From NCBI GenBank assembly GCA_964608675.1, contig CAZSOZ010000002.1, positions 96,001 through 160,000 of the forward strand: a DNA stretch of 64,000 bases, in the 5' to 3' direction. Position 1 is the stretch's first letter, and every line of letters starts with the position of its first letter. The notes beneath the pieces were generated by a model, which made no database searches, had not been told where the DNA came from, and saw nothing but the letters and a program-made list of their open reading frames with translations. Source of the DNA: an uncultured archaeon. Its GTDB lineage: Archaea > Iainarchaeota > Iainarchaeia > Iainarchaeales > 1-14-0-10-31-34. A program made the position numbers and the translations under genes. Shown one piece after another: positions 1 to 64,000 of this stretch.

Positions 1-603
1 ATAGGAACAGAAAATCAGGCATTCACTTTATTTCAGTTCTTTGGTCCAATAGCAGGAAGTTTTCTTGGGCCTTTTATTGGAGCAGGAACAGTTTTAATTG
101 CACAATTAAGTGAAATGCTTTTGTTTGGCAAAGCATTTGATTTCATTGCATTATTCAGGCTTACGCCAATGATTTTTGCAGCAGTTTATTTCGGGTTATA
201 CGCAAAAAAACAATTCAATTATACAGCAGTAATTCCCTTGCTTGCAATAATTGCTTTTGTACTGCATCCAGTTGGACAACAAGCATGGTTTTATTCTTTG
301 TATTGGCTGATTCCCATTCTTGCAGCAGTTTTCAGCAAAAGGCTTTTCTTTAGAAGCCTTGGAAGCACTTTTACAGCCCACGCAATAGGAAGCATTGCAT
401 TTTTGTACAGCATTCCAACTACTCCAGACTTATGGATTGCATTAATTCCAATTGTAGCAGTTGAAAGACTATTGTTTGCTTCAGGAATAAGCCTTTCCTT
501 TATTGGATTCACAACAATTTTAACAAAACTCGAAAACTATATTCCAAACAAAATTATTTCAATCAACAAAAAATATGCATTACAGAACATGTTAAGCCGT
601 TAA
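1..603 (+). CDS. ECF-transporter S-component-like membrane protein (5' truncated by window edge); candidate folate/vitamin uptake
   Basis: Frame is open from base 1 (IGTENQAFTLFQFFGPIAGSFLGPFIGAG...); several hydrophobic segments; 'P-x2-G-x2-LGP-x2-G' pattern typical of S components; directly upstream of glyA. Confidence 0.55.
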   Translation: MGTENQAFTLFQFFGPIAGSFLGPFIGAGTVLIAQLSEMLLFGKAFDFIALFRLTPMIFAAVYFGLYAKKQFNYTAVIPLLAIIAFVLHPVGQQAWFYSLYWLIPILAAVFSKRLFFRSLGSTFTAHAIGSIAFLYSIPTTPDLWIALIPIVAVERLLFASGISLSFIGFTTILTKLENYIPNKIISINKKYALQNMLSR

Positions 604-630
604 AAAGGCTTAACTTTTCTCTTTCTTTTC
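591..630 (+). terminator. Hairpin plus pyrimidine tract, terminator-like
   Basis: GTTAAGCC(591-598)...GGCTTAAC(607-614) inverted repeat followed by TTTTCTCTTTCTTTT. Confidence 0.4.
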
Positions 631-694
631 TTCCAAAACGAATTTATTTCTTTTCTTCTTTGTTTTTTTATTACTTTTTTTTGGGGGAAATTAA

Positions 695-1933
695 ATGAAT
701 TTAGAAAACATAAAAAAACAGGATTCAATTGTATTTAATGCAATAGAAAACGAAACAGAAAGACAAATGTACGGCCTTGAAATGATTGCATCAGAAAACT
801 ATGTATCCAAAGCCGTATTAGAAGCCATGGGTTCTGTTTTTACAAACAAATACTCTGAAGGCTACCCTCAAAAAAGATATTATGGAGGCAACGAATTCGT
901 TGACGTAATTGAATCCCTTGCAATCGACCGCGCAAAAAAATTATTTAATGCTGAACACGTTAATGTACAACCTTATTCTGGAAGTCCTGCTAATCAAGCA
1001 GTCTTTTTTGCTTTACTGGAATTAGGAGACAAATTTATGGGAATGAGTTTAGCAATGGGAGGCCATTTAACGCACGGTCATAAAATTTCTTTTTCAGGAA
1101 AACAATATTCAGCCATAGGCTATGGAGTCGACAAAGAAACAGAATTAATTGACTATGATGAAATCAGAAAAAAAGCATTAGAAGAAAAACCTAAAATGAT
1201 TATTTCCGGTGCATCAGCTTACCCAAGAAAAATTGACTTCAAAAAACTAAAAGAAATAGCAGAAGAAGTTCAAGCAATTTCTTTTGCTGACATAGCCCAT
1301 ATTGCCGGCTTATGTTGTTCAGGCCTGCACGAAAACCCTGTTCCATTCTTTGATGTAGTCACTACAACCACACATAAAACTTTAAGAGGTCCCAGAGGCG
1401 CAATGATTTTATGCAAAGAAGAATTAAGCGAAAAAATCGACAAAGCAGTTTTTCCCGGCTTGCAGGGAGGACCGCATGACCACATTAATGCAGGAAAGGC
1501 AGTGGCTTTTGGCGAAGCCTTAAAACCTGAATTCAAAGATTATGGAAAACAAATAATCAAAAACGCACAAACTTTATCTGATTCCCTGCAGGATTACGGT
1601 TTTAGAATTGTTTCAGGCGGAACAGACAACCACCTGCTTTTAGTGGATTTAACCAAAAAAGACATTACAGGAAAAGAAGCAGAAACCATTTTAGATGAAG
1701 CAGGAATTTACTGCAACAAAAACATGATTCCATTTGACACCAAATCTCCTTTCAATCCATCCGGAATCCGATTGGGAACACCTGCTTTAACTACAAGAGG
1801 CTTTAAAGAAAATGAAATGAAACAAGTCGCTGAATGGATCAACAAAGTAATTGAATCCAAGTCAGATACTTTAGTGAGAAAAAAAGTCCGCGAAGAAGTA
1901 AAAGAATTATGCAAAAATTTCATTATTTACTAA
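695..1933 (+). CDS. glyA: Serine hydroxymethyltransferase (bacterial type)
   Basis: [36 protein letters not shown] (PLP Lys), SGIRLGTPA. Confidence 0.98.
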
Positions 1934-1989
1934 AAAAACTGAATTTTGCTAATCAGCACATTAATAACAAAGTACTACTATTATTTTTT

Positions 1990-2256
1990 ATGACTAAAAT
2001 AAAAAAATCAAATAAACTTTTTTTAACGCAAAATCATCACCCAAAAAAAAACCCTAAGATATGGATTAAATTACTGAATTCAGTGAGCAGGACAGGCCAT
2101 ACAAGCGGACCAACAAGCGAGAACTATATTCAGGGATATAAAACAGTGTTTGAAAAATGGGGAATAATCAACAAAAGAGGCATTGACTTAAATGCAGTGA
2201 ACAAAGTAATTAAAGAATACGATGAAACAAGAAAACTGCCTGAATTCAAGCCTTAA
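1990..2256 (+). CDS. Small basic hypothetical protein
   Basis: ATG at 1990 within the 1909 ORF, 88 aa, MTKIKK...; no recognisable motif. Confidence 0.55.
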   Translation: MTKIKKSNKLFLTQNHHPKKNPKIWIKLLNSVSRTGHTSGPTSENYIQGYKTVFEKWGIINKRGIDLNAVNKVIKEYDETRKLPEFKP

Positions 2257-2290
2257 ACCAAATTCTTTAAATGATTTTATTTAGTAAAAC

Positions 2291-2328
2291 AACTGCCGCG
2301 TCCAGCCTGACATGCGGGCAAAGCAGTT
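2291..2328. other. GC-rich structured non-coding element upstream of folD
   Basis: AACTGC...GCAGTT outer stem with inner GCCTG/CGGGC or alternative CCGCGT/ATGCGG pairing; GC-rich patch in AT-rich intergenic DNA. Confidence 0.4.
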
Positions 2329-2369
2329 TAAAAAGAAACCCTTTAAAGACTTCATTTGCTAAAATATTT

Positions 2370-3218
2370 ATGGCAGAAAAGATAATTAATGGAACAAAGC
2401 TTGCAGAAAAAATCAAGTCTGAAGTCGCTTTAGAAATAAAAGAATTAAACTTTAAACCAAAACTGTCCCTGATTTTAGTTGGAAACGACCCTGCCTCACA
2501 AATTTACGTGAAAAAAAAGCATTCAGCCTGTGAAGAAGTTGGAATCATTTCAGACCAGCATTTTTTTTCAGAAAATGTTTCAGAACAAGAAATAATTGAC
2601 TTAATTGAAGAACTAAACAAAGATAATTCTGTTTCAGGAATTTTAGTTCAACTTCCACTGCCAAAACAAATTAATGCATGGAAAATAATGGAATTAATTT
2701 CTCCTTCAAAAGACGTTGACGGCTTTCACCCAATTAATGCAGGAAAAACTTTAATAGGACAAGAAAGCTTTAAGCCTGCCACTCCATTAGGAGTAATAAA
2801 AATACTTGAAAGCATTAAAATCAAATTAGAAGGCAAACACGCTGTTATTGTCGGCACAAGCAATATTGTTGGAAAACCATTAGGATTAATGCTGTTAAAC
2901 AAGAAATGCACTGTTTCTTACTGCAATAAATTCACTTCAAATTTAAAAGAACACACTAAGCAGGCAGACATTTTGATTTCTGCTGTAGGCAAACCCAAAC
3001 TCATTACAAAAGACATGATTAAAAAAAATGCAATAGTAATTGATGTAGGTACAACAAAACTTGATTCAGGCAAACTATCCGGAGACGTGGATTTTGATGA
3101 AGCCAAAAAAATTGCTTCATTTATTACTCCGGTTCCAGGCGGAGTTGGACCATTAACTGTTGCCTGCTTAATGCAAAACACATTAAAAGCCGAGAAAATG
3201 AAAAAAATACTAAAATAA
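2370..3218 (+). CDS. folD: Methylenetetrahydrofolate dehydrogenase/cyclohydrolase
   Basis: YVKKK, GILVQLPLP, KDVDGF, VGKP, ITPVPGGVGPLT; start MAEKIING at 2370. Confidence 0.97.
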   Translation: MAEKIINGTKLAEKIKSEVALEIKELNFKPKLSLILVGNDPASQIYVKKKHSACEEVGIISDQHFFSENVSEQEIIDLIEELNKDNSVSGILVQLPLPKQINAWKIMELISPSKDVDGFHPINAGKTLIGQESFKPATPLGVIKILESIKIKLEGKHAVIVGTSNIVGKPLGLMLLNKKCTVSYCNKFTSNLKEHTKQADILISAVGKPKLITKDMIKKNAIVIDVGTTKLDSGKLSGDVDFDEAKKIASFITPVPGGVGPLTVACLMQNTLKAEKMKKILK

Positions 3219-3336
3219 ATAAAATCAAAAAAATAAGGAATAAAAAAAATAATTAAAAGAAAAAAATTAATGAAAAAAAATTAAAAGAATTTAAAGGAAA
3301 AAAAATCATGAAAATCAAAATTTTTTGGGAATTAAA

Positions 3337-3942
3337 ATGAAGAGAATCGCTGTTTTAGGTTCAACTAATGGAACAGATTTTCCTGCAGTATTTGATTCAG
3401 TTCAAAATATGGACGCAAAAATTTCTGTTGTAATCTCAAACAAAAAAAATGCAGGAATTTTAGAGAAAGCAAAAGAAAAAGCAGTTGAAACTTTATTCAT
3501 TGACCCAAAAAATTTTAAGTCAAGAGAAGAATGCGACAAAAAATTATTGAATGAATTAAAAAAAAGAGGCATTGATTTAATTGTTTTAATCGGCTACATG
3601 AAATGGATTACAAAACCTTTATTGGAAGCCTACAAAAATAAGATAATGAATATTCATCCTTCTTTGCTTCCAGACTTTCCCGGCATGGACTTAAATGTCC
3701 ACAAGGCAGTTCTTGATGCAGGCAAAAAAGTTTCCGGCGCAACAGTGTTTTTTGTTGATAAAGGCCAAGACTCCGGTCCAGTCATTTTACAGGAATCAGT
3801 TGAAGTAATTGAAGGGGAAACAGTTGATTCCCTGAAAAAAAAGATTCAGGCAGTTGAACAAGAAATCCTTCCAAAAGCCATCAAATTATTCTGCGAAGAC
3901 AAACTAAAAGTTAAAGGAAAAAAAGTAATTATTTTGGAATAA
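3337..3942 (+). CDS. purN: Phosphoribosylglycinamide formyltransferase
   Basis: RIAVLGSTNGTD, NIHPSLLP, SGATV, DSGPVI. Confidence 0.96.
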   Translation: MKRIAVLGSTNGTDFPAVFDSVQNMDAKISVVISNKKNAGILEKAKEKAVETLFIDPKNFKSREECDKKLLNELKKRGIDLIVLIGYMKWITKPLLEAYKNKIMNIHPSLLPDFPGMDLNVHKAVLDAGKKVSGATVFFVDKGQDSGPVILQESVEVIEGETVDSLKKKIQAVEQEILPKAIKLFCEDKLKVKGKKVIILE

Positions 3943-4084
3943 AATGAAGTTTAATGAAAAAAAGCAAAAAATTGAATCAGCAATTAATTGAATAAAAAAT
4001 AAAATGAAATAAACAAAAAAAGAATTAAATTGAATAAAAATAAAAAAGAATTGAGGAATTATTTAATTGAAGTGAATTTTTTTT

Positions 4085-5623
4085 ATGACTGAAGTTAAAA
4101 CAGCTTTAATTAGTGTTTCAAACAAAACAGGCTTAATTGCTTTTGCCCATGAACTCCAAAAGCTTGGCATTAAATTGATTTCAACCGGCGGAACCTTTAA
4201 AGCCTTAAAACAGGCAGGAATTAAAGTACAAAAAGTATCTGATTTCACTTCTTTCCCTGAATTAATGGACGGCAGAGTCAAAACATTGCATCCAAAAATT
4301 CATGCAGGCATTCTAGCTTTGCGTGACAACAAAAATCATTTAGAGCAAGCCAAAAAAAATTCCATTGAATTCATTGACTTAGTTGTAATCAATTTATATC
4401 CCTTCAAAGAAACAATAGAAAAAAACTCTTCTTTTAGTGAATGCATTGAAAACATTGATATTGGCGGGCCTTCAATGATTCGTTCTGCAGCCAAAAACCA
4501 TAAGTTTGTCGGAATAATAACTTCTCCTGCTCAATACCCTGCAATTCTGAATGAATTAAAGAAAAACAAAAACAATTTATCTGATTCAACTAAAAAAGAG
4601 TTAGCAAGAAAAGCCTTTGAATTAACTGCATCCTATGATTCCATTATATCCAATTACCTTAATGAACAATTCGGCGTTAAATTTCCTGAAACCCATTCCC
4701 TTTCATTCAATAAAATCGCTGAAGCCAGATATGGCGAAAATCCTCATCAGTCAGCCTCAATTTATTCTGATGCAATAAAATCCAAAGGAAACTTAACTGA
4801 TATTGAAATCCTTAATGGAAAAGAAATGTCTTTCAACAATTATTTTGATGCTGACTCCTGCTTAAATTTATGCAAAGAATTTTCCCAGCCAGCAGCAGTT
4901 ATTCTCAAGCATACTAATCCCTGTGGAGTCGCAGTTTCAGATAAACTTGAAGACGCTTTTCAAAACGCTTTGGACTGCGATCCAGAATCAGCTTTTGGCG
5001 GGGTAATTGCCTTAAACAGAAAAGTTAATTTGGAAACCGCAAAAAAAATTACTTCTTTTTTCAACGAAATCGTTTTGGCTCCAGATTACGACAAAGATGC
5101 TTTAATTGAACTTAAATCCAAGAAAAACCTTAGAGTCATTAAAGTAAACAATTTTAATTCAGTTATTTCTGGTTTTGATTTAAAGAGAATCAAAGGCGGT
5201 TTACTCGTCCAAGACTTTGATAAAAAGAAAATTTCCAAAAATGAATTAAAAATTGTTTCCAAGAAACAGCCTTCTGATGAACAGCTTGATGAATTATTGT
5301 TTGCTTGGACTGTCTGTAAGCACGTTAAATCCAATGCAATCGTAATAAGCAGGAATAAATCTGTTGTTGGTTTAGGCATTGGCCAGACTTCCAGAGTTAA
5401 ATCTGTTAAAATCGCTTTAGAGCAATCCCAGTCAAAACTAGACAACGCTGTTTTGGCTTCTGATGGTTATTTTCCTTTTGCTGATTCAATTGAAGCCTTA
5501 CCTTCAGAAATTCAGGCTGTCGTTGAGCCCGGCGGAAGCATTCGAGACAACGAAGTAATTGAGGCTGCAGACAAAAAAGGCATTTCACTGGTTTTTACTG
5601 GGGCAAGACACTTTAAGCACTAG
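4085..5623 (+). CDS. purH: Bifunctional AICAR transformylase/IMP cyclohydrolase (bacterial type)
   Basis: ALISVSNK, STGGT, GRVKTLHP, ENIDIGGP, RYGENPHQ, KHTNPCG, C-terminal RHFKH. Confidence 0.98.
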   Translation: MTEVKTALISVSNKTGLIAFAHELQKLGIKLISTGGTFKALKQAGIKVQKVSDFTSFPELMDGRVKTLHPKIHAGILALRDNKNHLEQAKKNSIEFIDLVVINLYPFKETIEKNSSFSECIENIDIGGPSMIRSAAKNHKFVGIITSPAQYPAILNELKKNKNNLSDSTKKELARKAFELTASYDSIISNYLNEQFGVKFPETHSLSFNKIAEARYGENPHQSASIYSDAIKSKGNLTDIEILNGKEMSFNNYFDADSCLNLCKEFSQPAAVILKHTNPCGVAVSDKLEDAFQNALDCDPESAFGGVIALNRKVNLETAKKITSFFNEIVLAPDYDKDALIELKSKKNLRVIKVNNFNSVISGFDLKRIKGGLLVQDFDKKKISKNELKIVSKKQPSDEQLDELLFAWTVCKHVKSNAIVISRNKSVVGLGIGQTSRVKSVKIALEQSQSKLDNAVLASDGYFPFADSIEALPSEIQAVVEPGGSIRDNEVIEAADKKGISLVFTGARHFKH

Positions 5624-5685
5624 CCGATTTCGCTCGGCTGTGACGAAATATGTCGCCCTGTTTGCAACAGGGCATTAATATTCTT
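5621..5685 (-). repeat. Two-hairpin structured repeat, copy 1
   Basis: 47/61 ungapped identity to 62193-62253 (counted by hand); stems AGCCGA/TCGGCT and GCCCTGTT/AACAGGGC. Confidence 0.85.
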
Positions 5686-5709
5686 CTTATAGTTCGAATT
5701 TGATTTCCC

Positions 5710-5877
5710 TCATTTAACTGCAGGGATATATACATATATCGGAAATGCAACGCTTTTTCTGGTTGAATTTTTTTTGAAATAAACAAGCCAGATTTCTTTC
5801 TCATTTTTATGGTGTTCTGCAAGCCAGGAACGCCATGCTTTTCTGTTAGTTGCATAAAGCGTTTTTCCAATTTTCAT
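5710..5877 (-). pseudogene. Truncated YdeI/OmpD-associated family gene
   Basis: Manual translation MKIGKTLYATNRKAWRSWLAEHHKNEKEIWLVYFKKNSTRKSV matches the YdeI N-terminus; resemblance ends before the expected 'EALCFGWID' motif; stop after 55 aa. Confidence 0.75.
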
Positions 5878-6237
5878 CTAATTAATCAAATAATGATATC
5901 AATAAAAAACAAGGCAAAAACCACTCTTGCACAAAACATCAAAAAAACCAGATTATTGTTTATTCCGCATTGTGGTGGGCGGCTTTTACAGTTTTCCTCA
6001 ATTATAGTATTTAGATGCTTAACTAAAATGAGAATTCATTCTTCCATTCTGTTAAACAAATAAATTGTCAGAGAAATGAAGACAGCAGTGAAGACGAATA
6101 AACCAGTAAACAAAGAAAAAAAGGGATTTCAGAGATAAATGAAAAAATAGTTTTTTACGTCTTTTCTTTTTCTGCAAAAAAATTCGTCGATTGACTTAGA
6201 ATAAACTTTAAGAACCTTTTTTTGCTGAATAAATAAA

Positions 6238-6268
6238 TTTAAATACATCATTATAATATATTATAATG
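6238..6268 (+). promoter_or_regulatory. TATA box plus 20-bp palindromic operator of the TA operon
   Basis: TTTAAATA at 6238-6245 followed by the perfect palindrome CATTATAATATATTATAATG (6249-6268) just before the antitoxin start. Confidence 0.7.
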
Positions 6269-6276
6269 GTGGTGTT

Positions 6277-6483
6277 GTGGAAATGTTTGAAGCAAAAGTA
6301 AGGAAAGTGGGAACTTCTTTAGGAGTATTGATTCCTAAAGAGAATGCAGAAAAAAGCAGGCTGAAAGAAGGCTCTAAAGTTAAAATAGTTGTAGTCAAAA
6401 AAAACCTGAAGCTGATTGACAAAATGTTTGGTTCAGTTAAAGGAAAACCGTTTGAAAGAGACCATTCAGACAGAGTGATTTAA
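6277..6483 (+). CDS. vapB: AbrB/MazE-family antitoxin (VapB)
   Basis: KVRKVGTSLGVLIPKE...LKEGSKV AbrB-fold pattern; TAATG coupling to a PIN gene. Confidence 0.88.
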   Translation: MEMFEAKVRKVGTSLGVLIPKENAEKSRLKEGSKVKIVVVKKNLKLIDKMFGSVKGKPFERDHSDRVI

Positions 6484-6848
6484 TGCTTTTGGACACTTAT
6501 GCCTGGGTTGAATACTTTTTGGGTTCAACTAAAGGAAAAAAAGTTAAAAAAATGCTTAAAGAAAATGAGTGTTTTACTTCAGCTATTTCTCTAGCTGAAA
6601 TCAGTTGTTGGCTAAGAAAAAACAAGGAAAGCAGGGAAAAGCTGGATTCAGTTAAAAATTTTTCTACTGTTTTATCCTTGGATAACGATTTGCTTGAATC
6701 AGCAGGAATAATCAGTTATGAAAAAAAGCAGTCAGTAAAAGATTTTGGTTTGGTTGATGCAATCATTCTTGCAACATCAAAAATTTATGATTTGCCGGTA
6801 GTAACAGGAGACAAGCATTTTGAAAAAGAAAATGCAATAATGCTTTAA
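6483..6848 (+). CDS. vapC: PIN-domain toxin (VapC)
   Basis: LLDTYAWVE, SLAEI, GLVDAIILAT, VVTGDKHF. Confidence 0.93.
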   Translation: MLLDTYAWVEYFLGSTKGKKVKKMLKENECFTSAISLAEISCWLRKNKESREKLDSVKNFSTVLSLDNDLLESAGIISYEKKQSVKDFGLVDAIILATSKIYDLPVVTGDKHFEKENAIML

Positions 6849-6860
6849 CAAATCTGGATT

Positions 6861-6995
6861 TTACTTTAAGTGTTTTGCATACTTTCCAAGGGCTTCATCA
6901 GAATTAAGCAGTTTTCTTTTTCCACTATCAATTTCTTTGTTTAGCCTATCAAGCTTTCTGTTTACTAACTCAACTTCATTCATTAAACCACTCAT
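6861..6995 (-). CDS. 44-aa protein, possible orphan antitoxin-like peptide (not in ORF track)
   Basis: MSGLMNEVELVNRKLDRLNKEIDSGKRKLLNSDEALGKYAKHLK; GGTGA SD upstream. Confidence 0.5.
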   Translation of the reverse strand: MSGLMNEVELVNRKLDRLNKEIDSGKRKLLNSDEALGKYAKHLK

Positions 6996-7001
6996 AAAAT
7001 T

Positions 7002-7571
7002 TCACCTGCATTCAATAATTTCTTTTTCGGTAATAATTTTTTGCACTGGAATATCATGTTTTTCGCAAACAACTTTTTTGCTGATTTGATTGGAAAAAGC
7101 AAGGGCAACAACCGGAACTTTTTTGGAGATTCCTTTCAAAAATTTATCATAATAGCCTTTGCCGAAACCGATTCTATTTCCTTTTTTGTCAAATACAATG
7201 CCTGGAACAATAATAAAATCAAGGTCTTTTTTATTGAACGGACGAACAAACTTTTCTAACGGCTGGAAGATTCCATACTTGTTTGGAAACAATTCTTTGT
7301 TGAAGTCTTTTAACTGGCTTAAATGAATGACTTCTTTTTTGAAGTCAATGACTGGAACAACCACTTTCTTTTTTCTTTTAAGTAATTCTAAAATGATTTC
7401 TCTTGTTTGAACTTCAGATTTAAATGAAATGTATACCATAACTTTTTGTGCTGTCCACAAGTCTTTTACTGAAAAAAGCTTTTCTTTTATTTCAGCGCTT
7501 TTTTCAATGATTTCTTCTGTTGAAAGAGCATCTCTTTTCTGCATGAATTGTTTTCTTTGTTTTTTCTTCAT
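7002..7571 (-). CDS. 5-formyltetrahydrofolate cyclo-ligase (YgfA/MTHFS family)
   Basis: YISFKSEV, IIVPGIVFDKKGNRIGFGKGYYDKFL, HDIPV. Confidence 0.95.
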   Translation of the reverse strand: MKKKQRKQFMQKRDALSTEEIIEKSAEIKEKLFSVKDLWTAQKVMVYISFKSEVQTREIILELLKRKKKVVVPVIDFKKEVIHLSQLKDFNKELFPNKYGIFQPLEKFVRPFNKKDLDFIIVPGIVFDKKGNRIGFGKGYYDKFLKGISKKVPVVALAFSNQISKKVVCEKHDIPVQKIITEKEIIECR

Positions 7572-7661
7572 ATCAATTAAATTACGCTGAAAGTAATTAA
7601 AAACAGCCGGCATGCAAAACTTTTTTAAGTGGAAAACTTATTTATTTAAAGAGGATATTAA

Positions 7662-8204
7662 ATGGAAGAACAGGTGTTGGCAGAAAAAATAAGTCAGGCA
7701 ATAGATTTTAATTTAAGCCAGATTTTTAATGAAATAGACTTAAAAGTAAAAAGCATTAATCAAATTAAAGCAGAATCATTAAAAGAAATGAAGCCTGCAG
7801 TAAATGAAAGCAGAATACTGGTTTTTTCAGAACTAAAAGGAAGCCAGGAAAAAATAAAAGCAGTAATCAGCTTCAACAAAGAAAATGCGTTAATGATGGC
7901 AGACTTAATTAAAGGAGCATCATTTGGAGCAACAAAAAATATTTCAATAAAAGAAATGAATGCATTGAAAACAATTTCAAGCAATTTATTTAAAGCAGCA
8001 GTTAATTCCCTGAATTCAGTTTTAGCTTCAAATATACAATTCTCTGAAACAAAAGTAATTTTTTCTTTCAGTGCATTCGAAAACGAATTAATTGCAGGAA
8101 ATCTTACAGGAACAGGAAAATTATTTGAATTAAGTTTAATTGTTGGTGGAACAAACATTAAAGGCAAAATGAAATTTTTTGCTTCAAATCAAATGATAAA
8201 GTGA
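7662..8204 (+). CDS. CheC/CheX-like protein, catalytic motif degenerate
   Basis: 'ENALMMADLI..G....EMNALKTISSNL..AAVNSL' aligns by eye with the CheC repeat; E-x2-N is replaced. Confidence 0.65.
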   Translation: MEEQVLAEKISQAIDFNLSQIFNEIDLKVKSINQIKAESLKEMKPAVNESRILVFSELKGSQEKIKAVISFNKENALMMADLIKGASFGATKNISIKEMNALKTISSNLFKAAVNSLNSVLASNIQFSETKVIFSFSAFENELIAGNLTGTGKLFELSLIVGGTNIKGKMKFFASNQMIK

Positions 8205-8211
8205 TAAAAAA

Positions 8212-9126
8212 ATGGCAAACCAATTACTTGAAAAACTAGAATCAGAGTTTCCTAAAACAGAACAAAACATGTTTCATTTAATTGACGTAAAAAAAACTGA
8301 ATATTTTTCATGCGTTCCTGAAATAATTAAATCTCTTCCAAACAAAAAAACATGCATTATAAGTATCCCAAGAGAAGGACAAAAAATATTAACTGAATTA
8401 AAAAAGAAAAAAATTGAAACAAAAAACATTTTAGTCTTAAGCGGAATAAAAGCAGATGAAACAAACCCGCAGATTAAAGTTTTTGAACCGCAATGGGATT
8501 TAAATGCATTAAAAAATTCAATCAGTTTTGCAGTAAAAAATTTTCAGGCAGATTTCTTTGTATTTGATTCAGTAAACATACTTAACTTGTTTTTAGAACA
8601 AAAAGAATTAATTGAATTCATGCAAAAATTTATTTCAATTTTAAAGCAAAGAAACATGCAGGCAGTCTTTGTTAGTATAGCTGATGAATTGCCTGACCAA
8701 ACAGCAGTAAGAATTGAAGGATTAATGGATCAAAGAATTTCATTAGAAAAATTTTTAGGCAAAAAAATAAAAATTCAGCAAAAAAAACCAAAAAAACAAG
8801 TAATAAAACAGCCAACCAAAAAACAAGCAGTAAACGTGAAAGAATTAAAGAAAAGCATTTCGCAGATAATCAGAGAAGAAGCAAAAAAAATTGCAGAAGA
8901 AACCAAAAAAAACCTTGAACTAAAACACGAAAAAGAATTAAAAGAAAAACCAAAAAAAACAAAACCAAAACAAAAACCTGTTCATAAATTAGAAAAAGAA
9001 AAAGAAAAATTAAGGCTTCAAAGAAAACTTGAATTACTGCAAAAATCTTTGGAGTTAGAAGTAATAAGCCAAAAAGCTTTTGATGAAGGAAAAAGGCAAA
9101 TACAAGAAAAAATGAGAAAAATTTAA
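8212..9126 (+). CDS. Inactive RecA/KaiC-fold domain, K-rich linker and SHOCT-like tail
   Basis: Walker-B-like FFVFDSVNIL, no Walker A; C-terminal 'LELEVISQKAFDEGK'. Confidence 0.55.
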   Translation: MANQLLEKLESEFPKTEQNMFHLIDVKKTEYFSCVPEIIKSLPNKKTCIISIPREGQKILTELKKKKIETKNILVLSGIKADETNPQIKVFEPQWDLNALKNSISFAVKNFQADFFVFDSVNILNLFLEQKELIEFMQKFISILKQRNMQAVFVSIADELPDQTAVRIEGLMDQRISLEKFLGKKIKIQQKKPKKQVIKQPTKKQAVNVKELKKSISQIIREEAKKIAEETKKNLELKHEKELKEKPKKTKPKQKPVHKLEKEKEKLRLQRKLELLQKSLELEVISQKAFDEGKRQIQEKMRKI

Positions 9127-9200
9127 CTAAAAAAACAAAGATTTATAAAAGAGAATAAATATATTCTATGTTAATTAAAAAATAATTTAGGGGTGAACCA

Positions 9201-9587
9201 ATGCCAAAAAAGAAGAAAAAAACCTCAGGAAAAAAGAAAACAACAAAAAAAACCAGAAAAAAAAAGACAACAAAAAAGACTATAAAACCAAAATTACAGA
9301 AAAAAAGCAAAGAATTTCTTTCATCAGCTTTAACTGAAATAGAACATCAACTGGAATCATTGCAGTCCACTAAAAAACAAATGGAAAGAGACTTATATTT
9401 GCTGGCATTGGATTTCAATGACACTCAAAACGAAGAAAACAAGCTAAGAGACAAAATATCAAAATTAGTGCAGAAAGAAACACAATTAAACACCAAAAAA
9501 ACAGAACTGAAAGCAGGAATGCAGGAATTACAGGAAAAAATAAACAAAGTAACAAGAATTGACGCTGAAATGAAGGGAATGGAATAA
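9201..9587 (+). CDS. K-rich N-terminus plus coiled-coil protein
   Basis: GGGGTGA SD; MPKKKKKTSGKKK then heptad pattern. Confidence 0.7.
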   Translation: MPKKKKKTSGKKKTTKKTRKKKTTKKTIKPKLQKKSKEFLSSALTEIEHQLESLQSTKKQMERDLYLLALDFNDTQNEENKLRDKISKLVQKETQLNTKKTELKAGMQELQEKINKVTRIDAEMKGME

Positions 9588-9637
9588 CAAATTCCTTTTT
9601 TTTTTAATTTATTTATTTTTGATTCTTATAATTTTTT

Positions 9638-10726
9638 TTAATTATTTTTTTTGCCGGCTTTAGTGTTTTCAATTAACTGTTTTTTGAATTCATTCAAATA
9701 TTCTCTGGGAATTTTTCCTGCAGCAGCAGGAATATGCCCTCCTGCAGTTGCTTCAGGAATGCCTTTAATGCTTTTTTCCAGCAAGTCATTTACTTTAACT
9801 TTATAGTCTTGTCTTCTAGCAGAAAAATAAATGTGTTCTCCTCCAAAATCTTGAACTAAAACAATTGTTTTGTCAGGAAATTCATCAGAAAGACTGTTAA
9901 TTAAAACTGATTTAATTGAATGCTCCGGCTTTAATTCAAAATAAATTAATTCTTTGGCTTCAAAAACTTCTTTTTTTGTTTTGAATTCTTCAAGCCATTT
10001 GTTTAATTCTTCTTTTAATTCATTTAAGTCATTAATTAAATCTTTTTTCATTAAATCTTCAGGTTTTTTTGCATTAAAAAAAACATTCATTAAATCGTTT
10101 ATTTTATGAAAATCAATTACTTCGATTGCTTCAATTAATTCCACTACTTTCATTAAACTGCTTTTCTGGTATTTTTTTTTTGAATCAATTCTTTCAATAA
10201 TTGAATCAACAAAATCTTTCCATTCAGAGTAAGCGTTATCGCCAAGCAAACCTATTCCTGCAATCCAGTCTGAATCCCTTAAATCAGTTAAATCAGAAAA
10301 CAAATCAAAACATAACTTGGATGCAGGATATTTGCTTCCTTCAATTCCTGTTAAATCCTGGCTTTTAATCATCAAAGTATTTTTTGAATTCAAATCAAAG
10401 TATTTTTTATGATGATCCAATACAAGAATTTTTGAAAATTTTTCTAGTTCTTTTACTGTATCAGGGTTTTGATCAAGACATAAATCCACTGAAATCAAAA
10501 ACTGGATTCCTTTTCTTCTGAATTTTTCAACAGTTTTATTCAATAAAGTTATTTGACCTGGATTCTGATGAAAAAACAAAGGTTTTTTTCCTGTAATTTT
10601 TTCCAAAGCTTTTCCTGTAATAATTCCTGCACTTATTCCATCAGGGTCAGTATGATGCAGTACTCCAATTTTTTTGTTTTTGTTTTCTAAAATTATTTCC
10701 TTAAATTTTTGTTTAAATGAATTCAT
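9638..10726 (-). CDS. DHH-family phosphoesterase (RecJ/GAN-like)
   Basis: HHTDPDG, ISVD, VLDHH, FSAR, AGGHIPAAA (DHHA1). Confidence 0.9.
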   Translation of the reverse strand: MNSFKQKFKEIILENKNKKIGVLHHTDPDGISAGIITGKALEKITGKKPLFFHQNPGQITLLNKTVEKFRRKGIQFLISVDLCLDQNPDTVKELEKFSKILVLDHHKKYFDLNSKNTLMIKSQDLTGIEGSKYPASKLCFDLFSDLTDLRDSDWIAGIGLLGDNAYSEWKDFVDSIIERIDSKKKYQKSSLMKVVELIEAIEVIDFHKINDLMNVFFNAKKPEDLMKKDLINDLNELKEELNKWLEEFKTKKEVFEAKELIYFELKPEHSIKSVLINSLSDEFPDKTIVLVQDFGGEHIYFSARRQDYKVKVNDLLEKSIKGIPEATAGGHIPAAAGKIPREYLNEFKKQLIENTKAGKKNN

Positions 10727-10793
10727 AAACTAAAAAAAAAATTAAAGAAAGCCTTAAAAAGAGGATCTAGCATTACTGCTATGTGGTGATTTT

Positions 10794-10958
10794 ATGGGCT
10801 ATAGTCATACAAACAGCAAAGGAATAACTTATTATTTGCATTCAAAAGGAAAACTTTATTTTTTTTCTAAAAAAGAAGATGATTCAATTGATTTGCCTGA
10901 AGGCTACACTGTAGTGGAAAACCAGAGAACAGGTCTGCCCATGATTAAACGAAAATAA
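10794..10958 (+). CDS. 54-aa small protein (not in ORF track)
   Basis: MGYSHTNSKGITYYLHSKGKLYFFSKKEDDSIDLPEGYTVVENQRTGLPMIKRK; GGTGA SD; globular-looking sequence. Confidence 0.75.
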   Translation: MGYSHTNSKGITYYLHSKGKLYFFSKKEDDSIDLPEGYTVVENQRTGLPMIKRK

Positions 10959-10973
10959 AAAAACTGGTTTTTA

Positions 10974-12050
10974 ATGAAAGAAAAAATAAAAGAATTTTTT
11001 TCTAAAACAAAAGCAGACAGTTTAATAATAAGAAATTTCAGTAATTTTTCTGACCCTAATTTTTATTTTTTTTCTCAGTTAAGCAGAGAAAAATATGAAA
11101 ACAATTTTATGGTTATAGCAAAAAACAAAAAACCTGTAATTATTTCTTCTGCTTTAGAGGGAGCAGGAATCCCTGACTCAAAAAATTATTTAGTTAAAAC
11201 AATAAACAAAAAAAAAGATTTTTTGAAAGCATTAAAGAATTCAGTTAAAGGAAAAACAATCGGCTTAAATTTTGAGGTTTTTCCTGTAAACAAAATGAAA
11301 AGACTTAAACAAGAACTTAAAGGAAAAAAATTCACTGATGTTTCAAAAGAGCTTGCAGAAACCAGAAGCACTAAAACAAAACAAGAAATAAAAAAAATAA
11401 AAAAAGCCTGTGAAATAACTGAAAAAACTTTTTTGGAAATAAAATCAATTTTTAAGCCTGAAATAACTGAATTAGAGCTTGCTTCAGAACTTGAATTCAA
11501 AGCAAAAAAACTTGGAGCCGAAGAACTTGCTTTTCCATTAATTGTTGCTTCAGGAAAAAATTCAAGTATTCCTCACCATAACACTTCAAACAAAAAAATC
11601 AAAAAAAATGAATTAATTTTAATTGACTTTGGAGTAAAATACAAAGGATACTGCTCTGATTTAACTCGAATGTTTTTTTCAGGAAAAACTCCAAAAAAAT
11701 TTAATGAATTATATGCAAAAGTTGCTGAAGCAAAAAAGCTTGCAGAAAAAGAATTAGGGCAGGGAAAAGATTATTCTAATGCATTCAAAAAAGCAGATGA
11801 ATTCCTAAAAAAAGAGCTTGGACAAAATTTAATGCATGATATTGGCCACGGCCTTGGATTGGAAGTGCATGATTTTCCCAAAAAAAATTTTGGCAAAAAA
11901 AACATTTTAAGAAAAGGAATGGTTTTAACTATTGAACCAGGATACTACAAAAAAGATTTTAGGGGAATAAGAATAGAAGACGATTATTTAATTACTGAAA
12001 CTGGATTCAAAAAACTTTCTAATGCTCCTGAAAAAATTACTGAAATTTAA
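10974..12050 (+). CDS. Xaa-Pro peptidase (M24B)
   Basis: PHH, IDFG, YCSDLTR, HDIGHGLGLEVHD, TIEPG, GIRIEDD. Confidence 0.93.
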   Translation: MKEKIKEFFSKTKADSLIIRNFSNFSDPNFYFFSQLSREKYENNFMVIAKNKKPVIISSALEGAGIPDSKNYLVKTINKKKDFLKALKNSVKGKTIGLNFEVFPVNKMKRLKQELKGKKFTDVSKELAETRSTKTKQEIKKIKKACEITEKTFLEIKSIFKPEITELELASELEFKAKKLGAEELAFPLIVASGKNSSIPHHNTSNKKIKKNELILIDFGVKYKGYCSDLTRMFFSGKTPKKFNELYAKVAEAKKLAEKELGQGKDYSNAFKKADEFLKKELGQNLMHDIGHGLGLEVHDFPKKNFGKKNILRKGMVLTIEPGYYKKDFRGIRIEDDYLITETGFKKLSNAPEKITEI

Positions 12051-12101
12051 ATACAAAAAGCATTTATATTACTTAATTTCTTAATTTTACAGTGAAATTT
12101 A

Positions 12102-12470
12102 ATGCCTAAACCTAAACCCAAAAAAAGAATTAATTTTGGAAACAAAAGAAACAGAAAAACAAAGTATACTGTAAGAGTAGATTTACATAAACCTGGATTT
12201 GAACGCAAATTTAAAACTTCAAGAACTATTGCTGATGAAACAAAAATAACAATTGAAGGGCAGGATAAAAGACAATTAAAACAGAAACACAAAAGGTTTC
12301 TTGAAAAAAACCCTTACAAAGAAATTAAGGGAACAACAAAAGAATTATACGCAAAAAGAAAAGGAATTAAAGCAGGAAAAACCAAAAAACCCAAAAAAAG
12401 AAAAGAAAAAAAACGTAATGAGGGTTCTAATTCAGGAAAAGCTGTCTGGCCAAAACCTGATTTTATGTAA
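12102..12470 (+). CDS. Highly basic orphan protein
   Basis: 122-aa ORF filling the gap, MPKPKPKKR start. Confidence 0.6.
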   Translation: MPKPKPKKRINFGNKRNRKTKYTVRVDLHKPGFERKFKTSRTIADETKITIEGQDKRQLKQKHKRFLEKNPYKEIKGTTKELYAKRKGIKAGKTKKPKKRKEKKRNEGSNSGKAVWPKPDFM

Positions 12471-12513
12471 TTCTGGAAATAATTAAATAATTAATAAAAG
12501 GAGAGTGATTTTT

Positions 12514-12966
12514 TTGCCAAAAAAACCTGTAAAAAGAAAGAGTTTCAGCCGTCAAAAAGCTGGTGGCCAAAAGAAACATACTCGGAGAACAGACATAACT
12601 GTAGGATTAGATAAGAACACTGTTAGAGCAACTTTTCATAAACCAAAAAAAGTTTCTGATCAAAGAAGAAGAACTGTTAAACCTGGAAAATTAATTGAAA
12701 CCAACGACCCTAGCTGGATAGAAAGAAAGGACACCGGCAGAATGCGCACTGTAGTTCCAAGAAACCATGTAATGCAGGGTGATAGAATACTCGCTTCAGG
12801 TTTTTACAAAAGAGGGGAAAAAACATTTACCAGAAATACACGAGGAATAAGTGTTTCAAGAAATAAAAAAACTAAAAAAGGAAGAAAAGGAAATCGTAAA
12901 CAGAGTTCTGGAAGAGCCAGTGTTTCATCAATTATGAAAATGGTTTCAAAAAAGGGAAAAAAGTGA
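12514..12966 (+). CDS. Highly basic orphan protein
   Basis: ORF 12505-12966; likely TTG start at 12514 (MPKKPVKRK) after GGAGAGTGA. Confidence 0.6.
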   Translation: MPKKPVKRKSFSRQKAGGQKKHTRRTDITVGLDKNTVRATFHKPKKVSDQRRRTVKPGKLIETNDPSWIERKDTGRMRTVVPRNHVMQGDRILASGFYKRGEKTFTRNTRGISVSRNKKTKKGRKGNRKQSSGRASVSSIMKMVSKKGKK

Positions 12967-13010
12967 TTTTTTAATTCATTTTTTATTCTTTTAGTTCTTT
13001 TTTTGTATTC

Positions 13011-13766
13011 ATGGCCTTCCAGCTGAATAAAGCAAAAGACGCAATTGAAGCAGGCATTAATTCAGATAAAATGCTGATTGTAATAGGAGAATGCTTTGTT
13101 CAATACCAGGGAAGAGCAGGAAGCAGGCTTCCAAAAGGAAAAAGAATGCTTTTAATTAAATCAGATAAAAGTTTTGCTATTCATCAGAACACTAAATTAA
13201 GGCCGATTAATTATATGATGAATGCAGTTCCTTCAATTTTATTGGATGACGAAAACAAATGCCTTGTTATTTCTGCTTTAAAAAGAAAGCCAAAAGAAAA
13301 AATTGAAGTCTTTTTTTATTCAGTTGATTTTGTGGATTCATTTGAAATTGACGGAAACAAAGAATTAAGGCTGTTTGGTTCAGAAAGAGAATTAAGTGAT
13401 TTGTTAATGCAGGATTTAAGTGTTTTAGAAAAAGGATTAAAAGCCTTAAAAAAAGAAGTTCCATTAAGAAAAGGAGTCATAGACATTATGGCTGAAGACA
13501 GAAAAGGAAACATGGTTGTAATTGAAGTTAAAAGAAGAAGAGCAGATTTAAATTCTGTAAGACAATTACACAGTTATATGAAGCAGGTTGAATCAATTAA
13601 AGAAAAAAAAACCAGAGGAATTTTATGTGCGCCTTCAATTGGAAAACCTGCAATGGAATTACTGGAAAAATATGGTTTAGAGTACTGCAGACTTGATTAT
13701 GAAATTCATAATCCTCATGCAGAAATCAAAGGCCTTCATAAAAAACAGAAAACTTTGTTTGAGTGA
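13011..13766 (+). CDS. nucS: Mismatch endonuclease NucS/EndoMS
   Basis: CFVQYQGRA, LLIKSD, SERELSD, GVIDIMAED...VIEVKRRRA, RQL..Y, RGIL. Confidence 0.93.
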   Translation: MAFQLNKAKDAIEAGINSDKMLIVIGECFVQYQGRAGSRLPKGKRMLLIKSDKSFAIHQNTKLRPINYMMNAVPSILLDDENKCLVISALKRKPKEKIEVFFYSVDFVDSFEIDGNKELRLFGSERELSDLLMQDLSVLEKGLKALKKEVPLRKGVIDIMAEDRKGNMVVIEVKRRRADLNSVRQLHSYMKQVESIKEKKTRGILCAPSIGKPAMELLEKYGLEYCRLDYEIHNPHAEIKGLHKKQKTLFE

Positions 13767-13770
13767 TTGA

Positions 13771-14229
13771 ATGAAAAAAATGCCTGGAATAAAAATTCAA
13801 TATAAAATAAATTTAAAAACAGGCATTAAAGCAAGATATTTTATTTCAGAGGGAATTCCGTCAAGAGATTTTGCTTCATCTCCTGAAATAAGAAAAGCAA
13901 TAAACGAGTTTGGAAAAAACTATAAAATAAATCCTATAGGAAGAGAATTAGGGTTTATTAGAGCGTCTGTTAAAGAAAACAAACTGGATTTAATTGATGT
14001 TTGTCCTTTTTGGGAGTACAAGGAATTTATTGGAAAAAAAATTGGTAGAATACTTGAAAACAGGTTTAGAGCAAAAATAACTGAAGTTTTTCCTTCAGTT
14101 AAGAAAGTCAGGGAATGGGAGCCAAATACACCAAGAATTAAAAGCAATAAAAAAGCAGGACTGAAAAACCCTTATACTGTAAATGACTGGAAAAAAAAGT
14201 TTCGCAGGCCGAAAAGAAAGCCAAAATGA
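13771..14229 (+). CDS. Basic orphan protein
   Basis: 152-aa ORF, C-terminal KKKFRRPKRKPK. Confidence 0.6.
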   Translation: MKKMPGIKIQYKINLKTGIKARYFISEGIPSRDFASSPEIRKAINEFGKNYKINPIGRELGFIRASVKENKLDLIDVCPFWEYKEFIGKKIGRILENRFRAKITEVFPSVKKVREWEPNTPRIKSNKKAGLKNPYTVNDWKKKFRRPKRKPK

Positions 14230-14289
14230 AATTCACTGAACACTTTAATTAAATTTTGTTTTTTTATTTTTTTTTAGGAGGGAAAAAAA

Positions 14290-15588
14290 ATGAAGGTTTT
14301 GTTGATAGGAAGTACTGCAAGAGCAGATTGTATTGCAGAAGCAATTATAAAAAGTAAATTAAAGCCTGAATTGTATGCAGTAATGCCTGTATTAAATCCC
14401 GGCGTAAAACAGAAAGCAAAAGAATTAATTGTGCATTCAATAATGGATTTTTCTTTTATAGCTGATTACGCAAAAAAAATTAAGCCGGATTTTGCTTTTA
14501 TTGCACCAGATGACCCTTTAGCAGAAGGCTTGGTAAACAAATTAGAAGAAATTAACGTAAAAAGTTTTGGCCCAAAAAAAGAGACTGCAAGAATTGAATC
14601 CAGCAAAAGTTTTGCAAGAGAATTAATGAAAAAACATGAAATAGAAGGACTGCCGGAATTCAAAATTTTTTCAGACAATCAGGGAATGCAGGATTTCAGT
14701 GAAAAACTTGAACAAATTGTAGTAAAACCCGATGGTTTAACAGCAGGAAAAGGAGTAAAAGTTCAGGGAGACCATTTTGATTCAAAAGAAACAGGATTAA
14801 GTTATGCAGACAAATTACTTGAAAAAGAAAAAGTAATAATAGAAGAAAAACTTGAAGGCGAAGAATTTTCTCTTCAAAGTTTTTGTGATGGAAAAACTGT
14901 ATTGGATTGTGTTCCTGCACAAGATCATAAAAGAGCGTTTGAAAATGATTTAGGGCCAAATACAGGAGGAATGGGTTCATATTCGTGCGAAAATCGATTG
15001 CTTCCTTTTCTGGAAGAAAAACATTTAAAGCAGGCTCATGAAATAACTAAAAAAATTGCTTTGGCAATAAAAAAAGAAACAGGAACAGAATTCAAGGGAA
15101 TTTTATACGGTGGATTCATGTTAACTAAAAAAGGAGTAAAAGTAATTGAATTTAATGCAAGGTTTGGAGACCCTGAAGTAATGAATGTTCTGCCTTTGCT
15201 TAAAAACGATTTTGTTGAAGTATGCCAAAAAACAATAAATGGAACATTAAATGAAATCCAGCTTGAATTTGAACCAAAAGCTTCTGTATGCAAGTATGTT
15301 GTTCCAGAAGGCTATCCTATTGCACCAGTAAAAAATCAGTTCATTGAATTCAAAGAAACAAAAGCAAAACATTATTTTGGAGCAATAAACGAAAAAAACA
15401 ATCATTATTTGATGACTGGTTCAAGAGCAATGGCTTTTGTAGGACACGGCAATTCACTTGATGAAGCAGAACAAATTGCTCAAAATGCAGTTAATTTAGT
15501 TCAAGGAAAAGTTTTTTTCAGAAAAGACATCGGCACAAAAGAATTAATAGAAAAAAGAGTTCGAAATATGAAGTCATTGTTTAAATGA
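14290..15588 (+). CDS. purD: Phosphoribosylamine-glycine ligase
   Basis: IESSKSFA, VVKPDGLTAGKGV, QDHKR, GPNTGGMG, EFNARFGDPE. Confidence 0.97.
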   Translation: MKVLLIGSTARADCIAEAIIKSKLKPELYAVMPVLNPGVKQKAKELIVHSIMDFSFIADYAKKIKPDFAFIAPDDPLAEGLVNKLEEINVKSFGPKKETARIESSKSFARELMKKHEIEGLPEFKIFSDNQGMQDFSEKLEQIVVKPDGLTAGKGVKVQGDHFDSKETGLSYADKLLEKEKVIIEEKLEGEEFSLQSFCDGKTVLDCVPAQDHKRAFENDLGPNTGGMGSYSCENRLLPFLEEKHLKQAHEITKKIALAIKKETGTEFKGILYGGFMLTKKGVKVIEFNARFGDPEVMNVLPLLKNDFVEVCQKTINGTLNEIQLEFEPKASVCKYVVPEGYPIAPVKNQFIEFKETKAKHYFGAINEKNNHYLMTGSRAMAFVGHGNSLDEAEQIAQNAVNLVQGKVFFRKDIGTKELIEKRVRNMKSLFK

Positions 15589-15632
15589 AAAAACTTTTTA
15601 AGTTTTGGGTTCAAGTTTATATTTGATTAAAA

Positions 15633-15821
15633 ATGATGGGAAAATGCAAGAGATGCGAAAAAAGAGATGAATTAAAAGGCGGTTTATGCGAAGACTGTAT
15701 TGAAGAAGAAGAAGCAAAAAGAATCCCGGTGGACAAACCAAGAGAAAAACCATCAAAAGAAGAAATACAAAAAGAAATAGAAGAAAAAAGAAGAGATAAA
15801 AGTTTCTGGACGAACTTTTAA
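15633..15821 (+). CDS. Small zinc-finger-like protein
   Basis: CKRC...CEDC followed by a charged helix. Confidence 0.6.
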   Translation: MMGKCKRCEKRDELKGGLCEDCIEEEEAKRIPVDKPREKPSKEEIQKEIEEKRRDKSFWTNF

Positions 15822-15961
15822 CGTTTAACTTTGTTGTTTTCAAGATTGCTTAATCTTACATTCAGGTTAATTTGTTCGTTTTCCAAGTCTCTAAGCTTTT
15901 TGTCCAAGGATTCAATTTTTTCGTTTAACATAACTGTTTGCTTAACTATTCCCACAGGCAT
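15818..15961 (-). CDS. 47-aa coiled-coil peptide (not in ORF track)
   Basis: MPVGIVKQTVMLNEKIESLDKKLRDLENEQINLNVRLSNLENNKVKR; GGGG SD-like upstream. Confidence 0.5.
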   Translation of the reverse strand: MPVGIVKQTVMLNEKIESLDKKLRDLENEQINLNVRLSNLENNKVKR

Positions 15962-16114
15962 TAAATTCCCCATATAAAGTTATAAAGTGAAATCTTTTTA
16001 TTGTGTTTGTTTTCTGCTTTATAAGAATTTAAGAAAAAAAAGGCTTTTTTGGGGATAGATTTAAATATTTTTTCAGGAAAAAATCTAAGAAAAAGGAAGA
16101 TTGAGGAAGATTGT

Positions 16115-16492
16115 ATGGCTAAAAAAAATAAAACTAAAAAAACAGAAAAAAAGAAAACTAAAACAGTTAAAAGAAAAACTAAACCAAAAACAGAAAAAAA
16201 GAAAACAAAACAGAAAAAAAACAAAAAAAAGAAAAACAGTAAAACAAAAAAAAATAAGAAAAAGAAAACAACACGAAAAACCAGCAAAAAAAAGCAAAAA
16301 AAAACCAAAGAAAAAAATGAAGAAAAGAAAGAAGAAAAGAAAAAAAAGAAAGACTTCAAGAAAAAAGACGGCAAAATAAAGTTTTTTGAAGCCGAAGCAG
16401 AAGAAGAGGAAGAAAATGAATTTTTTTCTTATCCTGCGGAATTTGACAGAATTGACAGGGATTTTGAATCAGATTATGATTTAGAATATTAA
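16115..16492 (+). CDS. Lys/Thr-rich histone-H1-like protein with acidic tail
   Basis: GAGG SD then MAKKNKTKK...; long K-rich block followed by EAEAEEEEE...DFESDYDLEY. Confidence 0.6.
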   Translation: MAKKNKTKKTEKKKTKTVKRKTKPKTEKKKTKQKKNKKKKNSKTKKNKKKKTTRKTSKKKQKKTKEKNEEKKEEKKKKKDFKKKDGKIKFFEAEAEEEEENEFFSYPAEFDRIDRDFESDYDLEY

Positions 16493-16493
16493 T

Positions 16494-17744
16494 TTATTTT
16501 TTGTATTTTGGGTTTTCAATTAATTCTTCTATTCTCAGAAGCTGATTGTATTTTGCGTTTCTGTCGCTTCTGGCTGGAGCCCCAAATTTTGACTGGCCTG
16601 CCCCCAAACCAACAACTAAATCTGCAATAAATGCATCCTCTGATTCCCCGCTTCTGTGGGAAACAATTACATTCCAGTTATGTTTGAATGAAAGCAAAGC
16701 CGAATCAATTGATTCTGAAACGCTTCCAATCTGGTTTACTTTTAATAAAAGTGCATTGCAGGATTTTTCTTTCACTGCTTTTTCAATGAATTTAATGTTG
16801 CTTACAAGCAAATCGTCTCCTACTATTTGAATTTTTTTTCCAAGTTTTGAAGTTAATTCTTTCCAGCCTTCCCAGTCATTTTCTGCCATTCCGTCTTCGA
16901 TTGAATAAATATTAAATTTTTCAGCTAAATTTGCATAAAAGTCTGTGAGTTCTCCTGCAGTATAAGTTCTGTTTCCCAGCAAATATTTCTCGTTTTCATA
17001 AAATTCACTTGAAGCGCAGTCAACTGCAAGCTCAACTTTTTTTTCATAACCGTTTTCTTCTATTGCTTTTGTTATTAATTCCAGTTTTTGTTCTTCGTCT
17101 GCAGTTTTTGCAACAAATCCTCCTTCATCGCCAATTAATCCTGCAGGATAACCGTATTTTTGTTTCATTAATTTTTTTAGTGAATGATAAATTTCTGTTG
17201 AAATCTGCATTGCTTCAGAAAAATTTTTTGCTCCTGAAGGATAAATCATTCTTTCCTGTATGTCATGTTTCAGTCCTGCGTGTTTTCCTCCATTTAATAT
17301 ATTCATTTGAGGGGCAGGAAGACAAAATTCTTTTATTCCTGCAAGTTCTCCTAAGTATTTGTATAAAGGAATTTCTTTTGCTTTTGCTCCTCCTCTTGCT
17401 ATTGCCATGCTGACAGAAACAATAGCATTTGCTCCTAAAACTGACTTGTTTTCTGTTCCGTCTAAATCAAGCATTATTTTATCTAATTCTGCCTGCTGTG
17501 TTATTTGTCTTCCTTTCAGCTTAGAAGAAATTTTTGAATTAATGTTTTCAACTGCTTTTTTTACTCCTCTTCCTTTGAATGCTTTTTCTTTGTCTCTTAA
17601 TTCTATTGCTTCATTGCTTCCGGTTGATGCCCCTGAAGCAACTATTGCTCTTGAAATTATTTTTCCTGCTTTTACTTCTGCTTCAACTGTCGGATTGCCT
17701 CTAGAATCAAAAACCTGTCTTCCTTTAACATAATCAATTTTCAT
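16494..17744 (-). CDS. eno: Enolase
   Basis: DSRGNPTVE, SGASTG, NGGKHA, GDEGG, VGDDL, LLKVNQIG, SHRSGE, KYNQLLRIEE. Confidence 0.98.
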   Translation of the reverse strand: MKIDYVKGRQVFDSRGNPTVEAEVKAGKIISRAIVASGASTGSNEAIELRDKEKAFKGRGVKKAVENINSKISSKLKGRQITQQAELDKIMLDLDGTENKSVLGANAIVSVSMAIARGGAKAKEIPLYKYLGELAGIKEFCLPAPQMNILNGGKHAGLKHDIQERMIYPSGAKNFSEAMQISTEIYHSLKKLMKQKYGYPAGLIGDEGGFVAKTADEEQKLELITKAIEENGYEKKVELAVDCASSEFYENEKYLLGNRTYTAGELTDFYANLAEKFNIYSIEDGMAENDWEGWKELTSKLGKKIQIVGDDLLVSNIKFIEKAVKEKSCNALLLKVNQIGSVSESIDSALLSFKHNWNVIVSHRSGESEDAFIADLVVGLGAGQSKFGAPARSDRNAKYNQLLRIEELIENPKYKK

Positions 17745-17825
17745 TTTAATTCATCTCCAGAACTTAAAAAATCAAATAATATAAAAATCCAAAAAATATT
17801 TAAATCCAGAGAACTTAATTAATAC

Positions 17826-17960
17826 ATGAAACCAAAAAACAGGAAGCCAAATCAATTAAAAAAAAAATCAAATAAAAGTCCGTTAAAGACTAAACCAGTT
17901 AAAGTAGCTAAAATAAAAAAAACCAATAAAGGACTTGTTATTTCATTTACTAAAGCATGA
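17826..17960 (+). CDS. 44-aa basic peptide (not in ORF track)
   Basis: MKPKNRKPNQLKKKSNKSPLKTKPVKVAKIKKTNKGLVISFTKA; TTTAAAT about 25 nt upstream, consistent with a leaderless start. Confidence 0.4.
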   Translation: MKPKNRKPNQLKKKSNKSPLKTKPVKVAKIKKTNKGLVISFTKA

Positions 17961-18054
17961 TTTTTTTTAATGAAATTTTGTTTTGAAATTCAAACTGATT
18001 TTGTTTTTAAAGGTTTTTGACGTCAAATTATATGTGAATCCTTCCAGTGGTAAA

Positions 18055-19029
18055 ATGACAGAAAATGAATTCGAATTAAAGGTTTTCAGCGGAAGAGCTA
18101 ACTCCAAGCTTGCTGAAGAAATCGCTTCTTTTTTGGGTGAACCACTGGGCAAAATCAATATTTCTAATTTCAATGATGGAGAAATAAACCTTGAAATAAA
18201 TGAATCTGTCAGAGGACATGATATTTTTTTTATTCAGCCAACTTGTTTTCCTACAAATGAAACATTAATGGAACTGCTTTTGTTTTTGGATGCCGCAAAA
18301 AGAGCTTCGGCTAAAAGAATTACTGCAGTGCTTCCTTATTATGGTTATGCAAGACAGGATAGAAAAAGTTCTCCGAGAACTCCAATTAGTGCAAAACTGG
18401 CAGCAGACTTAATTACTGTTGCAGGCGCCAGCAGAGTTTTAGCAGTAGATTTGCATGCAGCACAAATTCAAGGTTTTTTTAATATTCAATTAGATAATTT
18501 GACAGCAAAACTTCTTATTGCAGAACACATCAAACAAAAAAAAATTTCAAAATTAAGCATTGTTTCTCCTGACATTGGAGGAGTAAGAAGAGCAAGAGAT
18601 TTAGCTAAAATGCTTGATGCAGAATTAGTGATTGTAGATAAATACAGAGAAAAACCAAATAAATCTCAGGTCATGAATATAATTGGAAACGTGAAAGGAA
18701 GAAACTGTATTATGGTTGATGACATAATTGATACAGCAGGAACAATGTGTGCTGCAGCAAAAGAAATCAAAAAGAAAGGAGCATTGTCTGTTAGAGCGTA
18801 TGCAACTCATCCGGTTTTGTCAGGAAAAGCAATAGAAAAAATTTGTGATGCGCCAATAAAAGAAGTGGTTGTATCTGATTCAATTCCATTAAATGGAAAA
18901 GCAAAAAAATGCAAACAAATACAGGTTTTTTCAATTTCAGAACTGCTGGCAAAAGCCATCCAAAACATTCACACTTCACAATCAGTTTCCGAATTATTTG
19001 AATTAGACAAGCAAGTCAAATTAGTATAG
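18055..19029 (+). CDS. prs: Ribose-phosphate pyrophosphokinase
   Basis: FNDGE, PYYGYARQDRK, DLHAAQIQGFF, SPDIGG, VDDIIDTAGT. Confidence 0.97.
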   Translation: MTENEFELKVFSGRANSKLAEEIASFLGEPLGKINISNFNDGEINLEINESVRGHDIFFIQPTCFPTNETLMELLLFLDAAKRASAKRITAVLPYYGYARQDRKSSPRTPISAKLAADLITVAGASRVLAVDLHAAQIQGFFNIQLDNLTAKLLIAEHIKQKKISKLSIVSPDIGGVRRARDLAKMLDAELVIVDKYREKPNKSQVMNIIGNVKGRNCIMVDDIIDTAGTMCAAAKEIKKKGALSVRAYATHPVLSGKAIEKICDAPIKEVVVSDSIPLNGKAKKCKQIQVFSISELLAKAIQNIHTSQSVSELFELDKQVKLV

Positions 19030-19113
19030 AATTAAAATCTTTTCCAGTAAACAAATAATTAAGGCAAACCTAATTATGCGTTTTTATTTGGTTTAATTTT
19101 TAACGTGGTTTAA

Positions 19114-21693
19114 ATGATTTCATTTCAAAAAGAAAAATACTCTGATAAAGAGATTTTTGGGATGCTTCATCCATTGCTTAAAGACTGGTTTAAAGGAAAA
19201 TTTGAATCTTTCACTGAACCGCAAAAGTATGCAATTCCAAATATCCACAACAAAGAAAACACTTTGATTAGTGCAGTAACTGGAAGCGGGAAAACTTTGT
19301 CTGCGTTCACTGCTATACTCAATGAATTAATTTTCCTTTCAGAACAAGAAAAATTAGAAAACAAAGTTTATGCAGTTTACATTTCGCCTTTAAAGGCATT
19401 GAATAATGACATCAGAAGAAACTTAATTGAACCGTTAAGGGAAATGCAGGAGTCAAGAGAAAAAAAAATGGGAATCAGAGTTGGAGTTAGAACTGGAGAC
19501 ACTTCTAGTTCAGAGAAAGCAAAAATGCTTAGAACCACCCCACATATTTTAATCACAACTCCGGAATCTTTGGCAATAATTTTGAATGCACCAAAATTCA
19601 AGGAAAAATTAAAGGAAGCAAAATGGTTAATAGTGGATGAAATTCATGCTTTGGCAAACAATAAGCGGGGTTCGCATCTTTCAATTTCAATGGAACGCCT
19701 GCAAAAAATTTCTCCTGAAATAACTAGAATAGGATTAAGCGCTACAATTGCGCCAATAAAAGAAATAGCAGGCTTTTTGGTTGGATTAGAAAAAGAAAAA
19801 ACAAGAAAATGCAAAGTAATTGAAGCAAAACTAGAAAAAAAACTGAATTTAAAAGTTTTGTCTCCTTTGCCTAATTTAATTGATGTTTCTCCTCAAAAAA
19901 TTCATAAAAAATTATATGAGTTGCTTCATCAGTTAATTCAAGACCATAAAACCACTTTGGTTTTCACTAACACTAGAAGTGCAACAGAAAGAGTTGTTCA
20001 TAATTTAAAAGACAAGTTTCCAGAAAAGTATTCAGGAAATATTGGCGCTCATCATTCTTCTTTGTCAAGAGAACATAGGTTGAATACAGAGGAAAAACTG
20101 AAAAAAGGAGAATTAAAGGCTGTTGTAAGTTCGACTTCACTTGAATTAGGAATAGATATTGGTTTTATTGATTTAGTAGTATTATTAGGAAGCCCTAAAA
20201 GTGTTGCAAGAGCTTTGCAGAGAACAGGGCGTTCAGGACACAAACTCCATGACGAAATAAAAGGAAGAATAATTGTTTTGGACAGAGATGATTTAATTGA
20301 ATGCTGTTTGCTTCAAAAAAATGCATTAGAACACAAAATTGACCGAATTCAAATTCCACAGAATCCTTTGGATGTACTTGCCCAGCAAATTTACGGTATT
20401 GCAATAGAAGAACCAAGAAAAGCAGAAGAAATATATGAATTAATTAAACAAGCATATCCTTTCAGAGAATTAAAAAGAAGTTCTTTTTATGAAATAATTG
20501 ATTATCTTTCAGGAGAATTTGTTTCTTTAGAGCAAAGAAATGTTTATGCAAAAATATGGTTTGACAAAGAAACAGGAATGATAGGTAAAAGAGGAAAAAT
20601 GGCAAGAATAATTTATATGACAAATATTGGAACTATTCCTGATGAAGCAAGAATTACAGTTAAAATAAAAGATCAAAAAATAGGCACAATAGATGAAGGT
20701 TTTCTGGAAAGACTAAAAAAAGGAGATGTATTTGTTTTAGGAGGGCAAAGCTATGAATTTAGGTATGCTTTAGGAATGACTGCACAGGTTTTAGCTGCAT
20801 ACAAAAGGCCTCCGACTGTTCCATCTTGGTTCAGTGAAATGCTTCCATTAAGTTTTGATTTGGCTTTAGAAATACAGAAATTTCGTGAATTAATGGAAAA
20901 AAAATTCAAAGAAAAAGAAAGTGAAAAGGAAATCAGAGAATTCATCAAAAAATATCTTTATGTAGAAGATATTACTGTTGATGCAGTTTATAATTATTTT
21001 AAAGAACAATTTTTGTTTTTGGAAGTCCCTCATTCAAAAAAATTTTTAATTGAAGTTTTTGCTGAAGGAAACTTAAAGCATGCGGTTTTTCATTCTTTGT
21101 ATGGCAGAAGAGTTAATGATGCTTTAAGCAGAGCTTATGCTTTTGCTTTAAGCAGGTTTATTCACAAAGACGTTGAATTAACGGTTAATGATAATGGTTT
21201 TGTTTTAAGCGTTAACACTAAAATGCCTTTAGAGAAAGTTTTGAAGACAGTCACTTCAAAGGAATTAAGGAAAATTCTTGTTTTTGCAATAGAAAAAACC
21301 GAGGTTTTGAACAGAAGATTCAGGCATTGTGCTGTAAGAAGCTTAATGATTCTGCGTTCTTATAAGGGAAGAACAAAAACAGCAGGAAAACAGCAGATGG
21401 CTTCACGTTTATTAATTAATGCAGTCCGAAGAGTAAGCAATGAATTCCCTGTTTTAAAGGAAGCCAGAAGAGAAGTTTTAGAGGATTTAATGGATATCCA
21501 TAACGCAGAAAAAGTTTTGCAGGGAATTGAATCAGGTTTAATTAAAGCAAAAATTGTTTTTACAGATATCCCTTCTCCTTTTGCTTTTAATTTGTTTTTG
21601 CAGGGAAGAATGGATTTAATGAAAATAGAAGACAAAATCGAATTTCTGAAAAGGCTTCATGGACAAATTCAGGAAAGAATTAAAGAAAAATAA
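19114..21693 (+). CDS. lhr: Lhr-family SF2 helicase
   Basis: TGSGKT, ITTPESL, DEIH, LSAT, HHSSLS, STSLELGIDIG, QRTGRSGH, IGTIP, VPSW. Confidence 0.95.
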   Translation: MISFQKEKYSDKEIFGMLHPLLKDWFKGKFESFTEPQKYAIPNIHNKENTLISAVTGSGKTLSAFTAILNELIFLSEQEKLENKVYAVYISPLKALNNDIRRNLIEPLREMQESREKKMGIRVGVRTGDTSSSEKAKMLRTTPHILITTPESLAIILNAPKFKEKLKEAKWLIVDEIHALANNKRGSHLSISMERLQKISPEITRIGLSATIAPIKEIAGFLVGLEKEKTRKCKVIEAKLEKKLNLKVLSPLPNLIDVSPQKIHKKLYELLHQLIQDHKTTLVFTNTRSATERVVHNLKDKFPEKYSGNIGAHHSSLSREHRLNTEEKLKKGELKAVVSSTSLELGIDIGFIDLVVLLGSPKSVARALQRTGRSGHKLHDEIKGRIIVLDRDDLIECCLLQKNALEHKIDRIQIPQNPLDVLAQQIYGIAIEEPRKAEEIYELIKQAYPFRELKRSSFYEIIDYLSGEFVSLEQRNVYAKIWFDKETGMIGKRGKMARIIYMTNIGTIPDEARITVKIKDQKIGTIDEGFLERLKKGDVFVLGGQSYEFRYALGMTAQVLAAYKRPPTVPSWFSEMLPLSFDLALEIQKFRELMEKKFKEKESEKEIREFIKKYLYVEDITVDAVYNYFKEQFLFLEVPHSKKFLIEVFAEGNLKHAVFHSLYGRRVNDALSRAYAFALSRFIHKDVELTVNDNGFVLSVNTKMPLEKVLKTVTSKELRKILVFAIEKTEVLNRRFRHCAVRSLMILRSYKGRTKTAGKQQMASRLLINAVRRVSNEFPVLKEARREVLEDLMDIHNAEKVLQGIESGLIKAKIVFTDIPSPFAFNLFLQGRMDLMKIEDKIEFLKRLHGQIQERIKEK

Positions 21694-21732
21694 AAACAAT
21701 ATTAATAAGAAAAAAAATGAAGAAGTGAAAAA

Positions 21733-22458
21733 ATGAACTCCAAAAAAATTCTTTCAAATGCAGAAATAATTGATTTAAGCTTATTTTTTTTTAAAGAAAA
21801 AATTTTAGTTATAACAGACATGCATTTAGGCTATGAAGAAGCTTTGATTAGACAAGGAACTTTTATTCCTAAAAGCAATTTTGCTGATTCAGTTGAACGC
21901 CTTAAAAAAATTTTCAGGAAAACAGGAAAACTTGAAAAAATAATTATTTTAGGAGACTTAAAACATGAATTTGGATTAATTTCACACCAAGAATGGAAAG
22001 AAATAACTGAAATGCTTTCTTTTTTGGGAAAACACTGCAGTCAAATAATTTTATTGAAAGGAAATCATGATAAAATTTTGGAGCCAATAGCTAAATGGAA
22101 AAATCTTTCTTTAAAAAACTCTTTTTTTCTTAAAAAACAAAAAATTTTGTTTCTGCACGGCGACAAAATCAGACAAGAAAAAAATTTTAGTTCAGCTGAA
22201 ACAATTGTAATAGGTCACGAACACCCTGCAATTTCTTTAAGAGAAGAAGGCAGACAAGAAAAATTTAAATGTTTTTTGAAAGGAACTTATGGAAAAAAAA
22301 TTCTTGTAGTCCTGCCTTCTTTTAATGCTGTTCTTGAAGGACAAGATTTATTCAAAGAAAACCTCTTAAGTCCTTTTCTGCATCAGGACATTAATTCATT
22401 TGAAGTCTGGGTTGTTGGAGATAAAACTTATTATTTTGGAAAAATAAAAAATATATAG
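21733..22458 (+). CDS. Lhr-associated metallophosphoesterase (MPE)
   Basis: TDMHLG, LGDLKH, GNHD, LHGD, GHEHP, LPSF; adjacent to lhr. Confidence 0.9.
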   Translation: MNSKKILSNAEIIDLSLFFFKEKILVITDMHLGYEEALIRQGTFIPKSNFADSVERLKKIFRKTGKLEKIIILGDLKHEFGLISHQEWKEITEMLSFLGKHCSQIILLKGNHDKILEPIAKWKNLSLKNSFFLKKQKILFLHGDKIRQEKNFSSAETIVIGHEHPAISLREEGRQEKFKCFLKGTYGKKILVVLPSFNAVLEGQDLFKENLLSPFLHQDINSFEVWVVGDKTYYFGKIKNI

Positions 22459-22515
22459 AAAACTAAAAAAAAAAGTAAAAAAAATAATTAAAAAAAAAAG
22501 AAAGCAACCATGAAA

Positions 22516-22712
22516 TGGGGCCGTTGGGATTTGAACCCAAGCCGCAGCGTTGTCCGAAATCTTGCAGTGCAGGCTTGCCTGCACTTTTTGGCAATACTAA
22601 AATCTTTGATTTTAGTGTGCATTTAATTCTTTCTGAGAATTAAATTGCAACCTGCCTTTTGGAAAAGGCAGTTTCCCGAACGCTGAATCCTACCAAACTA
22701 GACTACGGCCCC
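22516..22712 (-). tRNA. tRNA-Pro(CGG) with 124-nt intron at 37/38; CCA not encoded
   Basis: Acceptor GGGGCCG/CGGCCCC-A, D arm GTCT...GGAT, anticodon arm CAGCG-TTCGGG^A-CGCTG, T arm TTGGG-TTCAAAT-CCCAA. Confidence 0.93.
22551..22674 (-). other. BHB-type tRNA intron containing four palindromes
   Basis: Central helix TTCG/CGGA with bulges GG^A and CA^A; hairpins at 22566-22585, 22596-22616, 22621-22645, 22652-22671. Confidence 0.88.
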
Positions 22713-22925
22713 CAAACTGCTGATGTAAGTTTACATCAGAGAATTATCTTGGATTTGCTTGATAAATTACCTTTAAACTTCATTAATGCTATAATAAATT
22801 TGAACAACAAAAAATAAAAATCAGTTGAATTTTTTTGAGTGAAGAGTTTTATTAAAATCTATTGCAGGCAGTCATGTTTAAATATTTTAGTTTAGTTAAT
22901 ATTTAGGTTTAATTTGGTGGGAAAA

Positions 22926-24617
22926 ATGGGAAAAAAACAGTTGAGTGAAATAGGAAAACAATCTGTTGATTCAGAATTTTTTACTCCTATTCCTGAAGGA
23001 TACAAAAAAGGAAAAACAAAATTTATTATTATAACTGGTTCAGTGATAAGCGGAATAGGAAAAGGAACTGTAACAAGTTCTATTTCAAAACTTTTAGAAG
23101 AACGAGGATTGACTGTTTCTCCAATGAAAGCAGAAGCATATTATAATGTTGATGCAGGCACTCTTAATCCATTCAGGCACGGAGAAGTTTTTGTTTTGGA
23201 TGACGGAACAGAAACAGACATGGATTTGGGGTCTTATGAAAGATTTATCAGCAGAAATTTAAGCAAAGAAAATTATTTGACGACAGGAAAAATTTTAACT
23301 GAAATTTTAGAAAAAGAGAGAGCAGGAAAATATTTGGGGAGAGACGTTCAGTTTATTCCTCATGTAACAGGTGAAACAAAAAAGTATTTTAGAAAGCTTG
23401 CAGTTGACTCTAAAGCAGACGTGGTTTTAATTGAAATAGGAGGCACAGTAGGAGATTATGAAAACATGTATTTGCTGGAGGCAGCAAGACAGTTATGGTA
23501 TGAAGAAGGAGCAGAAAACGTGTGTTTTATTAATTTAACTTATGTTTTTGAACCTAAAACTTTGGGGGAACAAAAAAGTAAAGCAGCTCAGTTAGGAATA
23601 AAAAAAATGATTGAAATGGGTTTAATGCCTGATATTGTGATTTGCAGAAGTGAGAATCCAGTGCATGACAACATAAGAGAAAAAATCAGCGTATTTTCTA
23701 ATGTGCCTTTGAACAGAGTTATTGGTTTGCATGACTCAGATGAATTTTACAGGATTCCTTTAATGTTAAAAGAAAAAGGATTAGATAAAGCTATTTTTGA
23801 TGCATTAAAAATAAATGAAAAAAAACTTGATAACAATAAAAGCCTGGAAAAATGGACAAACAGAATGACTGTAGGAAACCCTCAAAAAAAAATTAATATT
23901 GGCATTGCAGGAAAATACACTGGATTAAAAGATTCTTATATTAGTATAATTAAAACTTTAGAACACTGTGAAACAGAATTCAACATTAAAATTAATGTTA
24001 AATGGATTGAAGCAACAGAAATCGAAAAAGGAAAAAAGAAAGCAGAAGAAGTTTTAAAGGAAGTCAATGGTTTAATTGTTCCAGGAGGATACGGCAAAAG
24101 AGGAGCAGAAGGAAAAATTGAATGCATTAAATATTGCAGGAAAAAAAACATTCCTTTTCTTGGAATTTGTTATGGCTTTCAGATGGCTTTAATTGAATTT
24201 GCAAGAAATGTTTTAGAAAAAAAGAATTCTCATACAGAAGAAATTAATCCAAAAGCAGATGATTTAGTTGTATGTCTTTTACCAGAACAAAAGAAAATTG
24301 AAGGGCTTGGAGGAAACAACCGATTAGGAGGATTTGATGTAGCAGTTAAAAAAAGTACTAAAGCATTTGAATTATATGGAAAAGAAACAATAAGAGAAAG
24401 ATTCCGCCATAGATATGAATGCAATCCTGATTATATTAAAGAATTTGAAGAAAAAGGAATGATCTTTTCAGGCAAAGCACCAAAAGTTGACATCATGCAA
24501 ATTTTAGAGCTTCCAGAACATAAATTCTTTTTTGCAGTACAATATCACCCTGAATTTACTTCAAGACCATTAAAACCTAATCCTTGTTTTAAGGGTTTAA
24601 TTAAATCCTGCCTGTAA
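22926..24617 (+). CDS. pyrG: CTP synthase
   Basis: SGIGKG, HGEVFVLDDG, IEIGGTVGD, GICYG, QYHPE. Confidence 0.97.
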   Translation: MGKKQLSEIGKQSVDSEFFTPIPEGYKKGKTKFIIITGSVISGIGKGTVTSSISKLLEERGLTVSPMKAEAYYNVDAGTLNPFRHGEVFVLDDGTETDMDLGSYERFISRNLSKENYLTTGKILTEILEKERAGKYLGRDVQFIPHVTGETKKYFRKLAVDSKADVVLIEIGGTVGDYENMYLLEAARQLWYEEGAENVCFINLTYVFEPKTLGEQKSKAAQLGIKKMIEMGLMPDIVICRSENPVHDNIREKISVFSNVPLNRVIGLHDSDEFYRIPLMLKEKGLDKAIFDALKINEKKLDNNKSLEKWTNRMTVGNPQKKINIGIAGKYTGLKDSYISIIKTLEHCETEFNIKINVKWIEATEIEKGKKKAEEVLKEVNGLIVPGGYGKRGAEGKIECIKYCRKKNIPFLGICYGFQMALIEFARNVLEKKNSHTEEINPKADDLVVCLLPEQKKIEGLGGNNRLGGFDVAVKKSTKAFELYGKETIRERFRHRYECNPDYIKEFEEKGMIFSGKAPKVDIMQILELPEHKFFFAVQYHPEFTSRPLKPNPCFKGLIKSCL

Positions 24618-24620
24618 TTT

Positions 24621-25037
24621 TCATTCTCCAATTGCTTTGAGTTCTATTTTTCTTGTTCTGGGCTTGTTGTCTAATTCAACAAAAACAATTTGCTGCCATG
24701 TTCCTGTAAGCAGTTTTGCTTTAGAAAAAGGAATAAACAAATCAGGTTTCAGCAAAGATGCACGGACATGTGAATGACCATTACCGTCATGCCATTTTAA
24801 GTTATGATAATATTTTCTTTTTGGAACAATTCTATCAAGGAATTCAGGAAAATCTTTCTGCAGGCCTTCTTCGAATTCAATTGTAGTTAATGCGCAAGTT
24901 GAACCGGTTGCAAACAAAAACAGGATTCCTTCCTGGAATCTGCTTTTTTTTAGTTCGTGTTCTGCTTCAATTGAAATATTAATTAAATGATTTTCTTTTT
25001 TTGACTGAAAGGAAATAGAAGAAGAAAACACATTCAT
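24621..25037 (-). CDS. yjbQ: YjbQ/UPF0047 family protein
   Basis: GSTCALT, DGNGHSHVRASL, GTWQQIVFVELD. Confidence 0.9.
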   Translation of the reverse strand: MNVFSSSISFQSKKENHLINISIEAEHELKKSRFQEGILFLFATGSTCALTTIEFEEGLQKDFPEFLDRIVPKRKYYHNLKWHDGNGHSHVRASLLKPDLFIPFSKAKLLTGTWQQIVFVELDNKPRTRKIELKAIGE

Positions 25038-25204
25038 TTTTTTTCCTCCATCATTACTGGAATACCGTTTTCTATTTTGAATTCTTTTCTGCATTTACTG
25101 CATTCTAGTTTGTTTTTTTCTTTTAAGTAATTTAAATTTGATTTGCATTGAGGGCAGGCAAGAATTTCAATTAATTCTTTTGGCAGTTCATTTTTGCTGT
25201 TCAT
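25034..25204 (-). CDS. trm112: Trm112-family methyltransferase activator (not in ORF track)
   Basis: MNSKNELPKELIEILACPQCKSNLNYLKEKNKLECSKCRKEFKIENGIPVMMEEKK; ATGA overlaps with both neighbours. Confidence 0.9.
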   Translation of the reverse strand: MNSKNELPKELIEILACPQCKSNLNYLKEKNKLECSKCRKEFKIENGIPVMMEEKK

Positions 25205-26313
25205 TTTTTTTTCAGTTTCCTTTTATTTAATTTATTTTTTTTTTCTTCTAAAACCTGTTTGTATAAGGATTCAGTTTTTTCTGCAATAATTTTAACGTCA
25301 AATTCATTTAATACTTTTTGTCTGGCTTTTTTTCCCAAAGAAAAAGTTAAAGACTTGGAAGAAAGCACTGAAATTAAATGCTGTTTTAATTCATTTTTGT
25401 TTTCTTGTTCAAAAATTAATCCTTCTTTGCTTCCTATTTGATCTTTTATTCCAAAAGCATTTGAAGCAATTACTGCGCATTCTGAACTCATTGCTTCAAG
25501 AACTACTACCGGCATTACTTCAAACAATGAAGGCAGAACAAAAACTGCAGAAGACCCAAAAAATAAAGGAAGTTTGTTGTGAGAAACAAAGCCATAAAAT
25601 TTGTGTTTAATTCCTGTTTTTTTTGCTTTCAATTCAAGTTTTTTTCTTTCAGGCCCTTCTCCTACTGCATGTAGTTCAAAGTCAAATTTGTTTTTTAGTT
25701 CGCCTAAAACTTCAATCAGCAATTCAAGATTTTTTTCTTTGTCTAAACGTCCTACAAACAAAATTTTGTTTGAATTTTTTTTTTGTGGAACAAATTCATT
25801 TGAATCAACAAAATTGGGAATAAAAACAACTTTTTCTTTTTGTTTAGGAATTTTATTTTGAATTATTTCTTGTATTTCAGTGCTTAAAGCAATAATTCTG
25901 TCTGCTTTTTTGTATACTTTTTTTTGAAAAAAACTGAATATTGGAGTAAAAAGTGTTTTGTGAAATTTTGCCTGCGGAAGATTATACCAATTGTGTTCTG
26001 AATAAATTAAAGGCTTTAAGCCAAGAAAAGGATAAGCAGTTAAAGGGTAATGGCAGTGAATGATTTCTCCTGAAACAAGTTTTTTTTTTGTCCAGCAGTT
26101 ATGCATTGAATAAAAGTTATGCAAACGGTCAAATGGAATTTTTGAGCCTATTTCAATTGAGTTTTCAATTGAACTTTTTGATGAATACAATTGAATTGAA
26201 TGACTTCTTTTTTTTAGTTCTTTAATTAAATCATATTCTAAAATTTCTATTCCTCCTTTTGAAGGAGGAAATTCATCTATTTTTGAGCCTGTACTCACAA
26301 AAGTGATTTTCAT
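25201..26313 (-). CDS. GT4 glycosyltransferase
   Basis: LFVGRL..EKN, EVMPVVVLEAM (EX7E). Confidence 0.92.
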   Translation of the reverse strand: MKITFVSTGSKIDEFPPSKGGIEILEYDLIKELKKRSHSIQLYSSKSSIENSIEIGSKIPFDRLHNFYSMHNCWTKKKLVSGEIIHCHYPLTAYPFLGLKPLIYSEHNWYNLPQAKFHKTLFTPIFSFFQKKVYKKADRIIALSTEIQEIIQNKIPKQKEKVVFIPNFVDSNEFVPQKKNSNKILFVGRLDKEKNLELLIEVLGELKNKFDFELHAVGEGPERKKLELKAKKTGIKHKFYGFVSHNKLPLFFGSSAVFVLPSLFEVMPVVVLEAMSSECAVIASNAFGIKDQIGSKEGLIFEQENKNELKQHLISVLSSKSLTFSLGKKARQKVLNEFDVKIIAEKTESLYKQVLEEKKNKLNKRKLKKK

Positions 26314-27446
26314 TTTTTTACCTTTTTTTCATAGACTTCTTTTATTGTTTTAACTAAAACTGAACTGGTAATTAATTGTATGCCGATAAACAGGCAGGTT
26401 ACCCCAATTAAAGGAATTGTTAAATGAGAAAAATTTGAAGTAAAAAAAACAAGAGTAAACCCTGCTACAAATAAAAATAAGCCGATTAAATTGTATTTAG
26501 TTAAAATAAATCTGTTGTATGCCCAACCGTAAACTATTGCAGTGTTAAGTTTTTGATAAAAAAGTTTTACAACAAAATTTGAAAGAAAACCAAAAAAAAT
26601 AAGGGACACTCCTATTAAAATCATTGAAGTAATTAAAAAAATTCTTCTTAAACCAAAATTATTGAAGTTCATTCCCTGAAAGAAAGGATAAAATAAAACT
26701 GCTCCTGCAATAAGAAAAAATATTCCTATTAAACCAAACAATTTTAAGGGATTATATAATTTTATTACTTCAAGAATTGAAAAAAGAAAATTAAATCCTG
26801 ATTTCAGGCTGTTTAATTTTGAGTTTCCTGTTCTTTCAGAATAATTTATTGGTACAAAATTCATTTTCCATTTTTCATGGACAGCTAAAGCAGTCATTGC
26901 AGGAGTAAATGAAAGATTGTCAGGAAGAGAATCAAAATTAGAACAAATTTTTCTTTTAATTATTCTCATTCCTGATGCAGTGTCTTTTACTTTGCTTTTC
27001 CCAAAAAAATTCAGCAAAAAAACAAACATTTTGTTTCCAATAAGCCTTTGCAGAGGCATTTTTGTTCCTTTCCCAAGCCTTGAAGCAATAATTAAATCAC
27101 TGTCTTTTTCAATCAAAGTTTTTGCAAGAAATGAAAGCCTGTTAATTGGATAAGTTCCGTCTGCGTCATAGAATGCAATTAAATCAGAATGCGAATTTTT
27201 GATTCCTGTTTTTAGGGCTGCTCCGTATCCTTTGTTTTCTTTGTGGGAAAAAATTTTTATTTCAGAAGAAAAGTTTTGAAGAATTTTTTCTGTTGAATCA
27301 GTTGACCCGTCATTCACTACAATTATTTTAACTTCTTTTATTGGAGTGTTTTTTATGATTTTTTGTTTTTCTTTGAGGGTTTGTTTGATGGTTGAAATAA
27401 TTGCTTTTTCTTCGTTGAATGCAGGAATAATTATAGTTAATTTCAT
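26310..27446 (-). CDS. GT2 glycosyltransferase (DPM-synthase-like) with C-terminal TM helices
   Basis: IIPAFNEE, VNDGSTD, NKGYG, DADG, R.G.SK. Confidence 0.92.
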   Translation of the reverse strand: MKLTIIIPAFNEEKAIISTIKQTLKEKQKIIKNTPIKEVKIIVVNDGSTDSTEKILQNFSSEIKIFSHKENKGYGAALKTGIKNSHSDLIAFYDADGTYPINRLSFLAKTLIEKDSDLIIASRLGKGTKMPLQRLIGNKMFVFLLNFFGKSKVKDTASGMRIIKRKICSNFDSLPDNLSFTPAMTALAVHEKWKMNFVPINYSERTGNSKLNSLKSGFNFLFSILEVIKLYNPLKLFGLIGIFFLIAGAVLFYPFFQGMNFNNFGLRRIFLITSMILIGVSLIFFGFLSNFVVKLFYQKLNTAIVYGWAYNRFILTKYNLIGLFLFVAGFTLVFFTSNFSHLTIPLIGVTCLFIGIQLITSSVLVKTIKEVYEKKVKK

Positions 27447-27516
27447 TTTATCAGAACGTAATATTTTAATAGTTTGAAATACTATTATGATTACTTAAAT
27501 AAAAAGGTTGCCTTGA

Positions 27517-28266
27517 ATGCAGGAAAAAGCTATTGAAATAAGAAATTTAAGAAAAGAATTCAGGGTAAGCTTGAATCCTCAGTCTTTAACTGAATTTTTT
27601 TTTCCAAGACATAAAACAACGGTTGCTGTTGATTCTTTGGATTTGGATATATTTAAAGATGAAACTCTTGGTTTATTGGGGCCGAATGGAGCAGGCAAAA
27701 CCACTTTAATTAAATTGATGACAGGCATTCTTTATCCTACTTCAGGAACAGTGAATGTTTTTGGAAATTCAATTGAATATCAAAAGCACAAAATTGGCTT
27801 AATGTTAGGCTATGACTTAATTTATTATCGGATGACTGGTTATGACAACTTAAAGTATTTTGCAAGAATTTATAAAATAAAGGATTTTGATTCAAGAATA
27901 AATGAATTAGCTGACTTGTTTGATTTTAGGGAACACTTGTTTGATTACGTTGAAAATTATTCTCTGGGAACTAAATCAAAGCTTGCTTTGGCAAGAGCCT
28001 TAATTCAGGACCCTGAAATTCTTGTTTTGGATGAACCTACTTTGGGTTTGGATATTAATGTTTCAAAAAAAATAAGAAAACTTGTTTCTGAAATGAATAA
28101 AACAATTATTTTAACAACACATTACGAAAAAGAAGCAAAAGAATTATGCGACAAAATTGCTTTAATGGACAAAGGAAGGCTGATTAAATTAGTGGAAAAA
28201 GAGTTTTTTGATGAAGTAATGAAAAAGTTTTCTGAATTAGGTGTAATAAATGCAGTGGTTGAATGA
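27517..28266 (+). CDS. ABC transporter ATP-binding protein (NodI/DrrA-like)
   Basis: GPNGAGKTT, YSLG signature, LDEPTLGLD, TTH. Confidence 0.93.
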   Translation: MQEKAIEIRNLRKEFRVSLNPQSLTEFFFPRHKTTVAVDSLDLDIFKDETLGLLGPNGAGKTTLIKLMTGILYPTSGTVNVFGNSIEYQKHKIGLMLGYDLIYYRMTGYDNLKYFARIYKIKDFDSRINELADLFDFREHLFDYVENYSLGTKSKLALARALIQDPEILVLDEPTLGLDINVSKKIRKLVSEMNKTIILTTHYEKEAKELCDKIALMDKGRLIKLVEKEFFDEVMKKFSELGVINAVVE

Positions 28267-29044
28267 AATTATTGCAATAACAAAAAAAGAATTCAAGTTA
28301 AGTATAAGATTCAAGACAGCTTATCTTCTAAACACTTTTGTTAATCCAGTTTTGTCAATTATTCCTTTGTTTATTATTTATTACGGTTTCCTGCATTATG
28401 GGGGCGCAGAAGGACTGGGAGGAATAGATTTAAGCAATTATGTTTCTTTTCTTGTTTTTGGAATAATTGCACAAGCTTTTTTTTATAACGGAGTAAATGC
28501 TTTTTCAGATAAATTCAAAGAAGAAAAATACTGGAAGACAATTGAATCATTGTTTATTGCTCCAATTAATTATCTTTCACTTATAATTGGAGTGGGAATA
28601 AACATTGCATTAAAATTAATTCCCTTGCTTTTTATTTTCATTTTTATTGTTTCCCTTTTTCATTTTGGTTCAATTATAGAAATAATTTTAGTTATTTTAA
28701 TAATGCTTGTAATGCTTGTTTTTTGTCTTGGAATAGGATTAATTTTTGGGTCACTTACTTTGTTTTCAGAAAATTTTGATCCTGTTTTCAGGTATTTTTT
28801 TGCCGGCTGGATTCTATTAAGCTGTTTTGCTTATCCTATTGAAGTCATTCCTGAAAGCATTAGATTTATTGTTGAATTGAATCCTGTTTATGCAGCAGTC
28901 ACTTTCACAAGAACTTTATGGATTAATCAAATTGTTTTATGGAATAATTTTTTGTATGTTTCTGCTTTTGCATTAATTTTTCCTTTAATTGCAGTTTACA
29001 TATTTAAAATTGCATGGAAAAGAATGGAAATACAAGGTTATTAG
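28250..29044 (+). CDS. ABC-2 type permease
   Basis: About 6 TM segments, 'EEK...TIESL...P', 'YP...P.......NP'. Confidence 0.88.
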   Translation: MQWLNEIIAITKKEFKLSIRFKTAYLLNTFVNPVLSIIPLFIIYYGFLHYGGAEGLGGIDLSNYVSFLVFGIIAQAFFYNGVNAFSDKFKEEKYWKTIESLFIAPINYLSLIIGVGINIALKLIPLLFIFIFIVSLFHFGSIIEIILVILIMLVMLVFCLGIGLIFGSLTLFSENFDPVFRYFFAGWILLSCFAYPIEVIPESIRFIVELNPVYAAVTFTRTLWINQIVLWNNFLYVSAFALIFPLIAVYIFKIAWKRMEIQGY

Positions 29045-29679
29045 TTTTTTGAACAAATAAAACTAAAACTGTAAGTGAATTTTTTTGGAAGAATTTTTCC
29101 TATCGGGTTATGAGTGTATTTGTATACTTTTTTTATTTCAAAAAAATCTGAAATAAGCAGGCGCCATTCTTTTAATGAAGCAAGCCTTTCATTTGGCTGG
29201 CATTCTGTCCTCCCCCTTAATTTAAATAAAATGAATTCAGAGTTAGGGACAAAAATATTTATTTTTCCGTTTTTTTTGAGTACTCTTTTCATTTCACTTA
29301 AAGCTTTTTTTATTTCAATAAAATGTTCAAGGCTTCCAAGGCAGGCAACAAAATTAAATGAATTTGATTTAAAAGGAAGTTTTGAAACAGTTCCTAAAAC
29401 AAGTTTTGAAGAACAATTTTTTTTTGCTTGACTGATTGCTTGACTGCTGAAATCAATTCCTGTGCAATCCAAAAATTTTTCTGCTTCCTTTAAAAAAAAT
29501 CCTCCTCCGCAACCTGCATCCAAAAGCTTTTGATTTGATTTTTTTTTGATTTCCAGCCATTCAAGCATCTGCAAATTGTATTCTTTTGATGTTTCAAATG
29601 CCCCGAATTCATAAAACCGTTTATTGTACCATTCAGCTGACTGCAAATCAGATTTAAATTTCATTCTTTCAATCATCAA
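29041..29679 (-). CDS. Class I SAM-dependent methyltransferase
   Basis: LLDAGCGGG, GIDFS, LPF, SLEH, RVLK. Confidence 0.92.
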   Translation of the reverse strand: MMIERMKFKSDLQSAEWYNKRFYEFGAFETSKEYNLQMLEWLEIKKKSNQKLLDAGCGGGFFLKEAEKFLDCTGIDFSSQAISQAKKNCSSKLVLGTVSKLPFKSNSFNFVACLGSLEHFIEIKKALSEMKRVLKKNGKINIFVPNSEFILFKLRGRTECQPNERLASLKEWRLLISDFFEIKKVYKYTHNPIGKILPKKFTYSFSFICSKN

Positions 29680-29729
29680 ATAATAAAAAAAACTAAATAA
29701 TTAAATAACATGCATCAGAATATCATTAG

Positions 29730-30689
29730 ATGAAACCAAAAATTTCTGTTATAATTGGAGAAAAAAATTCACAGGAATTTATTAAAGAATGCATTACTGC
29801 AGTAATGAATCAGGATTTCAAAGACTTTGAATTAATTGTAGTGGATGATTATTCAAATGATTCAACAAAACAAAAAATAAGAGAACTGCAAAAAAAGCAT
29901 TCATTTAAGTTAATTGAATTAAAAAAGCATTCAGGAATAAGCAAAGCAAGAAACACAGGAATAAAAGAAGCATTAGGAGAATTTATTGCTTTTACTGATG
30001 CAGACTGCATTCCTGAAAAAAAATGGCTGAATGAATTAATGAATGGTTTTAATGAAAAAACTGTTTCGGTTGGCGGACCAAATCTTGTTCCAAAACATGG
30101 AGATAAAAACCAAAAAATTTTTGATGAACTTCTTCAATTAATTGCATGCATTGGTTCAAATTATGTAAAGCATTCAGATAAAATAATTGAAACACATCAT
30201 AATCCTTCATGTAATTCAGTTTACAGGAAAAACATTTTAATGAAAATGAACGGCTTTAATGAAAAGCTTTCAAGCAACGAGGATGCTGAACTTGATTTCA
30301 GAATAAAAAAACAGCAAAAAAAAATCAGGTTTAATCCAAAAGCAATTGTATTTCATCACAGAAAAAATTCAATAAAAAAAATTTTTTTTCAGGCTTTTTG
30401 GTTCGGGTTAGGAAGAATGCAGGCAATAAAAATGCATTCTGGAATGGCAGACTGGTTCAGAATAATTCCTTTAATTACAGTAAGTTTTATTGCCCTGCTT
30501 TTTTTTGCAGGAATTTTTTTTGGGTTTCAATTTTTTTTATATTTTTTGACTGCATTATTTTTAGTTTTTGCACTGATTTCTTTTACAGCAGTAATAAAAT
30601 TCAAAAGATTTACAATAAAATATTTTGTTTTTCTTGTTTCATGGTTTTTTGGATACGGATCAGGAATGCTTAAAGGAGTATTTAAATGA
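29730..30689 (+). CDS. GT2 glycosyltransferase
   Basis: VVDD, ARNTG, FTDADC, NEDAEL; C-terminal TM segments. Confidence 0.92.
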   Translation: MKPKISVIIGEKNSQEFIKECITAVMNQDFKDFELIVVDDYSNDSTKQKIRELQKKHSFKLIELKKHSGISKARNTGIKEALGEFIAFTDADCIPEKKWLNELMNGFNEKTVSVGGPNLVPKHGDKNQKIFDELLQLIACIGSNYVKHSDKIIETHHNPSCNSVYRKNILMKMNGFNEKLSSNEDAELDFRIKKQQKKIRFNPKAIVFHHRKNSIKKIFFQAFWFGLGRMQAIKMHSGMADWFRIIPLITVSFIALLFFAGIFFGFQFFLYFLTALFLVFALISFTAVIKFKRFTIKYFVFLVSWFFGYGSGMLKGVFK

Positions 30690-31840
30690 AAATAATGATT
30701 TCCTCTTTGTTTTATAAGAAAAGCTATGGACAAGGGTTATGTGCAGAAAAACTTGCAGAAAAACTTGCAGAAAAAGGACACAAAATAACTGTTTTTCATG
30801 GAGAACAAAAAGAATTCAAAAATAAAAAAAACTTGAAAATACAAAGAATTTCTTCAAGCAAAACAAAAGGAATGAATATTCTTTCTTTTTCATTTAATTT
30901 AAGAAAAAAGCTTGCAGAAAAAAATGATTTTGATGTATTTTATCCTCAGGATTACACGTTTGGTTTAATTGATTTTTCTAAAACAAAAAAAATTGTTTAC
31001 CATGCAAGAGGAACAGTAAAAGGAAATGCCTTAAACAGGCCTGCAGGAGAAACAAAAACTGAATTAATGAGAAAAATTGTTATTCCTTTAATGGAGGAAA
31101 TGGACAAAAAATGCTGTAAAAAAGCTGATACAATTATTGCTGCATCAAACACAATAAAAAAAGAAATAATAAAATTTTATAAAATAAAACCTAAAAAAAT
31201 TGAAGTTGTTTCAGACGGAGTTGACTTAAAAAAATTCAAAAAAACAAAAAAACTTGAAAGAAAAGCAGAGCAGTTAAAAAAAAAACTCATGCTGAAAGAA
31301 AAAAAAATTATTTTGTTTGCAGGAAGGCTTGTTCCTCAAAAAGGAATTCAGTATTTAATTAAAGCAATGCCTTTAATAATAAAAAAATTTCCTGAAGCAA
31401 TCCTTTTGATTGCAGGAAACAATACCAGCCAAAACTACAAAAAAGAACTTAAAAAAGAAATTAAAAAAAACAATCTGAAAAAACAAATAAAATTTTTGGA
31501 TTATGTTGAACAAAAAAAAATGCCTGAATTAATTTGTGCTTCAAATTTAATTGCAAGCCCTTCCACTTATGAACCAATAGGAATAATTAACCTTGAAGCA
31601 ATTGCTTTAAACAAACCAGTAATTATTCCTTCTTCAATCGGTTCAATTGAAACATTAAGGGATTCAGCAGTAATTGTTGATTCAAGAAAACCTGAAGAAA
31701 TATCCCATGCAGTAATAAAAATTTTTTCTTCAAAAAAACTTTATAGAAAACTTTCATCAAAAGGAAGAATTAATGCAAAAAAAGTTGAATGGAAAAAAAT
31801 TGCTTTGAGGATAGAAAAAATTCTGAGGAAAACAAAATGA
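30686..31840 (+). CDS. GT4 glycosyltransferase
   Basis: FAGRLVPQKG, EPIGIINLEA. Confidence 0.92.
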   Translation: MKIMISSLFYKKSYGQGLCAEKLAEKLAEKGHKITVFHGEQKEFKNKKNLKIQRISSSKTKGMNILSFSFNLRKKLAEKNDFDVFYPQDYTFGLIDFSKTKKIVYHARGTVKGNALNRPAGETKTELMRKIVIPLMEEMDKKCCKKADTIIAASNTIKKEIIKFYKIKPKKIEVVSDGVDLKKFKKTKKLERKAEQLKKKLMLKEKKIILFAGRLVPQKGIQYLIKAMPLIIKKFPEAILLIAGNNTSQNYKKELKKEIKKNNLKKQIKFLDYVEQKKMPELICASNLIASPSTYEPIGIINLEAIALNKPVIIPSSIGSIETLRDSAVIVDSRKPEEISHAVIKIFSSKKLYRKLSSKGRINAKKVEWKKIALRIEKILRKTK

Positions 31841-32799
31841 ATGCAAGCATAATTATTCCTGCATTTAATGCAGAAAAAACAATTCAAAAAACAATTAATT
31901 CACTTTTAATTCAGACAGTAAAACCCAAAGAAATAATTGTAGTGAATGACGGGTCAACAGACAAAACAAAATCTATAACAGAAAAGCTTTCAGAAAAAAA
32001 TCATTTAATTAAAATTTTTACAAGAAAAAATTCAGGGATAAGTGCCAGCAGAAATTTTGGAGCCAAAAAAGCAAAAGAAGAATTAATTATTTTTCTTGAT
32101 TCAGATGTATTTGTTGAAAAAGAATGGCTTGAAAAACTTTTGATTCCTTTAAAAAAACCTGAAGTTTTCGGGGTATGCGGAAAATATTCCTCTGAATTAA
32201 ATAAAAGCCTTGGCTCAGATTTTTTTTCATATATTATAAGCAGTTCTTCTTTTCAGGGATACAATATTGCATTCAAAAAAAAAGATTTTTTGGAATTAAA
32301 CGGCTTTAATGAAAAAATGAAGTACTGCGAAGACCCGGAATTTTTTTTAAGGGTATTCCTTAAAGGAAAAAAATTAACAAAAACCAAAGCAGAAAGCTTT
32401 CATAACAGTTATTCTTTAAAGGAAAGAATTAAATCAAACTTTAATTATTCTTTTTTTGATGCAGTTGTATTCAAAAAATATTTTTCTTTTTTGCTGAATC
32501 CCATTAATTTAATTAAGGCTCCTGAAAACATTAAAATGATTTTTTTGTTTTACTGGATTGTTTTTTTTTCCATTGTTTTTTCTTTTACTTTTTTTTTGAT
32601 TACACAAAACATTTATTCTTTTATTTTTCTTTTACTGCCTGCTTATCTTGGAACAATGAAAATCCTGCTTCAAAAAAATACTTGCAGACACAAAAACAAT
32701 TTTTTGCTGGTTTTAATTTACTCTTTTTTTGCGATTAGTTTATTTACAGCAGTGAAAACAGCTGGATTTATTTTTGGGTTAATTCAAAATAAAGTTTAA
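31837..32799 (+). CDS. GT2 glycosyltransferase
   Basis: IIPAFN, VNDGSTD, SRNFG, FLDSD, CED; TM tail. Confidence 0.9.
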   Translation: MNASIIIPAFNAEKTIQKTINSLLIQTVKPKEIIVVNDGSTDKTKSITEKLSEKNHLIKIFTRKNSGISASRNFGAKKAKEELIIFLDSDVFVEKEWLEKLLIPLKKPEVFGVCGKYSSELNKSLGSDFFSYIISSSSFQGYNIAFKKKDFLELNGFNEKMKYCEDPEFFLRVFLKGKKLTKTKAESFHNSYSLKERIKSNFNYSFFDAVVFKKYFSFLLNPINLIKAPENIKMIFLFYWIVFFSIVFSFTFFLITQNIYSFIFLLLPAYLGTMKILLQKNTCRHKNNFLLVLIYSFFAISLFTAVKTAGFIFGLIQNKV

Positions 32800-33853
32800 T
32801 ATGAGAATCAGAGACTGAATTCAAAGAATATTTTTTTTTTGCAAGATTTAGCCCGTTTTGTCCGAACTTGTTTCTTAATTTTTTATCCAGTAAAAGATTT
32901 AAAGCAACTGTTAGTTCATCAGTTCTTTTTGGAGGAACAATAAAACCATTAAATCCATCAGCAATCACTTCTTTTATTCCCCCCACTGAAGTTCCAATCA
33001 CTGGTTTTCCGCATGCCATTGCTTCAATTAAAACCAATCCAAAGGCTTCAGATGCAAGAGAAGGCAGAACAAGCAAATCACTTGAATTTAGTGCATCAAC
33101 TACTTCTTTTTCCTTTAGATTTCCGGCAAAAACCACTTTTTCTGAAACGCCTAATTTGTCAGCAATAGATGCATAATATTTGTATGTTGTATCCAAAAAA
33201 GCAGGATTTTCTTTTCCAACAACAAGAATTTTCTTATCTTCAGTGTTTATTTCTTTAAATGCATTAAATAAATACGGCAGTCCTTTATTTGAAGCAAGCC
33301 TTCCTAAAAACAAAACAACAAAAGTTTTATTTTGAACGCCAAACTTTTTTCTTGTCTTTAATTCTTTTTTTGGAAGAGGCTTGAAAATGCTTGTGTCAAC
33401 TGAATCAGGAATTAATTCTATTCTTTTAAAACCTAATTTTGTTAAAATTTTTTTTTCTCTTGAAGTTAATGCAATCACTTTATTGAAAAACATTAATTTG
33501 TGCAAAAAAAAATTTATTTTTTCTTTCAAAAGTGAAGGATTATAATCAAAATGAGGAGTTATAATACTGGGAATTTTCATCAGCCTGCAGACAAGCCATG
33601 GAAAAAAATTTATTGATCTGAAACCATGAAAATGAACTATTTCAGGTTTTAATTTAATTAACTTTAATGCAGTTTTTATTCCCAAAGAAAAACCTTTTGA
33701 ATTTGATTCAAACAGGTTTTTAGTTAATCCGTTTTGGTTTAAAACAAAAACAGCATGGCCTTTGGAAGAAAAAATTTTGCGAAAGTTTTCAATTACTTTT
33801 TCTATTCCGCCGGCATTAGATGGATATTGTTTGGTAATAAAAGCTATTTTCAT
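32768..33853 (-). CDS. GT4 glycosyltransferase
   Basis: FLGRLASNKG, EAFGLVLIEAMACGKP. Confidence 0.93.
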   Translation of the reverse strand: MKIAFITKQYPSNAGGIEKVIENFRKIFSSKGHAVFVLNQNGLTKNLFESNSKGFSLGIKTALKLIKLKPEIVHFHGFRSINFFPWLVCRLMKIPSIITPHFDYNPSLLKEKINFFLHKLMFFNKVIALTSREKKILTKLGFKRIELIPDSVDTSIFKPLPKKELKTRKKFGVQNKTFVVLFLGRLASNKGLPYLFNAFKEINTEDKKILVVGKENPAFLDTTYKYYASIADKLGVSEKVVFAGNLKEKEVVDALNSSDLLVLPSLASEAFGLVLIEAMACGKPVIGTSVGGIKEVIADGFNGFIVPPKRTDELTVALNLLLDKKLRNKFGQNGLNLAKKKYSLNSVSDSHIKLYFELTQK

Positions 33854-35052
33854 TTTAACACTTTTTTATATACTTCAATTATTTTGTCTGAAATTGTATT
33901 CCAGTTTAATTCTTCTTTGGTTTTTTTTAGCGCATTAAAGGAAATTTTTTTGTATACTTCAGGTTCATCAAAAAGAAGCAGGATTTTTTTTTCCAGTTCT
34001 TTTGAGTTTCCTGTTTCAAATAAAAATCCGTCAGTTTTGTCTTTAATTAAATCAGGAAAACCGCCAGTATTTGATGCAATAACCGGTTTGCCTGAAGACA
34101 TTGCTTCTGTTGCAATTGAAGAACAGGGTTCAGGCCACAAAGAAGGAATTACAATTACATCAGAAAAAGGAATGAAGACTTCTCTGACTTTTTTGTTTGG
34201 CACCCTGTAAAAAAATTTAATGTCTTTTAGATTGTTTTCATAAATAAATTCTTTTAATTCCTGAAAATAGTTTTTGTCTGCATAACTGTAAACAAAAATG
34301 AATTCAGCATCAATGTTTTTTGCTGTTTTCAAAAGAATTTTTGCTCCTTTTTCTGGAATCAAAGAACCAACAAAAAGCACTTTCTTTTTAAGTGAATGAA
34401 AATTGAATTCAAGCAGGCCTTTTTTGTCTGGAGAAAAATCTTTTGAAGCAACATTTGGAATAACAAAAACTTGTTTTTGTTTTTTAAGTTTAATTGAATT
34501 TTTGACATCATTGCTTACTGCAATTAATGCACTGCATTTTTTTGCTGTATTCTGTAAAATCTTTCTTTTTGTTTTTAAAAGAAAACTGTTTGAATCCAGA
34601 CATTCAGCGCATTTTTTTATATCATAATCAAAGCAAATTTTGTTCTGATAATATCGTCTTCCTTTAATGCAGTTAATCCAGTTTCCATGAACAGTTAAAA
34701 CAATCGGAATCTTAAAGAGCTTTAAAGGCATAACTGAAAGCAAAGAAAAAGGCCCATGAACATGAATTAAATCATATTTTTTTTTAAAATGAAGATTTAA
34801 TGCTTTAAAAAAAAAAGGCAGAACAAGATTTTTTCCTTTAAATGAAAGTTCCTGTTGTTTTTTTATTCCTGCATTAATTCTAAAAACTTTGATTGAATCA
34901 ATTGATTCAAAAGACTCTGCTTGCCCTATTTTTGCAGTGAGTATATCCACTGAATGTCCTTTTTCTTTGAGTTGTTTTGATAAATTTAATACATGCTGTT
35001 CTATTCCCCCCAAAGAAGGAAAAAAAGCAGGCGTTATTTGAAGTATTTTCAT
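33850..35052 (-). CDS. GT4 glycosyltransferase with 4-Cys insert
   Basis: GGIE, EKG, PSLWPEPCSSIATEAM; C-x11-C-x7-CxxC segment. Confidence 0.92.
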   Translation of the reverse strand: MKILQITPAFFPSLGGIEQHVLNLSKQLKEKGHSVDILTAKIGQAESFESIDSIKVFRINAGIKKQQELSFKGKNLVLPFFFKALNLHFKKKYDLIHVHGPFSLLSVMPLKLFKIPIVLTVHGNWINCIKGRRYYQNKICFDYDIKKCAECLDSNSFLLKTKRKILQNTAKKCSALIAVSNDVKNSIKLKKQKQVFVIPNVASKDFSPDKKGLLEFNFHSLKKKVLFVGSLIPEKGAKILLKTAKNIDAEFIFVYSYADKNYFQELKEFIYENNLKDIKFFYRVPNKKVREVFIPFSDVIVIPSLWPEPCSSIATEAMSSGKPVIASNTGGFPDLIKDKTDGFLFETGNSKELEKKILLLFDEPEVYKKISFNALKKTKEELNWNTISDKIIEVYKKVLK

Positions 35053-35738
35053 TTTATTTTCCTCGCTTTAATTATTATGCTTAAAGATAAAGAAGGAAAA
35101 AAATCCGCTAAAATGCTTTCGGTTTTATAAAGCAAAGGAAATTCTATTTTATCGCTTATTCTTAAGAGTTCTGAAGTCTTTTTTTCTATTTTGAAATTGT
35201 TTTCTTTTAATTGTTTTTCCAGCAACTCAAAAGTGTAAGCCCTAATATGACCTCCGCTTTTAAAGTAATCCAAATTTAAAGGCTTTTTTCCTGACAATAA
35301 AAGAATTCTGTTGCCAAGCCATGCAGTGTTTGGAGTCGAAATTACAAGGAAGCCTTCAGGTTTAAGGATTCTGTTTAATTCTGAAACAAAAAAATCTGTG
35401 TCAAAAATGTGTTCAATTATTTCTCCCGCAAAAACTGCATCAAAAGAATTGTCTTTTAAAGGAAAAGATTTTTCAAAATCAAATTTAATGCAGTTGATTC
35501 CTTTTTTTTTTGCATGAATTAAAGCGCTTGAAATATCTGCTCCAAAAACATTCCAGCCTTTTTTTTTTAATTCAAAAGAAAATTCTCCTTTAAGGCACCC
35601 TAAATCAAGTATTTTTCCTTTTTTTTCTTTGTTAATTATTTTAAAGATTTTTTTAAGCCGTTCATTTTTATATAAGTTAACAGGCAAATTTGAATATCTT
35701 TCTCCCTGAAACTCTGAAATTGATTCATTTTTTTTCAT
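35049..35738 (-). CDS. Class I SAM-dependent methyltransferase
   Basis: ILDLGCLKG, FD, GEIIEHI, RILKPEG, STPN. Confidence 0.92.
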   Translation of the reverse strand: MKKNESISEFQGERYSNLPVNLYKNERLKKIFKIINKEKKGKILDLGCLKGEFSFELKKKGWNVFGADISSALIHAKKKGINCIKFDFEKSFPLKDNSFDAVFAGEIIEHIFDTDFFVSELNRILKPEGFLVISTPNTAWLGNRILLLSGKKPLNLDYFKSGGHIRAYTFELLEKQLKENNFKIEKKTSELLRISDKIEFPLLYKTESILADFFPSLSLSIIIKARKIK

Positions 35739-36840
35739 TTATTAATTCCTCAAAAAAATCAACGTATTTTTTTGTTATGTTTGTCCATAAAAATTCTCTT
35801 TTAATCTTTTTAAATCCATTTAATCCCATTTCCTGTGCTTTTTCAGGATTATTTAAAACAAATTTAATTGCTTTAGTTAATTCCATCAGGTTTTCCGGCT
35901 GAACTTTTATTCCGACTGAATCATCAACTATTTCCTTTAAGCCCCCTGTATTTGATACAATAACAGGTTTTTTGCAGGCCATGGCTTCTAAAGTTGAAAC
36001 AGAAATAGGCTCAAATAACGAAGGCAAAACATAAACAGTGCAGGCATTAAGCAGAGCTTTTTTTTCTTTTTCTTGAACCCATCCCAAAAATTTTATTTTA
36101 TCTGAAAGATTTTTTTTTCTGATGAATTCCTTTAATTTTTTTTCTAAAGGGCCTTTTCCTGCAATCAAAAAAATACAGTTTTCTTTTTTTAGTTTTTCTG
36201 CTGTTTTTGCAAAAAGCAAAGGATTTTTTTGCAGTTCAATTCTTGCAAGAAACAAAACAATTTTTTGCGGAAACCTTTTTTTTATTTTTTTTATTTCTTT
36301 TTCTTCTGCAGTAAAATTTTCAAGATAAACTCCGTTATGAATTACCGTGCATTTTGCATTTATTTTGTTTTTTATTTTTTCTTTTTCCTGATGATTAAGA
36401 AAAATAATTCCGTCTGCTTTATTCATTCCTGTTCTCTGAAAGAAGGCATCAACCATTAATGCAAGTTTTGATTGTTTTGCAGTCCATGAAGTAAATTTTT
36501 TTCTTTCCAAAAAATTGTCATGAATTACTGCTATTTTTGGAATGCTCCATTTATTAATAAAAAAAATGGATTCAGCCATTGAAGACAAAACAACATCAAA
36601 TTTTTTTGGTTTAATCTGGCTGTAAACTGCTTTTCCAAACAAAAACCGATTAATGAAACCAAAAGGATAATCAATAAAATGAAATTGATTTACTTTAATG
36701 CAGTTAAAGTCAAGAAATTTTCCTGAAAGGTTTGCAACAGTTATTTGATGGCCTTTTTTTTTTAATTCCTGTATTAATTCATAATAAGCCGGCGAAACAA
36801 TTTCTTCAAAGTTTTCTCTGATTAAATAAAGAATTTTCAT
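35725..36840 (-). CDS. GT4 glycosyltransferase
   Basis: FLARIELQK, EPISVSTLEAMAC. Confidence 0.92.
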   Translation of the reverse strand: MKILYLIRENFEEIVSPAYYELIQELKKKGHQITVANLSGKFLDFNCIKVNQFHFIDYPFGFINRFLFGKAVYSQIKPKKFDVVLSSMAESIFFINKWSIPKIAVIHDNFLERKKFTSWTAKQSKLALMVDAFFQRTGMNKADGIIFLNHQEKEKIKNKINAKCTVIHNGVYLENFTAEEKEIKKIKKRFPQKIVLFLARIELQKNPLLFAKTAEKLKKENCIFLIAGKGPLEKKLKEFIRKKNLSDKIKFLGWVQEKEKKALLNACTVYVLPSLFEPISVSTLEAMACKKPVIVSNTGGLKEIVDDSVGIKVQPENLMELTKAIKFVLNNPEKAQEMGLNGFKKIKREFLWTNITKKYVDFFEELINEKK

Positions 36841-37740
36841 TTATTTTTTCCCTTCAATTTTATCGACAACTTTTTTTAATCCTTCTTCAAGAGAAGTGTT
36901 GCAGGTAAAACCAATTAATTCCTGCAGGTAAGACGAAGAAAAAGGAATTCTTTCTGTTTCAAGTTCATTTAATCCCGAAGGAAATTCATCTTTCAATATT
37001 TCAGATTTAGAGCCTGTTATTTTTTTAATTAATTTTGCTAATTCAAGAATACTGGTTTTTTTTCCTGTTCCTATATTAACTGATTTAGAATAAGTGTTCT
37101 CAGAAAACGCACTTAAAATTGTTGCTTTTGATACATCTCCCACATAAGTAAAATCTCTTTCTTGTTTTCCGTTTCCAAAAAAAACCAAAGGAGCACCTTC
37201 AACTGCATTGCGAACAAAATAAGGAACAACCATTTCATGAGACTGGTTTTCACCGTAAACATTATAATATCTTACAATAGTATACCCTAATCCATTTTCT
37301 TTATGAAATTCTTTGATAAAATATTCCCCCATTAATTTTGCTGCTGGATAAGAAAAATAATGATTTAAAGCAGGTTTTGAAAAAGTGAAATTCTGCTTGA
37401 ATTTTTCGCTTAACATGCTTGTGGAAGAATAAACCACTCTTTTAACGTTGTTTTTCAAAGAATAATTCAGAATATTATAAAGCCCGTTTAATTCTGTGTG
37501 TATTACTTTAATTGGATTGCCTGTATTATACGTTCCTCCTCCAATTGAAGCAAAATGAAAAACAAAATCAAATTTGCCTATTGAATCAACCCAGTTTTTT
37601 TCTGTTATATCATATGCCAGAGAATCAAAATTCCTGTTTTCAGTTAAATCAAGCAATACAACTTTGTGTTCTTTTGATAAATCAAAGGCAACTCTTTCTC
37701 CAATTAAACCATTGCCGCCGGTAATAAGAATTTTATGCAT
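36841..37740 (-). CDS. NAD-dependent epimerase/dehydratase (extended SDR)
   Basis: ITGGNGLIG, YSST, YPAAK, RYYNVYG, RDFTYVGD. Confidence 0.92.
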   Translation of the reverse strand: MHKILITGGNGLIGERVAFDLSKEHKVVLLDLTENRNFDSLAYDITEKNWVDSIGKFDFVFHFASIGGGTYNTGNPIKVIHTELNGLYNILNYSLKNNVKRVVYSSTSMLSEKFKQNFTFSKPALNHYFSYPAAKLMGEYFIKEFHKENGLGYTIVRYYNVYGENQSHEMVVPYFVRNAVEGAPLVFFGNGKQERDFTYVGDVSKATILSAFSENTYSKSVNIGTGKKTSILELAKLIKKITGSKSEILKDEFPSGLNELETERIPFSSSYLQELIGFTCNTSLEEGLKKVVDKIEGKK

Positions 37741-37748
37741 TCAAATAA

Positions 37749-38615
37749 TTACCTCATAAAATCAATAAAAGCCTTTCTTGTTCCTGAAATTCTCCCCAAA
37801 AAAATAAGAAAAGATTCATGCACAAATTTCCTGAAAAAAATTTTTTTATTTAAAAAATGCACAAAAAAAATTTTAATATCATAAAACATTAAAGGCAAAT
37901 CTTTTAATACAAGCAAAGGAAAAGAAAAAAAACCGTAATTTTTTAAAACAAAATAATACTTGAATTTCCCGAATTCAAACAAGTTTCCAAACCTTAAATT
38001 GCTTTTAATAAAATGATGAACAATTGCATCAGGATTCACATTAATTTTATATCCTGCCCTGTTTAATCTTAAAGACAAATCAATTTCATCAAAATAAAAA
38101 GAAAAATTTTCATCAAAACCATTCACTGCATCCAAAGCTTTTTTTGAAAAAGCCATATTGCATCCATGAACAACAGTAAAATCATTTTTTTTAAGTTCAG
38201 TAGGATTAACTTTAATTAAACCGTAATTATTGCAGGCCCACAAAATATTTTCTTCGGTTTTGCCGGCAAAATATTCAATGCTTTTTCCTGAAACTGCGCC
38301 TATTTCATCAGAAACAAAACCCGAAACCATTTCTTCAATCCAGTTTTTTTCTGCTTTTGCGTCATCATCAATAAAAGCAATGATTTTTCCTTTTGAATTC
38401 TTTATTCCAGTGTTTCTTGCTGAAGCCAGACCTTTATGTTTTTGTTCAATTAATTTGAATCCGTTTGGTTCAAAGTTTATTTTTCCGCCGTCGTTGACTA
38501 CAATTAATTCAAAAAAAGGATAAGAAGAATTCAAAACAGATTCGATTGCTTTATGAATTCGTCTTTTGCCGACAGCGGGTATTATCACAGAAACAAAAGG
38601 TTTACTTGAATTCAT
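37749..38615 (-). CDS. GT2 glycosyltransferase
   Basis: VSVIIP, VNDG, ARNTG, FIDDD, GCNMAF, GFDE. Confidence 0.92.
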   Translation of the reverse strand: MNSSKPFVSVIIPAVGKRRIHKAIESVLNSSYPFFELIVVNDGGKINFEPNGFKLIEQKHKGLASARNTGIKNSKGKIIAFIDDDAKAEKNWIEEMVSGFVSDEIGAVSGKSIEYFAGKTEENILWACNNYGLIKVNPTELKKNDFTVVHGCNMAFSKKALDAVNGFDENFSFYFDEIDLSLRLNRAGYKINVNPDAIVHHFIKSNLRFGNLFEFGKFKYYFVLKNYGFFSFPLLVLKDLPLMFYDIKIFFVHFLNKKIFFRKFVHESFLIFLGRISGTRKAFIDFMR

Positions 38616-39726
38616 TCAAAAAATCCTCCAATTTTAAAATGTTATTTTTTAAGTCAAGTTTTTTTACTGCAGTTTTTCTTGCTGTTTCAGATAATAAATT
38701 AAACTCTTTTTTTGAAATAAAATGATTTTTTTCAAAATTAATTCCTGCTTTTCCTGCTTGTTCAAGAGGCCCGATTGTTTCCGGAACAAGAACAGGCAAA
38801 CCGCATGAAAGATATTCAGAAATTTTCATCATAAAGCTTGCGTCAGCAAAAGAAGAATTAAATTTTTTTAAGTAAACTCCTGCATCAAAACAAGGAATTA
38901 ATTGATGCATTCTTTTGTTTGAAAAATTATTTAAAAAAAAAGTTTTTGAAATAAGGTTTCTTTTTTCCAGTTCTTTTTTAAGGCAAGCAGAAGGAAAAGA
39001 AAAAGGAGAAATTATATATAATCTACAGTTGTTTTTTTCAAGCACAGAAAAAAAAGGAATAAAATCTTCTGCATCACAAGACGAACTCAAATAAAGCAAA
39101 TTAATTATTTTTTTATCTAAATCCAAATAATTCAATTTTTTTGGCTTATATTTTTCTGTGTCCACAGGCGCAGGAAAAAAAGTTTTTGGGTTATTTATTT
39201 TCATTGATTCAAGGAGTTTATTCTGAATTCCGCTTAAAGAAATTATTCCCTTTGAGTTGTGCATTACATTCAACTGCTGATTTTTTGACGCCCCCATAAA
39301 AGAAGAAACAAAATTTTCTTTTTCTGTTATTCCTTCCACAAAAACAAAAAAAGAAATCCCTTTTTTCTTTAACTGAAAAACAATTTTTGAATAAAATTTT
39401 GATTCAATCAAAGAAGGAAAACTAAACCAAAAACTTTTTCCGTTAAAAGAAGGAAGCTTTAAGATTACTGCATCAAATTTTTCTTTTGCAATCAGCGAAA
39501 ACAATTTTTTTGAAGAAAAAAAAGAAGTTAAAGGAAAAGAAAAAACTTTTGAATAAAACCAGTAATTCAGAAAACGATGAACTTTTATTTTATTTGAAGA
39601 ACCATGGCATACAGCATGAATTTCATGGCCCTGCTCTGCAAGTCCTTCGGCCATTCTTTTTAAAAGCAGTGAATCTCCCTTAAATAAATCAATATTAACT
39701 CTTTCAGCAAAAAAAAGAAGCTTCAT
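38602..39726 (-). CDS. Divergent GT4-like glycosyltransferase
   Basis: GHEIHAV, PVDTEKY, KISEYLSCGLPV. Confidence 0.75.
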   Translation of the reverse strand: MKLLFFAERVNIDLFKGDSLLLKRMAEGLAEQGHEIHAVCHGSSNKIKVHRFLNYWFYSKVFSFPLTSFFSSKKLFSLIAKEKFDAVILKLPSFNGKSFWFSFPSLIESKFYSKIVFQLKKKGISFFVFVEGITEKENFVSSFMGASKNQQLNVMHNSKGIISLSGIQNKLLESMKINNPKTFFPAPVDTEKYKPKKLNYLDLDKKIINLLYLSSSCDAEDFIPFFSVLEKNNCRLYIISPFSFPSACLKKELEKRNLISKTFFLNNFSNKRMHQLIPCFDAGVYLKKFNSSFADASFMMKISEYLSCGLPVLVPETIGPLEQAGKAGINFEKNHFISKKEFNLLSETARKTAVKKLDLKNNILKLEDFLNEFK

Positions 39727-40823
39727 TTTATTTTCACCTTTTTATTAAAAAAAGATTCAAATTTTTTTATTGAAGTTTCAAAAGAAAAATTTTCTTCGAC
39801 TTTTTTTCTTGCATTCAATCCAAAAAAAATTCTTTTTTCTTTATTATTCATTAATTCTTTTAATTTTAATTCAAATTCTTTTTTATCTTTCAATTCAGCT
39901 AAAAAACCGTTTTTTCCGCTGTCAATAATTTCTTTTGTTCCGCCGACAGAAAAAGCCACACACGGCGTAAAACAAGCCATTGCTTCAATTAAAACCATTC
40001 CAAAAGATTCCTGAGAAGAAGGCAGAACAAAAATTCCTGCAGAAGAAAACTCCTTAATTAAATCTTTTCTAGACAAATTTGGCTTAAATAAAATATTTTT
40101 ATTTGATTCTGCAAGCAAATTTAATTTATCAAAATACTTTTTTTCTTCAGAGCTTTTGTTTACAGACCCTGTAAAACAAAATTTCCAGTCATCTAATTCT
40201 CCTGATTCAATTAATTCAATAAGAAAATTTATTCCTTTATGTTCAACAAGTCTTCCTGCAAACAAAATTTTTTTTTCTTTTTTTTGAATTGTTTGAGGAA
40301 ATTCATTTAAATCAATAAAATTTGAAATCAAAAAAAATTTTTCTTTATTTATTTTTGTTTTGCTTAGAATGCTTTTTTTTATTGATTCAGCAGGAACAAT
40401 AACATAATCAGAAATTTTTATGCTAAAAACAGCAAGAACATCATAAAGCCATTCACTGGATTTAATCCAAGGATTATGATTGAATTCATGATAAATTAAA
40501 GGAATTCCCTTAATTTTTGAGATAAGCAAACCTGCAAAAATCATTGAACAGCCAGAAACATAAACTGCATCAAATTTTTTAAACAAACATTTCCAAAAAA
40601 TAAAAACAGAAAAAAACAAAGCATTTGTTTTTTTTGCAGGAAACCTTTCAATTTTCGTTCTCCCAAAATAATTAATTAAAGGATTAACAGAAAAAAAGGT
40701 TATATTAAATTCTTTTGACTGAAGTCCTTCAGCTATTTTAAATGAAAGATATTCAATTGCTCCTCCTTTATCTGCAGGAACACCTATAAATTGAGTTCCA
40801 ATCATGCACAATTTTCTTTTCAT
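39723..40823 (-). CDS. GT4 glycosyltransferase
   Basis: GGAIE, FAGRLVEHKG, ESFGMVLIEAMAC. Confidence 0.92.
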   Translation of the reverse strand: MKRKLCMIGTQFIGVPADKGGAIEYLSFKIAEGLQSKEFNITFFSVNPLINYFGRTKIERFPAKKTNALFFSVFIFWKCLFKKFDAVYVSGCSMIFAGLLISKIKGIPLIYHEFNHNPWIKSSEWLYDVLAVFSIKISDYVIVPAESIKKSILSKTKINKEKFFLISNFIDLNEFPQTIQKKEKKILFAGRLVEHKGINFLIELIESGELDDWKFCFTGSVNKSSEEKKYFDKLNLLAESNKNILFKPNLSRKDLIKEFSSAGIFVLPSSQESFGMVLIEAMACFTPCVAFSVGGTKEIIDSGKNGFLAELKDKKEFELKLKELMNNKEKRIFFGLNARKKVEENFSFETSIKKFESFFNKKVKIK

Positions 40824-40828
40824 TCCAA

Positions 40829-42706
40829 TCAATTCAATAAACTTAAATCCTGTGCTGAAACAAGATATGCTTTTGACTTTTCATTTTCATAAATTTTTTT
40901 TCCAATTGAACCAATTCTTGCAAAATCATCACACCTCAAATAAACATCATTTAAATAAAAAGAATAAGGTTTTCCTTCAATGCATGAAACAGTAAATCCA
41001 AAAGCATTGTAATTCTTTTCTGATGCACGAACTGATTCAAAACTTACTGCAGTAAATTTTTCTCCAATTAAATTGTTTTCTAAAAACTCTTTTGCAAACA
41101 AATGGTTTGCTTCAGTGAACTGAGAAGAATCATAAAGATTTGGAGCACTAACAAAAGAAAAAATCAACAGCATTATTAAAATAAAATAAAAAGGTTTCCT
41201 GTGAAACAAAAGCACGATTCCTGAAGCAAAAAGAATAGACGTCACTTCAAGGGTAGCGTGAACTCCATCATGAAACTGAAGATGAACCAAAAACAAAACT
41301 AAAATAAAAACAGCCAAAGCAAAAACAGGAATTATTCTGTGTTTTGGATAAACAAAAAAAACAGTTAAAACAAGCAAAGCAATCAAAGAATAATGAAACA
41401 GTTTTTCAATTAACTGACTTAAACCAAATTGCATTACATATTCATTAATAAAAGGCACAAACCTTCTCAAAAAAGGCATGCCAGCAAAATACTGTTTAGG
41501 AATTAATTCTGATTTAACAGATTCAGATAATTTTTTTTGCTCAAATGGATTTGCTTTTGAACTCAGTTCTTCTTCTCTTACAATATTTTGTGCTGGTTCT
41601 TCATCAAAAATATCCTGCAAGCTTTTTTCGCTAAAACCTGCATATTTTTCTGTTAAACCAAATAAATCAATTGAAGTAGAATAAGATGCAATCAAAACTC
41701 CAAACATAAATAAAATAATTATGTCAGTAAAATACGCTTTTTTTGAAATAGCTTTCCTAAAAAAAAACAAAAAAACAAAAAACCCAAAAACTGAAACAGA
41801 AATATAAAGAGTAGTAAGATTAATGTAAGTTATTAACAGCATTAATACAATAAGAATAATTCTTGAATTCAATTGTTTAAAATACTTTAAATAAAAATAA
41901 ATAAACAAAAGAAAAATAATGAATTTTCCTATCATTTGTGGAGCTAAATGAATATTCTGAATAGGAAAAAAAGCAATCAAAACAACAAAAACTGCAAGCT
42001 TTCTCTCTACAAACTGCGTAGAAAGCAAATAAAAAGACAAAAAAATCATTAACAGAAAAAAGAATTTTAAAAGAAAGAAAATGCTTGCAACAGGCACTCC
42101 AAAAATTTTTGCAATAATAACCAAATAATAAAAATAAACAAAACTTACATTTACATAATTGTGTTTTCCAAAATCTTCTGCTGAAAATTCTCCTGATTCA
42201 AGTTTTGTCAGGTTTGTAAGCAAAACTCTTTCATCGCCAATTAAAATCTGCGGAGAAATCAAAGGAAGCAGAACAGAAAAAAACAATAAACCTAATGAAA
42301 TCCAAAAAAAAACGTTTTTTTGTTTTATTAAAGAATAAACAATTGACGCTGAAAGAATGCCGTAGCCTATGTAATAAAGCAGAGAGTACTGCACTGCAAA
42401 TTCATATCTTTGAAACACAAAAGAAAAGAAAACCAGCAATGCGCCTGCAGAAACAACAGGAATAAATTTATTGAATTTAAATAAAAAATAAATTACGGCA
42501 AGAGAAATCAAAAAAGAAAAAATCCCAAAAATAAATTTATCTGAAACAATAAAAACGTTTGACCTAGAAAAAAAGAAAAAATAAAAAAAAGCATAAAGAA
42601 AAATAAAAAGCAAAAAATAATCATGAGAAAAAAAAGACTCCAGTTTTGAATAAACAAAACCATATATTTTTTTTGCTTTAACTGCAAGCTTATTTTCTGA
42701 AAACAT
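40829..42706 (-). CDS. Polytopic membrane protein, GT-C/polymerase-like
   Basis: More than 12 hydrophobic segments, loop 'GDE' motif, glycan-locus context. Confidence 0.55.
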   Translation of the reverse strand: MFSENKLAVKAKKIYGFVYSKLESFFSHDYFLLFIFLYAFFYFFFFSRSNVFIVSDKFIFGIFSFLISLAVIYFLFKFNKFIPVVSAGALLVFFSFVFQRYEFAVQYSLLYYIGYGILSASIVYSLIKQKNVFFWISLGLLFFSVLLPLISPQILIGDERVLLTNLTKLESGEFSAEDFGKHNYVNVSFVYFYYLVIIAKIFGVPVASIFFLLKFFFLLMIFLSFYLLSTQFVERKLAVFVVLIAFFPIQNIHLAPQMIGKFIIFLLFIYFYLKYFKQLNSRIILIVLMLLITYINLTTLYISVSVFGFFVFLFFFRKAISKKAYFTDIIILFMFGVLIASYSTSIDLFGLTEKYAGFSEKSLQDIFDEEPAQNIVREEELSSKANPFEQKKLSESVKSELIPKQYFAGMPFLRRFVPFINEYVMQFGLSQLIEKLFHYSLIALLVLTVFFVYPKHRIIPVFALAVFILVLFLVHLQFHDGVHATLEVTSILFASGIVLLFHRKPFYFILIMLLIFSFVSAPNLYDSSQFTEANHLFAKEFLENNLIGEKFTAVSFESVRASEKNYNAFGFTVSCIEGKPYSFYLNDVYLRCDDFARIGSIGKKIYENEKSKAYLVSAQDLSLLN

Positions 42707-43103
42707 TTTTTTTCACCGCAATCATAAATCCAATTAAAATAATTATTCCTAAAAAAACCAAAAGTCTGTAATCAGGTCTAATCGAAATAGAAGTATAATA
42801 AAATTCATCAGAGTTTTCCTTAAAAATTTTTATTGCATAAAAACCTGGCTTGACTCCTGCTGAATCAAGAACAAATCTTTTTCCTGTTTTTTTAAGGGAA
42901 TTGTTTTCAAATACAGGGCATAAAGAAATTGTGCATTCTTCAACTTCATTTAAATTATAATAATAAGCCATTTCAAGCGAAACCTTTGAATTAAAAGCCA
43001 GAGAAATTTTTTCTCCCGGAAAAGAAACAAAAGATTCTGCTTCAAAAGAAAAACAAACCGGAATAAACAAAAAAATCAGCAATCCAAAAAGCAGTTTATT
43101 CAT
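42690..43103 (-). CDS. Small exported protein with C-terminal TM anchor
   Basis: N-terminal signal peptide, beta-rich core, C-terminal TM plus KK. Confidence 0.65.
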   Translation of the reverse strand: MNKLLFGLLIFLFIPVCFSFEAESFVSFPGEKISLAFNSKVSLEMAYYYNLNEVEECTISLCPVFENNSLKKTGKRFVLDSAGVKPGFYAIKIFKENSDEFYYTSISIRPDYRLLVFLGIIILIGFMIAVKKNVFRK

Positions 43104-43488
43104 TCAGAAACCTCCTTAAAAAATGAAGCCCCAAAAAAAATACAGCAGACAAAACTGCTGCTGAAACAATTGTTTCCTTTGTAAAAGGAAAAGAAAAAAC
43201 TGAAGTCAAAATAAAAGTTGAAAAAACAATTATCCCCGTGCTTAAAACCACAGAAAAAAGAAAAGTTTCTATTAAAGGACAAGATTTTATAATCAGCCTG
43301 TAAAAAAGGTATCCGCTGAAAAACAAAGAAATAAATGCTGCAAAAATTTCATGCAAAAAAAAAGGAAAATAAATGCTTAAAGAAGAAACAGCAATAATAA
43401 ACAATCCAAAATTAAATAAATTAATTCTTGAAGAAATTTTTTTTGAAATTAAAATTAATTTAACTGAGTTGAAATCCATTAAAGCCAC
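43096..43488 (-). CDS. 4-TM membrane protein
   Basis: Hydrophobic; 'LFFSGY...IET...SVVLS' pattern resembles DUF1616-type proteins. Confidence 0.55.
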   Translation of the reverse strand: MALMDFNSVKLILISKKISSRINLFNFGLFIIAVSSLSIYFPFFLHEIFAAFISLFFSGYLFYRLIIKSCPLIETFLFSVVLSTGIIVFSTFILTSVFSFPFTKETIVSAAVLSAVFFLGLHFLRRFLNE

Positions 43489-43567
43489 AATTTAATAACA
43501 TCAAAGTTATATAAATAAGTTAATAGAAAACACAAGATTTAAATTGAGCAAAATCTTTCATTTAATC

Positions 43568-45058
43568 ATGAAATACAAAAACATTTTAATTTCCTTGTTT
43601 ATTTTAGTTCTGGTTTTATTCACAGTTTATTCTATTCACATAAATTATTTTCTGCCGTTTCATTCGGAAGAATTGGATCATTTAAATCTAGCAAAAGAAA
43701 GCCTTGACGGAAACTGGGAAATAGGTTTTACAATATTATACAAAACATTAAATTCACTGCTTTTAAACAACTTAAATCAATTACTTGTTTTTATTCCTGT
43801 AATTTTTGGATTAATAATCAGTTTTTCTTCTTTTATTTTAGGAAGGCATTTATTTAGAAACAGTCTTGCAGGATTACTGTCTGCAGTTTTTGTTTTGCTG
43901 ATTCCCAGCAGTCCTGCTGTAATGGGATTATGGTTTGCGGTCCCAAATTCACTTGCATTGGCTTTAACTCCGATTTTACTGTATTTTTTTCTTAAAGGAA
44001 CTGCAAACAAAAAACATGGTTTTTTATTTATTTTTTTGTTTTTGTCTGCAACAATAATTCACCCTGCATTTACTTTGATTTTAATTCCAATAATTGCAGT
44101 TTACCTGTTTTTGAATCCCAAAACATTTGAAAGAAATCAATTAAAAATAGCAATAGCTTTAATTGCATTAATTTTAATTTTTCCATTTTTTGCTTCAAGA
44201 CTTGGATTACAAGAAGTTTCTTTTTCACACAACACTTTTGCGTCAATTTCAGAAAACATAAACAAAGTAATAGTGTGGAAAGCAATAACTCATTACGCTC
44301 CTAAATTTTATTTAACTGACTTTCTTGGGATTTATCTCCTATTTTTAGCCGGAATCGGAACAGGTTTAATAATAATGATGAGAGCATTAATTGAAATAAA
44401 AAGAAAAAAAAGACAACAATCTTTAATAGAAAAAGAATTCACTGTATCAAAACATCAAATAATACTTCCTCTTGGATTGATTATTCTGTCAGCATTATAC
44501 CTTCACTTTCACCTAAAAAATTATACTTTTATTGTTCCCTATGAAAGAATGTATCTTTCATTAATGCTTTTTCTTGCTTTAAGTGCAGGGGCAGGCTTTT
44601 ATTTAATATGGAAAACACTCAAAAATAAATTAAAAAAAGAAATTTTGAAGCCGTTTGCAGGAGCAGGAATAATTTTAATTTTATTTTTTGTGTTAACTGT
44701 TCCTTTTGCACAAAAAAGTGAGTTATACAAAAACATTGAAACAAGCGGAATCCCTGCAGTGAACTGGATAAACGAATTCACTCCAAAAAACAGTTCATTT
44801 ATTGCTATTCCAAGCCATTCACTGATAATAAAAAGTTTCACTGAAAGAAAAATTTTTGCTTCACCTCCAACCAGAGCAGGAATTCCAGATGACTTCCAGC
44901 TGGAAATCTTTTTCATTCAAAACTGCACAAACAAAAAAGAAACAATTCAAAAAACAAAAGCAAACTATATTTTTACAGAAAAAGAAATTGAATGCAGTTC
45001 ATTTAACAAAATTTATGATAAAAAAGACTACAAAATATATAAGATTTTAAAGCCTTAA
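43568..45058 (+). CDS. GT-C-fold-like membrane glycosyltransferase
   Basis: First TM then 'PFHSEELDH', about 11 TM segments, IHP, YER, C-terminal 'AVNWINEFTP'. Confidence 0.6.
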   Translation: MKYKNILISLFILVLVLFTVYSIHINYFLPFHSEELDHLNLAKESLDGNWEIGFTILYKTLNSLLLNNLNQLLVFIPVIFGLIISFSSFILGRHLFRNSLAGLLSAVFVLLIPSSPAVMGLWFAVPNSLALALTPILLYFFLKGTANKKHGFLFIFLFLSATIIHPAFTLILIPIIAVYLFLNPKTFERNQLKIAIALIALILIFPFFASRLGLQEVSFSHNTFASISENINKVIVWKAITHYAPKFYLTDFLGIYLLFLAGIGTGLIIMMRALIEIKRKKRQQSLIEKEFTVSKHQIILPLGLIILSALYLHFHLKNYTFIVPYERMYLSLMLFLALSAGAGFYLIWKTLKNKLKKEILKPFAGAGIILILFFVLTVPFAQKSELYKNIETSGIPAVNWINEFTPKNSSFIAIPSHSLIIKSFTERKIFASPPTRAGIPDDFQLEIFFIQNCTNKKETIQKTKANYIFTEKEIECSSFNKIYDKKDYKIYKILKP

Positions 45059-48000
45059 AATAAAACCTTTTTTTTTGCCGTCTTTTTTCTTTTCATCCTT
45101 TTTATCTTTTTCGAATTCAACTTTTTCTTTTTTAATTTGAATAAGTTTTTCTTCTTCGGCTTTCTTTGAATAATAAGAATCAACAAAAAAAGTTAAAACT
45201 AAAACAGCAATAAGACTTAAAACAAAAACAATTAAGCCAAAAAATTTATTTAAAAATAAAACCAAAAAGAAAACAATAACTGAAAAAACCAAACTGAATG
45301 CAGTTCTGTAATTGGATTTTACAACAAAAATGCTTCCAAATTCAAAATAATGCCTGCTTAAAACAGAAAAAACATAAGCAGAAACCAAAAAAGCCAGCAG
45401 TAATATTACAGGAATCAAAAAAGGATTTGTTTGTTCAGGAGAACCAAAAAACAATTCAGCAAAAACATACACAAAAGAATAATTTGCCTGTTCTTCTGAA
45501 ATAACTTTAAATGAAGAATTAAAAACAACTGCTTTAATTGAACAAAGAACTTCGTAATTTCCTGTTTCGTCAACCAAAAAACTTATGCTCCCGTCTTTTC
45601 CGGTAAAAAATTCAAAAGACTTTTTTGAAGGAGTAATAACAGTTATTTTTTCGTTTTCAAGCGGTCCAAAAACAGAATGATACAATAAAATTTTTTGCAC
45701 TTGCCCTGAAATAATTTCTTTCTGCATTGCCTCCAAAACAAATCCTTCTTTTATGCTTTTATCATTAACTACAACAAACTTAGTGTCAGGACAGCCTTCA
45801 TCAATCAATCCATCTAAATCGTCATCCAAATCATTATAACAGACTTCAACCAAATAAGAAAACAAATTAACTGAAAGAAGGTTATTAGATTTATTTTCTT
45901 CATCAATTTTATTTAAAGAATCAAGTTCAGCAAAAATGCTTCCATTAATTTCTTCAGAAAAATCAAAAGAAAGAACAATTCTGTCTGTTTTACCGCTTTT
46001 CAGAGAAAAACCAGAAATAGAATTAATTATTTTCTTTGAATTTTTTTCATTATAATAATATAACTGAACAGAAAAATTTTCTGCATCAATTATTCCCTGA
46101 TTTTCCATTTCAAGTTCAAGCAAAACAGGTTCTCCAAAAATAACCGACAAATCATTCACCGGCCTAAAAAAATTAAGTTTTAAATCCGCTTTGGTTGAAA
46201 CAACAAAAAATATTTCAGTACACGAAGAAATTTTGCTTCCTAAAGCATCAGAAGCAACACAAACATCATAACTCTTATTTCCTATTAAATCAGAAGGAAT
46301 AACATAATCATAATCAACTACAACCGTAGACAAATCATCAAACTTTACATCAAAAAAAATTCTTGAAACAGAAACCAAATTTTTAAAATCCTGAAGCTTT
46401 ATCCCTGCCTTCAAACTTGAAACTTTAACTGAATCAACTATTTCATTAGTAAATGAATCCCTTACAATAACAAAAAACTCTGATGAATCAACAAAACCAT
46501 TATTTTTTACTTCAGCTGAAAGCTTTACTTTTTCTCCGGGATAAACAAGTTTTTTGTCTGCATTAACTTCACTGATTTTCAAGTTAACAGAATTAATATA
46601 CTTAAACAAAACAAAAGAAAAAACATTGTTGAATTCATCTGATTCAGCAAAACTATTTTCGTAATCAAGAACAGCAATAACCTTATTTTCTATTTTAGAA
46701 AAAACATCAGAAGAAACAGTAAACAAAAAAGTTTTTGTTTCCCCTGCATTAATAGAATCTATTTTCTCTGAAAATAAAAGGTTTTCCTGTAATTTTTGTC
46801 CGTCAAAAAAAGAAACTTTTACCTGAGGAGAAACAAATTTTCCTTTATTGCTTACAGTCAAAAAAGCCTTGATTTTTTCATCAACAACTATTTTAGGTTC
46901 AAAATAAAAATCCTCAAGCTTTAAATCAAATCCGTTATCGATTACTCCATCATCATCATCATCAATTCCGTTTCCTTTTTCTTTTGAAACAATTTTAACC
47001 AGCAGTGAATCAGAATCATTTGAAGTATCTGCATCCAAATCAAGTCCATAACAATCAGAAGTGACTTTTATTTTAAAATCAGAATCAAAGCCAAGCAATT
47101 CAGGAGAAAAATAAAAACCTGAATTTTTTGCTGAAAAATCTCCTGCATAAACCACAGAAGAATAACTATCAGGAAGAATTTTCTGGACTCCGTCAACAGT
47201 CCACAAATAAGAATAAAAACCGCTGTAAGAATCAATGAACTCCAAAAAAGAAATTTTTTTTTCAGAAAAAGAAATTGATTCAGGAGCAGAAGCAGAAAAA
47301 ACAAAAAATAATTTGTTTCTTTCATCCAAAGAAGAAACATTAACACAAAAACTTTTATCAGAAAACTCGTTTAAATAATCCTTGTTTTCACCAAACTTTA
47401 CATTAACTTCAAAAGGCACAACAAAAAAAGAAGGAATCTGAGAAGAATTAAATTTCAGTTTCCTTTGATTTAAAGCTGAATCAAAAACAGAAAAAAGTTT
47501 TTTTCCTGAATCCAGCACAACATAATCGCTTAATTCAACAGAATAATCAGCTTTGCATCCTTCATCAATTAATCCATCTGAATCGTCATCCAACTCATTA
47601 TAACATATTTCGCTTTCAAAAACTTCCCCTGAAACACTAAAAACCAGTTTTTTTGAATTATTTTCCTTTGAAATTTCCTTAATTAGACCTTCTTTGTCTG
47701 CAAAAACTGTTAATTCTGTTTCTCCTGCAAAATCACTGGAACCAACAAAAAAAGAAAAAACTTTTTTTTCTCCTGAATTCAAACCATAAACAATCTTTGA
47801 TTTTAAAGTTTTTTTATCTGAATCAATTGAAACAATGAATTTCTTTGAAATATCAGTTAAACCATTGTTTTTGACTTCAATTAAAACAGGAACCTGTTCT
47901 CCTTTTTCAACCGAATCAGGAAAATCAACAGAAGAAATTATTAAATCAGAGTAATCAGAAGGAGCAGACAATAAAACTTTTTCTTGAAAAAAATTATTGT

Positions 48001-48751
48001 TTTCGTTTTGTTCTTCAACAGAAAAATCAGAGTCAACCACTGCCTCCAAAAAATAGTTTCCTGGAAACAAAGAAAAAGAATTCAAATTAAAAGAAAGTTC
48101 TTTTACTGCATCAGTATTCAAATGAACAACTTTTTTTTCTCCTATAAATATTTTATTTGAACCTGAAATTAAATACAAAGAAACAAAAAATGAATCTGAA
48201 TCCATTAAACCTGAATTTTTAACTGAAACTTTTACAGGAATATTTTTTTCAGAAAAAGCATTTTCAGGCCAAAAAACAGATTCAACTTCAAGGTCAGGTT
48301 TATTGCTTACAATTTTTACTGCTCCAACCCTTGAATCAAATACAACCGGCTTATCATCTGAATCAAACAAAGTCACTCTTAAAGTATAAGAACCGTCTTC
48401 TGCATTAACAGAAATACCGCAGACATCCTGAATTGTATTAGAAGAAAATTCATTTGTTTTTTCGCACACAATTCCAGAATAAGTGTTTCTTACAATCCAG
48501 CCCATTCCATTAACAATTCTTGTACAAACAGAATCAGACAAATCATTGTCTTTATAAATGTCAATTGAATAAGAAGAAGGACAAGAATACCTGTAAAAAA
48601 ATTCAACAGGAACCTGTTCTCCGGGAGAAAAATAACCAGAATACGAAGAATTAATAACCAAAGGAGCATTAGGAGAATCAATATTAACCTGAGTCAAAGC
48701 TGAAGAAAAAGAAAAAAACAAAACTATAAAAAACAACATAAATTTTTTCAT
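45047..48751 (-). CDS. Large surface protein with about 5 CARDB (Ig-like) domains, Asp-rich metal-binding repeats and C-terminal TM helices
   Basis: Signal peptide; repeated (P/A)DL...V.N.G...D....E.nE.NN; 'EICYNELDDDSDGLIDEGC'-type motifs. Confidence 0.85.
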   Translation of the reverse strand: MKKFMLFFIVLFFSFSSALTQVNIDSPNAPLVINSSYSGYFSPGEQVPVEFFYRYSCPSSYSIDIYKDNDLSDSVCTRIVNGMGWIVRNTYSGIVCEKTNEFSSNTIQDVCGISVNAEDGSYTLRVTLFDSDDKPVVFDSRVGAVKIVSNKPDLEVESVFWPENAFSEKNIPVKVSVKNSGLMDSDSFFVSLYLISGSNKIFIGEKKVVHLNTDAVKELSFNLNSFSLFPGNYFLEAVVDSDFSVEEQNENNNFFQEKVLLSAPSDYSDLIISSVDFPDSVEKGEQVPVLIEVKNNGLTDISKKFIVSIDSDKKTLKSKIVYGLNSGEKKVFSFFVGSSDFAGETELTVFADKEGLIKEISKENNSKKLVFSVSGEVFESEICYNELDDDSDGLIDEGCKADYSVELSDYVVLDSGKKLFSVFDSALNQRKLKFNSSQIPSFFVVPFEVNVKFGENKDYLNEFSDKSFCVNVSSLDERNKLFFVFSASAPESISFSEKKISFLEFIDSYSGFYSYLWTVDGVQKILPDSYSSVVYAGDFSAKNSGFYFSPELLGFDSDFKIKVTSDCYGLDLDADTSNDSDSLLVKIVSKEKGNGIDDDDDGVIDNGFDLKLEDFYFEPKIVVDEKIKAFLTVSNKGKFVSPQVKVSFFDGQKLQENLLFSEKIDSINAGETKTFLFTVSSDVFSKIENKVIAVLDYENSFAESDEFNNVFSFVLFKYINSVNLKISEVNADKKLVYPGEKVKLSAEVKNNGFVDSSEFFVIVRDSFTNEIVDSVKVSSLKAGIKLQDFKNLVSVSRIFFDVKFDDLSTVVVDYDYVIPSDLIGNKSYDVCVASDALGSKISSCTEIFFVVSTKADLKLNFFRPVNDLSVIFGEPVLLELEMENQGIIDAENFSVQLYYYNEKNSKKIINSISGFSLKSGKTDRIVLSFDFSEEINGSIFAELDSLNKIDEENKSNNLLSVNLFSYLVEVCYNDLDDDLDGLIDEGCPDTKFVVVNDKSIKEGFVLEAMQKEIISGQVQKILLYHSVFGPLENEKITVITPSKKSFEFFTGKDGSISFLVDETGNYEVLCSIKAVVFNSSFKVISEEQANYSFVYVFAELFFGSPEQTNPFLIPVILLLAFLVSAYVFSVLSRHYFEFGSIFVVKSNYRTAFSLVFSVIVFFLVLFLNKFFGLIVFVLSLIAVLVLTFFVDSYYSKKAEEEKLIQIKKEKVEFEKDKKDEKKKDGKKKGFILRL

Positions 48752-48793
48752 ATTCTACCACTAAATTTTATGTTTCCTTATTAATAAATCTTT

Positions 48794-50032
48794 CTAACTT
48801 ATCTCCTGTTTTTTCTGTAATTCAATTAATTCATTCTCAAGTGCGTCAAGTTCATTTTTGTAGTCTTCATACTGCTCTGAATAAACATTCCTTGAAATAA
48901 TCTGCCTGTTAAAATAATCATCCTGAAGTTTTTTCATTAAAATCAAAAGCTTTTTTCTTTTTCTTTTCAAAAAAAGTTTTGACAAAAAAATTTTTCCCTG
49001 CTTAAATGAAACAAAAAAAATGTAAATGACAAACAAAATCGGAAAAATGTAAACAATTGCATTCTGCGCAATATAAAAATACAAGTATCCTTTAGGCTCA
49101 AAATCAAAAGTTTTTTCTCCTGAATTACCATAAGGGTCTTCAACAAAAACATTAACATAAAAAATCTCTGAATTTAAGTCCTCTGTAGGAATCATCAAAG
49201 AAAAAATTCCTCCTGAATCCACCTGCAGTTTTTTTTTCTGGCTGTTAAATTCAATCCAAACATCAGGTTCAATTACAAGAGAGCCGTCAGCAGAATAAAC
49301 AGGCTTAATCCTTAAATTCAAAGGCTTTCCAAAATTAAATTCCTTAACCAAAGGATGAATTAATTCAATATTAATTGGAACTTTTCTTATTTCAAAAGAA
49401 AAAGTATTGCTTCCGCCAAAATTTTCTTTTTTTCCAGAAGAAGCAACAACCATTAACTCTGTTTGCTTTAATTCAACGTCAACAGGAATTTCAACTCCTT
49501 CAAAAAAATAGATTCCATTTCCCTCAAAATACATTCTTCTCTTGAATCCATCAAAATCCCAGAAATAAACTTCAGCGTTTGCAACATTTTCTCCGGCATC
49601 AGTTAACTTAATTCTTACATCAAAAACATCTTTTCTAAAAAAAGAAGAACTTGAAGGAGAAATAAAATCAACCCTCAAATACTCGCATCTTACAGAAGAA
49701 TCAACGCTGAACATTCTTTCAATGGTTTCTTCTCCGTCATCAAGAATAAGAGTCCAGCTTCCTGCAGGATCAATACAAGAAATAAAATACTTAAAAGAAA
49801 AAAAATTGTTTTCATCAGGCTGAACAAGAAAACTGTCAATTTCCTTGTTTCCGGGAAAAGCAGTCAAAGTAATTGAAACTTCATTAGAAGAAAAACCATT
49901 CAAATCAATAAACTGCTCTTTAGAAAAACTTCCCTGATTAATTTCATAAGACAAACCAGAAACACACGAAAAAAACAATAAAAAGAAAACAAAAAACAAA
50001 AATTTTTCTGAAAAACTATTCCCACAAATCAT
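48794..50032 (-). CDS. Exported Ig-like protein with TM and SHOCT-like cytoplasmic tail
   Basis: GGGGG SD; signal peptide; 'LQDDYFNRQIISRNVY' tail; resembles the C-terminal half of 50016..52109. Confidence 0.75.
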   Translation of the reverse strand: MICGNSFSEKFLFFVFFLLFFSCVSGLSYEINQGSFSKEQFIDLNGFSSNEVSITLTAFPGNKEIDSFLVQPDENNFFSFKYFISCIDPAGSWTLILDDGEETIERMFSVDSSVRCEYLRVDFISPSSSSFFRKDVFDVRIKLTDAGENVANAEVYFWDFDGFKRRMYFEGNGIYFFEGVEIPVDVELKQTELMVVASSGKKENFGGSNTFSFEIRKVPINIELIHPLVKEFNFGKPLNLRIKPVYSADGSLVIEPDVWIEFNSQKKKLQVDSGGIFSLMIPTEDLNSEIFYVNVFVEDPYGNSGEKTFDFEPKGYLYFYIAQNAIVYIFPILFVIYIFFVSFKQGKIFLSKLFLKRKRKKLLILMKKLQDDYFNRQIISRNVYSEQYEDYKNELDALENELIELQKKQEIS

Positions 50033-52109
50033 TTTTGTTTCCCCCTGAATCTTCTGTTTTTTTATTTCTTTCTTCATTTGATTTTCTTGTTTCAGTTTTT
50101 TTCTTTTTTTTCTTTTCTTTTTTTGGCAAAGAAAACAAAGGAACAGCAGTATCATCATCAGAATAAGAACTTTTTTTCTTTACAGAAAAAACCTGTCCTA
50201 ATTCAGAGTCATCAAAAGAATTTTTTTGTTTTTTTTCCCCAAAAACATCTGAATCACTTTCTTCATTCAAGCTTTCTTTTTCATTAAATCCTTCTTTTTT
50301 TGCTTTCTTAAATGCTTCTATTGCAGAATCAATATCCCTTAACTCAGAACTGTATTTTGAAAGCAAAGAATAATATTGTTCATTTCCAATTGAACCCAAA
50401 TTAAAGTATTTATCCTGCAGGTCTCCTTTTAATTTTTCAAGCTGTTTTTTTCTCTTTAAAAGAGAATTCAATTGATTCATTCTGTTTCTTATAACAATAA
50501 AAACAATAATAAGAAAAACAAAAGCAAAAATTACAGACAAAAAAAGCAAAGGGTTTTCCCTAAAATAATACTCCAAAGTAAGTTCGCCGGTAACTTCAAA
50601 CAATTTACTAAAAGAATCCCTGTTTCCAAAAGCATCAACTGCCTCAACAGACAAAAGAAGCTGTCTTGCATCAGACAAGTCATCGTTGTCCACTACATAA
50701 GAAAAAGAAAAAATTCCCTGCTCTTTTTCAGAAACAAAAATATTTTTGTCATTCAGTTTAACAAAAACTTTTGCTTTATTCAAGGCTTTGCCGTTGTCAT
50801 AAGCCAGTTTAATTCTGAAATTCAATTCTTCTCCCAAAGCAACAGTCTGCTTTAAAGGCTCAAGCAAAAAAACATTAATTTGAGCGTTGTCAACAGTAAT
50901 ATTTAATTCATTTGAACCCCCATATTCAACTGAACCAATTTTTTTTTCTGCATTAACAATAATAGTTTGTTCCCCCAAAGGAAAATCAAAAGGAATAAAA
51001 TAAGAAAAAGAATACTTTCCTGATGCAACCATCTTCAAATCAACTTTTTTTCCATCAGGAAATAATGCAATTACATCAGCATTATCAACAGGTTCTCCGT
51101 CAAAAGAAACATTCACCAGCATTTTTAATTCGTTTCCCCTGTTATATAATTCACTGTAATCAGAAGCAAAACCAACATCCAAAAAAATAGTTCCTGCTTC
51201 TTTTGTGACTACAGCAGTTTTTTTTTCGACACCCTGATTTTCAAATTTGTCTTCTCCTAAAACCTGAAATTCCCAGATTCCCTGAGGATAAATTAAACTG
51301 GTTCTTTCCTCCAAGACAAAAAAACCGTTTTCATCAGAACGAATTTTTGATTCAAAAATTTTGTTTCCTTTATTAAAAGCAGAAACCGTAATAATAGTTG
51401 AAACCGGACTGCCTCTTTTTTTAAGCTGGCCCTGAAAAAAAATTATTTCTCCCAAAACATAATTGTTTTTATCCATAGAAAAATCCATTTCAAGAAAAGG
51501 GTTTATGTCCACCATAAAATTATATGTGTCAGAAACACCAAGTTTTTCAGCATAAATTTCAGAAGCATATAACTCTTTAGGAGTTAATTCAGAAACAAGA
51601 AAGCTTACTGCATAAATTCCGTCGTTAGCTCTGTTATCTGAATGGTTTCCGTCGTCATACATAGGAATGTCGCCTGCAAAAGTCCTTACTCTTACATTAG
51701 CTTTTTTTGCAGGAACATTATCAGCTTTAACTCTGGCTTTAAAAGTTATTTCGTCTCCTCTCAAAAAAACATTTGAGTCATCAGGAGAAAGCAATTCAAT
51801 TGAAATTTCAGCAGGAGCACAATCAGCATCACAATTAGAAAAATCTTCTCCTGATTCACAAATATGGTTGCCGCAACAATAATATTTTATTTGAGCCCTG
51901 CACAATCCAGTTAAACAGCTGTACTCCTTGCAGACTTCATTTGGAACATCGCCAGAACAAACCCCGCAGTCATTCGAACAAGTGCATTTGTCTTCACCTG
52001 AATCACATACTCCGTCATTATCACAAACAGAAAAATTAAATTGTTCTGCAAAAACACCATTAACTAAATAAAATAATAAAAAAATGCACAATAAAACCTG
52101 TTTATTCAT
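50016..52109 (-). CDS. Surface protein: Cys-rich repeats, choice-of-anchor-X-like motif, Ig-like domains, TM, SHOCT-like tail
   Basis: CDNDGVCDSGE..C..DC and CGNHICESGE; MYDDGNHSDNRANDGIY; 'LQDKYFNLGSI'. Confidence 0.8.
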   Translation of the reverse strand: MNKQVLLCIFLLFYLVNGVFAEQFNFSVCDNDGVCDSGEDKCTCSNDCGVCSGDVPNEVCKEYSCLTGLCRAQIKYYCCGNHICESGEDFSNCDADCAPAEISIELLSPDDSNVFLRGDEITFKARVKADNVPAKKANVRVRTFAGDIPMYDDGNHSDNRANDGIYAVSFLVSELTPKELYASEIYAEKLGVSDTYNFMVDINPFLEMDFSMDKNNYVLGEIIFFQGQLKKRGSPVSTIITVSAFNKGNKIFESKIRSDENGFFVLEERTSLIYPQGIWEFQVLGEDKFENQGVEKKTAVVTKEAGTIFLDVGFASDYSELYNRGNELKMLVNVSFDGEPVDNADVIALFPDGKKVDLKMVASGKYSFSYFIPFDFPLGEQTIIVNAEKKIGSVEYGGSNELNITVDNAQINVFLLEPLKQTVALGEELNFRIKLAYDNGKALNKAKVFVKLNDKNIFVSEKEQGIFSFSYVVDNDDLSDARQLLLSVEAVDAFGNRDSFSKLFEVTGELTLEYYFRENPLLFLSVIFAFVFLIIVFIVIRNRMNQLNSLLKRKKQLEKLKGDLQDKYFNLGSIGNEQYYSLLSKYSSELRDIDSAIEAFKKAKKEGFNEKESLNEESDSDVFGEKKQKNSFDDSELGQVFSVKKKSSYSDDDTAVPLFSLPKKEKKKKKKTETRKSNEERNKKTEDSGGNKNDLWE

Positions 52110-52113
52110 TAAT

Positions 52114-52977
52114 TCACCACAAACTTTCTTGATTTTTTTGTTTTTGTTTCTGCTTTATTCTTTCAAGAGTTATGCCTTTAGGAGTAATATTATAAGGCAT
52201 TAAATTCTTTGAATGATTACAGCAACGCATTTTTAGTATTTCCATTGCCCTTTTTCTTGTATTAGCTACTTTAACATTATACAAAACAATTACTCCGTCT
52301 CCTAAAAATTCTTCTATTCCTGTTCTTGAATAAATTCCTGGATCCTGTTCTGTTTCAGAAATAATATAATTAACTGAATCATACTGGTTAAGAGAATCAA
52401 ACATATGTTTTATGTAATACCTGTAATTCTCTGAATTGCCCATAAACGCAACACTCAAAGAAGAAAGAGAATCAACTGCAATTTTGTCAGGAACAAAAGG
52501 CAATTCAAGCTGTTCAACCTGCACCAATAAAGCTCTTCTCTGCTTTAACAAAGAAGCTTCAACACTCCTTGCAATCTTAAAAGGATTAATTTTAAGCATT
52601 GCAAATTTTTCTTCCTGTTCAAAAGCCTCCAAATCCCAGCCATAATTATTCTTCATATGCCTTTTCAATTTTTCTGCTGATTCTTCAAACAAAATATAAA
52701 CTGCTTTTTCTCCATTCAACAAACCATGATAAATTGACTGCATACAAAAAGTGCTTTTTCCTGTTCCGCATCCCCCTGAAACCAAAATAGTTGAACCTCT
52801 TTCAATTCCTTTAGCGCTTAAATTTTCATCAAACCTGTCTACTCTTACAGGCAAAAATTCAATGTCTTCATCGATTTTTCTTTTCTGTTTTCTTTCCTTC
52901 AAATCCTCTAATTCTTCTTCATCAATGTCTCCAGGAGCAATTTCCTCTTTTCCTGCAAATTTAATTCCAAACGGCAT
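52114..52977 (-). CDS. KaiC/RAD55-like RecA-superfamily ATPase (single domain)
   Basis: GGCGTGKS, FEE, VDSLS, EEFLGDGVI, ILKMR. Confidence 0.92.
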   Translation of the reverse strand: MPFGIKFAGKEEIAPGDIDEEELEDLKERKQKRKIDEDIEFLPVRVDRFDENLSAKGIERGSTILVSGGCGTGKSTFCMQSIYHGLLNGEKAVYILFEESAEKLKRHMKNNYGWDLEAFEQEEKFAMLKINPFKIARSVEASLLKQRRALLVQVEQLELPFVPDKIAVDSLSSLSVAFMGNSENYRYYIKHMFDSLNQYDSVNYIISETEQDPGIYSRTGIEEFLGDGVIVLYNVKVANTRKRAMEILKMRCCNHSKNLMPYNITPKGITLERIKQKQKQKNQESLW

Positions 52978-53100
52978 TAACCACACCCAACAAGCCAACA
53001 CAAAAAAAACAGCTTTCTCTAAGCATTTTATTTAAACTAATATAAAAAGCTTTGCCAAAAAAACGAAAAAAAACGCAAAAAATATATAAAAAATATATAT

Positions 53101-53610
53101 TCAGATGTTTTCTTTTTTTCTTAATTTTTCTGTTTCAATTCTCAGTCTGCCAAGCTTTACTCCTGCCAGATTAATTCTTTTTCTGTTTGTTCCAACAATG
53201 TTTCCTTTTCTGTTAACAAAAATGTATTTGTATTGATGCACAAAATTATTGAATGCAGGATTCATTTTTGCTTCCTTTTTTAATGACGCCTGAACTTCCT
53301 GCAAAGCTTTTTTTGTCTGGCTTGAATGCTCCTTAAATACTTCTCTTGCACCAACAGACACTCCAAAAATTCCAGAAGCTAAAGCTATAGCAAGACTTTT
53401 TTGAAATCCATGATTATTCATAAAAGAGCCCCCAAAACCTGCTGCCAATGCCGTTGTTCCTGTAATTGCACTTGTTTTAACACTTTTCTTAAACCTGTTT
53501 TTTTTATGAGATTTTAAGTATTCAATTGAATTAATTGAATTTTTTCCTCTAAGTTTTCCTGTAAAAGAATTTTTTCTGGGTTTTTTTATTTTCGGTTTTC
53601 TTGGTTTCAT
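53101..53610 (-). CDS. Basic orphan protein with Gly/Ala-rich hydrophobic hairpin
   Basis: MKPRKPKIKKPR start; SAITGTTALAAGFGG...LAIALASGIFGVSVGA. Confidence 0.6.
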   Translation of the reverse strand: MKPRKPKIKKPRKNSFTGKLRGKNSINSIEYLKSHKKNRFKKSVKTSAITGTTALAAGFGGSFMNNHGFQKSLAIALASGIFGVSVGAREVFKEHSSQTKKALQEVQASLKKEAKMNPAFNNFVHQYKYIFVNRKGNIVGTNRKRINLAGVKLGRLRIETEKLRKKENI

Positions 53611-53724
53611 GTTTCCCCACAAAAAAAACAATTGTTTTTTGAAATATTTAAAGTTAACCTAAAAAACAAAAAAAAAGGATTTGAAACATCTTATTATTAA
53701 ATTTCCTTTCAATATTTTTTTTTA

Positions 53725-54879
53725 ATGGAAACAGAAAAAATAAAGATAAAAGGAAAAGAAATAATTTTGGTTGGAACAGCCCATATTTCAGATAAAAGCG
53801 TTGAATTAGTCAGAAAAACAATTAAACAGGAAAACCCAGAATCAGTAGGAATAGAATTAGATTACTCAAGATTCAAACAGCTTAAATCAGGAAAAAAATG
53901 GGAAGAAACAAATGTTTCATACATAGTTAAATCAGGACAAACTTACCTTTTTCTTTTAAATTTAATGCTTTCAAACATGCAGAGAAAACTTGGAAAAGAA
54001 ATAGGAATAAAACCAGGAGCTGAAATGCTTGAAGCATTCAAAGTAGCAGAAGAAAAAGGACTGACAGTTGAACTTCTTGACAGAAACGTTCAAATTACAC
54101 TAAAAAGAGCTTTAGCATTCACAGGAACAAAAGAAAAAATAAAAATAATTCTTCATATTTTTTCAGGTTTTTTTTCTGAACAAGAAAAACTCACAAAAGA
54201 AAAAATAGAAGAACTCAAAAAAAAAGACGTAATGACAGAATTAATGAAAGAACTTGCTTCAGTTGCGCCCACAATAAAAAAAATTTTGGTGGATGAAAGA
54301 GACTTGTTTATTGCAAACAGAATTCTTGAATCAAAATCAAAAAAAATTGTTGCAGTAGTAGGAGCAGGACATTTAGAAGGAATAAAAAAAGCTTTGCATG
54401 AAAAAACAGATTTAAGGCCTTTAATGACTGTACCTAAAAAAAAATCTGGTTTAGGAACAGTGCTCAAATATTTTGTTCCCGCAGTATTTATTGCAATTAT
54501 TGGTTACACGTTTTACAGTAAAGGCATAACTGCTTCAATCGAACTGCTTGCATTATGGTTTGTGATTACAGGAATTTTTTCTGCTTTAGGAGCTCTTCTT
54601 GCAAGAGCACATCCTGTTTCAATTCTTACAGCTTTTTTGGCTGCTCCTTTCACTACACTTCATCCTGCTCTGGCTGCAGGCTGGTTTGCAGGAGCAGCAG
54701 AAATAAAATTTAACAGCCCCAAAGTAAAAGACTTTGAAAACTTAAACCAGCTTGATTCAATGAAAAACTGGTATTCAAACAGAGTAACAAAAGTTTTGCT
54801 GGTAACAGCATTAACAAACTTGGGCGCCACAATAGGAGTATTGTTTGCTTTGCCTTATATTCTAAGCATACTAACTTAA
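53725..54879 (+). CDS. traB: TraB/PrgY family protein
   Basis: LVGTAHIS, IELD..R, PGAEM, DR....T, VDERD, VVGAGH; C-terminal TM segments. Confidence 0.93.
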   Translation: METEKIKIKGKEIILVGTAHISDKSVELVRKTIKQENPESVGIELDYSRFKQLKSGKKWEETNVSYIVKSGQTYLFLLNLMLSNMQRKLGKEIGIKPGAEMLEAFKVAEEKGLTVELLDRNVQITLKRALAFTGTKEKIKIILHIFSGFFSEQEKLTKEKIEELKKKDVMTELMKELASVAPTIKKILVDERDLFIANRILESKSKKIVAVVGAGHLEGIKKALHEKTDLRPLMTVPKKKSGLGTVLKYFVPAVFIAIIGYTFYSKGITASIELLALWFVITGIFSALGALLARAHPVSILTAFLAAPFTTLHPALAAGWFAGAAEIKFNSPKVKDFENLNQLDSMKNWYSNRVTKVLLVTALTNLGATIGVLFALPYILSILT

Positions 54880-54911
54880 ATAAAAAAAAAGAAAAAGAAA
54901 AAAAAAGGAAA

Positions 54912-56024
54912 TTACAATTTTCCTATTTTTCTTGACTTCTCTTTAATTCTTTCCCTTGCAATTTCCTTTGCAATATGCCTTGGATAAGTTTCCTGTTCTT
55001 TTGACTGCCTTAAAACTAATTCAGTGTTTTTTTCAATTTTTTCTTTTATTAAGTCAAACATTTCTTTTTCATTTCCTCCTATGTATTCAACATAAGAAGA
55101 AATGACTCCTCCTGAATTAGCGACAAAATCAGGAACCACCCAAACTCCTTTTTGATGAAGCCTTTTTTCTATATGAGATTTCATGGGAATATTGCTTCCT
55201 TCAACAATTAATTTGGCTTTAATTTTTTCTACATTAGATGAATTAATTACATTAGGTATTGCTGCAGTAATAATTACATCAACCGGCAATTCAAACAATT
55301 CTTTGTCATACAATTTTTTTGCGTCATCATACTTGTAAGGAGTTTTTTCTTTCTTTAATGTTTCAATCAGCTTTTCATAATCAAGGCCGTTTTCATTGTA
55401 AATTGTTCCGTTAATGTCTGAAACAGCATGAATGGTTGCATTTAATTCTTCATGCAAAAATTTTGCAACAAAACTTCCAACGTTGCCAAAACCTTCAATT
55501 GCAATTTTTGCGTTGGATAAATCCAATTCAGCATATTTTGCTGCAATTTTTGCTGCCAGAAAAACACCATAACCTGTAGACCCCAATTCATGAGGAAGCC
55601 CTCCCATTTCTTTTGGTTTTCCTGTAATTGATTTTATGTCGCCGTTAGTTTTAGCATAGATTTCCATTTCAATTTCTCCCATATTAATGTCAGGAGCAGC
55701 AACATACTCTTTAGGAGAAACACACTTCAATGCTTCAGCAAAAGCCTTAACAATTTCTGCTTTAGCTTCAGGAATAATTTTTCTTGGATCAGCAACAATG
55801 CCTGATTTTGCTCCCCCAAAAGGAAGTTCAGCCAAAGAATTCTTTAAAGTCATCGCCCTAGCTAAATCCTGAACTTCTTCCACTGAAACAGTGGGAGTCA
55901 TTCTAATTCCTCCTTTTCCCGGACCCAAAGCAGTGTTATCGATTACAACAAAACCTTTCATTCCGGCTTTAGGACTATAAACCTGAAGAACTTTTTCAGG
56001 CCCAAGTTCATCATATTCCAACAT
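54912..56024 (-). CDS. Glu/Leu/Phe/Val dehydrogenase
   Basis: GPGKGGIR, MTLK, FGGAK, APD, EGFGNVG, EGSN, PDFVANSGGV; GGAGG SD before ATG 56024. Confidence 0.93.
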   Translation of the reverse strand: MLEYDELGPEKVLQVYSPKAGMKGFVVIDNTALGPGKGGIRMTPTVSVEEVQDLARAMTLKNSLAELPFGGAKSGIVADPRKIIPEAKAEIVKAFAEALKCVSPKEYVAAPDINMGEIEMEIYAKTNGDIKSITGKPKEMGGLPHELGSTGYGVFLAAKIAAKYAELDLSNAKIAIEGFGNVGSFVAKFLHEELNATIHAVSDINGTIYNENGLDYEKLIETLKKEKTPYKYDDAKKLYDKELFELPVDVIITAAIPNVINSSNVEKIKAKLIVEGSNIPMKSHIEKRLHQKGVWVVPDFVANSGGVISSYVEYIGGNEKEMFDLIKEKIEKNTELVLRQSKEQETYPRHIAKEIARERIKEKSRKIGKL

Positions 56025-56173
56025 ACAACAATTCCTCCAAAAAAACTTTTTTTTGCAAAAAAGTTTATCAAAAAAAACACCTTTTAAAATTTCATAAAAA
56101 TTATGAAAAAAACAAATATTAGAATCCAACAAAAAGTTTAAAAAAAGGAGTAAACGTCAATTAACAAAAAAAA

Positions 56174-56797
56174 TCATTTAATAATTTTTCCTGTTTTCAT
56201 GCACCACAAATATAAATCAAGTTCGCCTAAAAAAAGATTTAATTCTTTTGCCAGCCTGCTTAATTTTTTTTCCAGAACCAAATAATTTTTTTTATTCAGT
56301 TCTGCTTCTTTTTTTACAAGCCTGTTTTCTTTTGCGATATTCCAGACATGCTTGTCAATTATTGCATAATTAAAGTTTCCTGTATTCCTCAAAAAATGGC
56401 TTGCTTCCTTTAAACCCAAACCCTTAATGTTTTTCACCAAAAAATTTCTTTTTTCTTTTTCAGGAATTAAATTAATTAGTTCTTTTATATCAGAAAATTT
56501 TCTTGCAGAACAAATAAATGAAGCTCTTCTTGTATGAAACCTGCTTCCTGCTTTTTTGAGTTCCTTTGAAAGTTTTTTTTCAGGCAAAACAAGAAAATTT
56601 TTTTCTCCTATTTTTTTCTGAACCCTTAAACCCATTTCAGCTGAAGTATTTGCAGTCAACAGACAGAAACATAACTCAGAAAACCATTTTTCATTAGAAT
56701 GATTTTTGAATCTTTCAAATTCTTGTATTCTTTGCTTTGCTTTTATTCCGACTTCAGATTCCATTAGGTTTTTTACTTCAAAAAATAACTTTTTCAT
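56174..56797 (-). CDS. ogg: 8-oxoguanine DNA glycosylase/AP lyase (Ogg2 type)
   Basis: ELCFCLLTAN, KGLGLKEASHFLRN, IIDKH, LDLYLW..KTGKIIK. Confidence 0.92.
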   Translation of the reverse strand: MKKLFFEVKNLMESEVGIKAKQRIQEFERFKNHSNEKWFSELCFCLLTANTSAEMGLRVQKKIGEKNFLVLPEKKLSKELKKAGSRFHTRRASFICSARKFSDIKELINLIPEKEKRNFLVKNIKGLGLKEASHFLRNTGNFNYAIIDKHVWNIAKENRLVKKEAELNKKNYLVLEKKLSRLAKELNLFLGELDLYLWCMKTGKIIK

Positions 56798-56808
56798 AGG
56801 AAATCTCA

Positions 56809-57141
56809 TTAATGGATTTTTGATCCTGCAGGCAAATCCTTATCCAAAATTAAAAGAGAAACTTTATCTCCTTCTTCTGCAGCCAAAAGCATTCCCTGAG
56901 ACTTAATTCCTGCAAGCTTTTTTGGTTCAAGGTTTGCTATTACAATAATTGTTTTTCCCAGCATTTCTTCAGCTGAATAAAATTCTTTTAGTCCTGCAAC
57001 CAAAGTCCTTTTTTCTTCTCCTAAATCAATTGTTAATTTGAACAATTTATCTTTGCCTTCTATCTCTTCAACTTCAAGTATTTTTGCTGAACGCAAATCC
57101 AATTTCATAAAATCAGCAAAAGACACAAATTCTTTTTCCAT
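56809..57141 (-). CDS. Stand-alone tRNA-binding OB domain (MetRS C-terminal/Trbp111/CsaA family)
   Basis: DFMKLDLR, DKL, DLGEE.R, ANLEPKK..G..SQGMLLAA. Confidence 0.92.
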   Translation of the reverse strand: MEKEFVSFADFMKLDLRSAKILEVEEIEGKDKLFKLTIDLGEEKRTLVAGLKEFYSAEEMLGKTIIVIANLEPKKLAGIKSQGMLLAAEEGDKVSLLILDKDLPAGSKIH

Positions 57142-57183
57142 AAAAAAAATATGTCTTGTAATCTTTTTAATAATTAGTTTTTT

Positions 57184-57393
57184 TCAGCTTACTTCGTTTA
57201 ATCTTCTTACATTAAGTTTTATTCTCGAATTAGTTTCACAAATCATATCAGATGCCTTAAGATATCTGACTGCTTTTCTTATTTCCCTTACACTTAAATC
57301 AGTTTTTTCTGACAGCAAAATAACATCAAGTTTCTGGTTGTCTTTTATTTCCCTAAAAACTTTCAAGTAATTAAGCAAGTTCATTTTCACCAC
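57184..57393 (-). CDS. Small winged-HTH protein
   Basis: LSEKTDLSVREIRKAVRYLKASDMI. Confidence 0.6.
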   Translation of the reverse strand: MVKMNLLNYLKVFREIKDNQKLDVILLSEKTDLSVREIRKAVRYLKASDMICETNSRIKLNVRRLNEVS

Positions 57394-57482
57394 GAATTCC
57401 GCTTAAAAAAGGCAATAAAATAAAGCAATTGTTATATATAAATCTTTTGATTTTTTGTTTTAAGTTATTAGGCCTGCCTTTT

Positions 57483-58157
57483 CTAAAAATTTTTCGGCTT
57501 AAAGAATCCTTTTTTTGCAAAAAAAGTTTTAATGTGAACCATCACAGAACTCTTTTTTCCATGCACTAAATTTTTTCCTTTTTTTATCAGCTTTCTTGCA
57601 TCCTCCAAAGATTCTGCTTTAGGAATCTCCAAAAAAGAAGAAGCAATCTCTTCAGGAAAATGTGCATCGCTTCCTGCAGTTTTAGGGATGCCGTGAAATT
57701 CAGCAAAAGATTTTGCTTTGCAATTAAATGAATCAGAATAAACTCTTGCATTAAAAACTTCAATTGCATCAATTTTTTTCCATTCAGTTTTCAAAACAGA
57801 AAAATTATTCCTTAAAAAATCAAAAGGATGAGGAACAACAATCAAAGCATCCTGCGCCCTCAAAGCATCAATTACCTCCATATAATAATCCGGTTTAACA
57901 AATTCATTCATAAACAATCCAAGAAGCTCTCCTTCAATTTTTTTTTCTTCTGAACCAAAAGTAATTATTTCCTCTCCTTTAACAACTTTTACTCCTGCCT
58001 TTTTTCCCAAAGAAAAAATTTCATTCCAAGCTCTAACAGAATTATGGTCAGTTATAGCAACATCCACTTTCTTTTTTTTTGCTTTATGAATAATTGTCTT
58101 AGGAAGATTAACAGAATCCCCTGAACGAAAAGAATGAATATGACAGTCCAGCTTCAT
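57483..58157 (-). CDS. PHP-domain phosphoesterase
   Basis: DCHIHS, AITDHN, GEE, PHPF, IEVFNAR, GSDAH. Confidence 0.92.
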   Translation of the reverse strand: MKLDCHIHSFRSGDSVNLPKTIIHKAKKKKVDVAITDHNSVRAWNEIFSLGKKAGVKVVKGEEIITFGSEEKKIEGELLGLFMNEFVKPDYYMEVIDALRAQDALIVVPHPFDFLRNNFSVLKTEWKKIDAIEVFNARVYSDSFNCKAKSFAEFHGIPKTAGSDAHFPEEIASSFLEIPKAESLEDARKLIKKGKNLVHGKKSSVMVHIKTFFAKKGFFKPKNF

Positions 58158-58247
58158 TTTTTTATCACTTTTATATTTATACTTAAATTTAAGTTTTTAT
58201 TGCAGTTAAATAACTTATTCTTTTGAATATAAAAAGGTAAGGTAAAA

Positions 58248-59465
58248 ATGAAGGAATTAAGAAAGGATTTTCCTATACTGGAAAGAGAAATTAATGGAAA
58301 AAAAATAATTTACTTTGATAATGCAGCGACTTCCCTTAAACCAAAAACAGTAATTGAAGCAGTAAACAACCATTACACTAAAGGAACAGCAAACATTCAC
58401 AGGGGACTGCACAAATTAAGCGAAGAAGCATCACACGAATACGAAAAAGCACATAATAAAACAGCAGAATTCTTTAAAGCAAAAAAAGAAGAATTTGTTT
58501 TAACAAAAAACACAACCGAAGCAATAAATTCAGTAATGTATTCCCTTTATTTTTCGGATTTTTTTGAAAAAGGAGATAACATTCTTTTAAGTGAAATGGA
58601 ACATCATGCAAATTTAGTGCCCTGGCAGCTTCTTGAAAGAAAAGGTCTTATTAAATTAAATTTCATAAAAATAAAAGAAGATTTTACTCTTGATTTAGAA
58701 GACCTAAAAAACAAGCTAAACAAAAAAACAAAATTAGTTTCTTTAGCTCATGCATCAAACACTATTGCATCCATTAATCCAGTTGAAAAAATAGGAAAAA
58801 TTGTGCACGAAAATAATTCCTTGTTTTTAGTTGACGGCGCACAATCAGCCCCCCACCTCCCAATAGATTTTTCAAAACTAAATGCAGATTTTTTTGTTTT
58901 TGCAGGACACAAAATGCTTGGCCCAAGCGGAACAGGAGGACTAATAGCAAAAAAAGAATTGCTGGAAAAACTTGAACCCTTTCAATACGGAGGAAGCATG
59001 ATTCATTCAGTTGAATTCCACAAAAGTTCATGGAACAATATTCCCTGGAAATTTGAAGCAGGAACCCCTCACATAGCAGGAATGCTTGGATTAGGAAAAG
59101 CAGTTGAATATTTAAGCAAAATAGGAATGCAAAAAATCAGAGAACACGAAAAGAAACTCACAAAACACGCACTTGAAAAAATGCAGGAAATGAATTCAAT
59201 TAAATTGTACTGCCCTAAAAACACAGAAAAACAGGTTGGAACAATTTTGTTTGAAATCAAAGGAATTGAAGCACACGATTTAGCAATAATCCTTGATGAA
59301 ATGTCCAACATTGCAGTAAGAAGCGGAATGCACTGTGCAGAGCCCTTAATAAGTTGTTTAAATCCAAAAGGACTGGCAAGAGCATCCTTTTATTTATATA
59401 ACACAAAAGAAGAAATAGATGAATTCATTCAAGCACTCAAGACAATCTCCCAAAACTTCAAATAG
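58248..59465 (+). CDS. sufS: Cysteine desulfurase (SufS/group II)
   Basis: YFDNAATS, EHHAN, VDGAQ, GHKMLGP, EAGTP, RSGMHCA. Confidence 0.95.
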   Translation: MKELRKDFPILEREINGKKIIYFDNAATSLKPKTVIEAVNNHYTKGTANIHRGLHKLSEEASHEYEKAHNKTAEFFKAKKEEFVLTKNTTEAINSVMYSLYFSDFFEKGDNILLSEMEHHANLVPWQLLERKGLIKLNFIKIKEDFTLDLEDLKNKLNKKTKLVSLAHASNTIASINPVEKIGKIVHENNSLFLVDGAQSAPHLPIDFSKLNADFFVFAGHKMLGPSGTGGLIAKKELLEKLEPFQYGGSMIHSVEFHKSSWNNIPWKFEAGTPHIAGMLGLGKAVEYLSKIGMQKIREHEKKLTKHALEKMQEMNSIKLYCPKNTEKQVGTILFEIKGIEAHDLAIILDEMSNIAVRSGMHCAEPLISCLNPKGLARASFYLYNTKEEIDEFIQALKTISQNFK

Positions 59466-59503
59466 TAAAACTTAAATAACCCAAAAGACTTTATTTTAGC
59501 TGA

Positions 59504-61039
59504 ATGGCATTCTCAACAGAAGAATTAATTCAAATCGGATTAATTACAGGAATTATAATTGTTTTTGGATACACCTCATTTATTTATTTAAAGAATAAAG
59601 GAATCCTTGAAAAAAAACCACAAAAAGAAAAATCAAAACCCATGACTTTTGCAAAAAACAGAAAACTAAGAGGCCTAGAAAAACTGATTCCAGAAAAAAA
59701 ATTAAGCAAAAAACCTTTTTTAACTGAACTAAAAATTGAAAGCACTGAAGGATTATGGGAGCCGGAAGAAACAGAAGAAAAAACAGAAAAAAAAATTTTA
59801 GAAAAAAAAACATTTGAAACAAAAACAGAAACAAAAAAACAAGGATTAACTGAACTGCAAAACATAGTAAAAGGAACAGAAGAAAAAAGTTTTTTTGAAA
59901 AAATAAAAGAAAAAATAAACACAAAAGAACAGGAAAACAAAGACGAAAAGAAAAAAAGCGAAGAAAAAAAAGAGAGAAAAAAATTAATTAACAAACCCCT
60001 ACAAAACCCGCAAAAAATTGAAGAACAAGAAAACTTTGCATTCAAAGAAAAAAACGATGAAGAAAAACCAGAAAAAGAAAAAGCGGTTTTAGAAAAAATT
60101 CCTTTAAACAAACTAAAAAGATTTGTTTCAAAAGGAAAATTTGCATTCAAAGAAAAACCAAAAAAACAAGCAGAACAAAAATCAAAACAAAAACCAGAAA
60201 AAGAAAACATAGGAAAAAAACTTGAAGAAAAAATAAAAGAATACGAACAAAAAGCAAAAGAAATAAAAAAAGAAAAACCGGAAAACCAAAAATTGTTTAA
60301 CTCAAAAGAAGAAAAAGAAAAACACGAACAAAAATTTGTGCAAAAAATACTTGACTCAGAAGAAGAAGAACTAGAAAAAATACGTAAAGCAATAGAACCA
60401 AAAACAGACAAAGAATGGCAAAAAGAAAAACAAAAAACCATAAACGAACTAAAAAAAGAATTCTCAGAATTAGGCGAAAAACAAAAAAAAGATTTATGGC
60501 ATAAACCAAAAGAAACACAAGAAAAAACAGAAAAAAAGATAGAAGAAAAAGAAAAAAGAGAAAGCCAAGAAAAACAAAAATCAGAAAAAGAAATCCAAAC
60601 AAAAAAAGAAACCAAAGAAAGCATTCAGGAAGAAATGAAAAAATTAATTGAAGAAAGAAAAAAACAGCTTTCAACAAAAGAAGAACCTGAAAAAAAAACT
60701 GAAAAACAAAAAAAAATTCAAAAAAATAAAAAAACAAAAACAGAAGAACAAAAAGAAACAAAAATACAAAAAAAAGATGAAGAAAAGAAAAAAGACACAA
60801 AAATAAATGAAAAAAAAGAAAGCAAAAGAGAAAAAAAGAAAGGCTTTCTTGAAAAAATAGGTTTAAAAAAAGAAAAAATACAATTAAGCAGGGATGAAGA
60901 AGATCAGATTCAAAAAATAATGATAGTATTAAAAGGAAAAAAAGATGAATATTCAAAAGAAGAAATGAAAGAAGCAATGAAAAATTTGAATTACAATGAA
61001 AAAATAATTAATGAAGCAATAAGGCGGTTATATGAATAA
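59504..61039 (+). CDS. Membrane-anchored K/E-rich low-complexity protein with small C-terminal helical domain
   Basis: N-terminal TM, long charged region, C-terminal 'YSKEEMKEAM...YNEKII'. Confidence 0.75.
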   Translation: MAFSTEELIQIGLITGIIIVFGYTSFIYLKNKGILEKKPQKEKSKPMTFAKNRKLRGLEKLIPEKKLSKKPFLTELKIESTEGLWEPEETEEKTEKKILEKKTFETKTETKKQGLTELQNIVKGTEEKSFFEKIKEKINTKEQENKDEKKKSEEKKERKKLINKPLQNPQKIEEQENFAFKEKNDEEKPEKEKAVLEKIPLNKLKRFVSKGKFAFKEKPKKQAEQKSKQKPEKENIGKKLEEKIKEYEQKAKEIKKEKPENQKLFNSKEEKEKHEQKFVQKILDSEEEELEKIRKAIEPKTDKEWQKEKQKTINELKKEFSELGEKQKKDLWHKPKETQEKTEKKIEEKEKRESQEKQKSEKEIQTKKETKESIQEEMKKLIEERKKQLSTKEEPEKKTEKQKKIQKNKKTKTEEQKETKIQKKDEEKKKDTKINEKKESKREKKKGFLEKIGLKKEKIQLSRDEEDQIQKIMIVLKGKKDEYSKEEMKEAMKNLNYNEKIINEAIRRLYE

Positions 61040-62195
61040 AAAAAATTTTATTATTGTATTGGCTTTGCTTTGCTTTACTATATTAACAGGCTGTATTGAT
61101 TTAGTAAAAAACGGGCAGGAAACAATTCATTTAACTTACTCAAAAAATGGTTTAGTTGTATTCAGGCATACAATTGAAGGAGAAAAAGGAAGTTTATTTT
61201 ATCAATGGGAAGGAGACTGCACAGAACAAGCAAAAAGCCTTCTTGATTCAAATATAAGCTATCTGAAAAAAGAAAACATAAAAATAAATGACGCACAAAA
61301 TTTAAGCCAGGAAGAAAAAACTGAGTTAACAGAAGAAAACAACAGAAAAATAAACACTCTGCTTTCAATTAAATCAAGTATAAACTGCCAGCTAAAAGAC
61401 GAAAACGGGACAGCAATACTTGATTATTCATTTAAGTTAAGCCAAGGATTTGAAAACATTAAATTATTTAACAGCAATTATGATTTCTCTTTAACAAAAA
61501 ACGAAGACAAAATTGAATCTGCATTTAAAGTAAATAATACTGCAAACCAAAAAACAGGAAACCTTCTTGAAAAAATAGTTGTTTCTTCCTCTGATTCAGG
61601 CATAGACAAAATAGAGCCTGCAAATGCATTTGAATTAAAAGGAAACAAATACGAAATAAACATGCTTGGAATGGACGGAAAAGAAATAAAAATTACTATA
61701 AACAGAAAAGAAAAAACCACTCCTCCTATGCCGGAAAACAAAAAAGATGTCTTCAGCCTGCTAATAAAAGGATTCATACCTGAAAAATTAATGAGTTTAG
61801 AAAAAGAGGATTCAATTCAATGGATTCCAACAATATTGCTTGCATTAATTATTGTAATTATAATTGCAAAACTTGCAAAAAATGTTCATTTGCCGGAAAA
61901 AGAAGAAACCAAAACAAAAAAAGAGGATTCACTTGAAAACAAGGTTTTATTAAAAGGAAAACAAGCAATTAAAAAAACAAAATTTGAATACATGCAGCAG
62001 CCAAAAAAATCAGAAAAACCAAAACCCGGAAAACAAAAATTCACAGAAGAAGAAAAAAAGCAGATTAAAACAATTATTATGGCATTAAAAGAAACCTTTC
62101 AAAATTACTCAAAAGAAGAAATAAAAAAAGCAGTGATTGGAAAAGGTTATTCAGACAAAATTGCAGAAGAAGTTGCAGACTTTTTCTATCCATAG
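61032..62195 (+). CDS. Lipoprotein-like exported protein with TM and the same C-terminal helical domain
   Basis: Lipobox LTGC, TM WIPTILLALIIVIII, C-terminal 'YSKEEIKKAV..KGYSDKI'. Confidence 0.75.
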   Translation: MNKKNFIIVLALLCFTILTGCIDLVKNGQETIHLTYSKNGLVVFRHTIEGEKGSLFYQWEGDCTEQAKSLLDSNISYLKKENIKINDAQNLSQEEKTELTEENNRKINTLLSIKSSINCQLKDENGTAILDYSFKLSQGFENIKLFNSNYDFSLTKNEDKIESAFKVNNTANQKTGNLLEKIVVSSSDSGIDKIEPANAFELKGNKYEINMLGMDGKEIKITINRKEKTTPPMPENKKDVFSLLIKGFIPEKLMSLEKEDSIQWIPTILLALIIVIIIAKLAKNVHLPEKEETKTKKEDSLENKVLLKGKQAIKKTKFEYMQQPKKSEKPKPGKQKFTEEEKKQIKTIIMALKETFQNYSKEEIKKAVIGKGYSDKIAEEVADFFYP

Positions 62196-62259
62196 CCGGT
62201 TGCGTCCGGCTGAAACGAAATATATCACTCTATCTGCAATAGAACATTAATATATTCTT
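62193..62259 (-). repeat. Two-hairpin structured repeat, copy 2 (fills the whole gap between convergent stop codons)
   Basis: Homologous to 5621-5685 with compensatory changes. Confidence 0.85.
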
Positions 62260-63422
62260 AAATTCCTGCTTCTTTTTTCAAAGTGTCTGCTTTATCGGTT
62301 TTTTCCCAAGTAAAATCAAGGTCGTTTCTTCCAAAATGACCATAAGCAGCAGTCTTGCAGTAAACAGGCCTCTTTAAATCCAAATGCATGACAATTTCAG
62401 CCGGCTTCAATGCAAAATGCTTTCGTACTAATTCACATATTTTGTTTTTTGCAATTTTTTCTGTTCCAAAGCAATCCACATTCACTGAAACAGGCTCAGG
62501 ATAACCAATAGCATAAGCAAGCTGGATTTCACATTTATCTGCAAGTCCTGCTGAAACAATATTTTTTGCAATATATCTTGCCATATAAGCAGCGCTTCTG
62601 TCAACTTTGGAAGGATCTTTTCCAGAAAAAGCTCCTCCTCCATGCCTTCCTATTCCTCCATAAGTGTCAACAATAATTTTTCTTCCTGTAAGACCTGCAT
62701 CAGCAAAAGGCCCGCCCCTAATAAAAGCACCTGTAGGATTAACATAAAACTTGGTTTTGTCGTCAATCCATTCACCGCACACAGGCTTAATTATTTTTTC
62801 CAAAACTTTTTCTTTTAATTCTTCATATTCAACTTCTTTAGTATGCTGAGTTGAAACAACAACTGCATCAACTCTTAAAGGCTTTCCTTGTTCATTGTAT
62901 TCAACTGTAACCTGGCTTTTTCCATCAGGACCCAAAAAAGTAAGTCCATTACTTCTTCGAATTTCAGCTAATTTCATGCACAATTTATGCGCTAAAATAA
63001 TAGGCAAAGGCATTAATTCAGGAGTTTCATTTGAAGCATACCCAAACATTAAACCTTGATCTCCGGCTCCTTGTTCATGATACAAAGAATCCTTTTCATT
63101 TACTCCTTGAGCAATATCTGGGCTCTGCTCTGTAATCTGAGTCCACACAGAACAAGTTTCATACTCTATTCCATATTCCGATTTAGTGTAGCCTATATCC
63201 TTAATTGTATTCCTTACAACCATAGGGATATCCACATAAGCTTTAGTAGTAATTTCCCCAAAAACATTTACTCCTCCGTTTTTTGTTGCAGTTTCGCATG
63301 CAACTCTTCCATCAGGATCCTCTTTAAGTATTGCATCAAGGATTGCATCAGAAATTTTATCACACATCTTGTCAAGGATGTCCTTCGGTAACAGATTCCG
63401 AAGTGAAGAGAATTTTCTCCAT
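62258..63422 (-). CDS. metK: S-adenosylmethionine synthetase (bacterial type), with one extra T after codon 16
   Basis: ATG 63422 gives [16 protein letters not shown]-stop; the +1 frame continues [10 protein letters not shown]...GAGDQG...GGGAFSGKD...YGHFGR. Confidence 0.95.
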
Positions 63423-63424
63423 GA

Positions 63425-64000
63425 CTAGACCACCTCCTTAGCTCTGAGAGCCACAGCATATTGATCAAATTTTCTTGACAAACATAAATTCGAGTCTTTA
63501 TTATAAATAAACTTCGCTAATTGCAAGCCTCTTTTACAGGAATATTGCAATATGTAAACATTGCTTGAAACTTTTCTTACCTTTCCTTTAATGCCAATTG
63601 AATAAATTTCTTCAGCCATTTTTTCTAAAAAAACTTTTGACCCAGAAGAAATAGTTATCTCAAAATAAGGGCTTTTTTCTCTTTGAACATACCTAATATT
63701 CCCATCTCCATCAATTACTCCCCTCAAAAAATGCCTCAAATATTTTCTCGGTATGTTTGGAAACTTAACTGAAAGAGATTTTCTGGGAGTTAAACCAAAA
63801 CCCATCAAATCTTTGCATATTGCTTTATTGTTTATAATTAAACGATATGAATTTGTTTTTGATGAATATAAAAGCTCTTTCGTGCTTTCCATCAGCAAAC
63901 GCATTCTTTCAAGATGCTTTTTATCCTTCTCTGAAGCAGTAATAGTTAAAGACCTGTATGACTTTAGCGGATTCCAGTTTATATTTCCGTCAGCAAAAAC
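63425..64000 (-). CDS. Double-motif LAGLIDADG homing endonuclease (5' end outside window)
   Basis: Frame open to the window edge: ...VFADGNI (motif 1) ... GLTPRKS ... FLRGVIDGDG (motif 2) ... LSRK; own stop codon, no intein C-terminal HN. Confidence 0.9.
   Translation of the reverse strand, partial: VFADGNINWNPLKSYRSLTITASEKDKKHLERMRLLMESTKELLYSSKTNSYRLIINNKAICKDLMGFGLTPRKSLSVKFPNIPRKYLRHFLRGVIDGDGNIRYVQREKSPYFEITISSGSKVFLEKMAEEIYSIGIKGKVRKVSSNVYILQYSCKRGLQLAKFIYNKDSNLCLSRKFDQYAVALRAKEVV
63430..63439 (-). promoter_or_regulatory. Strong Shine-Dalgarno for the metK start
   Basis: AAGGAGGTGG 7 nt before ATG 63422, embedded in the endonuclease 3' end. Confidence 0.8.

Follow-up and report, generated by a model that had tools for sequence, protein, structure and literature searches.

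The metK gene of the archaeal genome G000 is interrupted by one extra T within the codons of its GHPDK motif, and the same interruption was found in 22 other DPANN genomes. We favour, with a probability of roughly 0.6, the explanation that the T came with a mobile homing endonuclease (HE) cassette, in which it would block self-cleavage, and that it would be decoded by +1 ribosomal frameshifting. Below, the window is the whole 64,000-nucleotide stretch of G000 DNA that was analysed, and carriers are the genomes with the interrupted gene. The features of the window are collected in Table 1.

Table 1. Features around the interrupted metK gene in the window
Feature	Position	Strand	Basis or remark
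SD motif AAGGAGGTG of metK	63431..63439	-	within 3' end of HE ORF
metK frame-0 mini-ORF, ATG + 15 codons, cassette-borne copy of gene 5' end	63375..63422	-	
Candidate shift site CCT TGA C: Pro codon, frame-0 stop, C	63371..63377	-	
metK body, +1 frame, 371 codons from Asp17 (GAC) + stop	62258..63373	-	
Approximate right-hand cassette end	63359..63370	-	comparison by eye of alignment rows
Free-standing LAGLIDADG HE ORF, 3' part in window	63425..64000	-	Pfam

In the window, metK lies on the minus strand. An ATG at 63422-63420 opens a frame of 16 codons ending in ...TEGHP, the last of which is CCT (63377-63375), and this frame is closed by TGA (63374-63372), followed by C (63371). Either T of the pair at 63375/63374 can be taken as the extra base, which the original prediction had worded for the plus strand as a single A at 63374-63375, and the layout GAA GGA CAT CCT TGA C is exactly as it was described there. 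When one T is skipped and reading continues from G63373 (GAC), DKMCD is restored and the frame stays open for 371 codons, until the stop at 62260-62258. The GHP/DK motif is split over two frames, and an uninterrupted ...SESV.EGHPDK is obtained only via a +1 shift. The 3' end of the 16S rRNA is ...GGATCACCTCCT, and with respect to the SD motif of the gene the other carriers have related GGAGGTG motifs at the same place. An alternative genetic code with TGA as a sense codon was considered and rejected: frame 0 reaches TGA TAA five codons on, and TGA is an ordinary stop in G000, where it ends 216 of 745 long ORFs. The window product on record is a 369-aa protein beginning at MCD, the start set by the gene caller, and five database proteins starting at MCD (P0026, P0028, P0044, P0071 and P0082) may be more carriers.

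The frameshift in the window metK was confirmed. A second sample in the same study (run X2, record 13) gave a 625-nt Logan contig, of depth 5.6, that has the same T and spans 63166-63790 with 0 differences and 0 gaps to the window, and the extra base is therefore not an assembly slip. In a comparison of 619 long ORFs shared by G000 and the same-genus G005, metK was the sole convincing frameshifted conserved gene, and the reverse comparison gave 9 two-frame candidates in G005 among 575.

A first pass over the relatives pointed to a mutation private to G000. The GHPDK motif was intact in all 29 of the nearest GTDB relatives, in 79 of 79 usable metagenome loci (one of 80 was at a contig edge) and in 79 of 80 genome-contig loci. 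Wider pattern scans overturned this reading. An uninterrupted motif throughout the relatives, which the original prediction had held to speak against recoding, seemed to be the case in the first 29 and was no longer so in the wider scans. In the window's phylum, 6 of 215 genomes have CC(T/C)-TGA-C at the metK GHP/DK junction and 95 are intact; in a second DPANN phylum 17 of 371 genomes have it, giving 23 carriers among 586 genomes of the two phyla. In a third phylum (401 genomes) there were two pattern matches, neither of them in metK. The scan pattern left the Pro codon and the inserted base free and accepted GAY; the form found was CAY-CC(T/C)-T-GAC-AAR, with T and then GAC in all 23. The shift codon is CCT in 22 of the 23 carriers, which have an identical heptamer, and CCC in G566 (CCC TGA C). 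All 23 matches were verified as metK, a reversed control pattern gave 0 matches in the same genome scans, and the frequency of the metK break is far above chance. A different insertion, of 31 nt and probably disabling, was seen a few bases from the site at locus L148.

A free-standing LAGLIDADG HE gene lies directly upstream of metK in the window. Its open frame of 294 codons continues past the window end to about 64309 (G000:C2:159425-160309), and its stop TAG (63427-63425) is 2 nt ahead of the metK ATG. The profile LAGLIDADG_3 (PF14528) matched two stretches with 42.2 bits against a cut-off of 22.5, LAGLIDADG_1 matched weakly, and two LAGLIDADG-type motifs with an acidic residue were present (..FVFADGNI.. 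and ..GVIDGDGNI..); the HE of G189 has DGGG in the second motif. The HE is absent at metK in the 29 relatives, where a divergent CBS-HTH gene flanks metK directly. Close HE homologues (53-63% identity) were found upstream of the frameshifted metK in G189, G566, G411 and G491, so that five carriers including G000 have a full-length HE, that of G411 with an internal stop. C-terminal HE remnants were found in six carriers, namely G128 (E 2e-18), G532 (3e-11), G114 (0.004), G499 (0.008), G115 (0.02) and G122 (0.02). An HE or a remnant is thus present in 11 of the 21 carriers with enough upstream sequence, the other 2 of the 23 being outside this count for want of it, and a remnant was found in 0 of 19 non-carrier metK loci. 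Ten carriers with at least 1.4 kb upstream gave no HE trace at E<0.1, and it is only the shared site that links these to the HE. The 215 genomes from the window's phylum gave no HE of >50% identity at any other place. The CBS gene and Asp17 are 227-1018 nt apart in carriers; non-carriers have a spacer of 148-217 nt, with one exception of 296 nt. Decay of the HE proceeds by deletion and stop codon, and the metK body, the start codon and the mini-ORF with its ...SESVTEGHP residues are kept.

The extra T marks the end of a foreign 5' cassette that the carriers have in common. By gene body, the carriers group with the genera to which they belong, and they are polyphyletic on the gene-body tree. 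The gene body of G000 falls with its own genus (support 100/100), whereas at synonymous sites its mini-ORF agrees with the f23 family carriers, with 26 nt identical, rather than with that genus. About 9 nt past the extra T still match other carriers (GACAAGATG), and beyond these the sequence is like that of the window's own genus. Since all five genus-mates of G000 are without the cassette, it looks recent in the window's lineage. Upstream of the G000 HE, nucleotide alignment gave about 117 nt of native promoter and 5'UTR and then no clear metK homology; it did not support an HE inserted inside the coding sequence with the old 5' end left upstream in G000, and this candidate was rejected. At the protein level, the leader before the HE has a metK-like stretch altered at P/DK, reading EGHPAYLSD in G566, EGHPSYLCD in G491 and VHPSHYCD in G000. 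The match is weak, with best E-values of 0.038 for G566 and 0.006 for G491 and none for G000, and may be taken as a weak hint bearing on protection by the insert. The linkage of HE and T, the mosaic structure, the polyphyletic spread and the decay of the HE with the T kept are all direct observations on these loci.

From these loci we infer the activity of the HE and its target, and from the selection described below the +1 frameshifting of metK. The extra T would belong to a mobile cassette built around the free-standing HE gene, which lies after the metK promoter and ahead of the start codon. With the cassette would come an SD and a start codon of its own as well as the initial 16 codons of metK, and it would end no more than about 15 nt past the T. 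The HE is predicted to cut the highly conserved EGHPDK-coding DNA of cassette-free alleles, and a 1-nt insertion in the middle of that site would render the cassette allele uncuttable. Immunity would be gained by a single inserted nucleotide because the amino acids of the catalytic motif cannot change. During translation, peptidyl-tRNA-Pro on CCU facing UGA-C would shift +1 and resume at GAC (Asp17); this would restore GHPDK and MetK would still be made. The T would persist after the HE has decayed, and it is probably skipped by the ribosomes. An endonuclease scar had been put forward in the original prediction as a rival to recoding. The link to an HE is the best-supported reason for the T, and it accords with recoding rather than being a rival to it.

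The +1-frame product contains all three Pfam S-AdoMet synthetase domains in order (E 9e-33 to 2e-67), with scores of 113, 164 and 226 bits for PF00438, PF02772 and PF02773 against cut-offs of 33, 29 and 25, respectively. By this domain content, all above curated cut-offs, the window product is a bacterial-type MetK. G000 has one metK match in the genome, and no archaeal-type MAT (PF01941) was found there; over the carriers tested the count is 0 of 6. A second intact MAT gene, which the original prediction had held, together with relaxed selection on this copy, to speak against it, was not found, each tested carrier having a single metK. G000 MetK differs at 1 of the 138 columns with 99% or more conservation. 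Its dN/dS to the genus relatives is 0.11-0.18, compared with 0.13-0.15 among those relatives, and no signal of relaxed selection was seen at a dS of 0.7-1.1, a distance at which a recent event is undetectable; G000 by itself does not separate a functional gene from a recently arisen pseudogene. Two carrier sister pairs gave a dN/dS of 0.041 at a dS of 0.52 (G114/G115) and of 0.056 at a dS of 0.62 (G399/G400), an argument that presumes vertical descent of the cassette within each pair. Since the upstream cassettes of both pairs have diverged as well, the T is older than the splits. The available metK body has no in-frame stop in any of the 23 carriers, and in 18 of them it reaches a normal stop (362-435 codons). 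The 23 genomes, the intact bodies and the dN/dS of 0.04-0.06 side with the original prediction that CCT-TGA-C would be decoded by a +1 shift and that the gene is not dead.

An alternative which we consider improbable is that the T inactivates metK, as part of an HE cassette or by misrepair of a cut, that these host-dependent archaea obtain SAM from a host and can do without the gene, and that the carriers are pseudogenes at various stages. MetK is not universal: 114 of 215 genomes of the window's phylum match neither the intact nor the +T pattern, and in 11 of 41 relatives of the same order metK is missing or undetected. Dispensability of metK in these phyla is conceivable. This alternative would also suit the cassette of G000, which is probably recent given its absence from all five genus-mates, the commonness of frameshifted genes in such MAGs (the 9 candidates among 575 in G005) and the insertion at L148. 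However, a second lesion in the body was found in 0 of 23 carriers, and the dN/dS stays at 0.04-0.06 over a dS of 0.5-0.6 in two independent sister pairs sharing the T. It is the HE that decays, with the metK body, start codon and mini-ORF intact beside it, and the frame-0 context CC(T/C)-TGA-C is invariant. These observations argue against a dead gene.

At CCT TGA C, the frame-0 stop comes directly after the P-site Pro codon and the +1 frame continues the protein. The prfB-like purine stretch of the original prediction is there in its layout, but the Glu-Gly codons largely dictate it: intact metK genes also have the purines GAAGG(G/A), and a true GGAGG is present upstream of the site in only 1 of 22 carriers (G189). 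Downstream RNA structure within 60 nt showed no excess in carriers (mean z +0.40, n=21) over intact genes (-0.19, n=38), and ARAGORN gave no suppressor tRNA with an 8-base anticodon loop in G000. Since no clear stimulator was found, the efficiency of the shift could be low. According to the accessible part of PMC5009743, CCC_UGA is a documented +1 shift site, used in Listeria phage tsh and in the E. coli pheL leader, and no documented case of CCU_UGA as a shifty stop was found in that part. Re-pairing of the CCU shift codon to CUU would be poor.

The original prediction went further and proposed a SAM-sensing switch, in which low SAM would reduce both m1G37 on tRNA-Pro and release-factor methylation, leading to more +1 shifting and more MetK. 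We consider such a switch unlikely. Loss of m1G37 promotes +1 slips at CCN codons. G000 has a Trm5-family gene (156 bits) and, by ARAGORN, one plain tRNA-Pro(GGG) together with a doubtful intron-bearing one, and the site has the prfB-like layout of an A-site stop followed by C. A benefit from the switch would explain why the T outlives the HE, being kept in the 10 carriers without HE trace and over a dS of about 0.5-0.6. Protection from HEs in circulation, or the infrequency of an exact 1-nt reversion, accounts for this persistence just as well, and no observation ties the shifting to SAM. The site also has a sporadic distribution in the phylum (6 carriers, 95 intact genomes) and a link to a mobile element, whereas the prfB and antizyme sensors are broadly inherited. 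With a similarly slim chance, the T may be a former endonuclease-immunity mark that has become a one-nucleotide 'translational intron', whose removal by +1 shifting would depend on m1G37 of tRNA-Pro and on release-factor methylation, both of them SAM-dependent, and would tune MetK synthesis in DPANN archaea to SAM. If true, this would be the first case of a programmed frameshift that senses a metabolite in a cellular gene of an archaeon, and it would explain the survival of the site long after loss of the endonuclease.

It is very unlikely that MetK is made without frameshifting, in two pieces or from an internal start near codon 19. Other free-standing HEs have given rise to enzymes encoded in pieces, and split NrdA and gene 39/60 are precedents for two pieces in the accessible part of bioRxiv 10.1101/2022.08.31.505936. 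Codon 19 is ATG in G000 and 6 other carriers and GTG or TTG in 3 more, and gene callers place the start of the window product there. In 13 of 23 carriers, however, this codon is ATT, ATC, ATA, CTT or CTC, none of them a usual start, and in G000 the nearest SD-like purines are about 14 nt upstream of it, a poor spacing. The body alone would be without the His and Asp of GHPDK, which we take to be catalytic, and a 16-residue peptide is unlikely as a stable subunit. A sequencing or assembly error in this MAG, which had been counted as an equally live cause, has practically no chance, since the same base is present in the contig from another sample (of low depth, 5.6) and at the identical site in 22 other genomes from many assemblies, the site has no homopolymer run, and no other convincing frameshift was found in G000 among the 619 shared ORFs.

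On our best reading, the metK cassette would be an archaeal analogue of the T4 MobA/gene 60 cassette, a mobile cassette reportedly described by Bonocora et al. in 2011. The accessible parts of two sources (PMC5009743; bioRxiv 10.1101/2022.08.31.505936) describe in T4 an HE together with a 50-nt bypass insert that protects against it, and elements of this type in which the HE is often lost and the insert stays. As far as these parts go, both systems have a free-standing HE beside a short non-coding insert in a highly conserved part of an essential gene, and an element-borne copy of neighbouring coding sequence ('HomR' in T4, the 16-codon 5' cassette in metK). In both, the element is found in unrelated host-gene lineages, and the HE is pseudogenised or deleted with the recoding insert kept. 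The insert protects against the HE in T4, and the metK T may have the same role. The two differ in HE family (LAGLIDADG in metK, HNH in T4) and in setting, which is archaeal chromosomes and the metabolic housekeeping gene metK in one case and phage genomes and a topoisomerase in the other. The metK insert is 1 nt, with a proposed +1 shift at a Pro codon and stop, whereas T4 has a 50-nt hop between matched take-off and landing codons. Finally, the metK HE lies upstream of the whole gene, which is unsplit, whereas the T4 case splits the gene in two.

The prfB gene of bacterial RF2 has a programmed +1 frameshift at CUU UGA C with an upstream SD-like element. The metK site resembles it in the early frame-0 UGA followed by C, the proposed shift on the preceding codon, the functional protein that would be encoded downstream and the purines 3 nt upstream of the shift codon. 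In prfB, the gene's own product senses the stop (autoregulation) and the site is broadly inherited, whereas the metK site occurs sporadically and in connection with a mobile element, and its SD-like stretch is forced by the Glu-Gly codons. Archaea, moreover, are known to use one release factor for all stops. The CCC_UGA shifty stops likewise have peptidyl-tRNA-Pro in the P site and UGA in the A site, and CCC TGA C of G566 is an exact match; the cases in the accessible part of PMC5009743 are bacterial or from phage, whereas 22 of 23 metK sites are CCU UGA. LAGLIDADG inteins are similar as selfish endonucleases that target the most conserved coding DNA of essential genes and have a means of leaving the host protein intact. 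The metK site, however, has neither an in-frame insertion nor splicing domains, and its repair would take place at translation, by a frameshift, rather than afterwards by protein splicing. In G004, G007, G016 and G039, and probably in G435 and G454, MetK has a large in-frame insertion that resembles LAGLIDADG sequences and lies near residue 250. Neither a frameshifted metK nor an archaeal frameshift linked to an HE was found in a literature search that covered few subscription journals, and the accessible part of PMC5009743 names only a handful of archaeal cases.

If the T is indeed part of an HE cassette and decoded by a +1 shift, metK would be a conserved programmed +1 frameshift in an archaeal housekeeping gene, of which very few are on record. 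Phage T4 gene 60 would then be joined by a second known case of an HE paired with translational recoding, different from it in the endonuclease family, the kind of recoding and the domain of life. The case suggests a rule, namely that where an HE targets DNA that encodes an unchangeable protein sequence, immunity may be obtained through a frame-breaking insertion which the ribosome repairs. The cassette of about 60 nt is a ready-made candidate for an archaeal frameshift signal. Since gene callers truncate such genes, MetK may be mis-scored as broken or N-terminally truncated in metabolic reconstructions of DPANN archaea.

Skipping one T restored metK in the window, which the original prediction had read as a +1 frameshift site and a candidate SAM-sensing switch. 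The +1 frame product contained three MetK domains, all far over the Pfam cut-offs, and treating TGA as a sense codon did not rescue the frame. The source organism is an archaeon, with rRNA genes that fit archaeal SSU and LSU models. In its genome (G000; 1.2 Mb, ~30% G+C, 94% complete) metK was single-copy, and the archaeal-type MAT (PF01941) was not found. Outside the window, many small contigs among C10 and C15-C52 have 40-68% G+C compared with ~30% in the large contigs, and are probably mis-binned foreign DNA.

Features of the metK locus in the window
Feature	Position	Strand	Basis or remark
LAGLIDADG homing endonuclease (HE) ORF, 294 codons	stop 2 nt before metK ATG; extends beyond window end	minus	ORF listing and profile search
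metK SD motif AAGGAGGTG	63439-63431	minus	read from sequence
metK ATG	63422-63420	minus	opens 16 codons before stop
Frame-0 stop TGA, then C	63374-63372	minus	read from sequence
metK body, +1 frame, 371 codons	GAC at 63373 to stop at 62260-62258	minus	translation

The predicted extra T at CCT-TGA-C was confirmed by a 625-nt contig from another sample collected in the same study (run X2, depth 5.6), which covers 63166-63790 with 0 differences and 0 gaps and has the same base. As a frameshift control, the whole genome of a same-genus relative (G005) was compared with G000 in both directions. Of the conserved genes among the 619 long ORFs that G000 and G005 have in common, metK alone was convincingly frameshifted in G000; 15 further other-frame matches at ORF ends were low-complexity or stop-ridden upstream DNA, one of them a tRNA-like stretch. 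The reverse comparison gave 9 two-frame candidates among 575 genes of G005 (e.g., C2:83670-85570, C2:166428-167277 and C9:24773-25731), several broken mid-gene, which may reflect assembly errors or genuine pseudogenes. Since only one gene was frameshifted among the 619 ORFs and the X2 contig matched, the G000 assembly is clean and the extra T is present in the DNA.

A private recent mutation was favored after the first comparative pass. In-frame (G/A)HPDK was found in 29 of 29 sampled relatives, including five genus-mates, in 79 of 80 metagenome loci (the remaining one lies at a contig edge) and in 79 of 80 species-representative loci. Neither conserved columns nor dN/dS against genus-mates revealed decay in the downstream frame of G000: the metK body deviated at 1 of 138 columns conserved at ≥99%, ranking 7th of 120 sequences, and its dN/dS was 0.11-0.18 compared with 0.13-0.15 among the genus-mates. 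The private mutation was overturned by pattern scans that found more carriers; that relatives all have an uninterrupted GHPDK was true of the 29 sampled, but not once phylum-wide scans gave 22 more carriers.

For these scans, 215 genomes of the window's phylum were searched for the metK motif with one extra base and then with a looser pattern, which left the Pro codon and the inserted base free and accepted both Asp codons. The first pattern gave 4 matches and the looser one 6 (G000, G114, G115, G122, G128 and G189), spread over three families and five genera; a family survey, in which G128 was first found, covered 18 genomes whose N-terminus could be read, 4 of them carriers. The same scan detected the site in 17 of 371 genomes of a second DPANN phylum, which includes an Aenigmatarchaeota-labelled record. 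The recurring CCN-stop predicted between GHP and D was thus found in 23 carriers from two DPANN phyla, the T being followed by GAC in all 23 and the Pro codon being CCT in 22 and CCC in one. All carrier matches were true metK, with a start codon, a frame-0 mini-ORF that closes with ...(S/A)(V/M)T.GHP-stop, and DK.CD at the opening of the +1 frame. A reversed control pattern gave 0 matches, a 401-genome sample of a third archaeal phylum gave 2, neither in metK, and none of the 95 genomes among the 215 with an intact metK pattern was a carrier. Five database MetK proteins (P0026, P0028, P0044, P0071 and P0082), ~73% identical to that of the window, start exactly at MCD, as does the window's own truncated gene call; by their sequences they are likely to be further carriers shortened by gene callers.

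The carriers, all MAGs, appear to keep metK in use. None of the 23 bodies contained a further stop: 18 end at a stop after 362-435 codons, three run off the contig, and two stay open for >505 codons and are probably intein-bearing. Over the first 240 codons, two sister pairs having the T in common gave dN/dS values of 0.041 (G114/G115; dN 0.021, dS 0.515) and 0.056 (G399/G400; dN 0.035, dS 0.615), indicating strong purifying selection on the body in both pairs. Since the upstream cassettes have diverged within both pairs (~18 mismatches in a ~100-nt HE remnant between G114 and G115), the T would be older than each split, assuming vertical descent. Archaeal MAT was not found in any of the six carriers tested for it, and metK was single in every carrier tested; the second intact MAT gene named in the original prediction as a counter-sign did not appear.

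We regard the link to a homing endonuclease as the main new finding; a literature search found nothing like an HE-linked frameshifted metK. Close HE homologues (53-63% identity) were found at the same place in G189, G566, G491 and G411, the last with an internal stop. HE C-terminal remnants were found upstream of metK in G128 (70 residues, E 2e-18), G532 (E 3e-11), G114 (E 0.004), G499 (E 0.008), and G115 and G122 (both E 0.02), and an identical search of 19 non-carrier loci gave none. Of the other carriers, ten showed no HE trace despite sufficient upstream DNA, and two have no upstream sequence. Decay is seen in the HE and not in the metK body, its start codon or the mini-ORF. No HE ORF was present at metK in the 29 relatives, where a divergent CBS-HTH gene adjoins metK directly, and no homologue of >50% identity occurred elsewhere in the 215 genomes; weaker LAGLIDADG matches there were many, at other loci or within inteins. 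Between the CBS start and Asp17, non-carriers have 148-217 nt (296 in one case), and the five carriers measured have 227, 227, 287, 369 and 1018 nt. In all five full-length elements (loci L001, L283, L320, L327 and L333), the HE ORF is in the frame of the metK body, parted from it by one stop and ~17 sense codons, and this shared frame may go back to how the element arose.

The carriers have a common, distinct 5' cassette with related SD, start regions and N-terminal peptides (26 identical nt upstream of the site in G000 and carriers of family f23), and downstream of the T each gene resembles its own genus. In the gene-body tree the carriers were scattered: G000 joined its genus (support 100/100), G114 paired with G115, and G122, G128 and G189 stood apart. 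These patterns argue that the cassette, with or without the HE, has moved between lineages, its downstream end lying at the T or ≤~15 nt from it. The G115 MetK (L270) is 97% identical to that of G114 (L262) over the first 250 codons and 73% over the last third, which resembles G122 (L269); this points to recombination within metK between genera. In G189 (L283), the HE has DGGG in its second motif, and the HE-metK unit, on a long branch, lacks the usual CBS-HTH neighbor. Its genus g33 mostly has neither metK pattern (intact in only 1 of 16 other genomes), and the whole unit may be horizontally acquired.

From the LAGLIDADG cutting mode, an insertion between the half-sites is expected to block cleavage. 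A catalytic motif with fixed residues would leave only three wobble positions for escape from the HE, and the 1-nt insertion would provide such a block. In three full-length elements the leader before the HE includes a stretch that resembles metK and is altered at this P/DK junction, a weak hint in favor of HE immunity. The closest known system is T4 MobA/gene 60, in which each structural point has a counterpart in the metK cassette. As described in two reports, that mobile unit combines a free-standing endonuclease, a replacement copy of the adjacent coding sequence and a 50-nt insert that is bypassed in translation and gives protection against the endonuclease; MobA is often lost while the insert is retained (PMC5009743; bioRxiv 10.1101/2022.08.31.505936). 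The recoding differs, being a 1-nt shift in metK and a 50-nt bypass in gene 60.

An internal start does not offer a general solution, because just 10 of the 23 carriers have a usual start codon (ATG, GTG or TTG) at position 19. The simplest route to an enzyme with GHPDK would be for ribosomes to shift +1 from CCU or CCC when they meet the frame-0 UGA; in the accessible part of PMC5009743, CCC_UGA is a documented +1 site and CCU_UGA is not listed. The Glu-Gly codons dictate the purines that precede the site, a full GGAGG occurs only in G189 (the 16S rRNA 3' end reads ...CACCTCCT), and the 60 nt downstream showed no unusual structure. The comparative evidence (23 carriers, intact bodies and low dN/dS) supports the predicted +1 recoding. 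G000 encodes a Trm5-family gene and tRNA-Pro(GGG), and the SAM-feedback reading is possible and speculative.

Other insertions also occur at metK. L148 is a 3-kb contig from a Methanosarcinales-labelled MAG; a few bases past GHPDK its metK (positions 1355-1450) has a 31-nt insertion that brings a stop and a frameshift, with no obvious take-off/landing pair for bypass; a 123-codon ORF between the CBS-HTH gene and metK has a LAGLIDADG-like stretch and no Pfam match. Either a second type of HE-linked lesion in this target or a pseudogene may be involved. In-frame insertions of 500-600 residues with LAGLIDADG similarity, probably inteins, lie near residue 250-258 of MetK in L026 (G004), L028 (G039), L029 (G007) and L030 (G016), and in L322 (G435) and L324 (G454), which both appear also to have the extra-T site. 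With these probable inteins and the HE cassettes, metK of DPANN archaea would be targeted by two different endonuclease-based selfish elements.
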